The notes under the pieces were generated by a model. That model did not search any database and was not told the DNA's origin. It worked only from the letters and a program-made list of their open reading frames with translations. From the NCBI GenBank assembly GCA_947647555.1, contig CANSKT010000001.1:31969-95968 (forward strand): a stretch of DNA of 64,000 nucleotides, read 5' to 3'. Origin of the DNA: an uncultured Peptococcaceae bacterium (GTDB lineage Bacteria; Bacillota; Dehalobacteriia; UBA4068; UBA4997). The translations under genes were made by a program, and so were the position numbers. Of the stretch, positions 1 through 64,000 are shown piece after piece; the stretch's first letter is position 1, and each line of letters starts with the position of its first letter.

Positions 1-35
1 CCCCACGCAACGCTTTACGCTGGAGGGTACGTCAA

Positions 36-1388
36 ATGTCTGAACCGGCAAACAACGGCCAAAACGTACTGGCCAACGATTTTAACGCCCGGCAACTGTT
101 AGTTTTCGCCCTGCCGACTATGCTGATGATGGTTTTTCTGGGGCTATACACCATTACCGACACCATCTTTGTAGCGCATTTTGTCAACACTGACGCGCTG
201 GCCGCTATCAATATTGTAACTCCTCTAATCAGTCTGGTTGTGGGGCTGGGGACGATGCTGGCCGCCGGCGGCAACGCTATCATTTCACGCCAGCTGGGCG
301 CAGGCCAGCCACAGCAGGCGCGGCAAAGTTTCAGTATTATAATTTTGGTTGGCGCGCTGCTTGGTCTGCTGCTGGCGCTGTTCGGCTCACTGTTTTTGAA
401 CCAGCTGTTACAGCTGCTGGGCGCCAGCGCCGGCCTGAAACCCTATACGCAAGCATATTTGCGTATTCTGCTGCTTTTCTTCCCGGCCTATATGCTGCAA
501 ACTATCTTCGCCAATCTGTTCGTCACCGCCGGCCACCCGGTTTTAGGCTCCCTGCTGGCCGTTGGCTCCGGCATATTAAATATCGTTCTGGATTACATTT
601 TTATTGCCAAAATGCAGCTGGGCATTGCCGGCGCGGCTTGGGGAACCGGCTGCGGCTATCTACTGCCCACGCTGGTGGGACTGATTTTCTTCTCCCTCCG
701 CCGCCGGGAAACTCTGCATTTCTGTCGCAGTCCCTGGCGGCCGGCTATAATTACAGAAAGCTGCTTAAACGGCTCATCGGAGATGGTCAGCCAGCTGGCT
801 ACGGCCCTGAGCGTACTGCTGTTCAATTTAACCATGCAGCAGCTAGCCGGCGACGACGGCGTGGCCGCTATTACTATCATGAACTACGCCCAGTTTCTGT
901 TCAATACCCTATATATCGGCTTCAGCATGGGCGTTGCGCCGATTATCGGCTATAACCATGGCAGCCGCAATCAGGCGCGCCAACGGCGAATTTTGGGCTA
1001 TTGCCTGCGCTTTATCTGTGCGGCTTCGCTTGGCCTGTTCGCGCTCTCCCTGTTCGGCAACCGCCTGCTGATACAGGTTTTTGCCGGTAGTCAGGGCACG
1101 GTCTATGACTTAACCGCCGCCGGTTTCAAATTATTTGCCAGCAGTTTCCTGTTTTCCGGACTGAATATTTTCTGTTCCGCCATGTTCACCGCACTTTCCA
1201 ACGGCCGCACCTCCGCGCTGCTCTCTGCTCTGCGCACACTGGTTTTTCTGGCTCCGGCCATCATCATTTTGCCGCGCCTCTGGGGACTGCCCGGCGTTTG
1301 GCTGGCTATCCCCAGCGCGGAACTGCTGGCGCTGGCGTTCTCTCTCTTTTTCCTGCGCCGACAATATCAACAGCTGAAAATGCATTGA
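36..1388 (+). CDS. MATE family efflux transporter
   Basis: 450-aa highly hydrophobic multi-helix ORF. The N-terminal FALPTMLMMVF...TDTIFVAHF...ALAAINIVTPL pattern is typical of MATE (NorM/DinF-type) transporters. ATG start, TGA stop. Confidence 0.8.
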   Translation: MSEPANNGQNVLANDFNARQLLVFALPTMLMMVFLGLYTITDTIFVAHFVNTDALAAINIVTPLISLVVGLGTMLAAGGNAIISRQLGAGQPQQARQSFSIIILVGALLGLLLALFGSLFLNQLLQLLGASAGLKPYTQAYLRILLLFFPAYMLQTIFANLFVTAGHPVLGSLLAVGSGILNIVLDYIFIAKMQLGIAGAAWGTGCGYLLPTLVGLIFFSLRRRETLHFCRSPWRPAIITESCLNGSSEMVSQLATALSVLLFNLTMQQLAGDDGVAAITIMNYAQFLFNTLYIGFSMGVAPIIGYNHGSRNQARQRRILGYCLRFICAASLGLFALSLFGNRLLIQVFAGSQGTVYDLTAAGFKLFASSFLFSGLNIFCSAMFTALSNGRTSALLSALRTLVFLAPAIIILPRLWGLPGVWLAIPSAELLALAFSLFFLRRQYQQLKMH

Positions 1389-1574
1389 CATCATAATTAC
1401 ATTATAAGATGCACTATCCGCGGTTGCTTTACAATCAACCAGTCGCTACCCTAAAGGGCGCGGCTGGTCGAAATGCTTAACACTAAGCTTCCACTCGGCC
1501 TGCGGCCTCGGGACTAACTCCGTGTCGCTGTCTGCGTCCACTAAAGTGGCCTTACCAATCGCTAAGTGTTCATA

Positions 1575-1609
1575 CAAAAAAAAGACGTCCAATCTGGGCG
1601 TCTTTTTTA
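1575..1609. terminator. Bidirectional intrinsic terminator between the MATE gene and the LexA-like gene
   Basis: A-run, then a 9-bp stem (aagacgtcc / gggcgtctt, one G-U pair) with loop aatct, then a T-run. Reads as hairpin plus U-tract on both strands. Confidence 0.6.
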
Positions 1610-1636
1610 TATTACAGCGCAGATTTTGGCTGTAAC

Positions 1637-2251
1637 TCATTCAAAAATAATTTCATTTTTTACTACCTTGCCAATGATATGCACCGGCGTTTGCGTAGTA
1701 TCATAAATTTGCGGTAAATGCTCGGGGTTGGTGGACTGCGGCATCAGCGTAATGGTACTGCCCTGCCGGTAAAAACGCTTAACGGTAGCGTCGTTGCCGT
1801 CAATCATCACCACCGCAATCTCGCCGTTTTCCACAATATCCTGCTTGCGCACAATCAGCAAATTGCCCTCAAAAATATGAGCGGCGTCCATGCTGTCGCC
1901 TTTAACGCGCAGGGCAAAATATTCACCGGCGCCGTTAACCTCCACCCAGACAAAGCCCTCCACATGCTCCTCCGCATAAAGCGGCAGGCCGGCGGAAATC
2001 CGCCCCAAAATAGGTACGCGCTGATTGGGCTGATACTCCCGAAAATCAACGTCATTCCAGCCCAAAAGTTCCGTGGGCGTGGTGTGCATGGCCTCGGCCA
2101 GACGAGTAATTTTATCCATGGGGATATTGGCAATCACCCCATTTTCATAACGACTAAGCGTTTGCCGGGTTACGCCAACGCTTTTGGCCAGTTCTTCCAA
2201 CGTCAAACCAAGCTTCTTGCGCCTGGCTTTCAAATAACTGCCTGTCTTCAT
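1637..2251 (-). CDS. LexA-like repressor (XRE-type HTH + S24 peptidase autocleavage domain)
   Basis: 204 aa. N-terminal XRE HTH (LKARRKKLGLTLEELAKSVGVTRQTLSRYENG). Ala-Gly cleavage site in RISAGLP. Catalytic Ser in VKGDSM and Lys in ATVKRF. SD agaggtg lies 8 nt upstream of the ATG. Confidence 0.8.
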   Translation of the reverse strand: MKTGSYLKARRKKLGLTLEELAKSVGVTRQTLSRYENGVIANIPMDKITRLAEAMHTTPTELLGWNDVDFREYQPNQRVPILGRISAGLPLYAEEHVEGFVWVEVNGAGEYFALRVKGDSMDAAHIFEGNLLIVRKQDIVENGEIAVVMIDGNDATVKRFYRQGSTITLMPQSTNPEHLPQIYDTTQTPVHIIGKVVKNEIIFE

Positions 2252-2267
2252 AACAAATCACCTCTTG

Positions 2268-2302
2268 CCCGGTATTTTATCACATACCGGGCAATTTTGC
2301 AA
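2268..2302 (-). promoter_or_regulatory. Candidate promoter of the LexA-like gene overlapped by a perfect palindrome
   Basis: Minus-strand -35 TTGCAA (2302..2297), 17-nt spacer, -10 TAAAAT (2279..2274). The palindrome CCCGGTAT-N8-ATACCGGG (2268..2291) covers the -10 and spacer. Confidence 0.45.
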
Positions 2303-2330
2303 CACTTTTTTAACAGAAAATTTAACAAAA

Positions 2331-2370
2331 GTTACTTGACAAGTAACAAATTTAGTGTTATATTTGTTAC
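2331..2370 (+). promoter_or_regulatory. Candidate sigma-A promoter of the sigma-like gene interleaved with two perfect palindromes (operators)
   Basis: -35 TTGACA 2336..2341, 17-nt spacer, -10 TATATT 2359..2364. Palindrome 1 is GTTACTTG-A-CAAGTAAC (2331..2347) over the -35. Palindrome 2 is GTAACAAAT-N10-ATTTGTTAC (2343..2370) bracketing the -10. Confidence 0.55.
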
Positions 2371-2448
2371 ATAATCATTCGCTTGCAAGCTAAAAGTAAA
2401 CTATAATTAACATTTATCTTAAATCAAAACATTGAGGAGGTTAGCAAA

Positions 2449-2868
2449 ATGGACAAGCAAACGCTTATGCAATATCGGCAGCTGTGCCGGGAAATCAGGG
2501 AGTTGGAGGAGGAAAAGGAGGCTCTGGCCGCCGGCAATCTGCCGGGCAGCTGGCCCTTAGGCATAGGCGGCCACAGCCGGGGCAAAATCAAAGATAACGT
2601 GGGAAACTGCGCCGCCCAGCTTTGGCAGCTTAGTCAGCTTTTGGCGCAGCGTTTAAACCAGCTGATTGCCCTGCGGCGTGAAATAGAGGATTTTATTGCT
2701 GATTTGCAGCCGGAGGAGCGGCGCATTTTACGGCTTTATTATATTGAGGGGCTAACCTGGGAGCAAACGGCGGAGCGCCTGGAATACAGCGTCCGCCAGA
2801 TTAACCGCAAACAGCGCCAGATTATGCAGCAGCTTTTCCCAAATGACACAGAAAAACAGGCCTCTTAA
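2449..2868 (+). CDS. Small sigma-70 region-4-like HTH protein (DUF1492-like phage/ICE-type transcriptional activator)
   Basis: 139 aa. The C-terminal EERRILRLYYIEGLTWEQTAERLEYSVRQINRKQRQIMQQL resembles sigma-70 region 4. The N-terminal YRQLCREIRELEEEKEAL coiled segment plus the PGS loop matches my recollection of DUF1492 proteins. SD gaggagg lies upstream. Confidence 0.6.
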   Translation: MDKQTLMQYRQLCREIRELEEEKEALAAGNLPGSWPLGIGGHSRGKIKDNVGNCAAQLWQLSQLLAQRLNQLIALRREIEDFIADLQPEERRILRLYYIEGLTWEQTAERLEYSVRQINRKQRQIMQQLFPNDTEKQAS

Positions 2869-2903
2869 CAAGAAGCCCGTTTTTTATCATAGCGCAACAT
2901 TTA

Positions 2904-3962
2904 TTAAACTTCCAAATTCAGCGGCAGTTCCCGACGGAAATTAATCTCGGTATCACGCAAATACATGGTGCAAACGCCGCAGGCCAACTCCTGACCCTTT
3001 TCATCATAAACACTGCCGGTATATACGGCAAAATGCCCCTCCTGGCTCACCTTATCGGCCTGACCGTGCAGCTGGCCGCCCAAAGCCGCGCGCGGCTCAA
3101 AAAAGGTAATCGAGGTCTGCGCCGTAACGCAGAAATTACCGGTATGCAGAGAGGGTTTGCCAATCAGAGGGTCCAGCAGAATAGCCAACCAGGCATAATC
3201 CAGCAGACCATCAGCGTCTACATGCTGCGGCCAGATATCCATTTCCGCGCAGCCATGCCCGGGGCCATATTCCGTCATGCGCATGCCCTCGCTATAATAC
3301 ATATTTTCATTTTCATTCATATAGGCCAGCTTCATCGGCCAATCGGCTTGCTTAAAGCAGGGACGCAACCCCGGCACGTCATCATACAGGCCGGCTCTGG
3401 TTTCCGGATAAATCGGACGCGGACGCGCCGTGCGCCGCGCCGTCGGAAAAAACTCCGGCAAGCTGCCCGGAAAATCCACCTCGCCTGCCAGCGGCAGGAA
3501 ATCCACCCGGCCAGAAGCCACCAGAATATCCGCCGGCGTTTCCGCCTGCACCGCCGGCTGGCCAGCCGCATGGTCGCCGTTTACGGAATGGTCGCCCAGA
3601 CAATGCAGTTCCACGTCAACCGTCAGCCAGTTATCCGACGCGAATTTCTGCCTGGCAATAACGCGCAACAGCCCCTCCCGTACGCCATGATGATAATTCA
3701 TGTTCAGCTTGCAGGGGCGCATTTCCTGCCCCATACTCCGCGCCGCCTTGCCGGCCGCAATCAAAATCAACGCCGCCTGCCAGCTGCCATGCAGACGCAG
3801 CTGGGAATTCAAAAAATCCGGCTTCATCTGCATTTCCACACAGGCGTAACCCTCGGCATATTCCACCAACTGCATGCCATACAAACGGGCGAAATTGTCG
3901 TATTCATTCATATACTGCATTTTCTGCGGCCAATCCGCCCGGGCAAAACTTACTTTTTCCAT
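2904..3962 (-). CDS. Tandem hotdog-fold (PaaI/4HBT thioesterase-like) domain protein
   Basis: 352 aa with an internal duplication. ADWPQKMQYMNEYDNF...GMQLVEYAEGYACVEMQMKP is repeated as ADWPMKLAYMNENENM...GMRMTEYGPGHGCAEMDIWP. The pattern resembles PaaI-type thioesterases. Starts 19 nt after the pgi stop, so probably co-transcribed. Confidence 0.45.
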   Translation of the reverse strand: MEKVSFARADWPQKMQYMNEYDNFARLYGMQLVEYAEGYACVEMQMKPDFLNSQLRLHGSWQAALILIAAGKAARSMGQEMRPCKLNMNYHHGVREGLLRVIARQKFASDNWLTVDVELHCLGDHSVNGDHAAGQPAVQAETPADILVASGRVDFLPLAGEVDFPGSLPEFFPTARRTARPRPIYPETRAGLYDDVPGLRPCFKQADWPMKLAYMNENENMYYSEGMRMTEYGPGHGCAEMDIWPQHVDADGLLDYAWLAILLDPLIGKPSLHTGNFCVTAQTSITFFEPRAALGGQLHGQADKVSQEGHFAVYTGSVYDEKGQELACGVCTMYLRDTEINFRRELPLNLEV

Positions 3963-3981
3963 AACAACCTCATCAAAAGCT

Positions 3982-5547
3982 TTATTTTACCAGCTTAAAA
4001 GTCAAATTGCCCTCATCATTTGCGGCGCATTGCAAAGCGGAGTCCATATTAGCCCCCAAATGACGCAGCAAATGCCAAACCTGCACTGTATCAGCCTCAA
4101 GGCCGGCCGCCAGTTCCGCGGCGGTAAAGGCTGTTTCTTTATGCTCGGCCAAATATTGCAGCAAACGGTTTTTCAGCGCAATAATCTCGCCGGCCGCCTT
4201 TTTGCCAAACTCCACCGCCGGCTGATGATAAGCGTTAATGCCAACGAATGAAGCATAATAGCCCACCGCGCGCTCAAACAGCGCAATCAACATGCCAACC
4301 GTAAACGGAGTAACTGCCGGCACAGTGATAATCAGGCTGTTTTTGCCGTGGTCATGCAGCGCCCGGGAGGTTCCCAGCATGAAAGCCTGCAAATAATCGC
4401 CGGAGGTGCTGTCATCACGCACAATCGGCGCTTTTTCCGGCAGGGCGCGGTCACGCAGAACCTCAATAAAAGCTACAAATACATTCTCCGGCCCGGCCAC
4501 CAGCTGCTGCACATAAGAATGTTGGTCTGACGAACCCTTGTTGCCAAAAACCGCCAGCCCCTGCTGCACTTTCTGGCCGGCCAGGTCATACTCCTTGCCG
4601 ATTGACTCCATAATCAGCTGCTGCAAATACTTGGCGAACAGCTGCAAGCGGTCTTTATAAGGCAGAACCGCCATGGAAGTTCCCCCCTGACCGCCGGAAA
4701 GCAGATACCAGCACAACGCCAGCAGCAGCGAGGGGTTTTGCTCCGGTTGTTGCCGCCCCAGCAAATCACAGGCCGCCGCGCCGTTTAACAGCGCCGGGCA
4801 GTCGATACCCTGCAAGGCCAGCGGCAAAAGACCAACCGCGGAAAGCACCGAGGTGCGGCCGCCCACCCAGTCCCACATCGGGAAGCTGGCCAGCCATTTA
4901 TCCGCGTCCGGCGCCGTATCAAACGCGCTGCCCTTTTGGGTAATGCGCACCGCATTAGCATGGAAATTCAACCCATGCTCCGCAAAACAGGCTTTAACCT
5001 CCACCAGACCGTTCTGCGTTTCCACCGTGCCGCCGCTTTTGCTGATAACAATAACCATGGTCTGCGCCAACTGCGGCTCCAGCTGCTGCAAAACCATATC
5101 CATACCATCCGGGTCGGTGTTATCAATAAAATACAGGCGCATTTTATCTTCTGCCGAGCGTAGCGCCTCTGAAACGAAAACCGGCCCCAGACTGCTGCCG
5201 CCAATGCCCACCACCAGCGCATTCTTAAACGGCTGACCGTTGCAGGCCAAAATCTCGCCCTTATGCACGCGCGCCACAAATTGGGTGATAGCCGCCTGCA
5301 CTTCTTCAATTTCCTGCCGGATTTCCGGCGTGGGCGCAAGCTGCGGCGCACGCAGCCAGTAATGCCCCACCATGCGCTGCTCGTCCGGATTGGCAATCGC
5401 GCCGCCCTCCAACGCCTGCATATCCGCCTGCGCCTTTTGCAGCATATCCGCCTGCGCCGGCAGTTGTGCCGCCAGGCTCTGCTGCAAACCGTTAAAATCC
5501 AAACTTAAACCGGAAGCCTCATCAAAAAATATATTATCCTTAAACAT
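3982..5547 (-). CDS. pgi: Glucose-6-phosphate isomerase
   Basis: 521 aa with PGI signatures VVGIGGSSLGP and ISKSGGTVET. Confidence 0.9.
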   Translation of the reverse strand: MFKDNIFFDEASGLSLDFNGLQQSLAAQLPAQADMLQKAQADMQALEGGAIANPDEQRMVGHYWLRAPQLAPTPEIRQEIEEVQAAITQFVARVHKGEILACNGQPFKNALVVGIGGSSLGPVFVSEALRSAEDKMRLYFIDNTDPDGMDMVLQQLEPQLAQTMVIVISKSGGTVETQNGLVEVKACFAEHGLNFHANAVRITQKGSAFDTAPDADKWLASFPMWDWVGGRTSVLSAVGLLPLALQGIDCPALLNGAAACDLLGRQQPEQNPSLLLALCWYLLSGGQGGTSMAVLPYKDRLQLFAKYLQQLIMESIGKEYDLAGQKVQQGLAVFGNKGSSDQHSYVQQLVAGPENVFVAFIEVLRDRALPEKAPIVRDDSTSGDYLQAFMLGTSRALHDHGKNSLIITVPAVTPFTVGMLIALFERAVGYYASFVGINAYHQPAVEFGKKAAGEIIALKNRLLQYLAEHKETAFTAAELAAGLEADTVQVWHLLRHLGANMDSALQCAANDEGNLTFKLVK

Positions 5548-5586
5548 CAGGCAAAACCCTCCCCTATCTATATTAAAAGACTGCTA

Positions 5587-8500
5587 TTAACGATTGGTGG
5601 CCTTGACCAGCGACGCCAACTCCGCCGCCAGCGTTATTTTGAACTGCTGCCAATCGGCTTGCCAGCGCCAGTTTCCCAGCGCCTGACCGGGAATATTCAA
5701 GCGCGCTTCATCACCCAGACCAAAAATATCCTGCAAAGGCATAATCACCAGCGGCGCCGAGCTTTGATACAGCAAACGCATAATCTCTCTGGCGCGCGCC
5801 TCCGGCTCCTCCTCGCCGCTGGTATGCAGCCAGCCGCAAAGCGTCTGATTATCATGCGTGCCGCTATACAACACCCGATTAGCCAAATCCGCCGCCGGCT
5901 CCTCCGGCTGTTGGGGAACTCTATCCGGCGAGAACTGATAAACCAGCATGCCCGGATAACCGCAGATTTGCAGCAGATTATAAACCTCCTGATCCAGCAG
6001 ACCCAAATCCTCGGCGATAATTGGCAGTTTGCCCAGCCCCAGATTTTGCTCCAGCGCCGCAAAAAATTCATGACCGGGGCCTTTCAGCCAACTACCCTCT
6101 TTGGGCGTGGCTTCGGCCGGAATGGCGAAAAAGGCCGAAAAACTGCGGAAATGGTCAAGCCGAATATAATCATAGGCCTGCAAAGCCAGCGCCATGCGCC
6201 GCCGCCACCACTGATAGCCGTCCGCCTGCATCTGCGGCCAGTTATACAGCGAATGACCCCAATTCTGGCCGTCCACCGAGAAATAATCCGGTGGCACACC
6301 AGCCCCGGCCAGCGGCCAGCCGTCTGCACGCAGCAAAAACAACTCCCGGTGCGCCCAAACATCTGCACTGCTGGGACCGGTATAAATCGGCACGTCGCCA
6401 ATCAGCCGCACGCCATGCCCATTGGCATATTCACGCAGCTGCTGCCAGGCGCGCCAGAACATAAACTGACGGCCGCGGCAACGCTCCATTGCATCGGCGT
6501 ATGTCTGCTTTAACTCTGCCAAATTCTCGCGGTCACGTTCCGGCTGCGGCCAATCCTGCCAATCCAAGCCGGCTCCCTGCGGCGATTCGCTAATCGCTGC
6601 AAACAAGGCATAATCCTCCAGCCAATCCGCTTGTTCCTGACAAAAGGCCTGATAAGCAGCCATATCCTGTGGCGGTACTCGTCCCCCAGCCAGCTCCCAA
6701 ACCTCCGCCGCCAGCTGTTCCTGTCCGGCAAAAACCGAATACGGCGTGTAAGGCGAGCCGCTTTCTCCCACCGGATTAAGCGGCAAAAGCTGCCAAACCT
6801 TTTGACCGGCCATCACCAGATAATCCACAAACCGTCTGGCCGCCGCCGGCCAACCGCCCTCGGTCAGCGGCAAAGCGCTAATCGGACAAAGTACGCCGGC
6901 CGCGCGCTCCGGCCGCCACTGCGCCGGTGCCTGACGACGGAACAGCCAGACCTGAGCGGAAAGCGGCGGTAAACTTTGCAGTAAACTCTGCTGACCGGCC
7001 AAATCGACAACCTGACGGCCGGAAAGCAGTTCCATGCCCCAGGCGCACTCACCCTGCATCGGCAGAGGCAGCTGCACGCTAACCGTTTCCTCCGGGTTGC
7101 GGTTGCAAACCACCAGCATCTCCCCAAAATCCGCCGCGTCCGCCTTAATCTGCCCCGATTTTATGGCCTGCGGCGACCAGAAACGGCGGCAGGCGTAAAC
7201 ATCATCGGCCAGAGCCAGCGGCCAGAATTCGCCCTCCTGCAAAAGCCGATACTCCTGCCGCAGGTTGGCCAGCCGCCGATACCAGTAAAACAAATCTTCG
7301 TCTTCCCGGCCCCAGGGATATGTACCGCGGTTAAACGGGTCTGGCAGACCCTCGCAGCCGGCTTCATCACCATAATACACACAGGGCACGCCCAGCATGG
7401 TGAATTGCAGCAAAGAAAGCAGCTTTAAGCGCTGCTTGCCCAGCTGACGCTGTTCCGGGGTCAGTTCATATTCCTCGGCGGCCAGCCGGCCAGCCGGCGT
7501 GTTGCGATCCAGCTGCGGCAAATCAGCGCCCAAAACTGTCAGCACACGCGCCGTGTCATGAGTGCCGATTAAATTCAAATTGTTAACCAGCGCGTCCGGC
7601 GGATAATTTTCCAGCTGACTGATAAAGCGCGCCGCCATATCCTCCGCATCTAATTTGCCCAGTACAAAGGCCTGCGCCGCATCACGAAAAGGATAGTTCA
7701 TCACGCCGTCCAATTCCTCGCCAAAGAGGTAACGGCGTTTTTCGCCATAACTCTGCTTATTGCTGGCGTCCTCCCAGACCTCGCCCAGCACCAGCGCGTC
7801 CGGCTTCTCCGCCTTGGCCGCCGCCGCCAGCCCAGCAATAAAACTGTCCGGCAGTTCATCGGCCACGTCCAACCGCCAGCCGCTGGCGCCCAGCCGCAGC
7901 CAGCGCCGCACCACACTGTTTTTGGCCGCATAAATAAACTGCTGATAGGACGGGTTGCCCTCCTGCACCTCCGGCAAATCGGTCACACCCCACCAGCCAG
8001 TATACTTTTCGGGGAATTCCTGAAATTTATACCAGTCAAAATAGGGTGAACTTTCACTTTGAAAAGCGCCCACATCAGCATAATTGCCAAACTTGTTAAA
8101 ATAACGGCTGTCCGCGCCGGTATGGCTGAAAACGCCGTCCAAAATTATCCGAATACCCAGCTGACCGGCCTCCGCACACAGGCGCTTGAAATCTTCCTCA
8201 TCACCGAAAGAGGGGTCAATGCGCAGATAATCCGCCGTATCATATTTATGATTGGAAGAAGCCTGAAAAATCGGGTTCAGGTAAAGCGATGTTACGCCCA
8301 GACTTTTCAGATAAAGCAGCTTACTACGGATACCCTCCAGATTGCCGCCAAAAAAGCCCCAGCGCGTAACCTCGCCCTTGCTGTTATAGGTATAAAACGG
8401 CTTATCATACCAATTATGCTGCAAAAACCGCGCCGGCCCCTGCCAGCCGTCCGGCTGTTTGGCACGCAGCTGACAGTCCTGCCAGTTTTCGCCGCGGCAA

Positions 8501-8964
8501 AACCGGTCCGGAAAAATCTGATAGCAAATGCTGTTGCTGAACCAGCTGGGGCGGTTTTCCGCCGCCAGCGGCTGCCAGACCGTTATCTGATAGGAGGGCG
8601 GCTGTTCCCGTCCCAGGCTGCCCTCGCCGCCCAGCTGCTCCGCATTGTTGCCATAAAAAAGCAGACTGCCGTCGCTCAGGCGCAGCAAAAAATAATACCA
8701 AATCAGGCCAGCCGTTTCTGTCTGTTCCATCTTGGCCGCAAAACGCCGCCCACCATTGGGAAGCTGCAAAGGCTGCATTGGCACCAGCGTTTCACCAAAG
8801 CCGTCGCGCCAAATGCGCACGGCGGCCTCCGTTATCCACTCGCCATGCCAGGCGTCCGTATCCTCACCCCAAACGTCCAACGCCAGGCGCACCGTGCCGC
8901 CCACCGGCACCGCCCCAAAAGGCTGGCGATACATTGTTAAATGAGAATTATGCAAAACTTCCAT
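5587..8964 (-). CDS. Bifunctional GH13 alpha-amylase-family enzyme (neopullulanase/cyclomaltodextrinase-like) fused to GH77 4-alpha-glucanotransferase (MalQ-like)
   Basis: 1125 aa. The N-terminal ~640 aa carry GH13 regions LDGVFSHTG, GWRLDVADE, LGEVWED and IGTHDTARV. The C-terminal ~480 aa carry GH77 motifs GVLCPISALP, SPYTPYSVFAG, IRLDHFRSF, IIAEDLG and YSGTHDNQT. Confidence 0.85.
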   Translation of the reverse strand: MEVLHNSHLTMYRQPFGAVPVGGTVRLALDVWGEDTDAWHGEWITEAAVRIWRDGFGETLVPMQPLQLPNGGRRFAAKMEQTETAGLIWYYFLLRLSDGSLLFYGNNAEQLGGEGSLGREQPPSYQITVWQPLAAENRPSWFSNSICYQIFPDRFCRGENWQDCQLRAKQPDGWQGPARFLQHNWYDKPFYTYNSKGEVTRWGFFGGNLEGIRSKLLYLKSLGVTSLYLNPIFQASSNHKYDTADYLRIDPSFGDEEDFKRLCAEAGQLGIRIILDGVFSHTGADSRYFNKFGNYADVGAFQSESSPYFDWYKFQEFPEKYTGWWGVTDLPEVQEGNPSYQQFIYAAKNSVVRRWLRLGASGWRLDVADELPDSFIAGLAAAAKAEKPDALVLGEVWEDASNKQSYGEKRRYLFGEELDGVMNYPFRDAAQAFVLGKLDAEDMAARFISQLENYPPDALVNNLNLIGTHDTARVLTVLGADLPQLDRNTPAGRLAAEEYELTPEQRQLGKQRLKLLSLLQFTMLGVPCVYYGDEAGCEGLPDPFNRGTYPWGREDEDLFYWYRRLANLRQEYRLLQEGEFWPLALADDVYACRRFWSPQAIKSGQIKADAADFGEMLVVCNRNPEETVSVQLPLPMQGECAWGMELLSGRQVVDLAGQQSLLQSLPPLSAQVWLFRRQAPAQWRPERAAGVLCPISALPLTEGGWPAAARRFVDYLVMAGQKVWQLLPLNPVGESGSPYTPYSVFAGQEQLAAEVWELAGGRVPPQDMAAYQAFCQEQADWLEDYALFAAISESPQGAGLDWQDWPQPERDRENLAELKQTYADAMERCRGRQFMFWRAWQQLREYANGHGVRLIGDVPIYTGPSSADVWAHRELFLLRADGWPLAGAGVPPDYFSVDGQNWGHSLYNWPQMQADGYQWWRRRMALALQAYDYIRLDHFRSFSAFFAIPAEATPKEGSWLKGPGHEFFAALEQNLGLGKLPIIAEDLGLLDQEVYNLLQICGYPGMLVYQFSPDRVPQQPEEPAADLANRVLYSGTHDNQTLCGWLHTSGEEEPEARAREIMRLLYQSSAPLVIMPLQDIFGLGDEARLNIPGQALGNWRWQADWQQFKITLAAELASLVKATNR

Positions 8965-9032
8965 CTATCAAACTTCCTTTTTGTGATATTTTTTACAAGC
9001 CGTACTTCTTGTTTCTTCTATATATAATGGCG

Positions 9033-10490
9033 CTATTCCGCCAGCAATTCCTTATAAATCCGGGCGTATTCTTTGGCGGAGCGCTGCCAGCTGAAATCCT
9101 GCTGCATGGCCTGCTCCATCAGCCCCTGCCAGATTTTCGGCTCCGTGTGATACAACTCCAACGCATTTTGCAGTGTGAAAAGCAGTTCATGCGCGTTATA
9201 ATTAGCAAAGCTGAAGCCCGTACCCTCGCCGGTAAAGCGGTTATACGGCAAAACGCTGTCTTTCAGACCGCCGGTTTCTCTAACCAGCGGCAGCGTGCCA
9301 TAACGCATGGCAATCATCTGCGCCAGACCGCACGGCTCAAAGCGCGAGGGCATCAGCAGCAAATCACCGCCGGCATAAAGATTATGCGCCAGATTATCGT
9401 CAAATTCACGCCGGAAAGCCACCTGCTGCGCAAAGTTTTCCGCAAACCAGCCAAAATCGTGCTCATAGCGTTCATCGCCCAGGCCCAGCACCGCCAGCTG
9501 CAAATCAGGTTGCGATTGCAGCAGTTCCTGCAAAATATGCAGCAGCAAATCCAAACCCTTTTGCTCCGTCAGCCGGCTCACCAGAACCAGCAGCGGCGCC
9601 GCCGGATCCTCCGGCAGATTAAGGCGCTTTTGCAATTCTGCCTTGCAAACCGCCTTGCCGCTCAAATCCTCAGCTGTAAAGTTTGCCGGCAAATTTTTAT
9701 CGTTCTCCGGATTGTAAACCTTATAATCAATACCGTTCAAAATGCCGCACAGCTGACTGCGCCGGCGGCGGAACACCGCGTCCAGACCCTCGCCGTAAGA
9801 GGGCGTGCAGACTTCATCAGCATAGGTTGGGCTAACCGTCAGCAGACGGTCGCTGTAACAAAGCGCGCCGCACATATAATTCAAATCATTATCATAAATC
9901 AGCTGAGAAAGCGCTGGGCCGCTGGTCAGTCCCAGCAAATCGCCCAGCAGATAGCCGCCAAACTGCCCCTGATATTTCAGGTTATGCACACTGAAAACCG
10001 TCTTTATCCGGGCATATTCTGGCGAGGCCATATACTGCTCACGCAGGAAAACCGGAGTCAGCGCGGTATGCCAGTCATTGCAGTGTACAATATCCGGCTG
10101 AAAATCTGGCAGATACTGGATACTCTCCAAAACCGCCTTGCCAAAGAAGGCCATGCGCTCCGCCTCATCGCCATAGCCATAAAGGCCGTCGCGCTTGAAA
10201 TAATATTCATTATCCAGAAAATAATAGGTTACATATTTATATTTCAGTTCCTCCACGCCGCAATATTGCCAGCGCCAGCCCACCGGCACCTTGAAATCGG
10301 CAATATGACGCAGTTTGGCCGCAAAACGCTCCGGCAGAGCCGCCGCCTTGGGTAAAATCAGACGCACGTCTGCATTTTCTTTCTTTCAGGCCGCAGGCAA
10401 ACTGCCGGCCACCTCTCCCAAACCGCCGGTTTTGAAAAACGGCGCGGCTTCAAAGGCGGCCATTAAAACCTGAACTTTCTTTTTTACCAT
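9033..10490 (-). pseudogene. glgA: Glycogen synthase interrupted by an in-frame TGA at codon 35 (10388..10386)
   Basis: The ATG at 10490 opens MVKKKVQVLMAAFEAAPFFKTGGLGEVAGSLPAA, then TGA. The same frame continues KKENADVRLILPK... into the 444-aa ORF 9033..10367. The total of 485 codons matches normal GlgA. The KTGGL motif lies upstream of the stop and the EPCGL motif downstream. Confidence 0.85.
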
Positions 10491-10517
10491 TTTTTGCTAT
10501 ACCTCTCCAAATTTATA

Positions 10518-11621
10518 TTAGATGTCGCTGTTTTTGGCAATAACCAGCGGCCGGGCTTCCGTGCCGGAAAGCTTGTTGCCGCTGCCAATCTTAACAAATT
10601 TATCACAGATAACATTTTCCAGCAGCGCCCCCGGCTGAATGACACATTTTGACATTATAACGCTGTTGCGCACCACAGCCCCCGGGCCAACATGCACGCC
10701 GCGGAACAAAATGCTGTTCTCCACCGTGCCTTCTATAACGCAGCCGGTTGGCACCAGAGAATTGTGCACCTCCGCCTGAGCGCTGTATTTGGCCGGCGGA
10801 TTATCCTCAATCTTGGTGCGGATTTTAGCGTCGCCGCCAAACAACTCCTGGCGAACCTCCAAACGCAGCAAGTCCTGTGAGCAGCGCATATAATCAGAAA
10901 TATTGTTTACCTGCCCCAGATAGCCCTCAAACGGATAGGCATGAATAGGCAGACTTTCCAGATTTTCGCTCATAATCTCCGTCATATCAATATGACTGAA
11001 ATTTTGATACCAGTCGATGAAATTCAGCAGCAGCTTGCGGTCAATCATGAAACAATCCATAAAGCAGTTGGCTTCACCAATCGTTTCTCTGGTCATACTC
11101 TTAACCATATCGCCCTCCAATTCCAGATAGAGAGCGTCTTTGGCGGTTGCTTCGTTCACCTTTTTATAAAGCATGGTGATGCCGCCGCCGGCCGCTTCAT
11201 GCGCCGCAAACATCGGGCGGAAATCCATATTAAACACTTTGGAACTGCCGCAGATTAAAATTGTATCCGACTTGGCGCGCTCCAAAAAGGGCATATTTTT
11301 AATAATATCACGCAGCATAAAACTGCAATGCGCTCCCTTGGGGCCATAAATGGAGCCGGGCAACAGAAACAGGCCGCCATGTTTGCGGTCTAATGACCAT
11401 TCCTTGCCTGCGCCGACATGGTCCAGAATAGAACGATATTGGTATGGCGTAACCACGCCAATCGTACGAATTCCAGAATTCATCATATTAGACAAGGCAA
11501 AATCCAACAGCCGATAACGGCCGCCAAAGGGCATGGAAGCCACCGAGCGCACCGCTGTCAGCTGCCCAAAGCTATCATCATTATAATTGCAGGAAATCAT
11601 TCCAAAAATTCTGCCGGCCAT
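10518..11621 (-). CDS. glgD: Glucose-1-phosphate adenylyltransferase regulatory subunit GlgD
   Basis: GlgC paralog lacking the GGxGxRL loop (SMPFGGRYRLLDFALSNMMNSG). The preferred start is the ATG at 11621 (MAGRIFG...), 8 nt after SD ggagg and 2 nt after the glgC stop. The track ORF starts at 11642. Confidence 0.85.
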   Translation of the reverse strand: MAGRIFGMISCNYNDDSFGQLTAVRSVASMPFGGRYRLLDFALSNMMNSGIRTIGVVTPYQYRSILDHVGAGKEWSLDRKHGGLFLLPGSIYGPKGAHCSFMLRDIIKNMPFLERAKSDTILICGSSKVFNMDFRPMFAAHEAAGGGITMLYKKVNEATAKDALYLELEGDMVKSMTRETIGEANCFMDCFMIDRKLLLNFIDWYQNFSHIDMTEIMSENLESLPIHAYPFEGYLGQVNNISDYMRCSQDLLRLEVRQELFGGDAKIRTKIEDNPPAKYSAQAEVHNSLVPTGCVIEGTVENSILFRGVHVGPGAVVRNSVIMSKCVIQPGALLENVICDKFVKIGSGNKLSGTEARPLVIAKNSDI

Positions 11622-11623
11622 GC

Positions 11624-12784
11624 TTAATACCTCCCAGACCACAAATCATCAGCAACATGTTCATTATCGCCCACCACGGCAATCGGCTGTTCTTTATCCT
11701 GACTGCCAAAATAGGCGTTAACCTCAACCACAGCCCGCTCGCCCACAATAGCGCGCATCACTCTGGCGCCACTCTCCACCCGGGCGCCCGGCAAGAGAAT
11801 GGAGTCCTCCACTTTAGCGCCGGGGCCGACATAAGCCTCTGTGCTTAAAATAGAGTTACGCACCTCGCCCAGCACCGTGCAGCCATTGCAGACCAGAGAA
11901 TTTTGTACAACCGCCTGTTCGCCCACATAATGCGGCGGAAAAATATTAGCATTGCTGTAAATATTAGCGTTATTGGAAAAAATATCAAATTCAGAATTTT
12001 CATCAAGCAGCGCCATATTGGCCTCATAATAACTGTCAATCGTGCCAACGTCACGCCAATAGCCGCTGAAAGCATAGGCAAAAAGCCGCCGGCGCTGCGC
12101 CAGCAGCATGGGAATAACATTTTTACCAAAATCATGCTCGGACTCCTCATTAGCCGCATCAGCCTGCAAGGCTGAACGCAGAACCGGCCAGTCAAATATG
12201 TAGATACCCATAGAAGCCAGCGTACTATCCGGCTGAGCCGGTTTTTCTGAAAATTTAACAATGCGCCCGGTCGGGTCGGCCGTGATGATACCAAAACGGC
12301 TGGCCTCCTCCAGAGGCACCTCAATCACAGAAACCGTCAACTCCGCCTGGTTCTGCTTGTGAAATTCCAGCATACGGTTATAATCCATGGTATACAGGTG
12401 GTCACCAGAGATAATCAAAACATATTCCGGGTTATAGCTGTCAATAAAATCAATGTTTTTCAGCACAGAATCCGCAGTGCCGCTATACCAGGCGCCGCCC
12501 TCCTGCGTGGCATACGGCGGCAGAACAAAAACGCCGCCCTCCTGCTCATCTAAATCCCAGGGCGCCCCCGTGCCCAGATAAGAGTTCAACATCAGCGGTC
12601 GATATTGAATAAGCACGCCGACTGTGTCAATGTTGGAATTAACACAGTTGCTTAAACTAAAATCAATAATCCGGTATTTGCCGCCAAAGGCCACGGCCGG
12701 CTTGGCAATTTTGCTGGTAAGCGCACCCAGACGGCTGCCCTGGCCGCCAGCCAACAGCATGGCAATACATTCTTTTTTGCGCAT
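11624..12784 (-). CDS. glgC: Glucose-1-phosphate adenylyltransferase
   Basis: 386 aa with [41 protein letters not shown], the canonical ADP-glucose pyrophosphorylase N-terminus. Confidence 0.9.
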
Positions 12785-12884
12785 ATGTTTAACCTCCGCT
12801 CTTGTTTTGTCATACTTTATTTTTTATTTTAACCGTACTTTTATATCAGCCCTTTCGGGCGGCTAATATTTTAATCAGCCGCCA

Positions 12885-15296
12885 TTAAAGATGCCAGATA
12901 TCTTTAACATATTCCGCAATCGTGCGGTCACTGCTGAAATAACCGGCCTTGGCAATGTTGCGCAGTGAAACCTGCCGCCAGGCTCGCTCATCTTTATAAA
13001 GTTCTGAAAGACTGTTCCAGGCCGTTACATAGGAGTCAAAATCTTTCAGTACAAAATATTCATCATTATTACGCAGCAAGGGGTCATAAATGCCCCAGAA
13101 ATCGCCGCCCACGCCGGCAAAATGACCGTTGGTAAGCTGCTCGGTAATCCTTTGCAGACGCAAATCATTCTTACAATGCGTAAAGGCCAGATAACTGCCG
13201 TCCAGATAATAATTCATAACCTGCTCCGCCGTCAGACCAAAAATGCAGATATTATCCCGGCCAACCTGCTCCAGAATTTCAATGTTTGCGCCGTCCAGCG
13301 TGCCCAGAGTTACCGCGCCGTTAAACATAAACTTCATGTTGCCGGTGCCGCTGGCCTCTTTGCCGGCCGTGGAAATCTGCTCGCTGATATCGGCCGCCGG
13401 ATAAATCTGCTGCGCCTTATAAACCGTAAAGTTCTCCACAAACACCACTTTAATCTTGCCCTGGCAAATCGGGTCTTTATTAACCAACTCCGCCACGCTG
13501 CAAATCAGGCGAATAACCTCTTTGGCAAACACATAGCCGGCCGCCGCCTTGCCCGAGAAAATAAAGGTATACGGTACCATTTCCATATTGGGATTGTCAT
13601 GCAACTGATTATACAAATCCATAATCTTAAACACATTCAACAGCTGCCGTTTATAGGCATGAATACGTTTAACGTGAACATCATAAACCGATTCCGGGTC
13701 AATCACAATGCCGTTTTCCTGCTTGATAAAATCAGCCAGATGCTGCTTGTTAGCCAGCTTAACCGCCGCCAGTTTGTCCAGAAAAGCGTCGTCATTTTCA
13801 TAACGCAACAGATTTTGCAGCAGGCTGGGTTTAACACGCCATTCATCGCCAATAGCCTCGTCAATCAATCTGGTCAGGCGCGGATTGGCCTCCATCAAGA
13901 AACGCCGGTGCGTAACGCCGTTAGTTTTATTATTAAAACGCTCCGGGTAAAGCTTATAAAAATCTTTCATTACATCGTTTTTCAAAATTTCCGTATGCAG
14001 CGCCGCCACACCATTAACCGAATAACTGCCGATAACGGAAAGATTGGCCATACGCACACGGTCGTCCCAGAGGATAGCCGTGGAGCGCAGATGATCCTGC
14101 CAGCCCGGCCATTGCAGGCTCTCGCGGAAACGACGGTCAATTTCTTCTATAATCATATAAATACGCGGCAACAGACGGCGCATCAAATCAATCGACCAGG
14201 TTTCCAGCGCCTCCGGCAGAACGGTATGATTGGTATATGAAATAGTGTGCGTGGTAATATCCCAGGCTTCGTCCCAGCCCAGACCGATATCGTCCATCAA
14301 AACGCGCATTAATTCCGGCACGCAGAGCGCCGGGTGTGTATCATTAATATGGATAGCCACACGCCGGGGCAAATCCTGCCAGGCGTTATTGCCATAACGC
14401 TCGCGATAGCGACGGATAATACTGCCAATACCGGCCGCCGAAAGGAAATATTCCTGATTTAAGCGCAAAGCCTTGCCGGCTTCTGTGCTGTCCTCCGGAT
14501 AAAGCACCGCCGTCAGCGCATTAATCTCATTGCGGTCACGCATGGCAGCGCTGTAATCACCACGGTTAAAAGCCGCCAAATCAAAATTTTCCACCAGCGG
14601 CTTGGCATGCCACAAACGCAGTTTATTAACCGTTTTGCCCTCCCAGCCCACAATCGGAATATCATAGGGAATGGCCGCCACGGCCTTATAACCATGATGC
14701 GTAAAGGTCAGCTTGCCGTCCTGATAATGGCGCTCAATCACGCCGCCCAGACGCACCTCCACCATATCGTCCTCATTATGCAGCTCCCAGGGATAAGGCT
14801 TATCCAGCCAGGCGTCCGGCAGTTCTTCCTGCTGGCCGTTAACAATTTTCTGACGGAACAGACCGTAATCATAACGCAAACCCATGCCATAGCCGGCATA
14901 GCCCAGACTGGCCAGAGAATCCATAAAGCAGGCCGCCAGACGCCCCAGACCGCCATTGCCCAGACCCGGCGCCACGCACTGGTCGCACAGATAATCCAAA
15001 TCCTCACCCATCTGCTCCAGACCGTCACGCACCAAATCTTCAATACCCAAATTAATCAAATAACTTTTCAGCAAACGGCCAATCAAAAATTCCATGGAAA
15101 AATAGTAAACGCGCTTGGAATTGCTGGCCAGCTGACGCTGCTGCGTCAGAACAGACTGATGCGCCGCCTTGTTGCAAATCAGCTTGGCCAAAGCCGCATA
15201 CTTCTGCCAGGCGTCACAGGTTTCAAAAGCCTCGCCCACAGAACGCAAGAACTCGCCCCGATACTCTTTAATAAATTCCTCGGTGTTCTTAAACAT
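12885..15296 (-). CDS. glgP: Glycogen/maltodextrin phosphorylase
   Basis: 803 aa with GNGGLGRLAACFMDS and the PLP-lysine motif EASGTGNMKFMFNGA. Confidence 0.92.
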   Translation of the reverse strand: MFKNTEEFIKEYRGEFLRSVGEAFETCDAWQKYAALAKLICNKAAHQSVLTQQRQLASNSKRVYYFSMEFLIGRLLKSYLINLGIEDLVRDGLEQMGEDLDYLCDQCVAPGLGNGGLGRLAACFMDSLASLGYAGYGMGLRYDYGLFRQKIVNGQQEELPDAWLDKPYPWELHNEDDMVEVRLGGVIERHYQDGKLTFTHHGYKAVAAIPYDIPIVGWEGKTVNKLRLWHAKPLVENFDLAAFNRGDYSAAMRDRNEINALTAVLYPEDSTEAGKALRLNQEYFLSAAGIGSIIRRYRERYGNNAWQDLPRRVAIHINDTHPALCVPELMRVLMDDIGLGWDEAWDITTHTISYTNHTVLPEALETWSIDLMRRLLPRIYMIIEEIDRRFRESLQWPGWQDHLRSTAILWDDRVRMANLSVIGSYSVNGVAALHTEILKNDVMKDFYKLYPERFNNKTNGVTHRRFLMEANPRLTRLIDEAIGDEWRVKPSLLQNLLRYENDDAFLDKLAAVKLANKQHLADFIKQENGIVIDPESVYDVHVKRIHAYKRQLLNVFKIMDLYNQLHDNPNMEMVPYTFIFSGKAAAGYVFAKEVIRLICSVAELVNKDPICQGKIKVVFVENFTVYKAQQIYPAADISEQISTAGKEASGTGNMKFMFNGAVTLGTLDGANIEILEQVGRDNICIFGLTAEQVMNYYLDGSYLAFTHCKNDLRLQRITEQLTNGHFAGVGGDFWGIYDPLLRNNDEYFVLKDFDSYVTAWNSLSELYKDERAWRQVSLRNIAKAGYFSSDRTIAEYVKDIWHL

Positions 15297-15418
15297 CTTT
15301 TCTATTACCTCCTAATTTAATCACAGCTATTTTTTTTGAGAAAATACCTTTTAAGTTATGTGCTCATTGTATTTTTATAATATTATTCGTTTTATCGCTG
15401 ATTTTATTTGCGGCATTA

Positions 15419-17326
15419 TTATTTAACCGGTTTAATAATCAGACCCCCCAGCGGCGGCACGCGTAATGTCAGCGTATAAGGCTGGCCGTGCATATGTTGC
15501 TTTTCTGCCGTTAAACGCCCCGGGTTTAGCTTGCCGCTGCCGCCAAACTCCGCCGCATCGCTGTTAAATATTTCCAGATAATCGCCGGCAAACGGCACGC
15601 CAACCTGATATTCTTGATAACTGTCCGGCAGAAAATTGAGCAATACCAGCACAAAATCACTGCGCTGTGCGCGCTCCGGCGCTTTGGCGCTGCGCAGGAA
15701 AAGCAAAACCGATTGTTCCGCATTATCCGCCTCCAGCCATTTAAAGCCGTCCCAGTTATAATTCTGCCGCCAAAGCGCGTTCTCCTGCAAATAAAGCTTG
15801 TTCAGCTGCGCCACAAAATGTTTATATTGCGCATGTTTTTCATAATCCAGCAAAAACCATTCCAGCTGCTCCGCAAAACGCCATTCAATAAACTGCGCCA
15901 TCTCATTGCCCATAAAATTCAGTTTGGCGCCGCTGTGCGTCATCTGATAGAGATACAACAGGCGCAGATTGGCAAACTGCCGCCAATAATCGCCCGGCAT
16001 GCGGCCAATCAAAGAACGCTTGCCATGCACAACCTCATCATGAGAAAGCGGCAACACAAAGTTTTCATTAAAAGCATACATCATGGAGAAAGTCAGCAAA
16101 CGGTGATTATAAAAACGGCCGGGAAAATCCAAAGACATATACTTCAACGTATCATTCATCCAGCCCATATCCCATTTATAATGGAAGCCCAAACCACCTT
16201 CCGCCGGCGGATAAGTAACCAACGGCCAGGCGGTGCTTTCCTCCGCAATCATAAAAACATCGGGGAAGAAGCTGGCCAGCGTCTGGTTAAGCTGCTGCAA
16301 AAAGGCCACCGCCGCCAAATCTTCCTCGCCGCCCTGCTCGTTAAAGCGTTTCAGGTTGGGCGAGTCCACGCCATAATTCAGATAAAGCATGCTGCTGATA
16401 CCGTCGCAGCGGATACCGTCGGCATGATAAATATCCAGCCAGAACATGGCGCTGCTGATTAAGAAACTGCGCACTTCATTAAGACGATAATTAAATTTAT
16501 AAGTACCCCATTCAATATGTTCCTCTGTTTCATAAAGGTTTGAGCCGTCAAACTGCACCAGACCATGCTCGTCACGGCAGAAATGACCCGGCACCCAGTC
16601 CAAAATCACGCCGATACCGGCCTGATGCAGACTATCCACCAGAAACATAAAATCCTGCGGGCTGCCATAACGGCTCGTCGGCGCAAAATAACCGGTGGTC
16701 TGATAGCCCCAGGAGCCGTCAAAGGGGTGTTCCATAACCGGCATAAATTCCACATGCGTAAAGCCCATATCCACCAAATACTGGGGCAATTCCGCCGCCA
16801 GCTCCCGATAAGAGAGAAAACCCTCCGGATTATCCGGCGTACTCTCCTTGCGCCGCCAGCTGCCCAAATGCATTTCATAAATATTCAGCGGCTTTTCAAA
16901 GTGGCTGCCGCGGCCGCGCTTATGCAGCCATTCCGTATCATGCCAGTCATAAGCCAAACCGGCAATCCGGGAAGCCGTGCCGGGGCGTTTTTCCGCCATA
17001 AAGGCAAAGGGGTCCGCCTTATACATAATACGGCCGCGCCTGGTCAAAATCCGGTATTTATACAAATCGCCCGGTTTGGCCTGCGTGGTAAAAATCTGCC
17101 AGAAGCCGCCCGGCAACTGGGTAAGCTCATAGCCCTCGCCCTGCCAGCCGTTAAAATCCCCCACCAGCCAGACATGGCTGGCATTGGGCGCCCAAACGAC
17201 AAAACCCACGCCCGTTTGGCCGTCTACCTCCATAATATGCGCACCAAGTTTATTATAAGCATGATAATAGGTGCCTTGATTATACAAAAAGGCCTCCGCT
17301 TCTGCTATCAGTCTGCGATTAGTCAT
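15419..17326 (-). CDS. glgB: 1,4-alpha-glucan branching enzyme
   Basis: GH13 branching-enzyme motifs DWVPGHF, GIRCDGISSMLY and IAEESTAW. The preferred start is the ATG at 17326 (MTNRRLI...), 7 nt after SD aaaggag. The track ORF extends to 17365. Confidence 0.9.
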   Translation of the reverse strand: MTNRRLIAEAEAFLYNQGTYYHAYNKLGAHIMEVDGQTGVGFVVWAPNASHVWLVGDFNGWQGEGYELTQLPGGFWQIFTTQAKPGDLYKYRILTRRGRIMYKADPFAFMAEKRPGTASRIAGLAYDWHDTEWLHKRGRGSHFEKPLNIYEMHLGSWRRKESTPDNPEGFLSYRELAAELPQYLVDMGFTHVEFMPVMEHPFDGSWGYQTTGYFAPTSRYGSPQDFMFLVDSLHQAGIGVILDWVPGHFCRDEHGLVQFDGSNLYETEEHIEWGTYKFNYRLNEVRSFLISSAMFWLDIYHADGIRCDGISSMLYLNYGVDSPNLKRFNEQGGEEDLAAVAFLQQLNQTLASFFPDVFMIAEESTAWPLVTYPPAEGGLGFHYKWDMGWMNDTLKYMSLDFPGRFYNHRLLTFSMMYAFNENFVLPLSHDEVVHGKRSLIGRMPGDYWRQFANLRLLYLYQMTHSGAKLNFMGNEMAQFIEWRFAEQLEWFLLDYEKHAQYKHFVAQLNKLYLQENALWRQNYNWDGFKWLEADNAEQSVLLFLRSAKAPERAQRSDFVLVLLNFLPDSYQEYQVGVPFAGDYLEIFNSDAAEFGGSGKLNPGRLTAEKQHMHGQPYTLTLRVPPLGGLIIKPVK

Positions 17327-17351
17327 AAGCCTGCTCCTTTCTAAAAGTAAA

Positions 17352-17381
17352 GCCACGCCAAACAATCAACCAAGGCGTGGC
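17352..17381 (-). promoter_or_regulatory. Terminator-like hairpin in the glgB leader (possible attenuator)
   Basis: On the minus strand, GCCACGCC-N14-GGCGTGGC (8-bp stem) is followed by TTTACTTTT and ends about 25 nt upstream of the glgB ATG. Confidence 0.3.
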
Positions 17382-17546
17382 CGGCAGCACCTTAGGCTTG
17401 CCTACTTTATTTATTAAATTTTTATAATATTAATTATCGTTCTTTTATCTTAATTTTATTATATCACAATTCAAATGACGCTACAATGATTTTTTGGTAA
17501 AATAAGCCGAAAAAAACTTATCATTTTTTCTAAAGTGTACATACCC

Positions 17547-17587
17547 AAAAAAACAAGCCCACACATTTACGCGCCGGCTTGCTTTTT
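17547..17587. repeat. Left copy of a ~40-nt A-run/hairpin/T-run element flanking the ECF sigma operon
   Basis: aaaaaaacaagcccacacatttacgcgccggcttgcttttt. It shares a 14-nt identical core, caagcccacacatt, and overall layout with 19045..19083. Confidence 0.6.
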
Positions 17588-17628
17588 GAGTTAAAAAACT
17601 CCTAAATTTATTTATATCGTCGTAAGTT

Positions 17629-18477
17629 TCAATCCACAACTATTGGAAATTCCGGCATACCAGCCGCTCCGGCGGCGATTGCATACTTGGGGAAAGTTAC
17701 AACCGGCGTGCCGTCGGCGCTGATATAAAAAGCAGTGTTCTCATCAACGCTGACAAAACCGCCCTCCTCGGCCGCAAAGAACATTGAAAAGCCCTGTTCA
17801 TCAACACTGGCCGCAATCTCACGCTGGATTACATCATTACAAATCTGCACCCAGTCGTCGCCCAGCAACATCTGCAAAGTGATATTCTGATTTTGCGCCA
17901 AATCCAGATTATAATAATAGCGTTCCTCATGCGCCGCCACCCAACCTTCGGCCAGCGATACAACAAAGGACACGCTGGTATCCGTCTGGCTCTTAATTTC
18001 ATAATCCACTACCACATTCATTTCCCGGTCAGCCCATTCCTCCTCGGTGCCGCCAGTGGCAAAAAAAGCCTCCCGATAATCCTGCCAATCCTGAACCGCC
18101 CGTGCCAGATGCGCGTCTACCTGTTCCTGAATAGCCGCATTAACCTGCTGGGCCAAAGCGCCCTCCGCCTTTACCTCCGGCACGCTCACCTGATAATCAA
18201 TGCCGTCCTCCTGCTTTTGAAAATCACGCACAGTCAGAATTTGGAACAATCCGCTTAAAATCGGAATATCCGCCGCAATCGCCGCCGCCGTTGGTGAAAG
18301 ATTTAACACGCCAAAGGTTAAGGCCAAACAGGCCGCCGCGGCCGCAAAACCCTGCTTTAAACGCTTCTGCCAATAATTCTTTTTGCCCTGCTGAATAGAG
18401 GTCTGCACAATATTTGCCAACTCCTCCGGAATGGGAACGGCTTCATATTCCGCTCTGGCTTTTTTTAATTCATTCAT
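17629..18477 (-). CDS. Anti-sigma factor, RsiV-like (single TM + DUF4163/DUF3298-type extracytoplasmic domain)
   Basis: 282 aa. Short cytoplasmic N-terminus, TM segment GFAAAAACLALTFGVLNL, and an extracellular domain ending FVSVDENTAFYISADGTPVVTFPKYAIAAGAAGMPEFPI. The start overlaps the sigma-gene stop by 1 nt (TAATG). Confidence 0.65.
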   Translation of the reverse strand: MNELKKARAEYEAVPIPEELANIVQTSIQQGKKNYWQKRLKQGFAAAAACLALTFGVLNLSPTAAAIAADIPILSGLFQILTVRDFQKQEDGIDYQVSVPEVKAEGALAQQVNAAIQEQVDAHLARAVQDWQDYREAFFATGGTEEEWADREMNVVVDYEIKSQTDTSVSFVVSLAEGWVAAHEERYYYNLDLAQNQNITLQMLLGDDWVQICNDVIQREIAASVDEQGFSMFFAAEEGGFVSVDENTAFYISADGTPVVTFPKYAIAAGAAGMPEFPIVVD

Positions 18478-18962
18478 TATATAATCTCTCCTTCCATTGA
18501 AATACGCAGCTTTTTCAAAGCGCTGTATAGCCGGGTTTTTACCGTGTTTAAGTTTACATTGGTAATCTCGCTGATTTCTTTCAGGCTCAAATCCTCAAAA
18601 AAACGCAACTTTATAATGGTCTGTTCCTCCAGGGACAACGCATTGATACGGTTTATCAGCGTTTCGTCCGCCGGCAAAGGGTCCTCATAACTGCCGGCTG
18701 TTAAATCCTCTGGCGCAACGGTAATCACACGCTTTTTTTGCCGCAGCATATCCAGACAGATATTGATTAAAATGCGGTTAAACCAACTGCGCATCATTTC
18801 CGCACTGCGCAGGCTGCCGCGCCCCTCCAAAGCCCGGCAGACAGCCGTCTGCACAGCGTCCAACGCTTCTTCCCGGTTCTGCAAATAGCTGTATGCCAGC
18901 CGATAAAACCGCGCCTGATTTTCAATCAGATAGTTCTCCAGCTGTGTCACAACAAATGCCAC
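18477..18962 (-). CDS. ECF-type RNA polymerase sigma factor
   Basis: Region 2 (FYRLAYSYLQNREEALDAVQTAVCRAL...WFNRILINICLDMLR) and region 4 (IIKLRFFEDLSLKEISEITNVNLNTVKTRLYSALKKL) are present. The preferred start is the GTG at 18962, 6 nt after SD aaaggagg. The track ORF starts at 18980. Confidence 0.8.
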   Translation of the reverse strand: MAFVVTQLENYLIENQARFYRLAYSYLQNREEALDAVQTAVCRALEGRGSLRSAEMMRSWFNRILINICLDMLRQKKRVITVAPEDLTAGSYEDPLPADETLINRINALSLEEQTIIKLRFFEDLSLKEISEITNVNLNTVKTRLYSALKKLRISMEGEII

Positions 18963-18994
18963 CCCCAAACCTCCTTTCATGTCGTTCTACTTTA

Positions 18995-19023
18995 TAGACG
19001 AACCAGACAGGCAAAAAGTTTGC
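18995..19023 (-). promoter_or_regulatory. Candidate autoregulated ECF promoter
   Basis: On the minus strand: GCAAAC (19023..19018), 17 nt, CGTCTA (19000..18995). This is the AAC-N17-CGTC layout common to ECF-dependent promoters. Confidence 0.35.
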
Positions 19024-19044
19024 TTAATTTTAAATTAATTATAT

Positions 19045-19083
19045 AAAAAAAGCAAGCCCACACATTATGGCGCAGGCTTTTTT
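19045..19083. repeat. Right copy of the ~40-nt element flanking the ECF sigma operon
   Basis: aaaaaaagcaagcccacacattatggcgcaggctttttt. Same orientation and core as 17547..17587. It lies in the divergent sigma/serC intergenic region. Confidence 0.6.
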
Positions 19084-19146
19084 CCTTATATTAATTTGCA
19101 CAGAAAATAATAAAAATAAATAATAAAATTTTTTCTGCGTAAACAC

Positions 19147-19197
19147 TTGTCAACCACACAAATACATGTTACAATAAGCGAATAGACAAACTGTCTA
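19147..19197 (+). promoter_or_regulatory. serC promoter with a palindrome at the predicted transcription start
   Basis: -35 TTGTCA 19147..19152, 17-nt spacer, -10 TACAAT 19170..19175. The perfect palindrome TAGACA-aac-TGTCTA at 19183..19197 follows immediately. Confidence 0.45.
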
Positions 19198-19227
19198 AAT
19201 ATTTTTTATGTTAGGAGATTAACGATT

Positions 19228-20322
19228 ATGACCCAGAAGCGTATTTATAATTTTTCAGCCGGTCCTTCCATGCTGCCCCTGCCGGTGCTGGAAAAGGCCG
19301 CTGCCGAACTGCTTAACTACAACGGCTCCGGCATGTCTGTAATGGAAATGAGCCACCGCTCCAAATTTTTTGAGGAAATCATTCAATCCGCAGAAAGCTT
19401 AATGCGCAAGGTAATGAACATTCCGGATAATTACCGCGTGCTGTTTCTACAAGGCGGCGCCTCCACCCAGTTTGCCATGGTGCCGCTGAACCTGCTGGCC
19501 TCGCCGGAGGGCACGGCCGATTACATCGTAAGCGGCAGCTTTGCCAAAAAGGCTTATGAAGAAGCGCAAAAATTCTCACCCAACATCAAATGTGCCGCTT
19601 CTACCAAAGCAGAAAATTTTGTCCGCGTACCCGGTCAGGACGAACTTACCCTCTCCCCGAACGCTGATTATGTGCATATCTGCTTTAACAACACCATCTA
19701 CGGCACCAAATATCCCTACATTCCGGAAACCGGCCAGGTACCACTGGTGGCTGATATGTCCTCCTGCATACTTTCCGAGCCGGTAGACGTCAGCCGCTTT
19801 GGTCTTATCTATGCCGGCGCTCAGAAAAACGTGGCTCCGGCCGGCGTAACCATTGTAATTATCCGCGACGACCTGCTGAAAGAGCCGTTGCCCGGCACGC
19901 CCACCATGCTGACCTACAAAACCCAGGCCGAAAACGATTCCATGTATAACACACCGCCCTGCTATCCCATTTATATCTGCAAGCTGGTGCTGGAATGGAT
20001 TGAAGAACTGGGCGGCCTGACCGCGCTGGCCGAGCGCAACCAGAAAAAGGCGGCGCTGCTTTATGATTATCTGGATAACAGCCAGCTTTTCCAGCCCGTG
20101 GCCGATAAAGCCAGCCGTTCTATCATGAACGTAACTTTCCGCACCGGCAACCCGGATTTGGACGCTGAATTTGCCAAACAAAGCGCCGCGGCCGGCCTCT
20201 CCAACCTGAAAGGCCACCGCTCCGTTGGCGGCATGCGCGCTTCCATTTATAACGCCATGCCTTATGAGGGCGTGCAGGCGTTGGTTGATTTCATGCAGAA
20301 ATTTGAACAGGAACACAAATAG
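19228..20322 (+). CDS. serC: Phosphoserine aminotransferase
   Basis: 364 aa. YNFSAGPSMLPLPVLEKAAAEL...MSHRSKFF...LFLQGGASTQF is a typical SerC layout. Confidence 0.9.
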   Translation: MTQKRIYNFSAGPSMLPLPVLEKAAAELLNYNGSGMSVMEMSHRSKFFEEIIQSAESLMRKVMNIPDNYRVLFLQGGASTQFAMVPLNLLASPEGTADYIVSGSFAKKAYEEAQKFSPNIKCAASTKAENFVRVPGQDELTLSPNADYVHICFNNTIYGTKYPYIPETGQVPLVADMSSCILSEPVDVSRFGLIYAGAQKNVAPAGVTIVIIRDDLLKEPLPGTPTMLTYKTQAENDSMYNTPPCYPIYICKLVLEWIEELGGLTALAERNQKKAALLYDYLDNSQLFQPVADKASRSIMNVTFRTGNPDLDAEFAKQSAAAGLSNLKGHRSVGGMRASIYNAMPYEGVQALVDFMQKFEQEHK

Positions 20323-20333
20323 GAGGAAACAAA

Positions 20334-21242
20334 ATGACTGAAATAAAAATTCTGGCCAGCGACGGCATTGAAGCCGCCGCCAGAGAAAAACTGCAAAAAC
20401 TTGGCTATCAGGTTGACGAACAGTTTTATGAAGCGGACGAATTGGCCGAACAGCTGAAAAACTATGACGTGCTGGTTGTGCGCTCCGCCACCAAAGTGCG
20501 CCAGCCGGTTATTGACGCGGCAGCGGCGGCTGGACGGCTCAAACTGATTATTCGCGGCGGCGTTGGCGTGGACAACATTGACGTTGAATATGCGGAAAGC
20601 AAGGGCATTAAAGTACGCAATACTCCGGCGGCCTCCAGCCAGTCCGTGGCGGAGTTGGCGTTGGCGCATATGTTCGCGCTGGCCCGTTATCTGCACATCG
20701 CCAACCACACCATGCGTCAGGGTGAATGGAATAAAAAGAAATATGAGGGTATTGAACTGGGCGGCAAAACGCTGGGCATTGTCGGCTATGGCCGCATCGG
20801 CCGGGCGCTGGCCAAAATGGCGCAAGCTATCGGTATGCGCGTTATCGCTGCCGACCCCTTTGTTACCGCGGAGGAGATTGTGCCGCTGAACGAGTTGCTG
20901 GCGCAGGCGGATTTTATCTCCCTGCACGTGCCGGCCGCCAAGGGCGAGCCGCCGCTGATTAATGCGGAAACGCTGGCGCAGATGAAAGACGGCGCTTATC
21001 TTATTAACACTTCCCGTGGGGCGCTGGTTGACGAGACCGCCCTGCTGGACGCGCTGAACAGCGGCAAACTGGCCGGCGCTGCGCTGGACGTTTATGCCGA
21101 GGAGCCGACCAAAAACACCGACCTCTGCAACCACCCCAGCGTTTCCCTCACACCGCATATCGGCGGTTCCACGCAGGAGGCACAGGCGCGCATTGGCGAT
21201 GAAATTGTTGCCCACATTCAGGAGCACTGCCCCCTGGCCTAA
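20334..21242 (+). CDS. serA: D-3-phosphoglycerate dehydrogenase (short form, no ACT domain)
   Basis: 302 aa D-2-hydroxyacid dehydrogenase with NAD motif GIVGYGRIGRALAKMA. Lies immediately downstream of serC. Confidence 0.8.
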   Translation: MTEIKILASDGIEAAAREKLQKLGYQVDEQFYEADELAEQLKNYDVLVVRSATKVRQPVIDAAAAAGRLKLIIRGGVGVDNIDVEYAESKGIKVRNTPAASSQSVAELALAHMFALARYLHIANHTMRQGEWNKKKYEGIELGGKTLGIVGYGRIGRALAKMAQAIGMRVIAADPFVTAEEIVPLNELLAQADFISLHVPAAKGEPPLINAETLAQMKDGAYLINTSRGALVDETALLDALNSGKLAGAALDVYAEEPTKNTDLCNHPSVSLTPHIGGSTQEAQARIGDEIVAHIQEHCPLA

Positions 21243-21432
21243 CAAAATATCTGTTATATCAACCCTCGCTGGCGCAACGTCAGCGAGGGTTTTTATGAAT
21301 ACTCAGCGGCCGGTTGATTGGCCGTTTTTGTCAGTTTATAAACAAATTTAGCCCAAAATTCCAGTTATAACCGAATCCGTTCCGGCATATCCTTATAATA
21401 ACCAATATTATACGCAAGGAGATGTCGGAATA

Positions 21433-22284
21433 TTGTCAAACACCAGATTTAATACTTCCTTTTTTAATAATACGTCGATAAATAATCGTTCTGTAAACGT
21501 CCGCCCTTTAAGCCAGCCGTTCAGTTTGCTGCTGGGCGTTTTGCTTTTCACCATTTTCTGCTGTTCAATCACCCCCAAGGCGTTTGCGGCCAGCGGCCAG
21601 CAGCTGGAAAGCCTTTCCGCCAAGGCCAGCTTAAAGCCGATTTACACCACGGCCGACCGAACACCCACCCCCATAGATAACACAACTTTGGCCAACGCCC
21701 TGCAAAAAATCAACAGCGAAGCCAACCCAGCCAACCAGCCGGAAACGGAAGCGCAAACAACGCCGGCCGAAGCGGCTAAGGCCAGTGAACCAGCTGAACC
21801 GGCACAGCCGGCAGCGCAGGCCGCCAGCGAGCAGCCGGCCGAAAAACCGGCGGAAAAGCCCAGCGGCACCCTTTTGGACGTTCCCAGCGCATACAGCGCT
21901 AACACCGGTTTTAAATCCTTTATGGATTATCGCACGCTGACCAACCGGCACAGCAAACAATACGCGCTGCAACAAAGCGCCTATACCGATGAGCAGGGTT
22001 TTCGGCGTTATAACGGTTATTATATGATTGCGCTTGGCACTTATTATACCAACGGCGTGGGAGAGCGTTTTCGCATCACGCTGGAGGGTGGGCAGAGTTT
22101 TCTGGCGATTACCGGCGATATTAAAAGCGACGCGCACACCGACAGGCTACACCAACACCGGGGCGGCAACATTGTGGAGTTTATTGTTGACCGCAGGCAT
22201 ATTTCCAGCACCTGCCAGCGTATGGGCGATATGAGTTACGCCGGTTTCAGCGGCCGCATCGCCAGCATTGAAAAATTAAATTAG
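21433..22284 (+). CDS. Secreted protein of unknown function with an Ala/Pro/Glu-rich linker and a conserved C-terminal domain (possibly a 3D/DPBB-like cell-wall-active fold)
   Basis: Signal-like segment FSLLLGVLLFTIFCCSITPKAFAASG, then linker PANQPETEAQTTPAEAAKASEPAEPAQPAAQAASEQPAEKPAEKP. The C-terminal part is FMDYRTLTNRHSKQYALQQ...YMIALGTYY...ITGDIKSDAHTD...IVEFIVD. The start codon is uncertain (TTG at 21433). Confidence 0.4.
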   Translation: MSNTRFNTSFFNNTSINNRSVNVRPLSQPFSLLLGVLLFTIFCCSITPKAFAASGQQLESLSAKASLKPIYTTADRTPTPIDNTTLANALQKINSEANPANQPETEAQTTPAEAAKASEPAEPAQPAAQAASEQPAEKPAEKPSGTLLDVPSAYSANTGFKSFMDYRTLTNRHSKQYALQQSAYTDEQGFRRYNGYYMIALGTYYTNGVGERFRITLEGGQSFLAITGDIKSDAHTDRLHQHRGGNIVEFIVDRRHISSTCQRMGDMSYAGFSGRIASIEKLN

Positions 22285-22299
22285 CAGAAATGCCCAACC

Positions 22300-22335
22300 A
22301 CGCCGTCATTTACCTTTAAAATGACGGCGTTTTTC
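22300..22335 (+). terminator. Intrinsic terminator
   Basis: 11-bp stem acgccgtcatt / aatgacggcgt followed by tttt. Confidence 0.7.
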
Positions 22336-22560
22336 AGTTAGATAACACTGCGCTTATGAATCTACTAAAAAATGGGAAAAAATTGTTGTATAATAAATAC
22401 ATTTTATGAAATACCTTAAAAAATTTGCAAAAATTTTTCCCCAAATACTACACAAACACTGAAAATAATGTTATAATAGTAGACGTAAAATTATAGGAAA
22501 AAGTGTATAGAAGTAAGACCATATTTTTTCCACGGTAACTAATGAAAGGATTGATATTAA

Positions 22561-25500
22561 ATGAAGCACTGCAAAATCCTCCGTTATCTGTTTACGGCGG
22601 CTGCCCTGCTTTCCGGCCTGGGGTTTGGGCTGGTTGGCTCCGCGCAGCCGGCGCTGGCCGTGACCGATTTGGCGCCAAGCCATTGGGCGGCCTCCACGAT
22701 TAATGCCTATGTTTCACGCGGCATTATGTCTGGTTATCCAGACGGCACATTCCGCCCGGAAGCCTCTGTTACACGCGCGGAATTTGTTAAAATGGTCAAC
22801 AGCGTTTTCGGCTATAACACGCCGGCGGCCATTAGTTTCCCCGACGTCAGCGCCAGCTATTGGGGCTATGATGAAATTGCCAAGGGCGTTTATGCCGGCT
22901 ATGTGAACGGCGATGAAAGCGGCAAATTCAATCCGGACGCGCCGCTGACCCGTGAAGAAGCGGCTTCTATCATCTGCCGCATCAAGGGTTTGGCGCCCAA
23001 TCAGTCCGCCAGCAGCAATTACACGGACAGCAGCCGTATTGCCAGCTGGGCCGCGCCGTATGTGGGCGCTGTCACCCAGTTTGGTTATATGCAGGGCGAC
23101 GGCAACGGCACATTCCAGCCCACCAAAGCGCTTACCCGGGCCGAGGCGGCCACAGTGCTGGCCAAGGCGGAATCCAGCAAAACATATACCACCACCCCGG
23201 GCTCGTCCGGCAGCTCCGGCAGCTCTGGCAGTTCCAATAACAACAACAATAATTCTAACAATAATGTTTTGGGCAAGCCCGGCGTTGGCAGCAGCACTAA
23301 CACCGACAAAGTTAAGGATTATACCATGAGTACCCGGGATAAAACGCTGGCCAACAAAACAATTACCGGCAACCTTTATATCCCCAGTGGTATGAGTTCT
23401 TCTACCATCAACCTGGACGATTTAACCGTTGAGGGCACTGTTTATGTGCGCGGCGGCAGCACGATTGATGTTGATGACTGCGAGTTCAACAAGGTTGTGA
23501 TTGATAAATCCGGCGTCAGCTTTATTACGGATACCCACTCCACCATTGATGAACTGGAGTTCTGGCGCAACGGCCGCATTGAGGGCAAAGGCTATGGTGA
23601 AGTTACCATTGCCGATAACAGCGTTTCCTCTGTTAATGTGAACGCAACCGTGGACAGCCTACTGCTGGACACTGACTCTGATTTGCGTCTGGGCCGCAAC
23701 GCCAACATTGAGGAGTTGGAGGTAACCGCCAAAGCCAACAATGCCAATGTTTATTTCTCTGGCGACGCTTATGTTGATGAGATGCGCATTTATGACCATA
23801 TCGACATCACCGGCTCCGGCGAGATTAACAAAATGTATACCTACGTTTCCGGTATTTATTCCAGCATTGAACCTAATCGTCTGATAACTTCCGGCTCCGG
23901 CACCAAACCCAATTATACCGACCGCAATGATGACGATGACGACGACGATAACTCCAACAACAACAATAATAATAACAACAACAAACCCGGCGGCAGCAAC
24001 ACGCCGTCTGACAAAAATCTGGTTGTAACCGGCAACATTGACGGCAGCGACGCTAAAAAAGGCAACGCCACCTATGACACCGTTACGGTTACCAAAGCCG
24101 GCGTTACAATCAGCAATATTATTATTGATAAGAATTTGACGATTGAAGCAAGCGTGGCCGACGGCAATGTAACCTTGGACCATGTTACCATTAAAGGCCA
24201 GGTTTACATTCATGGCGGCGGTCAGAATTCTGTCATCTTTTCTGACTGCGCGCTGGAAAAAAATATTTACATTGATAAAAAGCCCACCGATAAGGTAAAA
24301 CAGCCTGTGGGACTGAAGCTGAACAACGGCACCACGCTTAAGGGCGATATCATTCTGCAAAACAACGCCAACATTACCACCAGCCCCAAGGAATACACCC
24401 TTAATAATGTGGTGGTAAACGGCACTTTGACTGAACCGCTGAAAATTGACGCTAATATTGACAAGTTAACCGTTAATACTTCCAGCAATCTGACGATTGA
24501 ATTGGATAACAGCAACATTAATAATCTGGTTGCCAAAAAAGCGCCGGTTACAGCCAAAGGCAGCGGCAACATTAACGACGTTTCCAGCGTGCCCAATCTG
24601 AATGTGGATATGCTCACGCCGCCAGACGAGAACACCAAGCCCGACCTGCCTAACTTTAAGGCCATTATCAGCCTGAGCGGTATTCCGGAAAAGATTGAAA
24701 AAGACGGCACTATTCAACTGAACAATATTCAGGCTAAATATTCCGATAACAGCACCGCTACTATCAGTAATGTTGAATGGAAAGTTACTGACGACAAGGC
24801 CGGTGTGACAATAACCGACAATCTGCTGAGAGCTACCAAAACAGGCAGCTTTACACTGACCGGCACTGTGAAAAACGGCGTCAGCATTGGCAAAGATTTT
24901 GTTTCCGCACCCTTTAAGGTTACAGTTACCGAGGTATTTATTTCAGCGGAGAAAATTACCGCCAATGTTCCCACAGCAGTTACGCTGAAAGAGGAAGGCA
25001 CCACCAGAAAATGGGAAATTGACCTTAAAGCTACCGACGCCACAGTTACGCCCAGCAACGCCAGCAACAAGGACATAACCTGGAGCGTTAAAGGCGCAGG
25101 CGCTACCATTAATAAAGACAATGTGCTGATTTTAACCGAGCCCGGCGAGGTTACTTTAACAGCTACGGTTCTTAACGGCAAGCCCAGCGGTAACTTGACC
25201 CAGGTATTTAAAATTAAGGTTGACGCGCCTTACAGAGCAGTTAAAAATATTACCTTAGACAAATTAAAGCCGACCACAGACCACGACGGCACATTAATCT
25301 ATCAGGCTTATGCCGGCACCGAGTTCACACTCAGTACCACTGTAACCTCTGACAAAGAGGGCATTTCCCCAACCAAGTCAACTATTGAATGGACGCTGGT
25401 TAAGAGCGATAACACCGGCATTACCCAGGACAATTTCAAAAATAATCCCAGCCCCACGCTGAAACCGACCAACCCCGGCGAGATTGTGTTGAATGCGGTT

Positions 25501-28002
25501 ATTAAGGGCGGCGCCAACGAGGGCCAGGACGATTATGAGCAGGAAATCCGTATTAAGGTTAACCCCTCTCTGGTTGGCGAAATTATAGTTGCACCGGCTC
25601 CTCTTAAAGATGTAAACACCTACTATCCCGGCCAGACTATTACGTTCAAACTGGACGATAAAATTATGGACGCTTATGAGGATAAACTGGAATGGTCCAT
25701 TAATAACCAGAAAACATTGGACAGATACATTACTGACGAAAATGCAATGCCTACATTGACCCAAAATAAGGGTATTGCCACGCTGACAATCCCAGCTTCT
25801 TTCCCGACCAAGAAAGATATTGGCTCAAATCTTGATATAGAAATGCGGGTTAATAACACTGATAACCGCGACGCTTACAGAACCGTTGCCATTACTGTGG
25901 CTGAATTTATTCCAGTTGACGGTATTACCAATAAATTTGCAACAGACGTTACCATGCCCAGCGATGAAATGCGCTGCACCGTTGATTTAAGCCAAATTGA
26001 AATAACGCCAGCAAACGCTACCCTTAAAGATGTAAAATGGACTATCAAAGAGGGCAGCGATATTGCCGGAATAGATAAGGATACACTGGTTGTTACCAAC
26101 CCCGGCACGGTTGTCGTAACCGCCACCATTGCCAACGGCAAAGCACCTGGCACGGACTATACCGAAGATTTTACAATTAATATTGCCGTACCCCTGGTCA
26201 GTGATATTATTCTTGAAACTGAACCGTTTGAACAGCTTGGCGAGGAGTATCTGGCCGGCCAAGTTCTGACCTTTACGATGCATAAAACCGTAATGGAAGA
26301 ACATGGTGCAAACATTAACTGGAGCGTTAGCGGCGCTGGCATTACTGAAGCGGACTATAAAAAAGACGCAACAACTAATAAGTTAATTCTCACCATTCCT
26401 GCTACCTTTAACGGCGGCACTATAACCGTAAAAGCGGAAAACACCAATGATGACGGAAAAACCGAAACTAAAAAACTGGATATAACCGCAAAAGCGTTTA
26501 CTTCCTTTGATGAAACAACCTTTACAATTTCTGGACCAAACGATGCTACAATTAATGAAAACGATATACAGCTTTCTGCCACAGCACCGGGAAGAAATGC
26601 AGAACTTCAAACCATAACCTGGGGCTTCGCGCCTGACGGCAAACCAACCAGCTCCAACACCAAAATTGATAATACAGGCAAATTGACTATTGGTATTGAT
26701 GAAACTGCACAGGAAATTAAGGTTGTTGCCACAATGACTAATGGTAAATTAGTTAATAATAAACTGGAATCTGTTTCTTCCAATAAACACACCATTTCAA
26801 TTGATTTAGTTGAAGTTAAAGATATATATGTTAACGGAGACCCAATGCCATCAACGAACGCAGAACCTCTGCCTGAATTCTATGCGGGTCAAGATATTCA
26901 ATTTTCAATAGACGGTTCAGCAGGCTCAGTGTCAGGCAGAGTAACCACCTGGAAAATTAAAAACAAAAGCGACATTATATCCGATTATCCCAGTAGCCCA
27001 GACATTCAAAAATTTAATATTACTGAAAATGGCGGCAAACTAACTGGTACGGGTATTATTAACAAAGATACCGTGCTTGAAATCACAGCCACAACTTCTG
27101 GTGTAACAAAAACTGCATATATAAAAGTTGTTCCTTTCACCCCGGTAGAAAGTATTAACATTACCGCACCCGGTGTTACCAACAACGCTGTATATGTTGA
27201 AGTTAATGAAACAACTGGAGGTAAATTGAAGTTCACAGCTGAGGTTAAACCAGATAGCAGAAACCAAGATTATAGATGGAACTGTACGCTTGACTCCACT
27301 TCAACAAAAGAAGGAACCAAAATAGAAAATGGCGAGTTGACTATTGATCCTAAACGAACAACAGCTTTTCCGGTTTATGCTACTATTCCAAATGGCAAAA
27401 TTGTTAATGGCGTAATGCAGGCAGTAGACTCAAACAAAATAACAGTTAATCCTTTTACCTCTGTGACTAACGTGGCTATTAAATGCGAGGAAGTAACGCC
27501 AAATAAACAATTTAAGTTCACAGCTGATATTACACCAGCAAACCCAACAAACAAAACGGTTACATGGAAAATTGAGGGACAACAAACTGGTACTACTATA
27601 AACTCAACAACTGGTTCCCTAACTCTTGCCGATGGTGATGACAGCGAAATCACAGTTACAGCCACCATTACCAATGGCAAATTAGAGAATGGCACAAGAG
27701 TAAATTACATTGCAACAGTAAAATTCCAAAATGGCAGTATAATTTCACAAACAACCAAATCTAATCCGTTTACAATCACCAAACCGACAAATGAGATTGT
27801 GCCGCCAACAAACATTCCTCCCACCAATCAGTACGAGGAAGAGGAGGAAGAAGAAGAAGATTATAAGTACAATGACGATAAAAAAACCGCCGCAGAACTG
27901 GAACGCGAAAGAATTGAAGCTGAAAAAGAAGCGCAAAGAAAGCGTCAGTCTGCTCCAACAATAGGTGGCGGCGTTAAAAAGAACACTGTTTCAGCTGATT
28001 AA
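22561..28002 (+). CDS. Giant SLH-anchored surface protein with beta-helix-like modules and multiple Big_2 (bacterial Ig-like) domains
   Basis: 1813 aa. Signal peptide, then three N-terminal SLH domains (e.g. FPDVSASYWGYDEIAKGVYAGYVNGDESGKFNPDAPLTREEAASIICR). Low-complexity linkers SSGSSGSSGSSNNNNNNSNNN and DDDDDDDDNSNNNNNNNNNK. Many repeats have the Big_2 pattern (...NVEWKVTDDKAGVTITDNLLRATKTGSFTLTGTV...). The tail is acidic (EEEEEEEE). An extended -10 TGTTATAAT lies at 22469..22477. Confidence 0.85.
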   Translation: MKHCKILRYLFTAAALLSGLGFGLVGSAQPALAVTDLAPSHWAASTINAYVSRGIMSGYPDGTFRPEASVTRAEFVKMVNSVFGYNTPAAISFPDVSASYWGYDEIAKGVYAGYVNGDESGKFNPDAPLTREEAASIICRIKGLAPNQSASSNYTDSSRIASWAAPYVGAVTQFGYMQGDGNGTFQPTKALTRAEAATVLAKAESSKTYTTTPGSSGSSGSSGSSNNNNNNSNNNVLGKPGVGSSTNTDKVKDYTMSTRDKTLANKTITGNLYIPSGMSSSTINLDDLTVEGTVYVRGGSTIDVDDCEFNKVVIDKSGVSFITDTHSTIDELEFWRNGRIEGKGYGEVTIADNSVSSVNVNATVDSLLLDTDSDLRLGRNANIEELEVTAKANNANVYFSGDAYVDEMRIYDHIDITGSGEINKMYTYVSGIYSSIEPNRLITSGSGTKPNYTDRNDDDDDDDNSNNNNNNNNNKPGGSNTPSDKNLVVTGNIDGSDAKKGNATYDTVTVTKAGVTISNIIIDKNLTIEASVADGNVTLDHVTIKGQVYIHGGGQNSVIFSDCALEKNIYIDKKPTDKVKQPVGLKLNNGTTLKGDIILQNNANITTSPKEYTLNNVVVNGTLTEPLKIDANIDKLTVNTSSNLTIELDNSNINNLVAKKAPVTAKGSGNINDVSSVPNLNVDMLTPPDENTKPDLPNFKAIISLSGIPEKIEKDGTIQLNNIQAKYSDNSTATISNVEWKVTDDKAGVTITDNLLRATKTGSFTLTGTVKNGVSIGKDFVSAPFKVTVTEVFISAEKITANVPTAVTLKEEGTTRKWEIDLKATDATVTPSNASNKDITWSVKGAGATINKDNVLILTEPGEVTLTATVLNGKPSGNLTQVFKIKVDAPYRAVKNITLDKLKPTTDHDGTLIYQAYAGTEFTLSTTVTSDKEGISPTKSTIEWTLVKSDNTGITQDNFKNNPSPTLKPTNPGEIVLNAVIKGGANEGQDDYEQEIRIKVNPSLVGEIIVAPAPLKDVNTYYPGQTITFKLDDKIMDAYEDKLEWSINNQKTLDRYITDENAMPTLTQNKGIATLTIPASFPTKKDIGSNLDIEMRVNNTDNRDAYRTVAITVAEFIPVDGITNKFATDVTMPSDEMRCTVDLSQIEITPANATLKDVKWTIKEGSDIAGIDKDTLVVTNPGTVVVTATIANGKAPGTDYTEDFTINIAVPLVSDIILETEPFEQLGEEYLAGQVLTFTMHKTVMEEHGANINWSVSGAGITEADYKKDATTNKLILTIPATFNGGTITVKAENTNDDGKTETKKLDITAKAFTSFDETTFTISGPNDATINENDIQLSATAPGRNAELQTITWGFAPDGKPTSSNTKIDNTGKLTIGIDETAQEIKVVATMTNGKLVNNKLESVSSNKHTISIDLVEVKDIYVNGDPMPSTNAEPLPEFYAGQDIQFSIDGSAGSVSGRVTTWKIKNKSDIISDYPSSPDIQKFNITENGGKLTGTGIINKDTVLEITATTSGVTKTAYIKVVPFTPVESINITAPGVTNNAVYVEVNETTGGKLKFTAEVKPDSRNQDYRWNCTLDSTSTKEGTKIENGELTIDPKRTTAFPVYATIPNGKIVNGVMQAVDSNKITVNPFTSVTNVAIKCEEVTPNKQFKFTADITPANPTNKTVTWKIEGQQTGTTINSTTGSLTLADGDDSEITVTATITNGKLENGTRVNYIATVKFQNGSIISQTTKSNPFTITKPTNEIVPPTNIPPTNQYEEEEEEEEDYKYNDDKKTAAELERERIEAEKEAQRKRQSAPTIGGGVKKNTVSAD

Positions 28003-28019
28003 AACTGAACAAAATCAAA

Positions 28020-28051
28020 CAACCCTGCCCAAACGGCAGGGTTGTTTTTTT
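28020..28051 (+). terminator. Intrinsic terminator of the giant SLH gene
   Basis: 10-bp stem caaccctgcc / ggcagggttg, loop caaac, then ttttttt. Confidence 0.8.
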
Positions 28052-28091
28052 ACTTATTATACACTGGCAAGGCATGTATAAAAAAATTGGA

Positions 28092-28121
28092 TTGACATTT
28101 AATCAAGAAAAATGCTATAAT
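28092..28121 (+). promoter_or_regulatory. Candidate sigma-A promoter of the small toxin-like ORF
   Basis: -35 TTGACA 28092..28097, 18-nt spacer, -10 TATAAT 28116..28121. It is followed by a ~125-nt leader containing an anti-SD hairpin: CCTCCTCA 28221..28228 pairs with TGAGGAGG 28239..28246. Confidence 0.5.
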
Positions 28122-28254
28122 AAAAAAACAAAGAGTTGAAACTTAAATTGGCGGTTTGCCCTCAGAAGAACATAAATACATCTGTGTAAGGTGTATGGTT
28201 GGAAGATGAGGGATTAGGGCCCTCCTCAAATTGTTCGATGAGGAGGTGATGCCA

Positions 28255-28350
28255 ATGTTTTGGTTAAGCGTAGCGGCATTAGTTATGCAGACAATCCAAC
28301 TTTGTCTGCAAGCCGTTGAGTTTATATTAAATCATGGCAAACAAAAATAA
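28255..28350 (+). CDS. Unannotated 31-aa hydrophobic peptide, candidate type I toxin
   Basis: ATG at 28255, 8 nt after SD gaggaggtg. Product is MFWLSVAALVMQTIQLCLQAVEFILNHGKQK, then TAA. Hydrophobic/amphipathic core with a basic tail. The SD is sequestered in a leader hairpin, and a convergent antisense promoter lies downstream. Confidence 0.5.
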   Translation: MFWLSVAALVMQTIQLCLQAVEFILNHGKQK

Positions 28351-28432
28351 CCGCCCACTCTACAAAGTAACGGTTATTTTTTTATAGCTTCTACTTCTGT
28401 GGGCTGACCTGATTTGAGGGTCAGCTCTTTGC
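28340..28432 (-). ncRNA. Candidate antisense (antitoxin) RNA convergent with the 31-aa ORF
   Basis: Minus-strand promoter: -35 TTGACA 28467..28462, 17-nt spacer, -10 TATAAT 28444..28439. The predicted ~90-nt RNA contains hairpin gctgacc-N9-ggtcagc. It ends at hairpin ataaccg...cggttat plus a T-run that overlaps the ORF 3' end. Ends are approximate. Confidence 0.45.
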
Positions 28433-28507
28433 ATTTTTATTATAACACTCCGTCTGGTTTTTGTCAACCCAATTATTTAGTTGATATGCCAGCTGTTTTA
28501 TAACGCC

Positions 28508-29965
28508 TTAAGCGCGCTTCTCCTCCATTTCTGGAATATCCAGCGGCTGTAAATTAAGTACATGCCGCTTAACCTGACCGCTTTCATTATGTAAAGCCGC
28601 ATTAGCATTGGCCAGCATCAGCTTAATCCGGTTCTCCTGATTGGTACGGGAAGCGCCGGGGTCATAATCAATCGCTACAATGTTGGCCTCCGGGTGGCGC
28701 TCTTTAACCGCCCTAATCATACCCTTAGCAACGATATGATTAGGCAGACAGCCAAAAGGCTGCGCCGACACAATATTATTCACGCCGCTTTCAATCAAAT
28801 CCAGCATTTCGCCCGTAAGCAGCCAGCCCTCGCCCATTTTAACGCCCTCGCCAATGCAGCCTTTGGCCGCGCGCTGAACCTGCCCAAAAGTGGCCGGCGG
28901 CATAAAAGTACCGTCCAGACGGATAACATTGCGCATGGCCTGCTGACCAATCGTCAGCAGCTTAAACAAAGGTTTCAGCAGGCAGCTTTTCAGAGTTGTA
29001 CGGCTATAAAGTTTGGCGTCCACAAAATTGTTATTCAAGCTATACAGCATAAAATCCAAAACCCCAGTAACCACCGGCTGCGCCCCCTGACTAATCAGGT
29101 AACTTTCCAAATCATTGTTACCCAGCGGCGCATATTTCATATAAATCTCGCCCACAATACCAACCTTGGGCTTAACCACATTCTGTCGCTTAATCTGCTT
29201 AAAGGCGTTTACAATCTTAAAATAATTCGGCCCCAGCAGCAGATACTGCCCCGTGGCAAAGGCATAATCAAGCTGATTGGTGATAATCTCCACAACCTTA
29301 TCCGTATGCCCCGGCACTTCCTCATAAGGCTTGCACTGATTTTTCAGCCATAAAATCATGTCGCCGTAATAACAGGCAAACAGACAACGCAGCAACGTGC
29401 CCTTGCTTAAATAAAAACCGCCCTCGGCCTGCAACTTATCCAGCCGCAAAGCAATCACGGGAATATGTGAAAGGCCGTTCTTCTCCAGTGCCTTGCGCAG
29501 CAGATAAATATAATTGCTGGCGCGGCAGCCGCCGCCCGTCTGGGGCAACAACAAGGCAATCTTATCCAAATCATACTTGCCGCTTTTGATAGCGTCCAAA
29601 AGCTGGCCGATTGCCAACAGCGCCGGATAACAGGTGTCGTTATGCACATTCTGCAAACCATGCTCCGTCACACTATAACCAACATTCTCCAAAAATTCAA
29701 TATTGTAGCCCTGACGACGCAAAATACCGCCAATCAGCTTAAAATGAACCGGCAACATCTGCGGTACCAAAATAGTATAATCGCGCTTCATATCCGCCGT
29801 AAACTGGCGCAGGGGCATTTCATGCTCATGCAGCGGCATTTCCAATTCTTCGCGCTCGGCCTGGCTGAAAATAATTTCCCAAAGCGAGGTAAACGGTTCC
29901 GCCAGGCGGTTTAGATGTGCCTGCAAATTCTGGTTATTATCGGTTTTGTCTGACTTTTTCGACAT
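28508..29965 (-). CDS. 2-hydroxyacyl-CoA dehydratase-like (HgdB/DUF2229-type) protein, partner of the upstream activase-like protein
   Basis: Sequence resembles the dehydratase-component-like part of the widespread CoA-substrate-specific enzyme activase family. The preferred start is the ATG at 29965 (MSKKSDK...), 8 nt after SD gggagga. The track ORF extends to 30037. Confidence 0.6.
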   Translation of the reverse strand: MSKKSDKTDNNQNLQAHLNRLAEPFTSLWEIIFSQAEREELEMPLHEHEMPLRQFTADMKRDYTILVPQMLPVHFKLIGGILRRQGYNIEFLENVGYSVTEHGLQNVHNDTCYPALLAIGQLLDAIKSGKYDLDKIALLLPQTGGGCRASNYIYLLRKALEKNGLSHIPVIALRLDKLQAEGGFYLSKGTLLRCLFACYYGDMILWLKNQCKPYEEVPGHTDKVVEIITNQLDYAFATGQYLLLGPNYFKIVNAFKQIKRQNVVKPKVGIVGEIYMKYAPLGNNDLESYLISQGAQPVVTGVLDFMLYSLNNNFVDAKLYSRTTLKSCLLKPLFKLLTIGQQAMRNVIRLDGTFMPPATFGQVQRAAKGCIGEGVKMGEGWLLTGEMLDLIESGVNNIVSAQPFGCLPNHIVAKGMIRAVKERHPEANIVAIDYDPGASRTNQENRIKLMLANANAALHNESGQVKRHVLNLQPLDIPEMEEKRA

Positions 29966-30042
29966 GATTTCATTCCTCCCTTGCAAATCACCGCCGTCTT
30001 TCCGATAATAAAACAGCAGCTCATTGCTATTTTGCATTAATT

Positions 30043-33009
30043 TTAAGCGTTTTGTTTTAAATTATTTTCCTGTTTTTCCATCGCCGCCAAAAGGCTGCGC
30101 GCTCTTATTTTAACCGCCGCCAGATTATTAACCTCGTCAATCTTCAGCTGCGTATAAATTTTGCCATTTCGCTCTAAAATATCTTTCAATTCGTCGCTGG
30201 TAATCGCGTCCAGACCACAGCCGAAGCTAACCAACTGCACCAGCTGCATGTTATCATGCCGGCAGACATAGCGCGCCGCATTATACATGCGCGTGTGGAA
30301 AGTCCACTGATTAAGCACATTCACTTTCTGGCTATACACCAAATCGGTCAAAACACGCTCCGCCAACACCACAAAACCCAGCGAATTAAACATCTTATCA
30401 ATACTATGGTTAATCTCTCTATCCACATGATAGGGTCGGCCGGCCAGCACCACGACATTCCAGCCCATTTCCTCCGCCCGGCGCAGCGCCTGCACGCCGT
30501 AATCCTCCACATCAGACCACCAGCTGCGATAAAAACGCCAGGCCTGATTAGCCGCCGTAATACAATGCGCCAATGAGAAATTGAACTCCGGATACAAATC
30601 ATGAAAACGGCTGCCCAAAATAGCCCGGTCATTCAAACTCAAATACGGAAACATGAAATTAACGTCTTTCAGCGCCGGCACATTGGCATGCAGCAGCTCC
30701 GGATAATAAGCCACCACCGGGCAGTTATAATTCTTGTCGCCGCGCCCCTCGTCAATGTTATAGCTGGAGCAGGGATAAAAAATCCTGTCCACCCCTTTAG
30801 CCAGCAACGCCTCAATATGCCCATGCGCCAGCTTGGCCGGATAACAAACCGTATCCGAGGGAATTGTAAACTGCCCCTTGGCGTAAAGCTGCCGCGATGA
30901 CTCGCCGGAAATTACCACATTACAACCCAATTCCTTAAAAAAGGTATACCAGAACGGCAAATTCTCATACATATTCAAAACCAGCGGAATACCCACCGTC
31001 GGCCGCCCCGGCTCAACCGTCGCCTCGGCCTCCAGCATCAATTCCTTAAATTTGCCGTTAATATATTCATACACATTTGGCCTGTCCAGCGGTTTACCGC
31101 CCTGTCCGCGCTCACATTTATTACCGCTGATAAAGCGCCGACCGTTGGGGAACAAATTCACCGTCAGCGAGCAATGGTTGGCACAGCCCTGGCAGGTTAC
31201 CGGCTTGGCCTGATGCTGAAAAGCCGCCACCTCCGCCGCCGACATAATACTGGATTGCTCCCTGCCCAACGCCTGATGCCGCTCCTGAGCATAAAGCGCC
31301 GCGCCAAAAGCACCCATCAGGCCGGCAATATTCGGCCGCACCACATTATAACCCAATTCCCTCTCAAAACTGCGCAAAACAGCGTCATTCAAAAAGGTAC
31401 CGCCCTGCACCACAATATTCCGCCCCAACTCGCTGGCGCTATGTACGCGCAGAACCTTATAAATCGCATTCTTCACCACACTGATAGCCAGCCCGGCGCT
31501 GACGTCGCCAATCTCCGCGCCGTCGCGTTGCGCCTGCTTCACCGATGAATTCATAAATACCGTACAGCGCGAGCCCAAATCCACCGGCCGCCGGGCAAAC
31601 AGCGCCAGTCGGGCAAAATCAGCCGGCGAGTATCCCAGCGCCTCGGCGAAAGTCTGGATAAACGAGCCGCAGCCCGAACTGCAAGCCTCATTCAAAACAA
31701 TGCTGTCAATCGTGTTGTTACGAATGGTAAAGCATTTCATATCCTGACCGCCAATGTCAATGATGTAATCCACCTGCGGCTCAAAAAAATGTGCGGCCGT
31801 AAAATGCGCCACCGTTTCCACCAGACCATAATCAATATTAAACGCGTTCTGGATTAACTCCTCGCCGTATCCCGTAACCGCACCGGCGCGCAGTTCAATA
31901 TCATCGCCCAAAAGTTCATAGATATGCAAAAGCTGGGCTTTGATAATCGGCAGAGGGTTGCCCTGATTGCTGGCGTAATAGGTATAAAGCAGATTGCCGT
32001 TCTCACTAATCAGCGCCAGTTTGGAAGTGGTACTACCCACGTCAATCCCCAGATAGGCCGCACCGCGGTAAGTTTTAATATCGGCCTCCGGTACCGCGTT
32101 GCGCCGGTGCCTATCCTGAAACTGCGCATATTCTGCTTCGTCCGTAAAAAGCGGCGACAAAAAGCGGCTTTTCCCCTTAATTGCCGATTGCGAGTCCAAC
32201 AAAAGTTTTTTCAGCTGCTTATAATTAAAAGTTTCCGGCTGACCGTCCGCATAAACAGCCGCGCCCAAAGCCACAAAATATTGACCCAACTCCGGAAAAA
32301 CCGCATTTTCCTCGTCTAACTGTAAAGTTTCAATAAAACGCTGCCGCAGACCCATATTAAAGGAAAGTGGCCCACCCAAAAAGAGCACGCGACCTTCAAT
32401 CCGCCGCCCCTGCGCCAGACCGGTCACCGTCTGTTCCGCTACTGCCTGATAAATGCTGGCTGCGATATCCTCCTTGGCGGCGCCCTGATTTATCAGCGGC
32501 TGAATATCCGTCTTGGCAAAAACACCGCAACGAGAAGCAATCGGGTAAATCTTTTTATAACGCTGACTTAACTCGTCCAATTCCTCCACGCTGACATTCA
32601 GCAACGTGGCCATCTGGTCAATAAATGCACCCGTACCGCCGGCGCAGGTGCCATTCATGCGCTCCTCCATGCCGCCGGTTAAAAACAGAATTTTAGCGTC
32701 CTCGCCACCCAACTCAATCACCACATCGGTGTCCGGCTCCAACTCCTCAACCGCGCCGGAAAGCGCATAAACCTCCTGCACAAAAGGTATGCCGCTGGCT
32801 TCAGCCAAAGACATACCAGCCGAGCCGCTAATCGCCACCTTAACCGTATGATTGTTCAAAAGCAGCGCCAGACCGCCGATAATCTCCGTCAATTTTTCGG
32901 CAATTCTGGAGCCATGCCGCTGATAAGTTGAGTATAACAGCGCGCCGGCATCGTTAATCAGCACCACCTTAATCGTCGTGGAGCCAATATCAATACCCAA
33001 TCTATACAT
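30043..33009 (-). CDS. Acyl-CoA dehydratase activase-related protein (two BcrAD/BadFG ATPase modules + Cys-rich/DUF2229-like C-terminal region)
   Basis: Two ASKHA ATPase N-termini (YRLGIDIGSTTIKVVL and AYLGIDVGSTTSKLALI) and the Cys motif CQGCANHCSL. The preferred start is the ATG at 33009, 7 nt after SD ggaggtg. The track ORF starts at 33063. Confidence 0.75.
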   Translation of the reverse strand: MYRLGIDIGSTTIKVVLINDAGALLYSTYQRHGSRIAEKLTEIIGGLALLLNNHTVKVAISGSAGMSLAEASGIPFVQEVYALSGAVEELEPDTDVVIELGGEDAKILFLTGGMEERMNGTCAGGTGAFIDQMATLLNVSVEELDELSQRYKKIYPIASRCGVFAKTDIQPLINQGAAKEDIAASIYQAVAEQTVTGLAQGRRIEGRVLFLGGPLSFNMGLRQRFIETLQLDEENAVFPELGQYFVALGAAVYADGQPETFNYKQLKKLLLDSQSAIKGKSRFLSPLFTDEAEYAQFQDRHRRNAVPEADIKTYRGAAYLGIDVGSTTSKLALISENGNLLYTYYASNQGNPLPIIKAQLLHIYELLGDDIELRAGAVTGYGEELIQNAFNIDYGLVETVAHFTAAHFFEPQVDYIIDIGGQDMKCFTIRNNTIDSIVLNEACSSGCGSFIQTFAEALGYSPADFARLALFARRPVDLGSRCTVFMNSSVKQAQRDGAEIGDVSAGLAISVVKNAIYKVLRVHSASELGRNIVVQGGTFLNDAVLRSFERELGYNVVRPNIAGLMGAFGAALYAQERHQALGREQSSIMSAAEVAAFQHQAKPVTCQGCANHCSLTVNLFPNGRRFISGNKCERGQGGKPLDRPNVYEYINGKFKELMLEAEATVEPGRPTVGIPLVLNMYENLPFWYTFFKELGCNVVISGESSRQLYAKGQFTIPSDTVCYPAKLAHGHIEALLAKGVDRIFYPCSSYNIDEGRGDKNYNCPVVAYYPELLHANVPALKDVNFMFPYLSLNDRAILGSRFHDLYPEFNFSLAHCITAANQAWRFYRSWWSDVEDYGVQALRRAEEMGWNVVVLAGRPYHVDREINHSIDKMFNSLGFVVLAERVLTDLVYSQKVNVLNQWTFHTRMYNAARYVCRHDNMQLVQLVSFGCGLDAITSDELKDILERNGKIYTQLKIDEVNNLAAVKIRARSLLAAMEKQENNLKQNA

Positions 33010-33219
33010 GCAAACACCTCCGGGCAAATATTTCCGCTTCAAGTTGTCGAGTTTTTCGATCATGTTTCTTCCTATTATAATATATATTTTTAAAAAAATC
33101 TAGTCTTTTTTTCTACTTGTCAAAAATTATAATTTGGAGTATAATAATGTAAGCACGTTCTTGCAGCCAAGCCGTCACCCGTTGACATTGGCAATAAATT
33201 TTTTAGGGAGGCACATTTT

Positions 33220-33597
33220 ATGCCAACAACTGTTAATATTTTACTTAATTTGCTCGTTATCGCTTTGATTTTTGTGGCTATCGCAGCCATCGTCATCAGT
33301 AAACTGCGTGAGAAACCATTGGAATGGCCAGATTTGGCTAGTTATGGCCAACCGCGTGAGCTTTGGCTGGAGGGCATGGAGGATTTAGACGTTTTCCCAC
33401 AGTATGGCTATCATCGTTATCGTGATGTTTATTTAAACATGCGCCGTATTCCGATTGTGGTTGTGGAACCGCAGATTATTAATGACCAGCTTTGCTACCA
33501 TTTTTATGATGTAAAGACAGGCGCGGAGGGTTATGATATCCCACAGTTTGTAATGCTTCTGGGCAATGAAACTCCGGCCAAGATTGTTAGCTTTTAG
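33220..33597 (+). CDS. Hypothetical membrane-anchored protein
   Basis: 125 aa with N-terminal TM helix NILLNLLVIALIFVAIAAIVI and SD gggagg upstream. No recognisable motif. Promoter candidate is TTGTCA-17-TATAAT near 33118..33146. Confidence 0.4.
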   Translation: MPTTVNILLNLLVIALIFVAIAAIVISKLREKPLEWPDLASYGQPRELWLEGMEDLDVFPQYGYHRYRDVYLNMRRIPIVVVEPQIINDQLCYHFYDVKTGAEGYDIPQFVMLLGNETPAKIVSF

Positions 33598-33609
33598 GGA
33601 GGATATCCG

Positions 33610-33936
33610 ATGAAAAAATTTGACGCAAACTACCAGCTGCTTGCGGACATGTATCAAGATGATTATTTTCCCGATTTTCTGGTGGATAAAATTAAAAGTC
33701 TGCTGCAACAGGTCATTGACCTGCTGGAAACCGGGGAAACCGACCTGACGATTATTCAGAACAAGTTTGACGAAGCTGTGGAGTCTATCAATGATTTGCA
33801 GGACGAATTTGAAGAGAACGAAAGCGAGATTGAAACCGTGGCTCGTGACAGTATCGGAATAAGTGTCGATTATATCCTGCACTGGTTTGGTATTGATATT
33901 GACGTTGAGGACGCTATCGGCGCACGTGACTGGTAA
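33610..33936 (+). CDS. Hypothetical small acidic protein (possibly DUF5713-like)
   Basis: 108 aa, very acidic, SD gggagga upstream. The ending ...ETVARDSIGISVDYILHWFGIDIDVEDAIGARDW resembles from memory a conserved Firmicute family of unknown function. Confidence 0.4.
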   Translation: MKKFDANYQLLADMYQDDYFPDFLVDKIKSLLQQVIDLLETGETDLTIIQNKFDEAVESINDLQDEFEENESEIETVARDSIGISVDYILHWFGIDIDVEDAIGARDW

Positions 33937-34001
33937 ACGATTATAAAAATAAAAAAATCCCTTAATAATAATTATTAAGGGATTTTTTATTTATGCTTGA
34001 G

Positions 34002-34415
34002 TTATTTCAGTTTGCTGGCCTTAATACGATTAATGGCTCGATGCAGAGAAAGCTCACAGCGCAGCAAATCTAAATCTTTTCTGCTGCTGGGGTCATGCAT
34101 ACGCTCCTCCGCTCTGGCCTTAGCGGCCTGTGCTCTGGCCACATTAATCTCCTCGGCGCGCTCGGCTGCCTCAGCCAACACAATAACCGTATTGTCCTTA
34201 ACCTCGGCAAAACCACCGCTTACCGTCAGATATCGGTCAGTATTAGCCTGATTATATTTCACAATGCCAATATCCAATGTCGTCATCAAAGGAGCGTGGT
34301 TTTTCAAAACGCCCATGGAGCCTTTGCTCGCCGGCAGATTTACCTTCGCCACATTCTCAGACATCAACAAACCGGCAGGTGTAACAATATCCAAGCGGAT
34401 TACATCTTCAGCCAT
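34002..34415 (-). CDS. atpC: F1Fo ATP synthase subunit epsilon
   Basis: 137 aa, directly downstream of atpD. The N-terminal beta-sandwich and C-terminal helical ARAEERM pattern are typical. Confidence 0.9.
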   Translation of the reverse strand: MAEDVIRLDIVTPAGLLMSENVAKVNLPASKGSMGVLKNHAPLMTTLDIGIVKYNQANTDRYLTVSGGFAEVKDNTVIVLAEAAERAEEINVARAQAAKARAEERMHDPSSRKDLDLLRCELSLHRAINRIKASKLK

Positions 34416-34418
34416 AGC

Positions 34419-35819
<1,401 letters not shown>

Positions 35820-35862
35820 TCAACCTCCTTAAAAGCAGGGTTCTTTTTATCATCGTGCTGCT

Positions 35863-36750
35863 TTATTCAAGCGCAGCAGCACCGCCGACAATCTCGGTAA
35901 TTTCTGTCGTAATCTGTGCCTGACGCGCCCGGTTGAGTGAAAGCGTCAGTTTATCAATTAATTCAGAGGCGTTGTCGGTCGCCGAATCCATCGCCGTCAT
36001 ACGAGCGCCATGCTCACCGGCTTTGGCTTCCAAAAGCAGACGGTAAATAGAGGAGTCTACATATTTGGGCAAAATAACGTCCAAAATCTCCTTGCCGCCC
36101 GGCTCAAATATATAATCAGTTTCAGCCTGCATGCCATTCCCGTCAGCTTCAGCCTCGGCCTTTTCAATTCGCTGAATAGGCAACACCTGCTGACAATCCG
36201 GCACCTGTGTTAACACTGAAACAAACCGAGAGTACACAACATGAACCTCGTCAACCTCACCATCAAGGTATTTTTTGATTACATAATCACTCAGCGCCTT
36301 ACCTTGGCTGACATTGGGCGCATCACCAATGTTGGTAAACACGTCCATAACATTAAACTGCGGCCGTGTGCGGAAATGCTCATAGGTTTTGTTGCCAATC
36401 AGCAGCATCTCGCCTTTTTTGCCCTCCGGCACAGCTTTCAGCTGCTCCTCAGCAAACCGCAGCAGGTTGATATTGTAGCCGCCGCAAAGACCACGGTCAC
36501 CGGCAATTACAATATACAAAATATTTTTCACCTCATCACGAGGCTGCAAAAACGGAGTATCATATTTCTCGCCGCCGGCAAGCAGGTGGTCCATAACCTC
36601 CTGAATTTTATCCGAATAAGGGCGTATCGCCACCAGGGTAGACTGCGTTTTGCGCAGCTTGGCCGCGGAAACCATCTTCATGGCTTTCGTGATTTTCTGG
36701 GTGCTGGCAACGCTCTTAATGCGGCGTCTGATGTCACGCATATTAGCCAA
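35863..36750 (-). CDS. atpG: F1Fo ATP synthase subunit gamma
   Basis: 295 aa. Typical N-terminus MANMRDIRRRIKSVASTQKITKAMKMVSAAKLRK and C-terminus ITTEITEIVGGAAAL. Confidence 0.93.
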   Translation of the reverse strand: MANMRDIRRRIKSVASTQKITKAMKMVSAAKLRKTQSTLVAIRPYSDKIQEVMDHLLAGGEKYDTPFLQPRDEVKNILYIVIAGDRGLCGGYNINLLRFAEEQLKAVPEGKKGEMLLIGNKTYEHFRTRPQFNVMDVFTNIGDAPNVSQGKALSDYVIKKYLDGEVDEVHVVYSRFVSVLTQVPDCQQVLPIQRIEKAEAEADGNGMQAETDYIFEPGGKEILDVILPKYVDSSIYRLLLEAKAGEHGARMTAMDSATDNASELIDKLTLSLNRARQAQITTEITEIVGGAAALE

Positions 36751-36838
36751 AGCAATCTCACCACCTTTACGCTGTAATCGAAATCAAATATCAAGGCTTT
36801 AGTCAGGGCAAAGCCAACCGCCTTGCCCTGCCGCCGCT

Positions 36839-38350
<1,512 letters not shown>

Positions 38351-38399
38351 TCACCTCTCTAAGTTCAAGTTCTAACTTAAATTTATTACAACGTCCTGC

Positions 38400-38942
38400 T
38401 TATTCCACCGTCAGCGATTCTTTTAAAGAACGCAGCTGCTGGCTAATGCTGGCGTCATATACTGTATCATCAATCTGCACCTTAATGCCCCCGATAAGAT
38501 TTTTATCCACCTGAGCCTTAAGGCGAATTTTGGCGTTCAATTTATTCGCCAGAGCCTTTTCCAACTCTGCCGCTTCTTTGTCTGCCAGCGGCACCGCCGT
38601 ATGCACCAAAACCTGACGCACACCGTCCGCCTCATCACAAAGTTCCTGATAAGCCGCCAAAAATTCCGGCAAACTGCTTTCATGCCCCTTGTCCAGAATT
38701 ACATAAATGAAATTCTCCACGTCCTTGGGCGCGTTATCCTTGGCCAAAAGCTGGCCAATTAACTTTTTTTTGTCAGAAGTTGACATGATTTTGCCATAAA
38801 TCAGCTGGCTAAGCTCATCATTTTGCTGCAACAACTCCACAAAATCATGCAATGCACGACCAAAATCGGCCTGTTGCTGTTTGGCCTGCGCCAGTTCCAG
38901 CAAAGCTTTGGCATAGCGTTTTGTCAAACCGGCCTTAATCAT
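38400..38942 (-). CDS. atpH: F1Fo ATP synthase subunit delta (OSCP)
   Basis: Operon position plus the RYAKALLELA N-terminal motif. The preferred start is the ATG at 38942, which overlaps the atpF stop (ATGATTAA). The track ORF extends to 38975. Confidence 0.8.
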   Translation of the reverse strand: MIKAGLTKRYAKALLELAQAKQQQADFGRALHDFVELLQQNDELSQLIYGKIMSTSDKKKLIGQLLAKDNAPKDVENFIYVILDKGHESSLPEFLAAYQELCDEADGVRQVLVHTAVPLADKEAAELEKALANKLNAKIRLKAQVDKNLIGGIKVQIDDTVYDASISQQLRSLKESLTVE

Positions 38943-39423
38943 TTTTTGCCGCCACCTCTGCAATATATTTGTCAACCAAAGCCATATGCTGCTTATCGCT
39001 CATATCCTCAGCCAACAAACGGCCAGCCACAGATACCACCATATCCGCAACCTCGCCTTTGATAGCCAGAATAGCATCGGCTTTTTCCTTGGCAATTTCA
39101 GCCTCTGCCCGAGCCAGAATACTATCCGCGGAATTTCTGGCCTGCGCCAAAATATCTTCCTTGGTAACTTCCGCATTCTTCTGGGCTTCGTCCAAAATAG
39201 CCTTGGCCTGACGTCTGGCGTCGGCAATTTCCTCCGCCAGCTTTGCGCTCATCTGCTCGGCCTCCCGGCGCGCTTCATCAGCCTTATTCAGGCTGTCGTC
39301 AATGGTCTGTTGCCGAGAATCAATCATGCGGATAACCGGACCCCACATGAATTTATATAAAATAGCCACGAGAATTAAAAAATTCGCCATGACAAATATT
39401 AATGTCTGAATACTGATATCCAT
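38935..39423 (-). CDS. atpF: F1Fo ATP synthase subunit b
   Basis: Single N-terminal TM helix (LIFVMANFLILVAILYKFMW) and a long charged helix. The preferred start is the ATG at 39423, after SD aaaggagg. The track ORF extends to 39477. Confidence 0.8.
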   Translation of the reverse strand: MDISIQTLIFVMANFLILVAILYKFMWGPVIRMIDSRQQTIDDSLNKADEARREAEQMSAKLAEEIADARRQAKAILDEAQKNAEVTKEDILAQARNSADSILARAEAEIAKEKADAILAIKGEVADMVVSVAGRLLAEDMSDKQHMALVDKYIAEVAAKND

Positions 39424-39537
39424 AAAAGGCGGTTGCCTCCTTTCGGTTGATACTCTTTGTTGGAATTGACGCTGCACTGCTCATGCGCCCATGCATACGC
39501 AGAGCGCACAGGCAGGCAGGTCAACAAATAGCTTTTA

Positions 39538-39774
39538 TTAACCGATGTTGCCAACAATCATGAAAGCAATCAGCAGACCATAAATGGTCAAAGCTTCCAA
39601 CAAAGCCATTGCCAAAATCATAGCTGTACGAATGTCACCAGCAGCCTCAGGCTGACGAGCGATACTCTCCATAGCAGCAGCACCAACCTTGCCCTGGCCC
39701 AAAGCCGGGAAGATAGTGGAAACAGCGATAGCCAAGGCAGCCGCCAAAGCGATAATTGCACTTGCCATATCCAT
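39538..39774 (-). CDS. atpE: F1Fo ATP synthase subunit c
   Basis: 78-aa hairpin proteolipid with the RQPE loop and a conserved carboxylate in LLEALTIYGLLIAF. Confidence 0.92.
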   Translation of the reverse strand: MDMASAIIALAAALAIAVSTIFPALGQGKVGAAAMESIARQPEAAGDIRTAMILAMALLEALTIYGLLIAFMIVGNIG

Positions 39775-39895
39775 ATTAGAACTCCTCCTTTCTAAATCCG
39801 GGGCCTAAAAATCCCAACGGACTTTAAAACTTTATACGAATAATACTTAAACGAGAAAACAATTTTTTAGTTCGGGCCAAAATCGAATAACCAAA

Positions 39896-40567
39896 TTAAT
39901 GCCCTGCGCTGGTTGCCGTGTCAATATAAATGGCAGAAAGCATGGTGAACACCAACGCCTGAATAAAGCCAAAAAGCATACTCAATCCCATAATGACGAT
40001 TGGCGCCCCCAGAGGAATTAACCCACTAACCTGGTGCAGCACCGTTTCTTCACCATAGATATTGCCGAAAAGACGCAAAGAAAGAGATAACGGGTGCGTG
40101 ACCTCTTCCAGCAGCATCAAAGGCAGCAGCGGTGCTACTGGCTTCACAAAATGCCCTAAATAATGCACGCCATGATATTTGAAACCGCCATACTGCGTGG
40201 TTAAAAACGTAACCAAAGCCAAACCTACCGTACAGCTAAGCGTACCCGTTGGCGGCTGAAAACCTGGCAGTTCGCCGGCAAACGGCAAAAGACCGCTGTA
40301 ATTGGAAACGATAATATACAAAAACAATGTTCCCAAAACCGGCAAGAAAGTTGTGGCTTTCTCTTTACCAATAATACTGCCATAAAAATCGCGCAAGCCG
40401 CCCACCACGTATTCCAGCGCGCTTTGCAAGCGGCCAGGCTGACGTTCTTTCAGATTGCGCGTACCAGCAATCGCCACCACACTCAACACGGCTGTAATCG
40501 CCAGAGAAGTGGTCATTACGCTATCTACCTCAAAGCCGCCGATTTCAAACAAAGTAGCGTTAGACAT
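39896..40567 (-). CDS. atpB: F1Fo ATP synthase subunit a
   Basis: 223-aa polytopic membrane protein with the conserved LSLSLRLFGNIYGEE segment (essential Arg). Confidence 0.9.
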   Translation of the reverse strand: MSNATLFEIGGFEVDSVMTTSLAITAVLSVVAIAGTRNLKERQPGRLQSALEYVVGGLRDFYGSIIGKEKATTFLPVLGTLFLYIIVSNYSGLLPFAGELPGFQPPTGTLSCTVGLALVTFLTTQYGGFKYHGVHYLGHFVKPVAPLLPLMLLEEVTHPLSLSLRLFGNIYGEETVLHQVSGLIPLGAPIVIMGLSMLFGFIQALVFTMLSAIYIDTATSAGH

Positions 40568-40722
40568 ATATACCTGCCTCCTTTCTTTGCAAACTTAATG
40601 TAAAATATTTAAAAACTTTTTTTACATTCCACTTTTCAGGATTTTTAAGGTTTTTACCAAATCCACATATAAAACTAAAACTTGAAAGAACCAAAATATT
40701 TAATAAGCAAAAGCTGAAAAAG

Positions 40723-41076
40723 CTATTTTTTACCCAGCCGTTTATTAACGCCCGTGCAGGCCAGCAACAGCTGAAAGAATATAGTCAGCATAACGCCCAC
40801 GGCCAGCAGGATAAAATCCCAACGAAACGGCAGCCAATCTCTGGCCAGAAACAGCGCCAGCAAAACCAGAACATCAAGCAAATATTTGCTGACATAAAAT
40901 TTCAAAATAGCATTCAGAGTTTTGCGATTAACCTCTTTGGCGTCTGCGCCGGCAGCCAAAGCCTCCGCCGCTTTCTTATCCTGACGTTTAAGCACAGACA
41001 AAAGCAAAGCCAGGGCAAGCAATGCTAAAACGCCGCCAATAGCTGTTCCCAGCAGCAGCGCATAAACAATCTCCAT
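40723..41076 (-). CDS. AtpI/AtpZ-like small membrane protein at the head of the atp operon
   Basis: 117 aa from the ATG at 41076 (SD gggagg 9 nt upstream). Has hydrophobic helices and sits upstream of atpB. The track ORF extends to 41181. Confidence 0.45.
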   Translation of the reverse strand: MEIVYALLLGTAIGGVLALLALALLLSVLKRQDKKAAEALAAGADAKEVNRKTLNAILKFYVSKYLLDVLVLLALFLARDWLPFRWDFILLAVGVMLTIFFQLLLACTGVNKRLGKK

Positions 41077-41306
41077 AAAGCCCTGACCTCCCGTCAATTT
41101 CTGCCACCTGACAGCATTTTTTTGGCCTGTCCATTTTAATAAAAAATGTATAAAGCCGCTTCTCCAATTATTATTATACAAAAGAGGACGGCAAAAGGCA
41201 ATAGCAAAATTCCATTTTACGCAAAATTTTTCAAAAATATTTTATTTTAGCAAACAAAAAAAGCAATGACGGCCAATTTCATGACCGCCATTGTTATTTT
41301 TTTCAT

Positions 41307-41696
41307 TTATTTTTCTGGAATTTTAGCAATTAACTCCACTTCCAAAAGACTGCCCTTAGGCAGCGCGGCAATCTGCACACAGGAACGCGCCGGATAAGGC
41401 TGCACAAAATAATCAGCATAAATCTCATTCACTGCGGCAAAATTTGCCAGGTCGGTTAAAAACACCGTGGTTTTCACCACATCGGCAAAACCGCAGCCAG
41501 CCGCGGCCAAAACCTGCTGTAAATTATTAAAAACCTGTTTGGCCTGCGTTTCCACATCAGCCCCGGCCAATTCACCGGTCGCCGGGTCAATCGGCACCTG
41601 ACCGGAAGCAAACAGAAAACCGCCGGCCAGAATAGCCTGAGAATATGGTCCCAAAGCAGCCGGAGCCGCTGTTGTTGCAATTTGTTCTTTTGACAT
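41307..41696 (-). CDS. ridA: RidA/YjgF family reactive-intermediate deaminase
   Basis: 129 aa. APAALGPYSQAI...ASGQVPIDPATGEL...VVKTTVFLTDLANFAAVNEIY...PARSCVQIAALPKGSLLEVE is a canonical RidA pattern. Confidence 0.88.
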   Translation of the reverse strand: MSKEQIATTAAPAALGPYSQAILAGGFLFASGQVPIDPATGELAGADVETQAKQVFNNLQQVLAAAGCGFADVVKTTVFLTDLANFAAVNEIYADYFVQPYPARSCVQIAALPKGSLLEVELIAKIPEK

Positions 41697-41726
41697 TAAA
41701 AATTCCTCTTTTCCAAACTTTTTATA

Positions 41727-42902
41727 CTATCTATGATGACGGCTGGCAACATGATGACCCATGCCTGCCGCATAATGATGCGTATGGTTCAAAGTGCAGT
41801 TGGCCGCGCAATATTTATAGTTATGCGTGTGATTTATGGAGCAGTTGGCCGCACAATATTCATAATGATGCGTATGATTTAAAGAACAGTTGGCAGCACA
41901 ATATTCATAGTTATGCACATGGTTTAGCGTGCAGTTGCTGGCGCAATACAGATTGCCGGACACCGTCTGAACGGCGGCGCTGCTGCGCTGATGTGACTGC
42001 TGATATAAATATTCATCACGCTCCACGTCCATATCCAAAAGCGCGCCGGTATATGCGTCTAATTCCATTTCGTACTCGGTGAAGTTATAATAAATCTCCA
42101 CATCATACTGCCAACGGCCATCATCATATTCCAGTTTCAGCTTGACAATGTTATTTTCTGTTGCACCCGGCACCTGACGCAAAGCAGCAGCGCGAGCCTC
42201 ATCGTTGCTCATAACCTGCGGCTGATTATCAGGATTAGAGGTTCCCGGTACACTGGGATTTCCCGGCTGGGTTGAGGTGCCAAAGCTGTCCGCGTCGGTC
42301 ACCGTACTGCCGCCGGAGCCGGTGTTACCCCCACCGGAGAGAGTAATCGTGCTGGTGTAGCCGTTCCAGTCTACATTCTTGCCCATCAACTCGCCAATCG
42401 CACGCAGCGGCAAATAAACGGAACCGTTATAAAGCAGCGGATAGACATAAGTGCCGTCGGAGTTGGTAAAACTGCGCCGCACACCGTCCAGCATGATAGT
42501 AAAATCCGGACGCAACTGCGCATTGACATACTGCTGTTTAGCCGGAGCAGGCCGCCCCAAAGTCGGAGCCGCGTTACGCGTCCCGGCCAGACTGACGGTC
42601 AAATTGGCCTCGTCCCAGTTAACATTTTTATTCATCAACTCGCCAATCGCACGCAACGGCAGATAAGTAGTGCCATTATAAACTAGCGGATAAACCGGAC
42701 TGCCGGAAGAATTGAAAAAATTCTGCTGCACGCCGTCGACAATAATCGTATAACCCGGATTTAACTGCGCAGTAACATTAGTCGCCACCGGCGCCGCATT
42801 CGCAATGTTCACAACGCCAGCCGCCCCAATACTAATAGCCGCCAGCAGCATAATAGCCAAAATCAACGGTGTAACCTTGCTTTTTAAATGTAAACTACTC
42901 AT
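41727..42902 (-). CDS. Secreted protein: signal peptide + two copper-amine-oxidase-N-like stalk domains + PepSY domain + Cys/His-rich C-terminal repeats
   Basis: 391 aa. Two repeats of the type VDGV...PLVYNGTTYLPLRAIGELMNKNVNWD. PepSY-like AALRQVPGATENNIVKLKLEYDDGRWQYDVEI. The tail has 4 x YCAANC(S/T)(L/I)NH(T/V)H(N/H)Y. Confidence 0.6.
   Translation of the reverse strand: MSSLHLKSKVTPLILAIMLLAAISIGAAGVVNIANAAPVATNVTAQLNPGYTIIVDGVQQNFFNSSGSPVYPLVYNGTTYLPLRAIGELMNKNVNWDEANLTVSLAGTRNAAPTLGRPAPAKQQYVNAQLRPDFTIMLDGVRRSFTNSDGTYVYPLLYNGSVYLPLRAIGELMGKNVDWNGYTSTITLSGGGNTGSGGSTVTDADSFGTSTQPGNPSVPGTSNPDNQPQVMSNDEARAAALRQVPGATENNIVKLKLEYDDGRWQYDVEIYYNFTEYEMELDAYTGALLDMDVERDEYLYQQSHQRSSAAVQTVSGNLYCASNCTLNHVHNYEYCAANCSLNHTHHYEYCAANCSINHTHNYKYCAANCTLNHTHHYAAGMGHHVASRHHR
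41769..41948 (-). repeat. Four tandem in-frame 45-nt repeats encoding a 15-aa Cys2/His2-3 motif
   Basis: YCASNCTLNHVHNYE / YCAANCSLNHTHHYE / YCAANCSINHTHNYK / YCAANCTLNHTHHYA, followed by AGMGHHVASRHHR. Confidence 0.85.
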
Positions 42903-43107
42903 AAGACATACCTCCCGATAAATATTTAATAATTTTTTACGCCCCTGGCGAATACAAAACCTTAAATAACAACCTGTTATCCGTCTGAAAAACCTAAACC
43001 TACCTATTATAATATATTTATTCCAGCCTATATTTATATTATAAATAATTTTCAGACATTGTGCAAGCTTTTTTATAGTTTTTTATCTGGCATATTTTAA
43101 CGCCGGC

Positions 43108-43365
43108 TTATTTTTTCAAAGCATCATTGAATGCTTTCAATTCCCTTTTCCGCTCCTCCGCCAGGCCGTTAAATTCAATATCCTGAACCGCGCCCTCCAA
43201 GGCATACAAATGCACCAGACAAACCTGCGGCCAAGTCGCCTTAAGCTGCAAAAAAGCCGCCTTTGCCCCCATATCCCGTAACTCCTCCGCCGAGTTAATG
43301 CCCAAAACCTGCAACTTTCTGGCCATTTCCCGGCCGATATTCCGCATGGAAGTTAATTCCGCCAT
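43108..43365 (-). CDS. TfoX C-terminal-domain protein
   Basis: 85 aa from the ATG at 43365: MAELTSMRNIGREMARKLQVLGINSAEELRDMGAKAAFLQLK...CLVHLYALEGAVQDIEFNGL. This is the TfoX_C HhH-like pattern. The longer track ORF (to 43590) overlaps the upstream gene. Confidence 0.6.
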   Translation of the reverse strand: MAELTSMRNIGREMARKLQVLGINSAEELRDMGAKAAFLQLKATWPQVCLVHLYALEGAVQDIEFNGLAEERKRELKAFNDALKK

Positions 43366-43375
43366 ATCCCCAACC

Positions 43376-43711
43376 TCATGCTTCCGGAAAAACCAGAGAA
43401 CATTTTTCAATATTCTCCGCTTCATTTTCGGAAATATAAATCTGCGCTGACTGGGACAAATCGTTTCCCTTAAATTCTTCACGCTGAAACAACTCTTTAA
43501 TAAGCGGCCAATTTTCCGCCGCGTTCGCCGTTTCCAGCCAAATGGCCAGCAGCGGCCCCGGCTCCCCCACTTCAGCGTCCAAAAAATCATAGCCGCTACC
43601 TTTTATCAAAGCCTTCGCCGCATCTTCAATGCGATCAGGAACGCAATAGCGCAAATCCATATCGGGGTTTTGCAGTTTCCCCGGATTTAACAGTACAATA
43701 ATCGTTTGCAT
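43376..43711 (-). CDS. Hypothetical protein
   Basis: 111-aa ORF with no recognisable motif. Sits between topB and the TfoX_C gene on the same strand. Confidence 0.35.
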   Translation of the reverse strand: MQTIIVLLNPGKLQNPDMDLRYCVPDRIEDAAKALIKGSGYDFLDAEVGEPGPLLAIWLETANAAENWPLIKELFQREEFKGNDLSQSAQIYISENEAENIEKCSLVFPEA

Positions 43712-43758
43712 ATAAACGCCCTCCTTAACTGCAATTTATATTGCCGCGCCAGCCTAAT

Positions 43759-45699
43759 TCAGGTTTTTTTGGTTCGGGAGCGCTTAAATCGCCGCGGTTC
43801 CTCCGGAAATTTTACATAACGGTTTGAGGTACGGCAGTCCTGCACCAAAAACTGCACATAACGGCGAATACTGGCCATAAAAACATCTTCAGTCATGCGG
43901 CCGGCCGCAATAGCGGAAAGACCGCGCTCCCATTTGCCGGTAGTTTCCGGCGATTTCATTTCCGGCGGCGCCACGTCTATCAGGCGCTTGCCCTTTTCCG
44001 TCGGCAACAGATTTTTACTCTGCCGCCGGATATAGCCCACCTTGAGCAAACGCTCAATAATAGCCGCCCGGGTGGCCGGCGTGCCCAGACCGTTCTCTTT
44101 CAACTGCTCACGCAGCGCCTCGTCTTCCACGAAACGACCGGCATTCTCCATCGCCGAAAGCAAGCCGGCCTCTGTATAAGGCTTGGGCGGCTGGGTTTTC
44201 TTGCGCAACGGCCGAGCCGCCATAACTCGCACCGCCTGCCCCGGCTGCAAATTAGGCAGTTGCTGATTTTCGCTCTCCTTGGCGGCGGTTTTTCGTTTGG
44301 TGGCCGCTTTCTGTTCAGCGCCGTCCTCCGCCGTCTGCAAAGATTGATAGACCTGCTGCCAACCCCAGACCAAAACCTCCTGACCGCGCGAGGCAAAAAG
44401 CGCCGTTTGCGGCTCCAGGCCAGCCGATAAATCTACTTCAGTTAAAACTCTGGTTACGGCATAGCGATAGGCCGGCATGAAAACCGCCAGAAAACGCAGC
44501 GCCACCAGCTGAAAGACCAGCATTTCCTCACGCGTAAGATTATCCAGCCGCAGCCGCCCCTCGGTGGGAATAATTGCATGGTGGTCGGTTACCTTGCTGT
44601 TATCAATAATTCGCTTTCCAATAGCCAATGGACTTTGCAGCAGCGGCGCGGCCAGCGGCTTAAACTGCGGTAGCTCCGCCAGATGCTGCACACGCCCCAG
44701 CAGGCGCGGCGCCAGGTCGTCGCTTAAATAACGGCTGTCGGTACGCGGATAAGTTAAAAGCTTGCGCCGTTCATAAAGCCCCTGGGCAATATCCAGCGTT
44801 TTCTGCGCCGAAAAGCCATAGCGTTTATTACAATCTCGCTGTAATTCTGTCAAGTCATAAAGCAGCGGCGGCGGCTGGCTTTTTTCCTCTCGCGTAACAT
44901 TGCGCACTCTGGCCGGCTGATTTTTCACACCGGCCGCCAGCGCCTTGGCCTGTTCGGCCGCCTTCGCCCCCAGAATACGGGTCTTGCCGTCTTTATCCTG
45001 CCAGATGCCCCAATATGTATTAAACTCGTCAACGCCAAAATCCGCCCGGATTTCATAATATTCCTCCGGCACAAAAGCGGCAATTTCTCTGGCTCGGGCC
45101 ACAATAATTGCCAGCGTGGGCGTTTGCACTCGCCCCACGGAAAGCAGGGTGTTATATTTCAGCGTATAGGCGCGGCTGGCGTTAATCCCCACCAGCCAAT
45201 CCGCTTCTGAGCGACAGCGCGCCGAAGCAAACAGGCGGTCATAATCCGCGCCGGGGCGCAGATTGGCAAAACCCTCCTGAATAGCCTGGTCGGTCATACT
45301 GGAAACCCAAAGCCGGCGGAAAGGCTTGCAGCAACCGCAAAGCTGATAAATATAACGAAAAATCAGTTCGCCCTCCCGGCCGGAATCGGTGGCGCAGATT
45401 AGGCTGCCAACCTCCGGGCTGTGCAGCAGCTTACGCAAAACCGCCAGCTGACTACGGCCGCTGGGTACGGCGCGCAGCTGCATTTCTTCCGGCATGATAG
45501 GCAAAGCGTCCATGCTCCATTTTTTCCAGGCCGGGTTATAATCCTCCGGGTCACAAAGCGCCGCCAAATGCCCCACCGCCCAGGTAACAATATGACTGGC
45601 GCCGCTGATATAGCCGTCGCCCTTTTCCCGACAGCCCAAAACCCGGGCAATATCCCGGCCAACGGAGGGTTTTTCCGCAATTACCAAAACTTTCGACAT
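43759..45699 (-). CDS. topB: Type IA DNA topoisomerase (topoisomerase III-like)
   Basis: 646 aa. Toprim N-terminus KVLVIAEKPSVGRDIARVLG, then TWAVGHL. The active-site region is LLTYPRTDSRYLS. Confidence 0.85.
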   Translation of the reverse strand: MSKVLVIAEKPSVGRDIARVLGCREKGDGYISGASHIVTWAVGHLAALCDPEDYNPAWKKWSMDALPIMPEEMQLRAVPSGRSQLAVLRKLLHSPEVGSLICATDSGREGELIFRYIYQLCGCCKPFRRLWVSSMTDQAIQEGFANLRPGADYDRLFASARCRSEADWLVGINASRAYTLKYNTLLSVGRVQTPTLAIIVARAREIAAFVPEEYYEIRADFGVDEFNTYWGIWQDKDGKTRILGAKAAEQAKALAAGVKNQPARVRNVTREEKSQPPPLLYDLTELQRDCNKRYGFSAQKTLDIAQGLYERRKLLTYPRTDSRYLSDDLAPRLLGRVQHLAELPQFKPLAAPLLQSPLAIGKRIIDNSKVTDHHAIIPTEGRLRLDNLTREEMLVFQLVALRFLAVFMPAYRYAVTRVLTEVDLSAGLEPQTALFASRGQEVLVWGWQQVYQSLQTAEDGAEQKAATKRKTAAKESENQQLPNLQPGQAVRVMAARPLRKKTQPPKPYTEAGLLSAMENAGRFVEDEALREQLKENGLGTPATRAAIIERLLKVGYIRRQSKNLLPTEKGKRLIDVAPPEMKSPETTGKWERGLSAIAAGRMTEDVFMASIRRYVQFLVQDCRTSNRYVKFPEEPRRFKRSRTKKT

Positions 45700-45732
45700 T
45701 TTTTCACCTTTTCAAACACGTGCCCATTGAAC

Positions 45733-47148
45733 TTATGCCATTAAAAACGCTTTATAACCTTTATAAGCTTCATATATATCCGCCTTACTGGTAACCTCCC
45801 AGGGCGCGTGCATACTCAAAACCGGCACGCCGCTGTCAATAACCTCCATGCCATAAAGCGCCAGAATATAGGCAATAGTGCCGCCGCCGCCCAAATCGAC
45901 TTTGCCCAATTCCGCCGTTTGATAATGTACGCCGGCCTCGTCCATAACCTGCCGCAGCCAGCCCAGATATTCAGCATTAGCGTCATTAGAGCCGGATTTG
46001 CCGCGCGCGCCGGTGAACTTGTTGAAAACCAGACCATGGCTCAAATAGGCCACGTTGTTCTTCTCAAAGGCCGAAGCATAGGCCGGGTCATAGGCGGAAC
46101 TAACGTCGGAAGAAAGCATGCGGCTGCGCTGTAAAAGCCGACGCAGGTTTAATTCAGAAAATTCGCCGGTTAAATTCAGCAGTTCGGCCACCGCATTTTC
46201 AAAAAAGCGTGATTGCATACCCGTCGCGCCCACACTGCCAATTTCCTCTTTATCTACCAGCAGACAGCAGGCGCAGCGCTGGCTGTTTTCCACCTCCAGC
46301 ATAGCGCGCAGCGAGGGATAAGCACAGGCAGAGTCGTCCTGACCATAAGCCAAAATCATACTGCGATCCAAACCGGATTCTCTGGCCGCGCCAGCCGGCA
46401 CAACCTCCAATTCGGCCGAAATAAAATCTTCTTCCTGCAAATCATATTTTTCCTCCAGCAGCCGCAAAATGTTGGCCTTAACCGCCTGTTTGGCCGCTTT
46501 TTTCTGCTCGTCGCTCTTATCCGCCGCGTCAATATCCGCCAACGCCGCATTGCCAACCAGCAAATTAAGCGCCTCGCCCTCCACCACGCGCGCGCCTTTT
46601 TTCTCCAGCTGTTCCTGCGCCAGATGTATCAGCAAATCGGTTACGCAGAAAACCGGATCGTCCGCGTCCTCGCCAATCACAATATCCACCGTATGGCCGT
46701 CTTTTTTCACCACCACGCCATGCAGAGCCAGCGGCAATGTTACCCACTGATATTTTTTGATACCGCCATAATAATGCGTATCCAAAAAGGCCAGCTCACC
46801 GGCCTCAAACAGCGGATTTTGTTTAATATCCAAACGCGGCGAGTCAACATGCGCGCCTAATATGTTTAAACCGGCGCTTAGTGGCTGCTCACCTAACCGA
46901 AACAGCGCCACCGCCTTGCCCATGCAAACGGTGTAAAGTTTGTCGCCCGGCTGTAACTGCCCACCGCCGTTCTTGATTAAATCTTCCATATTACGATAAC
47001 CGGCCGCTTCCGCCTGACGCACAACCTCGCGCACGCTTTCCCGTTCCGTTTTACAATCCGTCAAAAATTTACGATAATCAGCCGCCAGCTGCTCCAGCTG
47101 ACTGCGTTCTTCTTCATTATATAGCTTAAAACAATTCTGCCGTTCCAA
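45733..47148 (-). CDS. M18-family aminopeptidase
   Basis: 471 aa with LGAHVDSPRLDIKQNPL, VDKEEIGSVGATG, GGGGTIA and MHAPWE, all typical of M18 aminopeptidases. Confidence 0.78.
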   Translation of the reverse strand: MERQNCFKLYNEEERSQLEQLAADYRKFLTDCKTERESVREVVRQAEAAGYRNMEDLIKNGGGQLQPGDKLYTVCMGKAVALFRLGEQPLSAGLNILGAHVDSPRLDIKQNPLFEAGELAFLDTHYYGGIKKYQWVTLPLALHGVVVKKDGHTVDIVIGEDADDPVFCVTDLLIHLAQEQLEKKGARVVEGEALNLLVGNAALADIDAADKSDEQKKAAKQAVKANILRLLEEKYDLQEEDFISAELEVVPAGAARESGLDRSMILAYGQDDSACAYPSLRAMLEVENSQRCACCLLVDKEEIGSVGATGMQSRFFENAVAELLNLTGEFSELNLRRLLQRSRMLSSDVSSAYDPAYASAFEKNNVAYLSHGLVFNKFTGARGKSGSNDANAEYLGWLRQVMDEAGVHYQTAELGKVDLGGGGTIAYILALYGMEVIDSGVPVLSMHAPWEVTSKADIYEAYKGYKAFLMA

Positions 47149-47273
47149 GCTTATCGCCTCCTTAAAAAATTATTACATATAATTATAAGCTATTCCTCGC
47201 ATAATTACAATAGCCACCCCTTGAAAACCCAGTAAATATATGTTATTATAGGGTTAAGGAGAGTGCCAGAAAC

Positions 47274-47693
47274 ATGAAGATTTCCACAAAAGGGCGTTAT
47301 GCATTGCGTATGCTGCTGGATTTGGCCGAACATCAGGGCGAGGGATTTATCGCGCTGAAAGATATTGCCAGCCGCCAGCAGATTTCTAAAAAATATCTGG
47401 AACAGATTGTTGCTATTTTAAATAAAACCGATATTCTGCAAGCCAACCGCGGCTTTCAGGGCGGCTATAAGCTGGCCAAAGAGCCGGCGCAATATACCGT
47501 GGGCAGTATTCTGCGCCAAACAGAGGGCAGTCTTTCTCCCGTGGCCTGTCTGGAACAGGACCCAACCAACTGCTCGCGCCACAGCTGTTGCGCCACGCTG
47601 CCCGTCTGGCAGGGGCTGGAACAGGTTATCAACGAATATCTGGACAGTATCACCTTACAGGATATTTTACAGCAGCTTGAACAAAGCAAATAA
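47274..47693 (+). CDS. Rrf2 family transcriptional regulator (Cys-cluster type)
   Basis: 139 aa. MKISTKGRYALRMLLDLA is the Rrf2 wHTH. The Cys cluster VACLEQDPTNCSRHSCC suggests Fe-S ligation. Confidence 0.85.
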   Translation: MKISTKGRYALRMLLDLAEHQGEGFIALKDIASRQQISKKYLEQIVAILNKTDILQANRGFQGGYKLAKEPAQYTVGSILRQTEGSLSPVACLEQDPTNCSRHSCCATLPVWQGLEQVINEYLDSITLQDILQQLEQSK

Positions 47694-47756
47694 AATATGT
47701 TTATGCAAAAAAACGCCGCCGCTTGCCTTTAAGCAAACGGCGGTTTTATTGTACTT

Positions 47757-49088
47757 TTAACTGATAACAGCCGCCAGCTGCGCCACATATTTCTGACACA
47801 ACTCGTCAGTAGCGGCCTCCACCATCACGCGCACCACTGGCTCCGTGCCGCTTGGTCGAATTAACACCCGGCCATCGCCGGCCATCTGCTGTTCAATTTC
47901 TGCCGCCAGCTGCTGCAAAACCGGATTTTGCAAAGCCGCTTCTTTCTCCGCCACGCGCACATTCTGCAACAGCTGCGGATAAGTCTTAACCGGCTCGGCC
48001 AGCTTGGAAAGCGGCAGTTTCCGCTCCAGAATAACCTCCATCAGCTTAATGGCCGTCAAAATTCCGTCCCCCGTGGAAGCGTATTTGCTGAAAATAATAT
48101 GCCCGGATTGTTCACCGCCCAGCCGGTGACCGTTTTGCAGCATATTTTCGTAAACAAAGCGGTCGCCCACCGCCGTTTTTTCATAATTAATTTCCGCCGC
48201 GTCAAAAGCCTTATAAAGCCCCAGGTTTGACATAACCGTAGTCACCACGGTATTATTAATCAGCTTGCCGCGCTCTTTCATGTAGCGGCCATAAATATAC
48301 AGAATTTTATCGCCGTCTACCACGTTGCCCTGCTCATCAACCGCCAAACAACGGTCGGCGTCGCCGTCAAAGGCAAAACCAACGTCCAGACTCAACTCCC
48401 GAACCAGATTTTGCAATTCCTCAATATGCGTGGAACCGCAGTTCATGTTAATATTCGTGCCGTCCGGCTCATTGTTGATAGCATAAGTTTTAGCGCCCAG
48501 CGCGTCAAAAATGCTTTTAGCCAGCGCCCAGGCGCTGCCGTTGGCACAATCCAGACCCACGCGCATACCCCGATAAGAACGTATGGCCAGAGAAATCAGA
48601 TAACCCATATAACGGTTGCGGCCGGCGGAATAATCAACCGTGCGGCCAATTTCATCACGCTGCGCCAGCGGCGGCTCCGGCGAGCCGGTGTCCAGATACT
48701 CCTCCAGCCGGGCAATAGTTTCAGCGTCCATTTTTTCACCGCGCTCATTCAGCAGTTTGATGCCGTTATCATAAAACGGGTTATGGCTGGCCGAAATCAT
48801 CAATCCGGCGTCAAAATCCTCCGTCCGCACCACATATGAAACACTGGGCGTGGTGGTTACATGCAGCAAATACGCATCGCCACCGCAGGAAGTTAAACCT
48901 GAAACCAGCGCATATTCCAGCATATAGCTGGAACGCCGCGTATCCTTGCCGATAACAAATTTACAGCGCCGCCCCCGAACCTGACGATAATAGCCGGCCA
49001 GAAAACGGCCGATTTTATAGGCATGCTGCGCCGTCAAATCCACATTGGCTTCACCGCGGAAACCATCTGTGCCAAAATATTTTCCCAT
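47757..49088 (-). CDS. glmM: Phosphoglucosamine mutase
   Basis: KYFGTDGFRGEAN N-terminus, active-site SASHNPFYDNGIK, and GDGDADR-type loop FDGDADRC. The preferred start is the ATG at 49088, after SD gggagga. Confidence 0.92.
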   Translation of the reverse strand: MGKYFGTDGFRGEANVDLTAQHAYKIGRFLAGYYRQVRGRRCKFVIGKDTRRSSYMLEYALVSGLTSCGGDAYLLHVTTTPSVSYVVRTEDFDAGLMISASHNPFYDNGIKLLNERGEKMDAETIARLEEYLDTGSPEPPLAQRDEIGRTVDYSAGRNRYMGYLISLAIRSYRGMRVGLDCANGSAWALAKSIFDALGAKTYAINNEPDGTNINMNCGSTHIEELQNLVRELSLDVGFAFDGDADRCLAVDEQGNVVDGDKILYIYGRYMKERGKLINNTVVTTVMSNLGLYKAFDAAEINYEKTAVGDRFVYENMLQNGHRLGGEQSGHIIFSKYASTGDGILTAIKLMEVILERKLPLSKLAEPVKTYPQLLQNVRVAEKEAALQNPVLQQLAAEIEQQMAGDGRVLIRPSGTEPVVRVMVEAATDELCQKYVAQLAAVIS

Positions 49089-49278
49089 ATAGAAAATCCT
49101 CCCCATCACGGAAATATCTGCCTATATCTTAGCACAAAAAACGCCGTATGTCTATATCCTCAACTGTCAAAAAAAACATTAAAAAACTTCCAGCCAAAAA
49201 AAGGGGAAAAAGCACGATTTTTGCTTGACAAAGTGTACTTGCATAGGTTATAGTTAAATTATCAAATAATAAGGAGAG

Positions 49279-49821
49279 ATGAAAATGTTACCCGTAAACC
49301 CCGAAGCGATCGGCTTGTTTGGTCTGATTGCCACTGTAATCTGTTTTGGTCTGGAGCAAATCGGCGTTGGCGTTAAAGGCGCTGACCATACCAAGCTGAC
49401 CACCTCCCTGGGGCTTATCGCCATTTTATTTGGCGGCCTCGCGCAAATTTTCACCGGCCTCTGTATGTATCTGTTCTCCGTCGGCGGCGACCACAGCATC
49501 TACCTGGGCACCGTATTCAGCTTTTTTGGTCTGTTCTGGGTGCTGGTTGGCCTGTTCTTCCTCAAAGGCGGCGACAAAAAGGTTATTGCCCATTTCTTTG
49601 CCACTGGCTTTATCCTCTGTGTAGGCTTCACCCTGAAGGCTTTCCAGGACGGTCTGGTTTGGCCGCTGGGTATTGACCTGATTGTGATTGACGTGCTGTT
49701 GGCGGTTCTGGTGCCAGCCTGGTACACCAACAATCCTCTGCTGACCAAAATTGCCGGCATCTGCAATTTAACGATTGGCATAATCTCTATGTTTCTGCTG
49801 TTCCCGGCTATCGGTTTATAA
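49279..49821 (+). CDS. GPR1/FUN34/YaaH (SatP-like) acetate/succinate channel family protein
   Basis: 180 aa with 6 hydrophobic helices and an N-terminal NPEAIGLFGL motif (NPxxLGL type). Promoter is TTGACA 49225..49230, 18-nt spacer, TATAGT. Confidence 0.6.
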   Translation: MKMLPVNPEAIGLFGLIATVICFGLEQIGVGVKGADHTKLTTSLGLIAILFGGLAQIFTGLCMYLFSVGGDHSIYLGTVFSFFGLFWVLVGLFFLKGGDKKVIAHFFATGFILCVGFTLKAFQDGLVWPLGIDLIVIDVLLAVLVPAWYTNNPLLTKIAGICNLTIGIISMFLLFPAIGL

Positions 49822-49942
49822 GCATTAACATCATTAACTGCTAAAAAGACGCTGACGCCCAGCGTCTTTTTTATATGCCGCTTTTTTTTCAACTGAACAG
49901 CGGACTATATTACGCTTTTTTATAAAAAATTTACCAAAACCC

Positions 49943-49971
49943 TTGACAAGCAGCGTTCTTTTTTGTATAAT
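49943..49971 (+). promoter_or_regulatory. Sigma-A promoter of the tRNA cluster
   Basis: -35 TTGACA 49943..49948, 17-nt spacer, -10 TATAAT 49966..49971. Confidence 0.6.
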
Positions 49972-50003
49972 ATTTTAAGCGTGATTGAAGGGCGCATTGC
50001 CGT

Positions 50004-50092
50004 GGAGAGGTACCGAAGTGGTCATAACGGAGCGGTCTTGAAAACCGTCGCACAGCAATGTGTCGTGGGTTCGAATCCCACCCTCTCCGCCA
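50004..50092 (+). tRNA. tRNA-Ser (anticodon UGA)
   Basis: Acceptor stem GGAGAGG/CCTCTCC, anticodon loop CTTGAAA, long variable arm, T-loop GGTTCGAATCC, encoded CCA. Confidence 0.9.
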
Positions 50093-50111
50093 AAATCTAC
50101 GCACTTGACAT

Positions 50112-50206
50112 GGAGAGTTGGCCGAGTCGGTCGAAGGCGCTCGCCTGCTAAGCGAGTATACGGGCAAAAACCTGTATCGGGGGTTCGAATCCCCTGCTCT
50201 CCGCCA
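50112..50206 (+). tRNA. tRNA-Ser (anticodon GCU)
   Basis: Acceptor stem GGAGAGT/GCTCTCC, anticodon loop CTGCTAA, long variable arm, T-loop GGTTCGAATCC, encoded CCA. Confidence 0.9.
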
Positions 50207-50241
50207 TTTTTATGGTGTGCGTTACGCAAAACCTGATTTAT

Positions 50242-50318
50242 GTGCTACTAGCTCAGCTGGATAGAGCGTCTGGCTACGGACCAGAAGGTCGGGGGTTCGA
50301 ATCCCTCGTAGCACGCCA
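50242..50318 (+). tRNA. tRNA-Arg (anticodon ACG)
   Basis: Acceptor stem GTGCTAC/GTAGCAC, D-arm GCTCAGCTGGATAGAGC, anticodon loop CTACGGA, T-loop GGTTCGAATCC, encoded CCA. Confidence 0.92.
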
Positions 50319-50319
50319 T

Positions 50320-50352
50320 AAAGCGCCCACAGATTACTGTGGGCGCTTTGTT
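50320..50352 (+). terminator. Intrinsic terminator after the tRNA cluster
   Basis: 10-bp stem gcgcccacag / ctgtgggcgc, loop atta, then tttgtt. Confidence 0.75.
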
Positions 50353-50511
50353 ATGCTTAAAACAATCCCGGCTGTTTTGTATCCCAATTTATAGCCGGCG
50401 ATGTTTATAAATGTTAACAAATGGGAAAACTTTAAACAGCTTTTTCAACCGAACAACTATTAAATATCCCTGCAATCCGCACCGCAAAAAGCTTGTCATA
50501 ATACACACATC

Positions 50512-50552
50512 TGTGGAAAACTCTGTGGAAAAGTGTGGAAAACGGTGGAAAA
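50512..50552. repeat. Four phased direct repeats matching the relaxed DnaA-box consensus
   Basis: TGTGGAAAA at 50512, 50524 and 50534, and GGTGGAAAA at 50544 (complement TTTTCCACA = TTWTNCACA). Spacing is 12/10/10 nt. The array lies 55-95 nt upstream of the sbcD ATG. A degenerate copy, TGGGAAAAC, is at 50422..50430. Confidence 0.5.
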
Positions 50553-50606
50553 CTCGGTGATTAAGTGTTTAAGTCCTCTCAAACCAAGGAGAGTTTTAAA
50601 AAAATT

Positions 50607-51791
50607 ATGAAAATACTGCATTTAGCGGATTTGCATATCGGCAAACGCGTGAATGAAATTTCCATGCTGACCGAACAACGCCATATCCTGCAACAGATTT
50701 TAACAATCGTACAGCAGGAGCAGCCACAGGCGGCAATGCTGGCCGGGGATATTTACGATAAGACCATGCCGGCGGCCGAGGCCGTACAGCTTTGCGATTG
50801 GTTTTTAACCCGTCTGTCGGCGCTGGTGCCGGCGGTTTTAATCATTCCCGGCAATCATGACAGCGCGGAGCGTTTGGCATTTGCGGCCGGGCTTTTACAG
50901 GAGCAGGGCGTTTATATTGCCCAGCCCTTTGCCGGGCAGGTGCAGCGCGTGGAATTGGCCGACGAATTTGGGCCGGTGGATTTTTATTTACTGCCCTTTT
51001 TGAAGCCAGCTATTGTGCGCCGGGCGTTTACGCAACCGGAAACTGAAGCGCCGCCGGAATTGGCAGATTATAATGAAGCGGTGGGTCTGGTTATGCAGCA
51101 GGTCAATGCCCAGCTGCGCCCCCGGCCGGTACGCAACATTTTGCTGGCGCATCAGCTGATTACCGGCGCGACTGTCTGCGACTCGGACGAGCTGGCTATC
51201 GGTGGTATGGACAATGTCGACGTTAGCTGGTTCGCTGATTTTGATTATGTAGCGCTTGGCCATTTGCATAGCGCCCAACAGGTGCGCCCCAAGCAGCCGG
51301 CCATGCGATATTGCGGCTCTCCTCTCAAGTATTCCTTTTCAGAGGCGCAGCAAAAAAAATCGTTGACCATGCTGGAAATTGACGGCGACGGTCAGGTACA
51401 GCTGCAAACGCTGCCGCTTAAGCCCCTGCATGATTTGCGCGAGATTAAAGGCACTTTTGCCAGTCTGACAGCGCCGGATTTTCTGGCCGCTCAGGACTGC
51501 GCAGATTATCTGCATATCACTCTGACCGACGAGCATGATATACCGGACGCGGTGCTGCGGCTGCGCCAGTATTATCCCAATCTGATGAAGCTTGATTATG
51601 ATAACCAGCGCACGCGCGCTAATCAGCGGTTGACCCTTTCCGCCGCAGCGGCGGTGGGTCTGATCGAGTCGGGGCCGTTTAAGCTGTTCAGCGATTTTTA
51701 TGAGCAACAGAACAATCAGCGACTGGACGCGGAACAGGAAAAATTTCTGCAACAGCTGATTGAAGAAATCTGGGATAGTATACAGGAGTAG
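50607..51791 (+). CDS. sbcD: Exonuclease SbcD (Mre11-like nuclease)
   Basis: MKILHLADLHIGKR metallophosphoesterase N-terminus, plus GDIYD, GNHDS and GHLH motifs. The preferred start is the ATG at 50607, after SD aaggagag. The track ORF starts at 50565. Confidence 0.88.
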   Translation: MKILHLADLHIGKRVNEISMLTEQRHILQQILTIVQQEQPQAAMLAGDIYDKTMPAAEAVQLCDWFLTRLSALVPAVLIIPGNHDSAERLAFAAGLLQEQGVYIAQPFAGQVQRVELADEFGPVDFYLLPFLKPAIVRRAFTQPETEAPPELADYNEAVGLVMQQVNAQLRPRPVRNILLAHQLITGATVCDSDELAIGGMDNVDVSWFADFDYVALGHLHSAQQVRPKQPAMRYCGSPLKYSFSEAQQKKSLTMLEIDGDGQVQLQTLPLKPLHDLREIKGTFASLTAPDFLAAQDCADYLHITLTDEHDIPDAVLRLRQYYPNLMKLDYDNQRTRANQRLTLSAAAAVGLIESGPFKLFSDFYEQQNNQRLDAEQEKFLQQLIEEIWDSIQE

Positions 51792-51793
51792 CC

Positions 51794-54478
51794 ATGCGAC
51801 CATTACATTTGACAATCTCCGCTTTTGGCCCCTATGCCGGCGAGGTTCAGCTTCCGCTGACCGAACTGGGCGCCAGCGGTTTATATTTAATCTGTGGCGA
51901 CACTGGCGCTGGCAAAACCACTATTTTTGATGCGATAAGCTTCGCCCTTTTTGGCGCGGCCAGCGGTGAAAATCGTGAGAACATTTGGCTGCGCAGTAAA
52001 TACGCCGAGCCGTCACAGCCCACTTTTGTGCGTCTGCGTTTTCTCTATCGCGGCGAGGAATATGAATTGCAGCGCAACCCTGATTATCAGCGTTTGGCAC
52101 GACGCGGCGGCGGCATGACCACTGAGCGCGCTAATGCGCAGCTGCTTTTCCCGGACGACCGACTGATAAGCGGCACTCGCCAGGTTGACGCTGCGGTGCG
52201 CGAACTGCTTGGTCTGGACCGCGAACAGTTTGCGCGTATCGCCATGATTGCGCAGGGTGATTTTATGAAGCTGCTGTTGGCTGATACGGCCACGCGCAGC
52301 GCTATCTTTCGGGAATTATTTAAAACCGGGCTTTATGACCAGCTGCAAACTCGCTTAAAGGCGGCGGCCAGTCAGTCCGAGCAACAGTATAATCAGGCCA
52401 AACTGGCCGCGCAACATACGGTGGAATTAATTCAGCCAACAGACGAGTTTTTGACAGAGTTGCGTCAAAACTGGCTGCAAGGTCAGACCGAAAAAGCGGC
52501 CGCTGAACTACCGGCCGCCCTGCAAGCCCAGAATACGGCCGACGATCAGCAAAACATTTTATTGCAGTCCCAGCTGAAAAATCTGGAAAATGAGCTGGCC
52601 AAGGTTAACCGCCTTTTGGGTACGGCCGAGCAAACCGAGCGCAACCAGCAGAATTTGGCGGCACATCAGCAACAGCTAATTCAGGTGCAAAATCAACTTA
52701 AACTGGCTGAGGAAAACTGGCAGGCGGAACAGGCCAAAGAGGACGAGCGCCAGAGTTTAGCCGCGCAAATTCAGAAATTGCAGGAGCAGCTGCCGCTTTA
52801 TCAGCAATTTGCCGAAACCCTGCGCGAACAGCAAGAAGCTGAAAAGCAGGCGGCTTATCGACAAATTCAGCGTCAGTTTGCGGAAAAACATGAGCAGCAA
52901 GCTACAATAAACAAGCTGTTAAATCAGATGCAGACTGTGCAGAACTTGTATTCTGAGGTGAATGGCCTGCGTGACGAATATCGCCGCAGCAAAACCGCTT
53001 ATGATAAGTTGAAAATAACGGCGGAACAACAGGAACAAGCTTTTTTTGCGGCGCAGGCCGGTTGGTTGGCGCAAAAATTGCAGCCAAACACCCCCTGCCC
53101 GGTCTGCGGCAGCCGGGAACACCCACAACCAGCCATGCTATCGGAGCAGGCGCCCAGCCAGGAGCAGCTAAAACAAAGTCAGGAACAGCACCGCACCGCC
53201 ACGGAGAAACTTACCGCTATCTGCACCAAAGGCGATGAGCGCAAAAAGCTTTGGGAACGTGAACAGGAAAATTGCCGCCTGCTTTGTCAGGAACAGCTAA
53301 CCCCGGATTTTTTAACCGCGCTTAATTATCCTCCAAGCGCACAGCCGCTCTCCGACCTGCCGGCTGAACAGCTCAAACCTGTTCTGACCGACTTGCAGCA
53401 GCAGCTGACCCAACAGCTTCGGGCATTGCAGCAGCAGGCTGAACAGTTGGAAGTCCGGACAATGCAGGACGGTATTAATCTGGCCGCTTTGGCCGCGGAA
53501 ACCGCTGCCTGGCAGGAAAAGGCGGCTAACCTGAAATTACAGGCAGAAAAGCAGCAACGTGAATTGCCCTATTCCAGCCAAAACGAGTTAACGCAGGCCT
53601 TGCAGGAATTTCAACTGAAACAAAAAGTTTTGCAGCAGGCGCTAAATCAGGCGCAAAATCAGCTAAACCATTGGCGTGAGCAACAGGCGGCTGAACAAAG
53701 TGCGATAGCGGCACTGGAAAAGGCTTTGGCGGAAAACAACACGGCCGTGGCACAAAATCAGCAGACGGCTGAAGAACTGCGTCAGGCCGTAGCCGCCCTG
53801 ACGCAACAACGGGAACAAACTCTGGCGCAGGCCGGTGAGTTGGCTGGCCGTTTGGCAATTAATCAGAAAGCGGCCGCAGCGCTGCAACAACAGCAGCAGG
53901 CACAGGCGCAGGCCGCTAAACGCTGGGGTTGGCTCAAAGCTTTAAGCGACACGGCTAACGGTCAGTTGAGCGGCAAAGACCGTCTTTATTTTGAGGCCTA
54001 CATTCAGCGTGTTTATTTTGATGAGGTAATTGCGCTGGCCAATCTGCGTTTTGCCAACATGACCGGCGGCCAATATGAACTTAAAAGGTGCGATGTTGCC
54101 GCTGACCGGCGCAGCCGCACTGGTCTGGAATTGGACGTTATCGACCACTATAACGGCACCGAGCGCAGTGTGAAAACCCTGTCCGGCGGCGAGTCCTTTA
54201 AGGCGGCGCTGGCGCTGGCGCTGGGTTTGGCCGATGTTATTCAAGCCAATGCCGGCGGTATAGAATTAGACAGTATGTTTGTTGACGAGGGCTTTGGCTC
54301 ATTAGATGAAAAATCCTTGCAACAGGCCGTGCGCACGCTGGCCGATTTATCCGAGGGCAAGCGCCTGGTTGGTATAATTTCCCATGTCGGCGAGTTAAAA
54401 GAGCGCATTGAAAAGCAAATTGTGGTAACTAAAGATAAAATTGGCGGTAGTCAGGCCGAAATTATTGCAAATACCTGA
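51794..54478 (+). CDS. sbcC: Exonuclease SbcC (Rad50-like ATPase)
   Basis: 894 aa. Walker A GDTGAGKTT, long Q/E/L-rich coiled coil with zinc hook CPVCGS, signature LSGGESF, and Walker B MFVDEGFGSLD. Confidence 0.9.
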   Translation: MRPLHLTISAFGPYAGEVQLPLTELGASGLYLICGDTGAGKTTIFDAISFALFGAASGENRENIWLRSKYAEPSQPTFVRLRFLYRGEEYELQRNPDYQRLARRGGGMTTERANAQLLFPDDRLISGTRQVDAAVRELLGLDREQFARIAMIAQGDFMKLLLADTATRSAIFRELFKTGLYDQLQTRLKAAASQSEQQYNQAKLAAQHTVELIQPTDEFLTELRQNWLQGQTEKAAAELPAALQAQNTADDQQNILLQSQLKNLENELAKVNRLLGTAEQTERNQQNLAAHQQQLIQVQNQLKLAEENWQAEQAKEDERQSLAAQIQKLQEQLPLYQQFAETLREQQEAEKQAAYRQIQRQFAEKHEQQATINKLLNQMQTVQNLYSEVNGLRDEYRRSKTAYDKLKITAEQQEQAFFAAQAGWLAQKLQPNTPCPVCGSREHPQPAMLSEQAPSQEQLKQSQEQHRTATEKLTAICTKGDERKKLWEREQENCRLLCQEQLTPDFLTALNYPPSAQPLSDLPAEQLKPVLTDLQQQLTQQLRALQQQAEQLEVRTMQDGINLAALAAETAAWQEKAANLKLQAEKQQRELPYSSQNELTQALQEFQLKQKVLQQALNQAQNQLNHWREQQAAEQSAIAALEKALAENNTAVAQNQQTAEELRQAVAALTQQREQTLAQAGELAGRLAINQKAAAALQQQQQAQAQAAKRWGWLKALSDTANGQLSGKDRLYFEAYIQRVYFDEVIALANLRFANMTGGQYELKRCDVAADRRSRTGLELDVIDHYNGTERSVKTLSGGESFKAALALALGLADVIQANAGGIELDSMFVDEGFGSLDEKSLQQAVRTLADLSEGKRLVGIISHVGELKERIEKQIVVTKDKIGGSQAEIIANT

Positions 54479-54494
54479 AAGATGTGTTAAAATA

Positions 54495-54512
54495 ATAGCA
54501 AAAAGTTGCTAT
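54495..54512. promoter_or_regulatory. Palindrome between sbcC and the DtxR-family gene (operator or terminator stem)
   Basis: ATAGCAA-aaag-TTGCTAT, 7-bp arms. It starts 17 nt after the sbcC stop and ends 44 nt before the regulator ATG. Confidence 0.25.
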
Positions 54513-54555
54513 CCCCGGGCTTTTATAGCCTTTTTTAGCAAGCGAGGTGGCAAAA

Positions 54556-54945
54556 ATGCAAATTCGAGAGTCCGCCGAGGATTATTTGGAAACTATATTA
54601 ATCCTTAAAAATGAAAATGGTAATGTACGTTCGATTGATATTGCGCATCATTTGGGGTTTTCTCGCCCCAGCGTCAGCATTGCCATGAAAAATCTGCGTG
54701 AAAATGGCTATATTAACGTATCGCCGGACGCGCTGATTACCCTGACCCCTCAGGGCAGAGAAATTGCGGAGCGCGTTTATGAACGCCATCAGGTGCTGAC
54801 AGATTGCCTGTTGCGGCTGGGTGTTAACCCAAACGACGCCAAGGCTGACGCTTGCCGGCTTGAACATGATTTAAGCGAGGATAGTTTTGCCAAAATCAAA
54901 GCATATTATTTACAGGTTTTAGCGGCTGATTCGTCCGCCGATTAA
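54556..54945 (+). CDS. DtxR/MntR family metal-dependent transcriptional regulator
   Basis: 129 aa from the ATG at 54556. ESAEDYLETILIL...VRSIDIAHHLGFSRPSVSIAMKNLRENGYI is the DtxR-type wHTH. The dimerisation/metal region is RHQVLTDCL...A..DACRLEHDLSEDS. Confidence 0.8.
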   Translation: MQIRESAEDYLETILILKNENGNVRSIDIAHHLGFSRPSVSIAMKNLRENGYINVSPDALITLTPQGREIAERVYERHQVLTDCLLRLGVNPNDAKADACRLEHDLSEDSFAKIKAYYLQVLAADSSAD

Positions 54946-54999
54946 TTTGCCAAGCGCAAAAAACTTCAATTTTATCAATTCAAAAGGAGCCTATTTAAC

Positions 55000-56652
55000 A
55001 TGGAAGATAATGAAAAAGTTATGGCCGGAAATTTTATCCACGACGAAATTGACGCCGACCTGGCCGCCGGTCATGCGCCGGCCGTTCATACGCGTTTTCC
55101 GCCGGAACCCAACGGCTATTTGCATATTGGGCATGCCAAAAGCATTTGCTTAAATTTTGGCACCGCGCAAAAATATAGGGGTCTTTGCAACCTGCGCTTT
55201 GACGATACTAACCCGGCCAAAGAGGAGCAGGAATTTATGGACTCCATTAAAGCCGATGTGCATTGGCTGGGTTTTGATTGGCAGGACCGGCTTTTTTATG
55301 CCTCTGATTATTTTGAACAGATTTATCAATACGCGGTTGAATTGATTAAAGCCGGCAAAGCTTACGTCTGCCAGCTTTCTGCTGATGAGATGCGCGAACA
55401 CCGCGGCAGTATTGGCGTCCCGGCCACATCGCCCTGGCGTGACCGACCAATCGAAGAAAGTTTGGATTTATTTAGCCGTATGCGTGCCGGCGAGTTTGCT
55501 GACGGTGAATATACTTTACGTGCCAAAATTGATTTGGCCTCACCCAATTTTGTTATGCGCGACCCGGTAATTTATCGTATTCAGCATGGCGAGCATAATC
55601 GCACCGGCAACGATTGGTGTATTTATCCTATGTATGATTTTGCCCACCCCATTTCCGACTCCCTGGAGGGCATTACACATTCAATTTGCACTATGGAATT
55701 TGAAATTCACCGTCCGCTTTATGATTGGGTAATTGCTAATACCACTTGTCCCACCAAAAGCCGTCAGATTGAATTTGCGCGCTTAAATCTAACGCATACT
55801 GTAATGAGCAAGCGCTTCCTGCGCCGCCTGGTTGAAGAGGGACAGGTTCGCGGCTGGGACGACCCCAGAATGCCTACCATTTCCGGACTACGCCGCCGTG
55901 GTTATACCCCGGAAGCTATCCGAGATTTTTGCGAGCGCATTGGTGTTGCCAAAGCGGAAAGTATGGTTGACGCCGCTCTGCTTGAGCACTGTTTGCGAGA
56001 GGATTTGAACACGCGAGCTGACCGGGTTATGTGCGTATTGCGTCCACTCAAGGTGGTTATAACAAATTATCCAGAGGACGGCCGCGAAATGCTGCCTATT
56101 GAGAACAATCCTGAAAAGCCGGAACGCGGTAAACGTCTGCTGCCCTTTGGCCGGGAAATTTATATTGAACAGGACGATTTTATGGAGAAACCGCCTAAAA
56201 AGTTTTTCCGCCTGAAACCCGGCGGCGAAGTTCGCTTAAAAGCTGCTTATATCATAAAATGTGAAGATGTTATTAAAGATGATGCTGGCAATATTACTGA
56301 GTTGCATTGTACCTATGACCCAGACACTATCAGCGGTGGCTCCAGCACTAAAAAGGTTAAAGGCACTATCCATTGGGTAAACGCCAAAGAATGTAAAACT
56401 GCCGAGGTTCGTCTTTATGATTATCTATTTACAGAAGATAATCCAACCGCCACAGACGGTGATTTTATGGCAAGCCTGAACCCAAACAGTTTGGAGGTTT
56501 TAACAAACGCCAAAATCGAACCAATTTTACCAATGCCAGCCGAAAAATTTCAGTTTTTGCGTCATGGTTACTTCTGCGTTGACCCTGATACTGAAAATAA
56601 TCACCCTGTATTTAACCGCATTGTATCGCTTAAATCTTCTTTTAAGGCTTAA
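55000..56652 (+). CDS. glnS: Glutaminyl-tRNA synthetase
   Basis: 550 aa. Class I HIGH motif ([14 protein letters not shown]) and the KMSKS variant VMSKR. The GlnRS-type C-terminal anticodon-binding domain is present. Confidence 0.95.
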
Positions 56653-56683
56653 ATTAATATATTTATTCATTTAACAATAAAAT

Positions 56684-56719
56684 AAGGTTCTCCTGTTTTT
56701 ACAGAAGAACCTTATTTTT
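56684..56719 (+). terminator. glnS intrinsic terminator
   Basis: Stem aaggttct / agaacctt followed by attttt. Confidence 0.6.
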
Positions 56720-56806
56720 CCATATTTCTCCAAAAATCTGGCTTTTTCGCAAACAAAGTGTTATAATATACTTACTCACCGTCTCAGGCAGAGAGGAGGT
56801 GTTGTC

Positions 56807-56899
56807 ATGTTTTTTTTAATCTCATTAGCCACTGTTGTTTTGGGTAACATAATCTCTCATTATACTATCAAATGGTTGGACAGCAGATTTGAGCGGTAG
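56807..56899 (+). CDS. Unannotated 30-aa Fst/PepA1-like type I toxin candidate (unit A)
   Basis: ATG at 56807, 8 nt after SD gaggaggtg. Product is MFFLISLATVVLGNIISHYTIKWLDSRFER, then TAG. Extended -10 TGTTATAAT at 56759..56767. The leader hairpin pairs caccgtctc with gagaggaggtg and sequesters the SD. Confidence 0.6.
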   Translation: MFFLISLATVVLGNIISHYTIKWLDSRFER

Positions 56900-56930
56900 T
56901 CAACCTGGGTCTAGGCTGCCCTACTTAGTT

Positions 56931-57011
56931 AAAAGCATAGAAGAACCCCAGTTGCCGCTGGGGTTCTTCGTTTACTCTTTTGATGTTGTCATGAATTTTT
57001 ATTATCTCATT
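56931..57011 (-). ncRNA. Candidate antitoxin RNA, unit A
   Basis: Minus-strand promoter: -35 TTGACA 57046..57041, 17-nt spacer, -10 TATAAT 57023..57018. The RNA 5' part carries the complement of 56984..56993 (tgttgtcatg), a direct repeat of the toxin start region 56800..56809. The 3' end is the 12-bp bidirectional hairpin 56940..56969 plus T-run. Ends are approximate. Confidence 0.5.
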
Positions 57012-57204
57012 GACTTCATTATACCATCAACCCAAAACTTTGTCAAGCATAAAAAAACTACCCCAGCAGATGCCGGAGGAGTTTTTGCCAAACTTTTTAT
57101 AAACACCACTAATATACCAATTTTCCCCAAAAATCTGGCTTTTTCGCATGGGTTATGTTATAATATATACACTAAGCGCCTCTTGGCAGAAAGGAGGTGC
57201 CATA

Positions 57205-57294
57205 ATGAGTACTTTGTTGTCTATAGCTATCGCTATCATGGTAAATATAATCTCCTATTATATTTGCAAATGGTTAGATAGCGGAAGGCGCTAG
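57205..57294 (+). CDS. Unannotated 29-aa Fst/PepA1-like type I toxin candidate (unit B)
   Basis: ATG at 57205, after SD aaaggaggtg. Product is MSTLLSIAIAIMVNIISYYICKWLDSGRR, then TAG. Extended -10 TGTTATAAT at 57156..57164. Leader hairpin gcgcctctt / aaggaggtgc sequesters the SD. Confidence 0.6.
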   Translation: MSTLLSIAIAIMVNIISYYICKWLDSGRR

Positions 57295-57324
57295 GTAACC
57301 TAGGTTTAAGCCACACCTACATAT

Positions 57325-57409
57325 AAGTGGAATAGAAGAACCCCAGTGGCGACTGGGGTTCTTCGTTTTACGTTTTTTGTGCCAGAATAAATACTTTGTT
57401 TTATTGTCT
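57325..57409 (-). ncRNA. Candidate antitoxin RNA, unit B
   Basis: Minus-strand promoter: -35 TTGACA 57444..57439, 17-nt spacer, -10 TATAAT 57421..57416. The RNA 5' part is the complement of 57379..57400, a 19/22 direct repeat of toxin region 57197..57218 in which the ATG is mutated to ATA. The 3' hairpin is 57335..57364. The 3' end is uncertain. Confidence 0.5.
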
Positions 57410-57604
57410 GTCATTATTATATCACCACCAAAACATTTTGTCAAGAAAAAACTCCCCCAGCAGATGCCGGAGGAGTTTTTATTAAACTGTTTTATAAACA
57501 AGATTAATCTTCAAATTGTTCAAGTTTATTATTCAGTTTTTTGGCTTTGTAGCCATCTATTGTTCAAATTAATTTATGAACAATAGATTATTTTTTACTA
57601 GTAA

Positions 57605-60600
57605 TTATTTCAAAATCAATTCGAGAGTTACAGACAATGTTTTACCTTCAACATAATCAAACTCAACTTCACGATTTGTAATTACTTTGCTTTCAGAACC
57701 ATAGGTGGCAATAAGACTTGCAGAAACGTATTCTGAAGAAGGATAGCTGTAGCTACCTTTTACTCTTACCTTGTTATTGCTTATAGTATAAGAAGCATTT
57801 GCACTAGTACCAGCCGGAGCATTAGATACTTCGCGTTCAGTATTATTATTGAACACTAATGTGTAGGTAGGAGTAATATTACCTTTAGAAGTAGAAGAAC
57901 CATTATTACCGTTTTCAACAGTATTATCTCTCGGATATTCGTCAATCAAAACAACATCAGCATAGCCGTCTTTGTCGATTACCGGAATATATACCCAAGC
58001 ATTTCTGGAAACATCGCTCAATGCGCCTTCTCTGTATTTACCAGAATTAGAATCCAGAACGTAAACAATAGTGTTAGCGTCAGTCATAACATTGTAAACA
58101 CCGTTGTCATAAACAGTACCAGTGAATTTATCACTTACTTCTACCTGATCTTTAGTAAGATTACCAGTAACCTCAGCAGCAGTTGCCTTAGCCCAACCTG
58201 CAGCATCTTTATCAATAGAAATCAAACCATCATTGAAACCTGTTACATATCTTGTGTAATCTCTCAGGTTTTTCTTGGTATTGAAAGAGTATACTACTTC
58301 AATCTTGTCGCCGCTCAGCTTGTAAACGATGAAATGATCAGCGCCGCCAGCTTTGCTATCAGTATCCCAATCATATACTTTATCATCGCCTACCAATGTA
58401 ACAGCAACATCATTGCCGCCGGTATGGTCTGCATCGGTGAACTTCCAAGCATTAACAACACCATAATGATAGTTGTTGCTGCTAGAATTGGTATAAGCCA
58501 ATGCTTTAATAGCACCATTGTTATTGGTCTTATAAGAAGCATAAGCACTAATCGGATAGGTGCTAGCAGTACCGTCTACTCTAATACCTGTCAAGTTCTC
58601 AGGAGTGAAATCGCCACCACCCAACAAGGAGGAACGAGTTACCAGAGAAGGATCAACATCAGTATCGTCCTGGCCAACCTCGAAAATGATTACATTAGCA
58701 GCCAAGGAGAACTGTTTGCCAGACATATCTACCAGATATGCATTGTTTTTAACCTGAATTTCAGCATTTGCACCAGAGATATTCATGTTATCGCCAGTAA
58801 ATTCTTTTGCATCATCAGTAGCACCAGGAGTACCAACTTTCAAGAAAGTCTTAATCTCGCCGTTGCTGTTCAATTTGTATTCAACCATCTGACCCATGTA
58901 AGCCTGACCATCTTTTGCACCAGGTTTGGTGGAGCAATTCTTGTCAAAGTCATAGGTTACGGTATAGCCTTCCTGAGTATACAATGTGATAGCATTCATG
59001 TTAGTAGCCCAAGTGCCATTGCTGCCACCGCCGTCTACAACGATACCATACAAAGTAGTACCAGTAGAAGTTTCATCAACAATAATTGCAGATACAGAGT
59101 TATCTTTGTTCAGCAAATATTTTACATTGTTGTTGAATACGTCATCAGTAGAGATACCTGCGCTATCCAGATTTTCTTCATAGAAATCCAAAACGGCAGT
59201 TTCACTGTTGTTGTTCTTGTAAACATAGTTGGTACCACCAATCATTACTTTGTGCTGTTTGGTGTTGCCAGGTTCAGTACCAGAAATGGTAGAAACAGAG
59301 GTACGAGTCAAATCGCCAGAAGCGTCAGCAACCTTAGCATACAATTCGCCTTCTCTGATTTCCATAAGAGCATCGCCAACTTCCAAATCGGAAGGAGAAA
59401 TGAACTTGCCATTATCATAAATCAAAGTATCAGCGTCAGCCATGTTTACAGTCTTGGAACGGCTGTTCTCTGCGTCATTACCAACCAGACGAGCAGAAGC
59501 AGCAGTAATTGTCTTAACATAGTAAGAACGTTCTGTGAAATCACGGTCAGAAACGATACGATAAACCTGGTCGTCATCATTGAAATACATGTAATAACCA
59601 GAGTTTTTGCTATCAGTATTGCTCTGATAAGGATTTCTAACTGCATTGTAGTTAGTTGTATTAACTGTTACCTTGTTGTCTTTTACAACAGGACGGTCAG
59701 TTACTTTCTGAGTATAAGACTCAACTTCGATGAAACGAGCATACAGTTTGCCGTTTTCTTTTACATAGTAAACTTTGCCCTGATGATTTTCCAGGTCAAA
59801 CAAACCAGTAGAATTGTAAGAAACAGCAGTGTTTTCATCAATAATCAATGTGCTGTCATAAGGAACAGTTTCATCAACAACACTGTTGTTATTTGTAGAA
59901 CTTGTAATAGTTCTCTGAGTAACTACATCACCAACAGACCAATTCAGGGTCTTGCCAGCAACGTCACGTACCTGCTCAACTTTGTCAAAGTTGTCTACTT
60001 CCAGATAAGAACCCTCAAAGCTATCTTCCAACAGAGTGATGTAAGAAGAACCGCTCTTTGTGGTCTGTTTGTAAACGAACTCATTGGTGTCTTTATCGTA
60101 AGTAACGATAGCAGTATCCAAAGCTTCGCCCAACATAACAACAACGTCGCCACGTTTAGCAGCAGCGCTAGCTACGATGTTAACATCGTCCAGCAAACCA
60201 ATCTGGTTAGCTTTGGTTACATAGTTTACCGGCCAGCTGCCAGTCAGGTTGTCATTGTAGCCCAACAGACGCAGCAATACGGTAATAGCCTCCTGGTTGG
60301 AGATGGTATCATTCGGACGGAAGTTGCCGTTCTGGTCACCCTTGAAGATGCCCAAGCTTTCAGCAGCATTAATCCAACCGGTGTACCAGCTGTTTGCACG
60401 AACGTCTTTGAAGCTGCTGGCGTTGGCCTCCAACATGGTAGCAGTCTCCTTAGCGCCCGCAGCGGTTACAGCAATTTTAGCAAACTCAGCACGGGTAATC
60501 GTTTTATCCGGACCAAATGTGCCGTCTTCGTAACCTTCAATAATGCCTAACGCAACAGCCTTAGCAATAGCGTCCTGCTCAGTTACTGAGCGCTCGGAAA

Positions 60601-60685
60601 CATCGCTGAATGTAGCTGCGTAGGCACTGGCAGAGAATGCAAACATCATTACAACTGCCAAAAGAACTACGAGTTTCTTTTTCAT
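57605..60685 (-). CDS. SLH-domain S-layer / major surface protein
   Basis: 1026 aa. Signal peptide MKKKLVVLLAVVMMFAFSASAYA, then three N-terminal SLH domains (FSDVSE...GYEDGTFGPDKTITRAEFAKI; FKDVRANSWYTGWINAAESLGIFKGDQNGNFRPNDTISNQEAITVLLR; a third degenerate one). The remainder is T/N/S/V/Y/D/G-rich and beta-rich with no Cys. SD aaggagg upstream. Confidence 0.85.
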   Translation of the reverse strand: MKKKLVVLLAVVMMFAFSASAYAATFSDVSERSVTEQDAIAKAVALGIIEGYEDGTFGPDKTITRAEFAKIAVTAAGAKETATMLEANASSFKDVRANSWYTGWINAAESLGIFKGDQNGNFRPNDTISNQEAITVLLRLLGYNDNLTGSWPVNYVTKANQIGLLDDVNIVASAAAKRGDVVVMLGEALDTAIVTYDKDTNEFVYKQTTKSGSSYITLLEDSFEGSYLEVDNFDKVEQVRDVAGKTLNWSVGDVVTQRTITSSTNNNSVVDETVPYDSTLIIDENTAVSYNSTGLFDLENHQGKVYYVKENGKLYARFIEVESYTQKVTDRPVVKDNKVTVNTTNYNAVRNPYQSNTDSKNSGYYMYFNDDDQVYRIVSDRDFTERSYYVKTITAASARLVGNDAENSRSKTVNMADADTLIYDNGKFISPSDLEVGDALMEIREGELYAKVADASGDLTRTSVSTISGTEPGNTKQHKVMIGGTNYVYKNNNSETAVLDFYEENLDSAGISTDDVFNNNVKYLLNKDNSVSAIIVDETSTGTTLYGIVVDGGGSNGTWATNMNAITLYTQEGYTVTYDFDKNCSTKPGAKDGQAYMGQMVEYKLNSNGEIKTFLKVGTPGATDDAKEFTGDNMNISGANAEIQVKNNAYLVDMSGKQFSLAANVIIFEVGQDDTDVDPSLVTRSSLLGGGDFTPENLTGIRVDGTASTYPISAYASYKTNNNGAIKALAYTNSSSNNYHYGVVNAWKFTDADHTGGNDVAVTLVGDDKVYDWDTDSKAGGADHFIVYKLSGDKIEVVYSFNTKKNLRDYTRYVTGFNDGLISIDKDAAGWAKATAAEVTGNLTKDQVEVSDKFTGTVYDNGVYNVMTDANTIVYVLDSNSGKYREGALSDVSRNAWVYIPVIDKDGYADVVLIDEYPRDNTVENGNNGSSTSKGNITPTYTLVFNNNTEREVSNAPAGTSANASYTISNNKVRVKGSYSYPSSEYVSASLIATYGSESKVITNREVEFDYVEGKTLSVTLELILK

Positions 60686-61261
60686 TTTTCTTTTTCCTCC
60701 TTATAAAGTTGGTGTGAATTGATATCGGCTGAACTCTCAACCGATTGACCAAGCCCCTCCAGCCGTCTTTTTGAATCTGCCGAAGAAACTTTTCACCATA
60801 ATTACAATCGTCAGCATAAAAAACTTGCACAGTGTTTCAAATTTTTTTAAAAATTCTGAAACTTTTTTCAACGTCCATAATGGTCGCCATGTTTTGCTCA
60901 TTTCCTTATGCCAAACCAACTTTGTAGGCCATCTTCCCCGAGGCCGTCAATTCTGCCTCAAAAATCAGCCCAAGCTGCTTTCCGGTCAACCTGTTTTGCC
61001 GAATAACAAGCCGCCCTTTCTGCCGCCGGGTCAAACCCCTTAAACAGTTTGACGGTTTTGCAAAATCTGCACAGGCCAACAAAGCTTGTCCCTATGACGT
61101 GGTCAATAGTGAAACTTCCACCAATATCATATATATACTACTACAAATCGCTAAAAAAATCAACCCTTTTTCTATAAATGTACTTCTATTTTTAAAAATG
61201 AAAAAAATCTTGCAGATGTTTGACAAAAAATCAGACTTCCAGCACGAATTTGCAAAATGAA

Positions 61262-61298
61262 AAAACCTCTCACTAACATTTCAGTGAGAGGTTAATTT
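61262..61298 (-). terminator. Intrinsic terminator downstream of the FabK/NMO-like gene
   Basis: 10-bp stem cctctcacta / cagtgagagg flanked by A- and T-runs. Confidence 0.75.
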
Positions 61299-61299
61299 T

Positions 61300-62256
61300 T
61301 TATCCCAGCAAACTAGGCGCATTTTGCAGCGTCGCCACAGCCTCCTGCATAATTTCTTCCATAATATGAGCGCAGCTGGCGCGCTGTTTAACCAAACCAG
61401 AAATCTGACCAGCCATAAAACAGCCGCCCTCCAAATCGCCCTCTTTAGCTTTGAGCAAACCGCGCGCAGCCAAAGCTTCCAGTTCTTCCGGCGAGGTTCC
61501 CGGCTGTTTTTCTAACTCCGCATAACGCAACGGCATTGGAGTTTTCAATGCGCGTACCACATGCGAAGTGCCGCGGCCGGTAACAATCGTATCCGTATCA
61601 ATCGCTTCAATCACCTTTTGCTTATAGAGGTCAGAAACAGGACACTCGTCAGCCGGCAAAAATACCGTCCCCAGCTGCACGCCAACCGCACCCAACAGCA
61701 GCATGGCGGCCATGGAGCGCCCGTCAGCAATACCACCAGCCGCTAAAACCGGGATATTCACGGCCTGACGCACCTGCGGCACCAAAGCCAGCGTTGTCAT
61801 ATCGCCAATATGGCCGCCGGACTCCGTACCCTCAGCCACCACGGCATAAGCGCCGGCCGCCTCGGCCTTTTTCGCCGCACGCACACTGGGAATAACCGGA
61901 ATAACCTTAACACCAGCCGCCAAAAGTTTCGGCATATGCGGCGTGGGGTCACCCGCGCCCGTTGTAACCACCGGCACCTTGGCCGTCACCACAAAATCAA
62001 TAATCTGGGTAATTTCCGGGCTTTGCAGCATTAAATTTACACCGAAAGGCTTGCCCGGCTGCACCAGCTGCTGACAACGCCGAATTTCCTCGGCCACCTG
62101 CGCAGCGGTAAGGCCGCTGCTGCAAATCAGACCCAAGCCGCCGGCATTGCTCACCGCCGCGGCCAACTCTGCCGTAGAAATATAAGCCATGCCGCCCTGG
62201 AAAATCGGATATTGCAAACCCAAATCCCGGCATAAAACGCTTTGAATTTGTTGCAT
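61300..62256 (-). CDS. FMN-dependent NMO/FabK family oxidoreductase (enoyl-ACP reductase II or nitronate monooxygenase)
   Basis: LGLQYPIFQGGMAYISTAELAAAVSNAGGLGLI, VAEGTESGGHIG and LAAGGIADGRSMAA motifs. The start is either the ATG at 62256 or the one at 62280. Confidence 0.75.
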   Translation of the reverse strand: MQQIQSVLCRDLGLQYPIFQGGMAYISTAELAAAVSNAGGLGLICSSGLTAAQVAEEIRRCQQLVQPGKPFGVNLMLQSPEITQIIDFVVTAKVPVVTTGAGDPTPHMPKLLAAGVKVIPVIPSVRAAKKAEAAGAYAVVAEGTESGGHIGDMTTLALVPQVRQAVNIPVLAAGGIADGRSMAAMLLLGAVGVQLGTVFLPADECPVSDLYKQKVIEAIDTDTIVTGRGTSHVVRALKTPMPLRYAELEKQPGTSPEELEALAARGLLKAKEGDLEGGCFMAGQISGLVKQRASCAHIMEEIMQEAVATLQNAPSLLG

Positions 62257-62374
62257 TTTCAAAAACCCCCATTTTATCATATTATATTAGTAAATTTAAG
62301 ATGCTCAATATTCACGTCACATTGACAATAGTTCTTTATATAATGAAGAAAAAATTGCGCCGCTATCAAATTTC

Positions 62375-63637
62375 CTATTTAATATATTCAACGCCCATAT
62401 ATTTAACCAAAACATCGGGCACCTTAACGCTACCGTCCGGCTGCAAATAATTCTCCAAAATTGCGGCCACTGTCCGGCCCACCGCCAAACCGGAACCGTT
62501 CAGAGTGTGCACATATTCCGGCTTACTCTTAGCGTCACGGCGGAAACGAATATTAGCGCGCCGCGCCTGATAATCCTCAAAATTGCTGCAAGAAGAAATC
62601 TCGCGGTATACGCCTGCGCCAGCCATATAAACCTCAATATCATAGGTTTTGGCAGAGCTAAAGCCCAAATCACCGCCGCAGAGGGTAACCACCTGATAAG
62701 GCAGACCCAGCATCTGCAACAGCACTTCAGCATCATGCGTCAGTGCTTCCAACTCGTCGTAGCTGTTTTCCGGCATACAGAATTTAACCAACTCAACCTT
62801 ATTGAACTGATGTTGTCGAATAATGCCTCTGGTATCACGCCCGGCCGAGCCAGCCTCCGCCCGGAAACAGGCCGAATAGGCACAATGATGAATAGGCAGC
62901 TGTGCGCCGTCCAAAATTTCATCACTATAAAGATTAGTCACCGGCACCTCGGCAGTCGGAATTAAATAATAGTCTGTACCCTCCACATGGAACATATCCT
63001 CGGCAAATTTCGGCAACTGACCGGTACCAGTCATAGACTTGCTGTTAACCATATACGGCGGAAAAATTTCCACATAGCTTTTAGAGGTATGCACGTCCAG
63101 GAAGAAATTATAAACCGCACGCTCCAGACGCGCCCCCAAACCACGATAAACCACAAAACGCGCGCCGGAGATTTTGGCCGCCCGTTCAAAATCGAGGATA
63201 CCCAGATTGTCGGCCACTTCCCAATGATTTTTCGGCTCGGCAATCTGCGGCAATTCACCCCATTGGCGCTGCACCGGATTATCCGCGTCAGAATTGCCAA
63301 AAGGCACGCTTTCATTAGGAATATTCGGAATAGCCAGCAAGGTATTGCGAATAGTTTCCTCGGCGGTTTTCACCTGCGCGTCCAAAGCGTCAATCTCATC
63401 GCCCAACTCACGCATTTTTTCCATAATCGGCGTAGCGTCCTGACCATTCTTCTTCAGTACGCCAATTTCCTTGGAAACCGCATTGCGCTCCGCTTTCATC
63501 TGTTCAACCTTGGCCAAAAGTTCCTTGCGGCTGGCCTCGGCCTGCAAAAACGGTTGCAAATCAACCTCCATATTACGTTTTTTTAATTTTTCAACCACCA
63601 ATTCCGGATTGGCAGCTACAAATTTTGCATCTAACAT
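62375..63637 (-). CDS. serS: Seryl-tRNA synthetase
   Basis: 420 aa. N-terminal coiled-coil arm ([22 protein letters not shown]...) and class II motifs ([25 protein letters not shown]; [17 protein letters not shown]). Confidence 0.95.
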
Positions 63638-63691
63638 TTTCTCTCCTCCTAAATCAGATTATAATAAGTTAATTTTCATTATTTTAAGCAA

Positions 63692-64000
63692 TTATAATAA
63701 CAACAAACGCGCCAGTTCATTAACGTCATTCACATAATAATCCGCGCCGGCTTCCAGCAATGACTCCTTACTGCCAACACCCCAGCCAACGCCAATAGTC
63801 TGCATACCGGCCGCCTTGCCGCAGGCCATATCCACCGCCGCGTCGCCAATAAAAGCCGTATTTTGAGCCTGCTCGGCAGAAATACCCATCTCCGCCAGAG
63901 CCAGCAACGCCGGTTCCGGGTCTGGTTTATGCTTCTGGCTGGCCTCCACGCCAAATATCTTCACAAAACAACTCTGTATACCCAAAATCTCCGCTGACCA
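63692..64000 (-). CDS. HAD-superfamily hydrolase (phosphoglycolate phosphatase-like), C-terminal part; N-terminus lies beyond the window
   Basis: KPDPEPALLALAEMGI...AFIGDAAVDMACGKAAGMQTIGVGWG is the HAD motif III/IV region. The ORF runs off the window edge. Confidence 0.7.
   Translation of the reverse strand, partial: WSAEILGIQSCFVKIFGVEASQKHKPDPEPALLALAEMGISAEQAQNTAFIGDAAVDMACGKAAGMQTIGVGWGVGSKESLLEAGADYYVNDVNELARLLLL

Follow-up and report, generated by a model that had tools for sequence, protein, structure and literature searches.

A tandem pair of predicted par-type (Fst-like) type I toxin-antitoxin modules in the glnS/S-layer intergenic region of an uncultured Peptococcaceae bacterium

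Toxins of the Fst/Ldr superfamily are recognized by a Trp residue that separates a hydrophobic helix from a charged tail (Weaver 2020 review, PMC7472228). The majority of members further carry a P/D/S/TXXXG(C) motif in the helix, and mutagenesis of FstpAD1 has identified the Pro and Gly of its PXXXG motif as essential for toxicity (PMC7472228). The par loci that encode Fst-type toxins are distinguished by convergent promoters, a shared hairpin, direct repeats of the initiation region, a leader that sequesters the Shine-Dalgarno (SD) sequence and a sequestered 5' end (PMC7472228). The repeats of pAD1 and EF0409 are poorly conserved relative to each other and probably confer specificity, and a large excess of antitoxin has been described for parEF0409 and SprA1 (PMC7472228). 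A YUNR U-turn in the loop of the par terminator is not universal (PMC7472228). Besides pAD1 and EF0409 of Enterococcus faecalis, par homologues are found in S. aureus (PepA1), S. mutans (Fst-Sm) and L. rhamnosus (Lpt).

The 64-kb stretch of DNA analysed here (the window) contains two direct-repeat units of ~395 bp, at about 56713-57110 (unit A) and 57110-57505 (unit B), in a hairpin-rich region between the convergent genes glnS and S-layer gene. Repeat families and pairwise alignment place the copies 394-398 bp apart, and in the pairwise alignment of A and B the functional blocks are best conserved, with diverged spacers. We consider it very probable, judging from the sequence, that both units are type I toxin-antitoxin modules of the par (Fst/RNA II-like) type. 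A preliminary description of the locus had reported two ~390-bp direct-repeat units, each with a conserved box, an extended -10 element, an ORF of 29-30 codons, a repeat copy of the initiation region, a consensus minus-strand promoter and an outer A-run/hairpin/T-run. All of these elements were recovered, and the features of the two units are as follows.

56730..56751, + strand: unit A promoter-upstream box CCAAAAATCTGGCTTTTTCGCA, with an exact copy in unit B
56759..56767, + strand: unit A toxin promoter, extended -10 TGTTATAAT, no good -35
56774..56979, + strand: unit A predicted toxin mRNA (RNA I), ~206 nt, ends predicted from the positions of -10 and terminator, fold -57.7 kcal/mol
56774..56785, + strand: unit A leader, carrying the arm of a long-range helix and the anti-SD
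56800..56826, + strand: unit A repeat copy 1, covering the SD end, start codon and first 6 codons; predicted antisense target
56807..56899, + strand: unit A toxin ORF, 30 aa, MFFLISLATVVLGNIISHYTIKWLDSRFER, with TXXXG (T9-G13) and W23
56930..57011, - strand: unit A predicted antitoxin RNA (RNA II), ~82 nt, ends predicted, with little structure in the 5' part ahead of the terminator hairpin
56940..56969, no strand assigned: unit A central hairpin, 12-13 bp, terminator-like, flagged on + and -
56984..57011, + strand: unit A repeat copy 2, whose minus-strand transcript is the 5' segment of the antisense RNA
57018..57046, - strand: unit A antitoxin promoter TTGACA-17-TATAAT, 12/12 with TG
57053..57086, no strand assigned: unit A outer hairpin with A-run and T-run, flagged as a minus-strand terminator
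57127..57148, + strand: unit B promoter-upstream box, one of the two exact copies
57156..57164, + strand: unit B toxin promoter, extended -10 TGTTATAAT, identical to that of unit A
57171..57375, + strand: unit B predicted toxin mRNA (RNA I), ~205 nt, fold -75.3 kcal/mol
57196..57223, + strand: unit B repeat copy 1, covering the SD end, start codon and first codons
57205..57294, + strand: unit B toxin ORF, 29 aa, MSTLLSIAIAIMVNIISYYICKWLDSGRR, with W22 and without an XXXG motif
57325..57409, - strand: unit B predicted antitoxin RNA (RNA II), ~85 nt, first 45 nt predicted to be unstructured
57335..57364, no strand assigned: unit B central hairpin, 13 bp, flagged on + only
57379..57400, + strand: unit B repeat copy 2, in which the ATG has become ATA
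57416..57444, - strand: unit B antitoxin promoter TTGACA-17-TATAAT, 12/12 with TG
57447..57480, no strand assigned: unit B outer hairpin, on the side of the convergent S-layer gene

The window holds exactly two copies of the upstream box, at 56730 and 57127 (0.00 copies expected from shuffles), and a repeat search returned a degenerate third copy past unit B at 57534-57553. A partly conserved counterpart (CCCAAAATATT..ATTTTATTAC) is located 5' of every module of locus L089. The box probably serves the toxin promoter as an upstream or -35-region element. Its reading as a sigma-54 promoter (TGGC-N-GCA) was ruled out, the GG-to-GC spacing being 7 nt and not 10. The outer hairpin of unit A is probably a transcriptional insulator between the units, and an analogous hairpin is found upstream of the antitoxin promoter in E. 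faecalis pE035. ORF listing of the region also yields a 130-aa ORF at 56889..57281, called spurious in the preliminary description, whose frame spans the terminator, the antisense promoter and the outer hairpin of unit A and then the promoter of unit B. A synteny scan of genome contigs via GlnS (best match 66% identical) found a module at 0 of 80 loci.

The toxin ORFs of both units are preceded by a GGAGG SD, that of unit A lying at 56795-56799, a minor correction to the preliminary description. The ORF B frame is listed as 48 aa from an ATG at 57148 that is without an SD. Both peptides have an N-terminal hydrophobic helix that is predicted to be transmembrane, with Kyte-Doolittle means over residues 1-21 of +1.70 (A) and +1.88 (B) and of -1.67 and -1.84 over the remainder. 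Their C-termini, ...TIK-W23-LDSRFER in A and ...ICK-W22-LDSGRR in B, form short tails with 4 and 3 charged residues, respectively, and the Trp is nearly invariant in a 59-member alignment of the peptide family. The helix of peptide A contains the TXXXG motif T9-V-V-L-G13; peptide B has no P/D/S/TXXXG motif and its helix is without Gly. Many family members carry ANV(I/V)S in place of this motif. Peptide A is 77% identical to P0001, and P0002 is a B-like representative of the family.

A profile search with these peptides revealed a family of 133 clusters (50% identity, E<=1e-3), most of them of 29-35 aa, with the consensus N(V/I)(I/V)S(Y/H)Y(I/V)(C/I)KWLD. In almost all modules a GGAGG-type SD is located 5-8 nt 5' of an ATG, GTG or TTG. 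Codon usage was compared over 25 modules: all six Leu codons are represented at the invariant Leu, showing that the ORF is under selection at the protein level, and the Asp (GAC 10, GAT 14) and Tyr (TAT 6, TAC 18) codons vary as well. KWLD family members are found on 352 plasmid records (318 of them from Enterococcus), on 38 phage contigs and at unrelated chromosomal sites; they are unnamed in every record examined and the plasmid copies are unannotated.

Aligned by hhalign, the 59-member profile matches a profile of six annotated Fst toxins with a probability of 91.3% (E 9.3e-7, 31 columns), a value to be read with the shortness and compositional bias of such helices in mind. The reference profile was built from six RefSeq plasmid toxins named 'type I toxin-antitoxin system Fst family toxin', among them Fst as encoded on pTEF1. 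Together with the Trp, helix and tail signature, this bears out the Fst-like nature ascribed to the peptides in the preliminary description. A search of Fst/Ldr HMMs, proposed there as a check, gave a split result: NCBIfam NF033608 type_I_tox_Fst (cut-off 26 bits) matches 6 of 59 relatives (best E 5.5e-5) and Pfam Ldr_toxin weakly matches 4 of 59, but the window peptides themselves match no curated model, and against Pfam and NCBIfam at E<=10 they returned nothing except one chance transporter. A word-indexed protein search with both peptides concatenated gave no match, an exact look-up of peptide A found no record, and the motifs ICKWLD, IIKWLD and VCKWLD were absent from the papers searched. 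We assign the peptides to a KWLD branch that has diverged within the Fst/Ldr superfamily. An Fst-like branch that is missed by Pfam and NCBIfam models represents an annotation gap, and a model built from the KWLD family could enable pipelines to call such cassettes and help avoid spurious ORFs like the 130-aa one.

A further link to known sequences is provided by Rfam. The covariance-model search suggested in the preliminary description found similarity to RF02442 SpF66_sRNA for the unit B mRNA, aligned over its full length (57168-57374 to model positions 1-239, 33.8 bits, E 7.9e-6), but not at the gathering score of 42 bits; the unit A mRNA scored 18.5 bits, likewise below threshold. No Rfam family reached its gathering score in the region. 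Sub-threshold matches to BSnc120, OrzO-P, MicC and various leaders were disregarded as being driven by terminator hairpins. The alignment of SpF66 with unit B takes in the terminator as well as the coding stretch ...CAAAUGG(U/C)UAGA... (K W L D), and the ORF of the SpF66 consensus matches the Fst model at E 1e-3, contains DXXXG and ends in CKWLDGKE. The DXXXG motif has been assigned to an Fst clade of S. pneumoniae (PMC7472228), and SpF66 of Streptococcus pneumoniae is probably this clade. A literature search on 'SpF66' returned malaria-vaccine papers only.

At the RNA level, most of 27 modules have a TGnTATAAT-like -10 at the same spacing to the start codon. The leader arm ACTCACCG of unit A (56774-56781) pairs with CGGTAGT at 56894-56900, and in the fold of the unit B mRNA the 5' end is paired with the stop-codon region. 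The 5'-end/stop-codon helix covaries: 30 of 30 cells are paired, one pair occurring as UA three times, CG twice and GC once, against 10-53% paired in slid controls. Over 25 modules, permuted pairings fell short of the cognate leader/stop-codon duplexes in all 5000 of 5000 trials, a conservative result because the leader window, fixed at 18 nt, did not reach the arm in several modules (L087, L091, L092, L099, L102). The preliminary description also placed the SD within a leader hairpin. This stem is present in unit A, where the anti-SD CGTCTC (56780-56785) pairs with GAGGTG (56796-56801), and in the RNAalifold consensus of six close modules (leader C-G-C-C-U-C with G-A-G-G-U-G); its low covariation is due to the invariance of the SD. 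An anti-SD CCTC(C) is found in most leaders of the family modules. The anti-SD stem and the 5'-end helix overlap by 2 nt, so their full simultaneous formation may fail.

The direct repeats vary in sequence between modules and match within each module. In unit A, 56800-56816 and 56984-57000 are 88% identical, as are 56811-56826 and 56996-57011 (88%), while in unit B 57197-57218 matches 57379-57400 at 19 of 22 positions (86%). The Smith-Waterman scores of these repeats are 35 (A) and 29 (B), compared with a non-cognate 99th percentile of 25. RNAduplex yields cognate energies of -29.7 kcal/mol for A (target 56797-56827) and -30.5 kcal/mol for B, compared with -18.2 and -13.0 kcal/mol for the A/B cross pairs and -14 +/- 3 for shuffles. 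In 21 of 27 independent modules, the match to the module's own repeat exceeds the 99th percentile of 702 non-cognate pairs; in the other 6 of 27 the score is not above non-cognate pairs. All 20 distinct modules from phage contigs score >=28 (non-cognate mean 18.7), and in a six-module array each antisense side favours its own target (-36 to -41 vs -19 to -30). Conservation of the ORF and of repeat complementarity in relatives, which the preliminary description had set as a test of its proposal, is seen in the 133 peptide clusters and in 21 of 27 modules, respectively.

The central hairpin GAAGAACCCCAG-N6-CTGGGGTTCTTC likewise occurs exactly twice in the window, at 56940-56969 and 57335-57364 (0.00 expected from shuffles), and compensatory changes are found in the terminator stem among the six modules. 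It had been described as a terminator usable on both strands. By a simple terminator rule, the unit A hairpin is flagged on either strand; the unit B hairpin passes on the + strand alone, owing to the weak U-tract of its minus-strand tail UAUUCCACUU. A YUNR U-turn is absent from the loops UUGCCG (A) and UGGCGA (B) and from their antisense counterparts CGGCAA and UCGCCA. In a consensus scan of the region, the two antitoxin promoters are the only perfect TTGACA-17-TATAAT matches, and a TTGACA-like-17-TATAAT promoter on the minus strand is located just past the repeat in most related modules.

We hypothesize that in each unit a weak toxin promoter would give rise to an mRNA of ~205 nt encoding the predicted 29-30 aa membrane peptide. 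This mRNA would be silenced doubly, through pairing of its extreme 5' end with the stop-codon region and of the leader anti-SD with the SD. The perfect-consensus convergent promoter would produce an antisense RNA of ~80 nt, the 3' half of which would be the complement of the toxin terminator hairpin. Since the predicted unstructured 5' half is transcribed over the repeat copy, it should complement the end of the SD, the start codon and the first ~6 codons, and pairing at the initiation region would block ribosome binding. The repeats of the two units differ, so each antitoxin should control its own toxin only. Should antitoxin production cease or the RNA be degraded, the peptide would be translated and enter the membrane, with growth arrest as the outcome. 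The data above show the anatomy of the units, how it is conserved and covaries over independent modules, selection on the ORF at the protein level and the profile similarity to Fst. From these we infer both RNAs with the ends given here, their pairing in vivo, toxicity and a physiological role.

Close relatives carry arrays of 3 to 8 modules, the number differing between samples, compared with 2 modules in the window. It is conceivable, if rather unlikely, that the KWLD arrays of this lineage are expandable and form one regulated unit of mutually orthogonal cassettes, each with a private repeat 'address', an insulator hairpin and the common box, under a shared regulator acting via that box, as opposed to independent selfish cassettes. 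If true, an array may serve as a multi-fuse sensor of transcription shut-off against phage. The orthogonal tandem arrays of relatives represent a handy natural set for studying the evolution of antisense specificity, and the locus adds a predicted par-type system for a poorly sampled lineage of Bacillota.

The peptides could instead be genuine antisense-controlled small membrane proteins that are not toxins, for example modulators of a membrane complex or of the envelope and S-layer. Peptide B and many family members lack the PXXXG motif that is essential in FstpAD1, and the function of chromosomal par homologues is obscure (PMC7472228), both of which would suit such a role. However, a distribution over plasmids, phages and scattered chromosomal sites is that of addiction or defence cassettes and not of a housekeeping partner, copy number ranges from 2 to 8 among close relatives, the profile matches Fst toxins, and a far stronger antitoxin promoter would be expected if the product were harmful; we therefore regard a non-toxic function as decidedly unlikely. 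Intact ORFs with strong SDs, perfect-consensus antitoxin promoters, cognate duplexes of still ~-30 kcal/mol in both units and the preferential conservation of functional blocks between A and B make it very improbable that the modules are decaying or silenced type I toxin-antitoxin relics without function here, even though unit B has a weak U-tract on its antisense side, peptide B is without an XXXG motif and the degenerate third box at 57534-57553 suggests the earlier loss of a unit. Finally, that the region is a non-coding terminator or insulator repeat with accidental ORFs and promoters, or that the 130-aa ORF at 56889..57281 is real, is almost certainly wrong: the setting is hairpin-rich and between convergent genes, and promoters and terminators are known from consensus matches only, but 133 clusters conserve the peptide and its codons vary synonymously, modules sit in quite different contexts, the 130-aa frame runs through a terminator, an antisense promoter, an outer hairpin and the next promoter, and the long ORFs of L089 differ in position and length.

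The interpretation of the units as par-type modules is in line with a direct comparison with par of pAD1 and its homologues parEF0409, SprA1/SprA1AS (PepA1), Fst-Sm/srSm and Lpt. These systems likewise consist of convergent promoters, a toxin mRNA of ~200 nt and a short antisense RNA, and share the central hairpin, the oppositely transcribed direct repeats with complementarity over SD and start codon, the SD-sequestering leader and the sequestered extreme 5' end. Their toxins are also ~30 aa long, with a hydrophobic helix, a Trp and a charged tail, and annotated plasmid Fst toxins show ...WLD..DN ends, as do many KWLD members. The pAD1 par-type architecture claimed in the preliminary description is thus borne out, all hallmarks listed in PMC7472228 being present in the window sequence, and these hallmarks recur in modules of metagenomes, plasmids and phage contigs. 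As in the KWLD modules, repeats are poorly conserved between the pAD1 and EF0409 par loci, and the antitoxin excess of parEF0409 and SprA1 is paralleled by the stronger antitoxin promoter of the window units, as judged from its match to the consensus only.

Several features set the window units apart from par of pAD1. Their peptides belong to the divergent branch (A/G)N(V/I)(I/V)S(Y/H)Y(I/V)(C/I)KWLD, a branch that scores under the thresholds of NCBIfam and Pfam, with TXXXG in peptide A and no such motif in peptide B in place of PXXXG. Where par of pAD1 has DRa and DRb, the window repeat is a single block of ~22-28 nt with an indel or mismatches. The terminator loops are without a U-turn, and the units add an outer insulator hairpin, an upstream box and tandem arraying.

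Other small toxins show partial likeness. The Ldr toxins of E. coli ldr/rdl carry the same Fst/Ldr superfamily signature, and the ldr loci are tandem direct repeats of ~500 bp (LDR-A, -B and -C), every one of which encodes a separate toxin and antisense RNA. Their regulation resembles that of hok/sok and not that of par (PMC7472228). The type I toxins of Clostridioides difficile (NF047374 CD_typeI_toxin) are also small, hydrophobic and antisense-controlled, and are from Clostridia. The NF047374 model (51 residues) weakly matches 6 of 59 family members, over the helix only, with a best E of 6e-4 and far below the cut-off of 60 bits, and does not match the window peptides. SpF66 (Rfam RF02442) is filed as an sRNA gene and not as a toxin mRNA. 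The locus is not a new architecture or mechanism; it is very probably a further par-type system of the Fst family.

Two direct-repeat units, A and B, with a start-to-start distance of 394-398 bp, lie between glnS and a convergent S-layer gene. The preliminary description had proposed tandem par/Fst-like type I toxin-antitoxin modules of ~390 bp, a reading that is supported by the sequence evidence, and every element it listed could be located. Each unit is arranged in the order box, -10, leader, SD, ORF, hairpin, repeat copy, minus-strand promoter and A-run/hairpin/T-run. The surrounding genes are chromosomal in character, the neighborhood also encoding an SbcC-like ATPase and a DtxR/MntR-type repressor.

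Features of the locus (window coordinates)
50004-50315, tRNAs
55000..56652, + strand, glnS, left flank of the intergenic region
Both units, upstream box of 22 nt, CCAAAAATCTGGCTTTTTCGCA, exactly 2 copies in 64 kb (0.00 expected)
Both units, + strand, extended -10 of the toxin promoter, TGTTATAAT
Both units, + strand, leader of ~33 nt between -10 and SD
Both units, + strand, SD, GGAGG
56807..56899, + strand, ORF A, 30 codons
57205..57294, + strand, ORF B, 29 codons
Both units, GC hairpin of 12-13 bp, exactly 2 copies in the window (0.00 expected)
Both units, downstream of the GC hairpin, repeat copy of the translation-initiation region in the same unit
57046..57018 (A) and 57444..57416 (B), - strand, antisense promoter directed toward the ORF, perfect TTGACA-17-TATAAT with TG, as had been described
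Both units, A-run/hairpin/T-run, last element
60685..57605, - strand, convergent 1026-aa S-layer gene with SLH domains (Pfam SLH, E 2.9e-26)

Alignment of the two units showed that these blocks are conserved and that the stop-to-terminator spacer and both repeat copies have diverged. The central hairpin had been described as a terminator on both strands; it is present in both units, and on the antisense side of unit B the U-tract is weak and the terminator scan gives no flag. The outer hairpins, for which the module of E. faecalis plasmid pE035 has an equivalent, are best read as insulators, one toward the next unit and one toward the S-layer gene. A degenerate third box copy, CAGTTTTTTGGCTTTGTAGC, follows unit B at the expected spacing (57534-57553), and after it comes a perfect 12-bp hairpin (57555-57588), a short way downstream of the S-layer stop codon; the segment 57534-57588 is possibly what remains of a third unit, since lost, together with the terminator of the S-layer gene. 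At the other end, a hairpin with 18-nt arms (94% complementary; 56679-56718) directly follows the glnS stop, abuts unit A and is likely the glnS terminator. In a comparison with 185,579 species representatives, GlnS reaches no more than 66% identity (best matches in Bacillota and Syntrophomonadaceae MAGs, Schwartzia, Selenomonas), and the source lineage is therefore thinly represented among them. A contig of a Veillonella sp. MAG has, close to its glnS, a weak tblastn hit (LVSYFLCRWL, L058 953-982, E 0.13) that could be chance or a further small Fst-like ORF.

The predicted antisense RNAs are complementary to the toxin starts, as had been proposed, and are so in a unit-specific manner. The 5' segment of antisense A pairs with its own initiation region (56797-56827) at -29.7 kcal/mol and that of antisense B with its own (57196-57223) at -30.5 kcal/mol, compared with -18.2 and -13.0 kcal/mol against the other unit and -14 +/- 3 kcal/mol for shuffled antisense controls. 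Conservation of this complementarity in homologous loci, the decisive check of the preliminary description, was assessed by Smith-Waterman alignment of the initiation region (-16..+30) with its own downstream 290 nt, with the 99th percentile of non-cognate pairs (n = 702) as threshold. The own repeat scored above it in 21/27 modules (unit A 35, unit B 29; threshold 25, non-cognate mean 16.1), and in an independent set of 20 distinct modules from phage contigs all cognate scores were at least 28 (non-cognate mean 18.7). Part order is conserved in homologous modules and the repeats differ in sequence, each matching its own start region, as read by eye in L081, pE035 and C. perfringens plasmid p21-D-5b; most modules carry a TTGACA-like-17-TATAAT minus-strand promoter just past the repeat. 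By these comparisons, the predicted antisense arrangement is maintained across modules, each repeat changing together with its target.

RNAalifold analysis of six close modules (units A and B, one from L081, three from L089) predicted the suggested SD-sequestering leader hairpin, CGCCUC pairing with GAGGUG of the SD, as well as stems within the coding region and a terminator with compensatory changes. A second helix is predicted between the very 5' end and the region of the stop codon (5' and stop-codon arms: unit A, ACTCACCG and CGGTAGT; unit B, CTAAGCGCC and GGCGCTAG; L089, CTATCGC and GCGATAG; pE035, GCTATC and GATAGC; L097, GTCGTTT and AAACGAC). In the six-sequence alignment 30/30 cells of this helix pair, against 10-53% in slid controls, and one pair varies (UA:3, CG:2, GC:1). 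Across 25 modules, leader/stop duplexes average -8.9 kcal/mol when cognate and -6.4 kcal/mol when non-cognate, and 0/5000 permutations reach the cognate mean. Since the helix and the leader/SD stem overlap by two nucleotides in the window units, the two may be partly alternative.

Neither peptide has a Pfam or NCBIfam match. An exhaustive profile search of 1.84 billion representatives recovered 133 clusters at E<=1e-3, mostly of 29-35 aa or of an equal peptide plus a spurious N-terminal extension. This KWLD family has the consensus ...(A/G)N(V/I)(I/V)S(Y/H)Y(I/V)(C/I)KWLD(S/G/R) and, after it, a short charged tail; its member P0001 shares 77% identity with peptide A, and none of 10 representatives checked is named in any source. 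In 25 modules all six Leu codons are used at the invariant Leu, and conserved Asp (GAC 10/GAT 14), Tyr (TAT 6/TAC 18) and Lys (AAA 21/AAG 4) also vary synonymously, which argues for protein-level selection. A strong SD lies 5-8 nt 5' of ATG, GTG or TTG in nearly all modules. On this evidence both ORFs are real and fall within a large family, most of it unnamed.

A tblastn search with peptide B matched 352 plasmid records (Enterococcus in 318), and among the matches listed no annotated feature covers the site; canonical Fst matches carry annotation in RefSeq records. Complete modules lie at such unannotated sites in pE035 (L087 1380-1790) and p21-D-5b (L088 1440-1740). Further, 38 viral or prophage IMG/VR contigs (L120-L157) encode KWLD peptides, mostly ...GGV(I/A)CHYIIKWLDGDK, and all 20 distinct modules retain the cognate direct repeat. 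The nearest relatives of units A and B are tandem arrays at other chromosomal sites: two modules in L081, between an ABC-F and a glycosyltransferase gene, three in the fetched part of L089 (1001-1906), six in L159 (2057-4501), seven in L158 (2057-4901) and eight in L160 (1648-5004). L089 comes from a related organism, as shown by a 75% match between its initial 290 nt and window positions 48043..47762, and a box akin to CCAAAAATCTGGCTTTTTCGCA precedes each of its modules. Metagenomic relatives, including NCBI MAG GCA_948653165.1, carry 3 to 8 same-orientation modules beside a phosphoglucomutase-family gene, with copy number varying between samples. In L159 each antisense side favors its own target (-36 to -41 vs -19 to -30 kcal/mol). 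In L160 (2990-3430) the start matched by one antisense side is that of the next module (-35.0 kcal/mol), its own start giving -21.1 kcal/mol; either the module is recombinant and its antitoxin mismatched, or the assembly is chimeric at the repeats.

We propose that the toxin mRNA would be made from a weak promoter and folded shut, with the antitoxin RNA probably in excess because its promoter is of consensus type; such excess has been reported for parEF0409 and SprA1 (PMC7472228). First contact would occur between complementary terminator loops, followed by pairing over the SD end, start codon and early codons that would block initiation. Differing repeats would render units A and B orthogonal, and loss of antitoxin synthesis would release the toxin.

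The par architecture comprises convergent promoters, a bidirectional terminator and DRa/DRb repeats over the initiation region; in its RNA I a 5' stem-loop, the 5'-SL, sequesters the SD and an upstream helix, the 5'-UH, the 5' end (PMC7472228), their counterparts here being the leader/SD stem and the 5'-end/stop-codon helix. The YUNR motif is absent from the terminator loops of units A and B; the U-turn is not universal in par loci (PMC7472228). Fst/Ldr superfamily peptides have a Trp between hydrophobic helix and charged C-terminus and usually a P/D/S/TXXXG motif (Weaver 2020, PMC7472228); peptide A has TXXXG, whereas peptide B lacks any such motif. The suggested likeness to Fst was borne out by profile-profile comparison of 59 KWLD peptides with six plasmid toxins annotated in RefSeq as 'type I toxin-antitoxin system Fst family toxin' (probability 91.3%, E 9.3e-7, 31 columns), and 6/59 members match NF033608 (best E 5.5e-5). 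Fst C-termini (...SRWLDEKDDN, ...AYWLDKRDDN) resemble the ...KWLDSGDDDN of many KWLD members. The unit B mRNA (57168-57374) aligns full length to Rfam RF02442, SpF66 'sRNA' (33.8 bits, E 7.9e-6), below the gathering score of 42. Through these profile-profile, NF033608 and Rfam links, peptides A and B are classed as divergent Fst-superfamily members. The RF02442 consensus ('Streptococcus sRNA') itself contains an SD and a 32-codon ORF, MSLILELVLTIIADVIAGIILYFVCKWLDGKE, that matches the NCBIfam Fst model (E 1e-3), and the family thus looks like an Fst-type toxin mRNA, not a non-coding sRNA. MSLILELVLTIIADVIAGIILYFVCKWLDGKE carries the DXXXG motif of an S. pneumoniae Fst clade (PMC7472228). The role of other chromosomal par loci is obscure (PMC7472228). 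The type of system is an established one, to which the locus adds a member from a branch overlooked by curated models and annotation, its significance resting on this annotation gap and on the orthogonal arrays.
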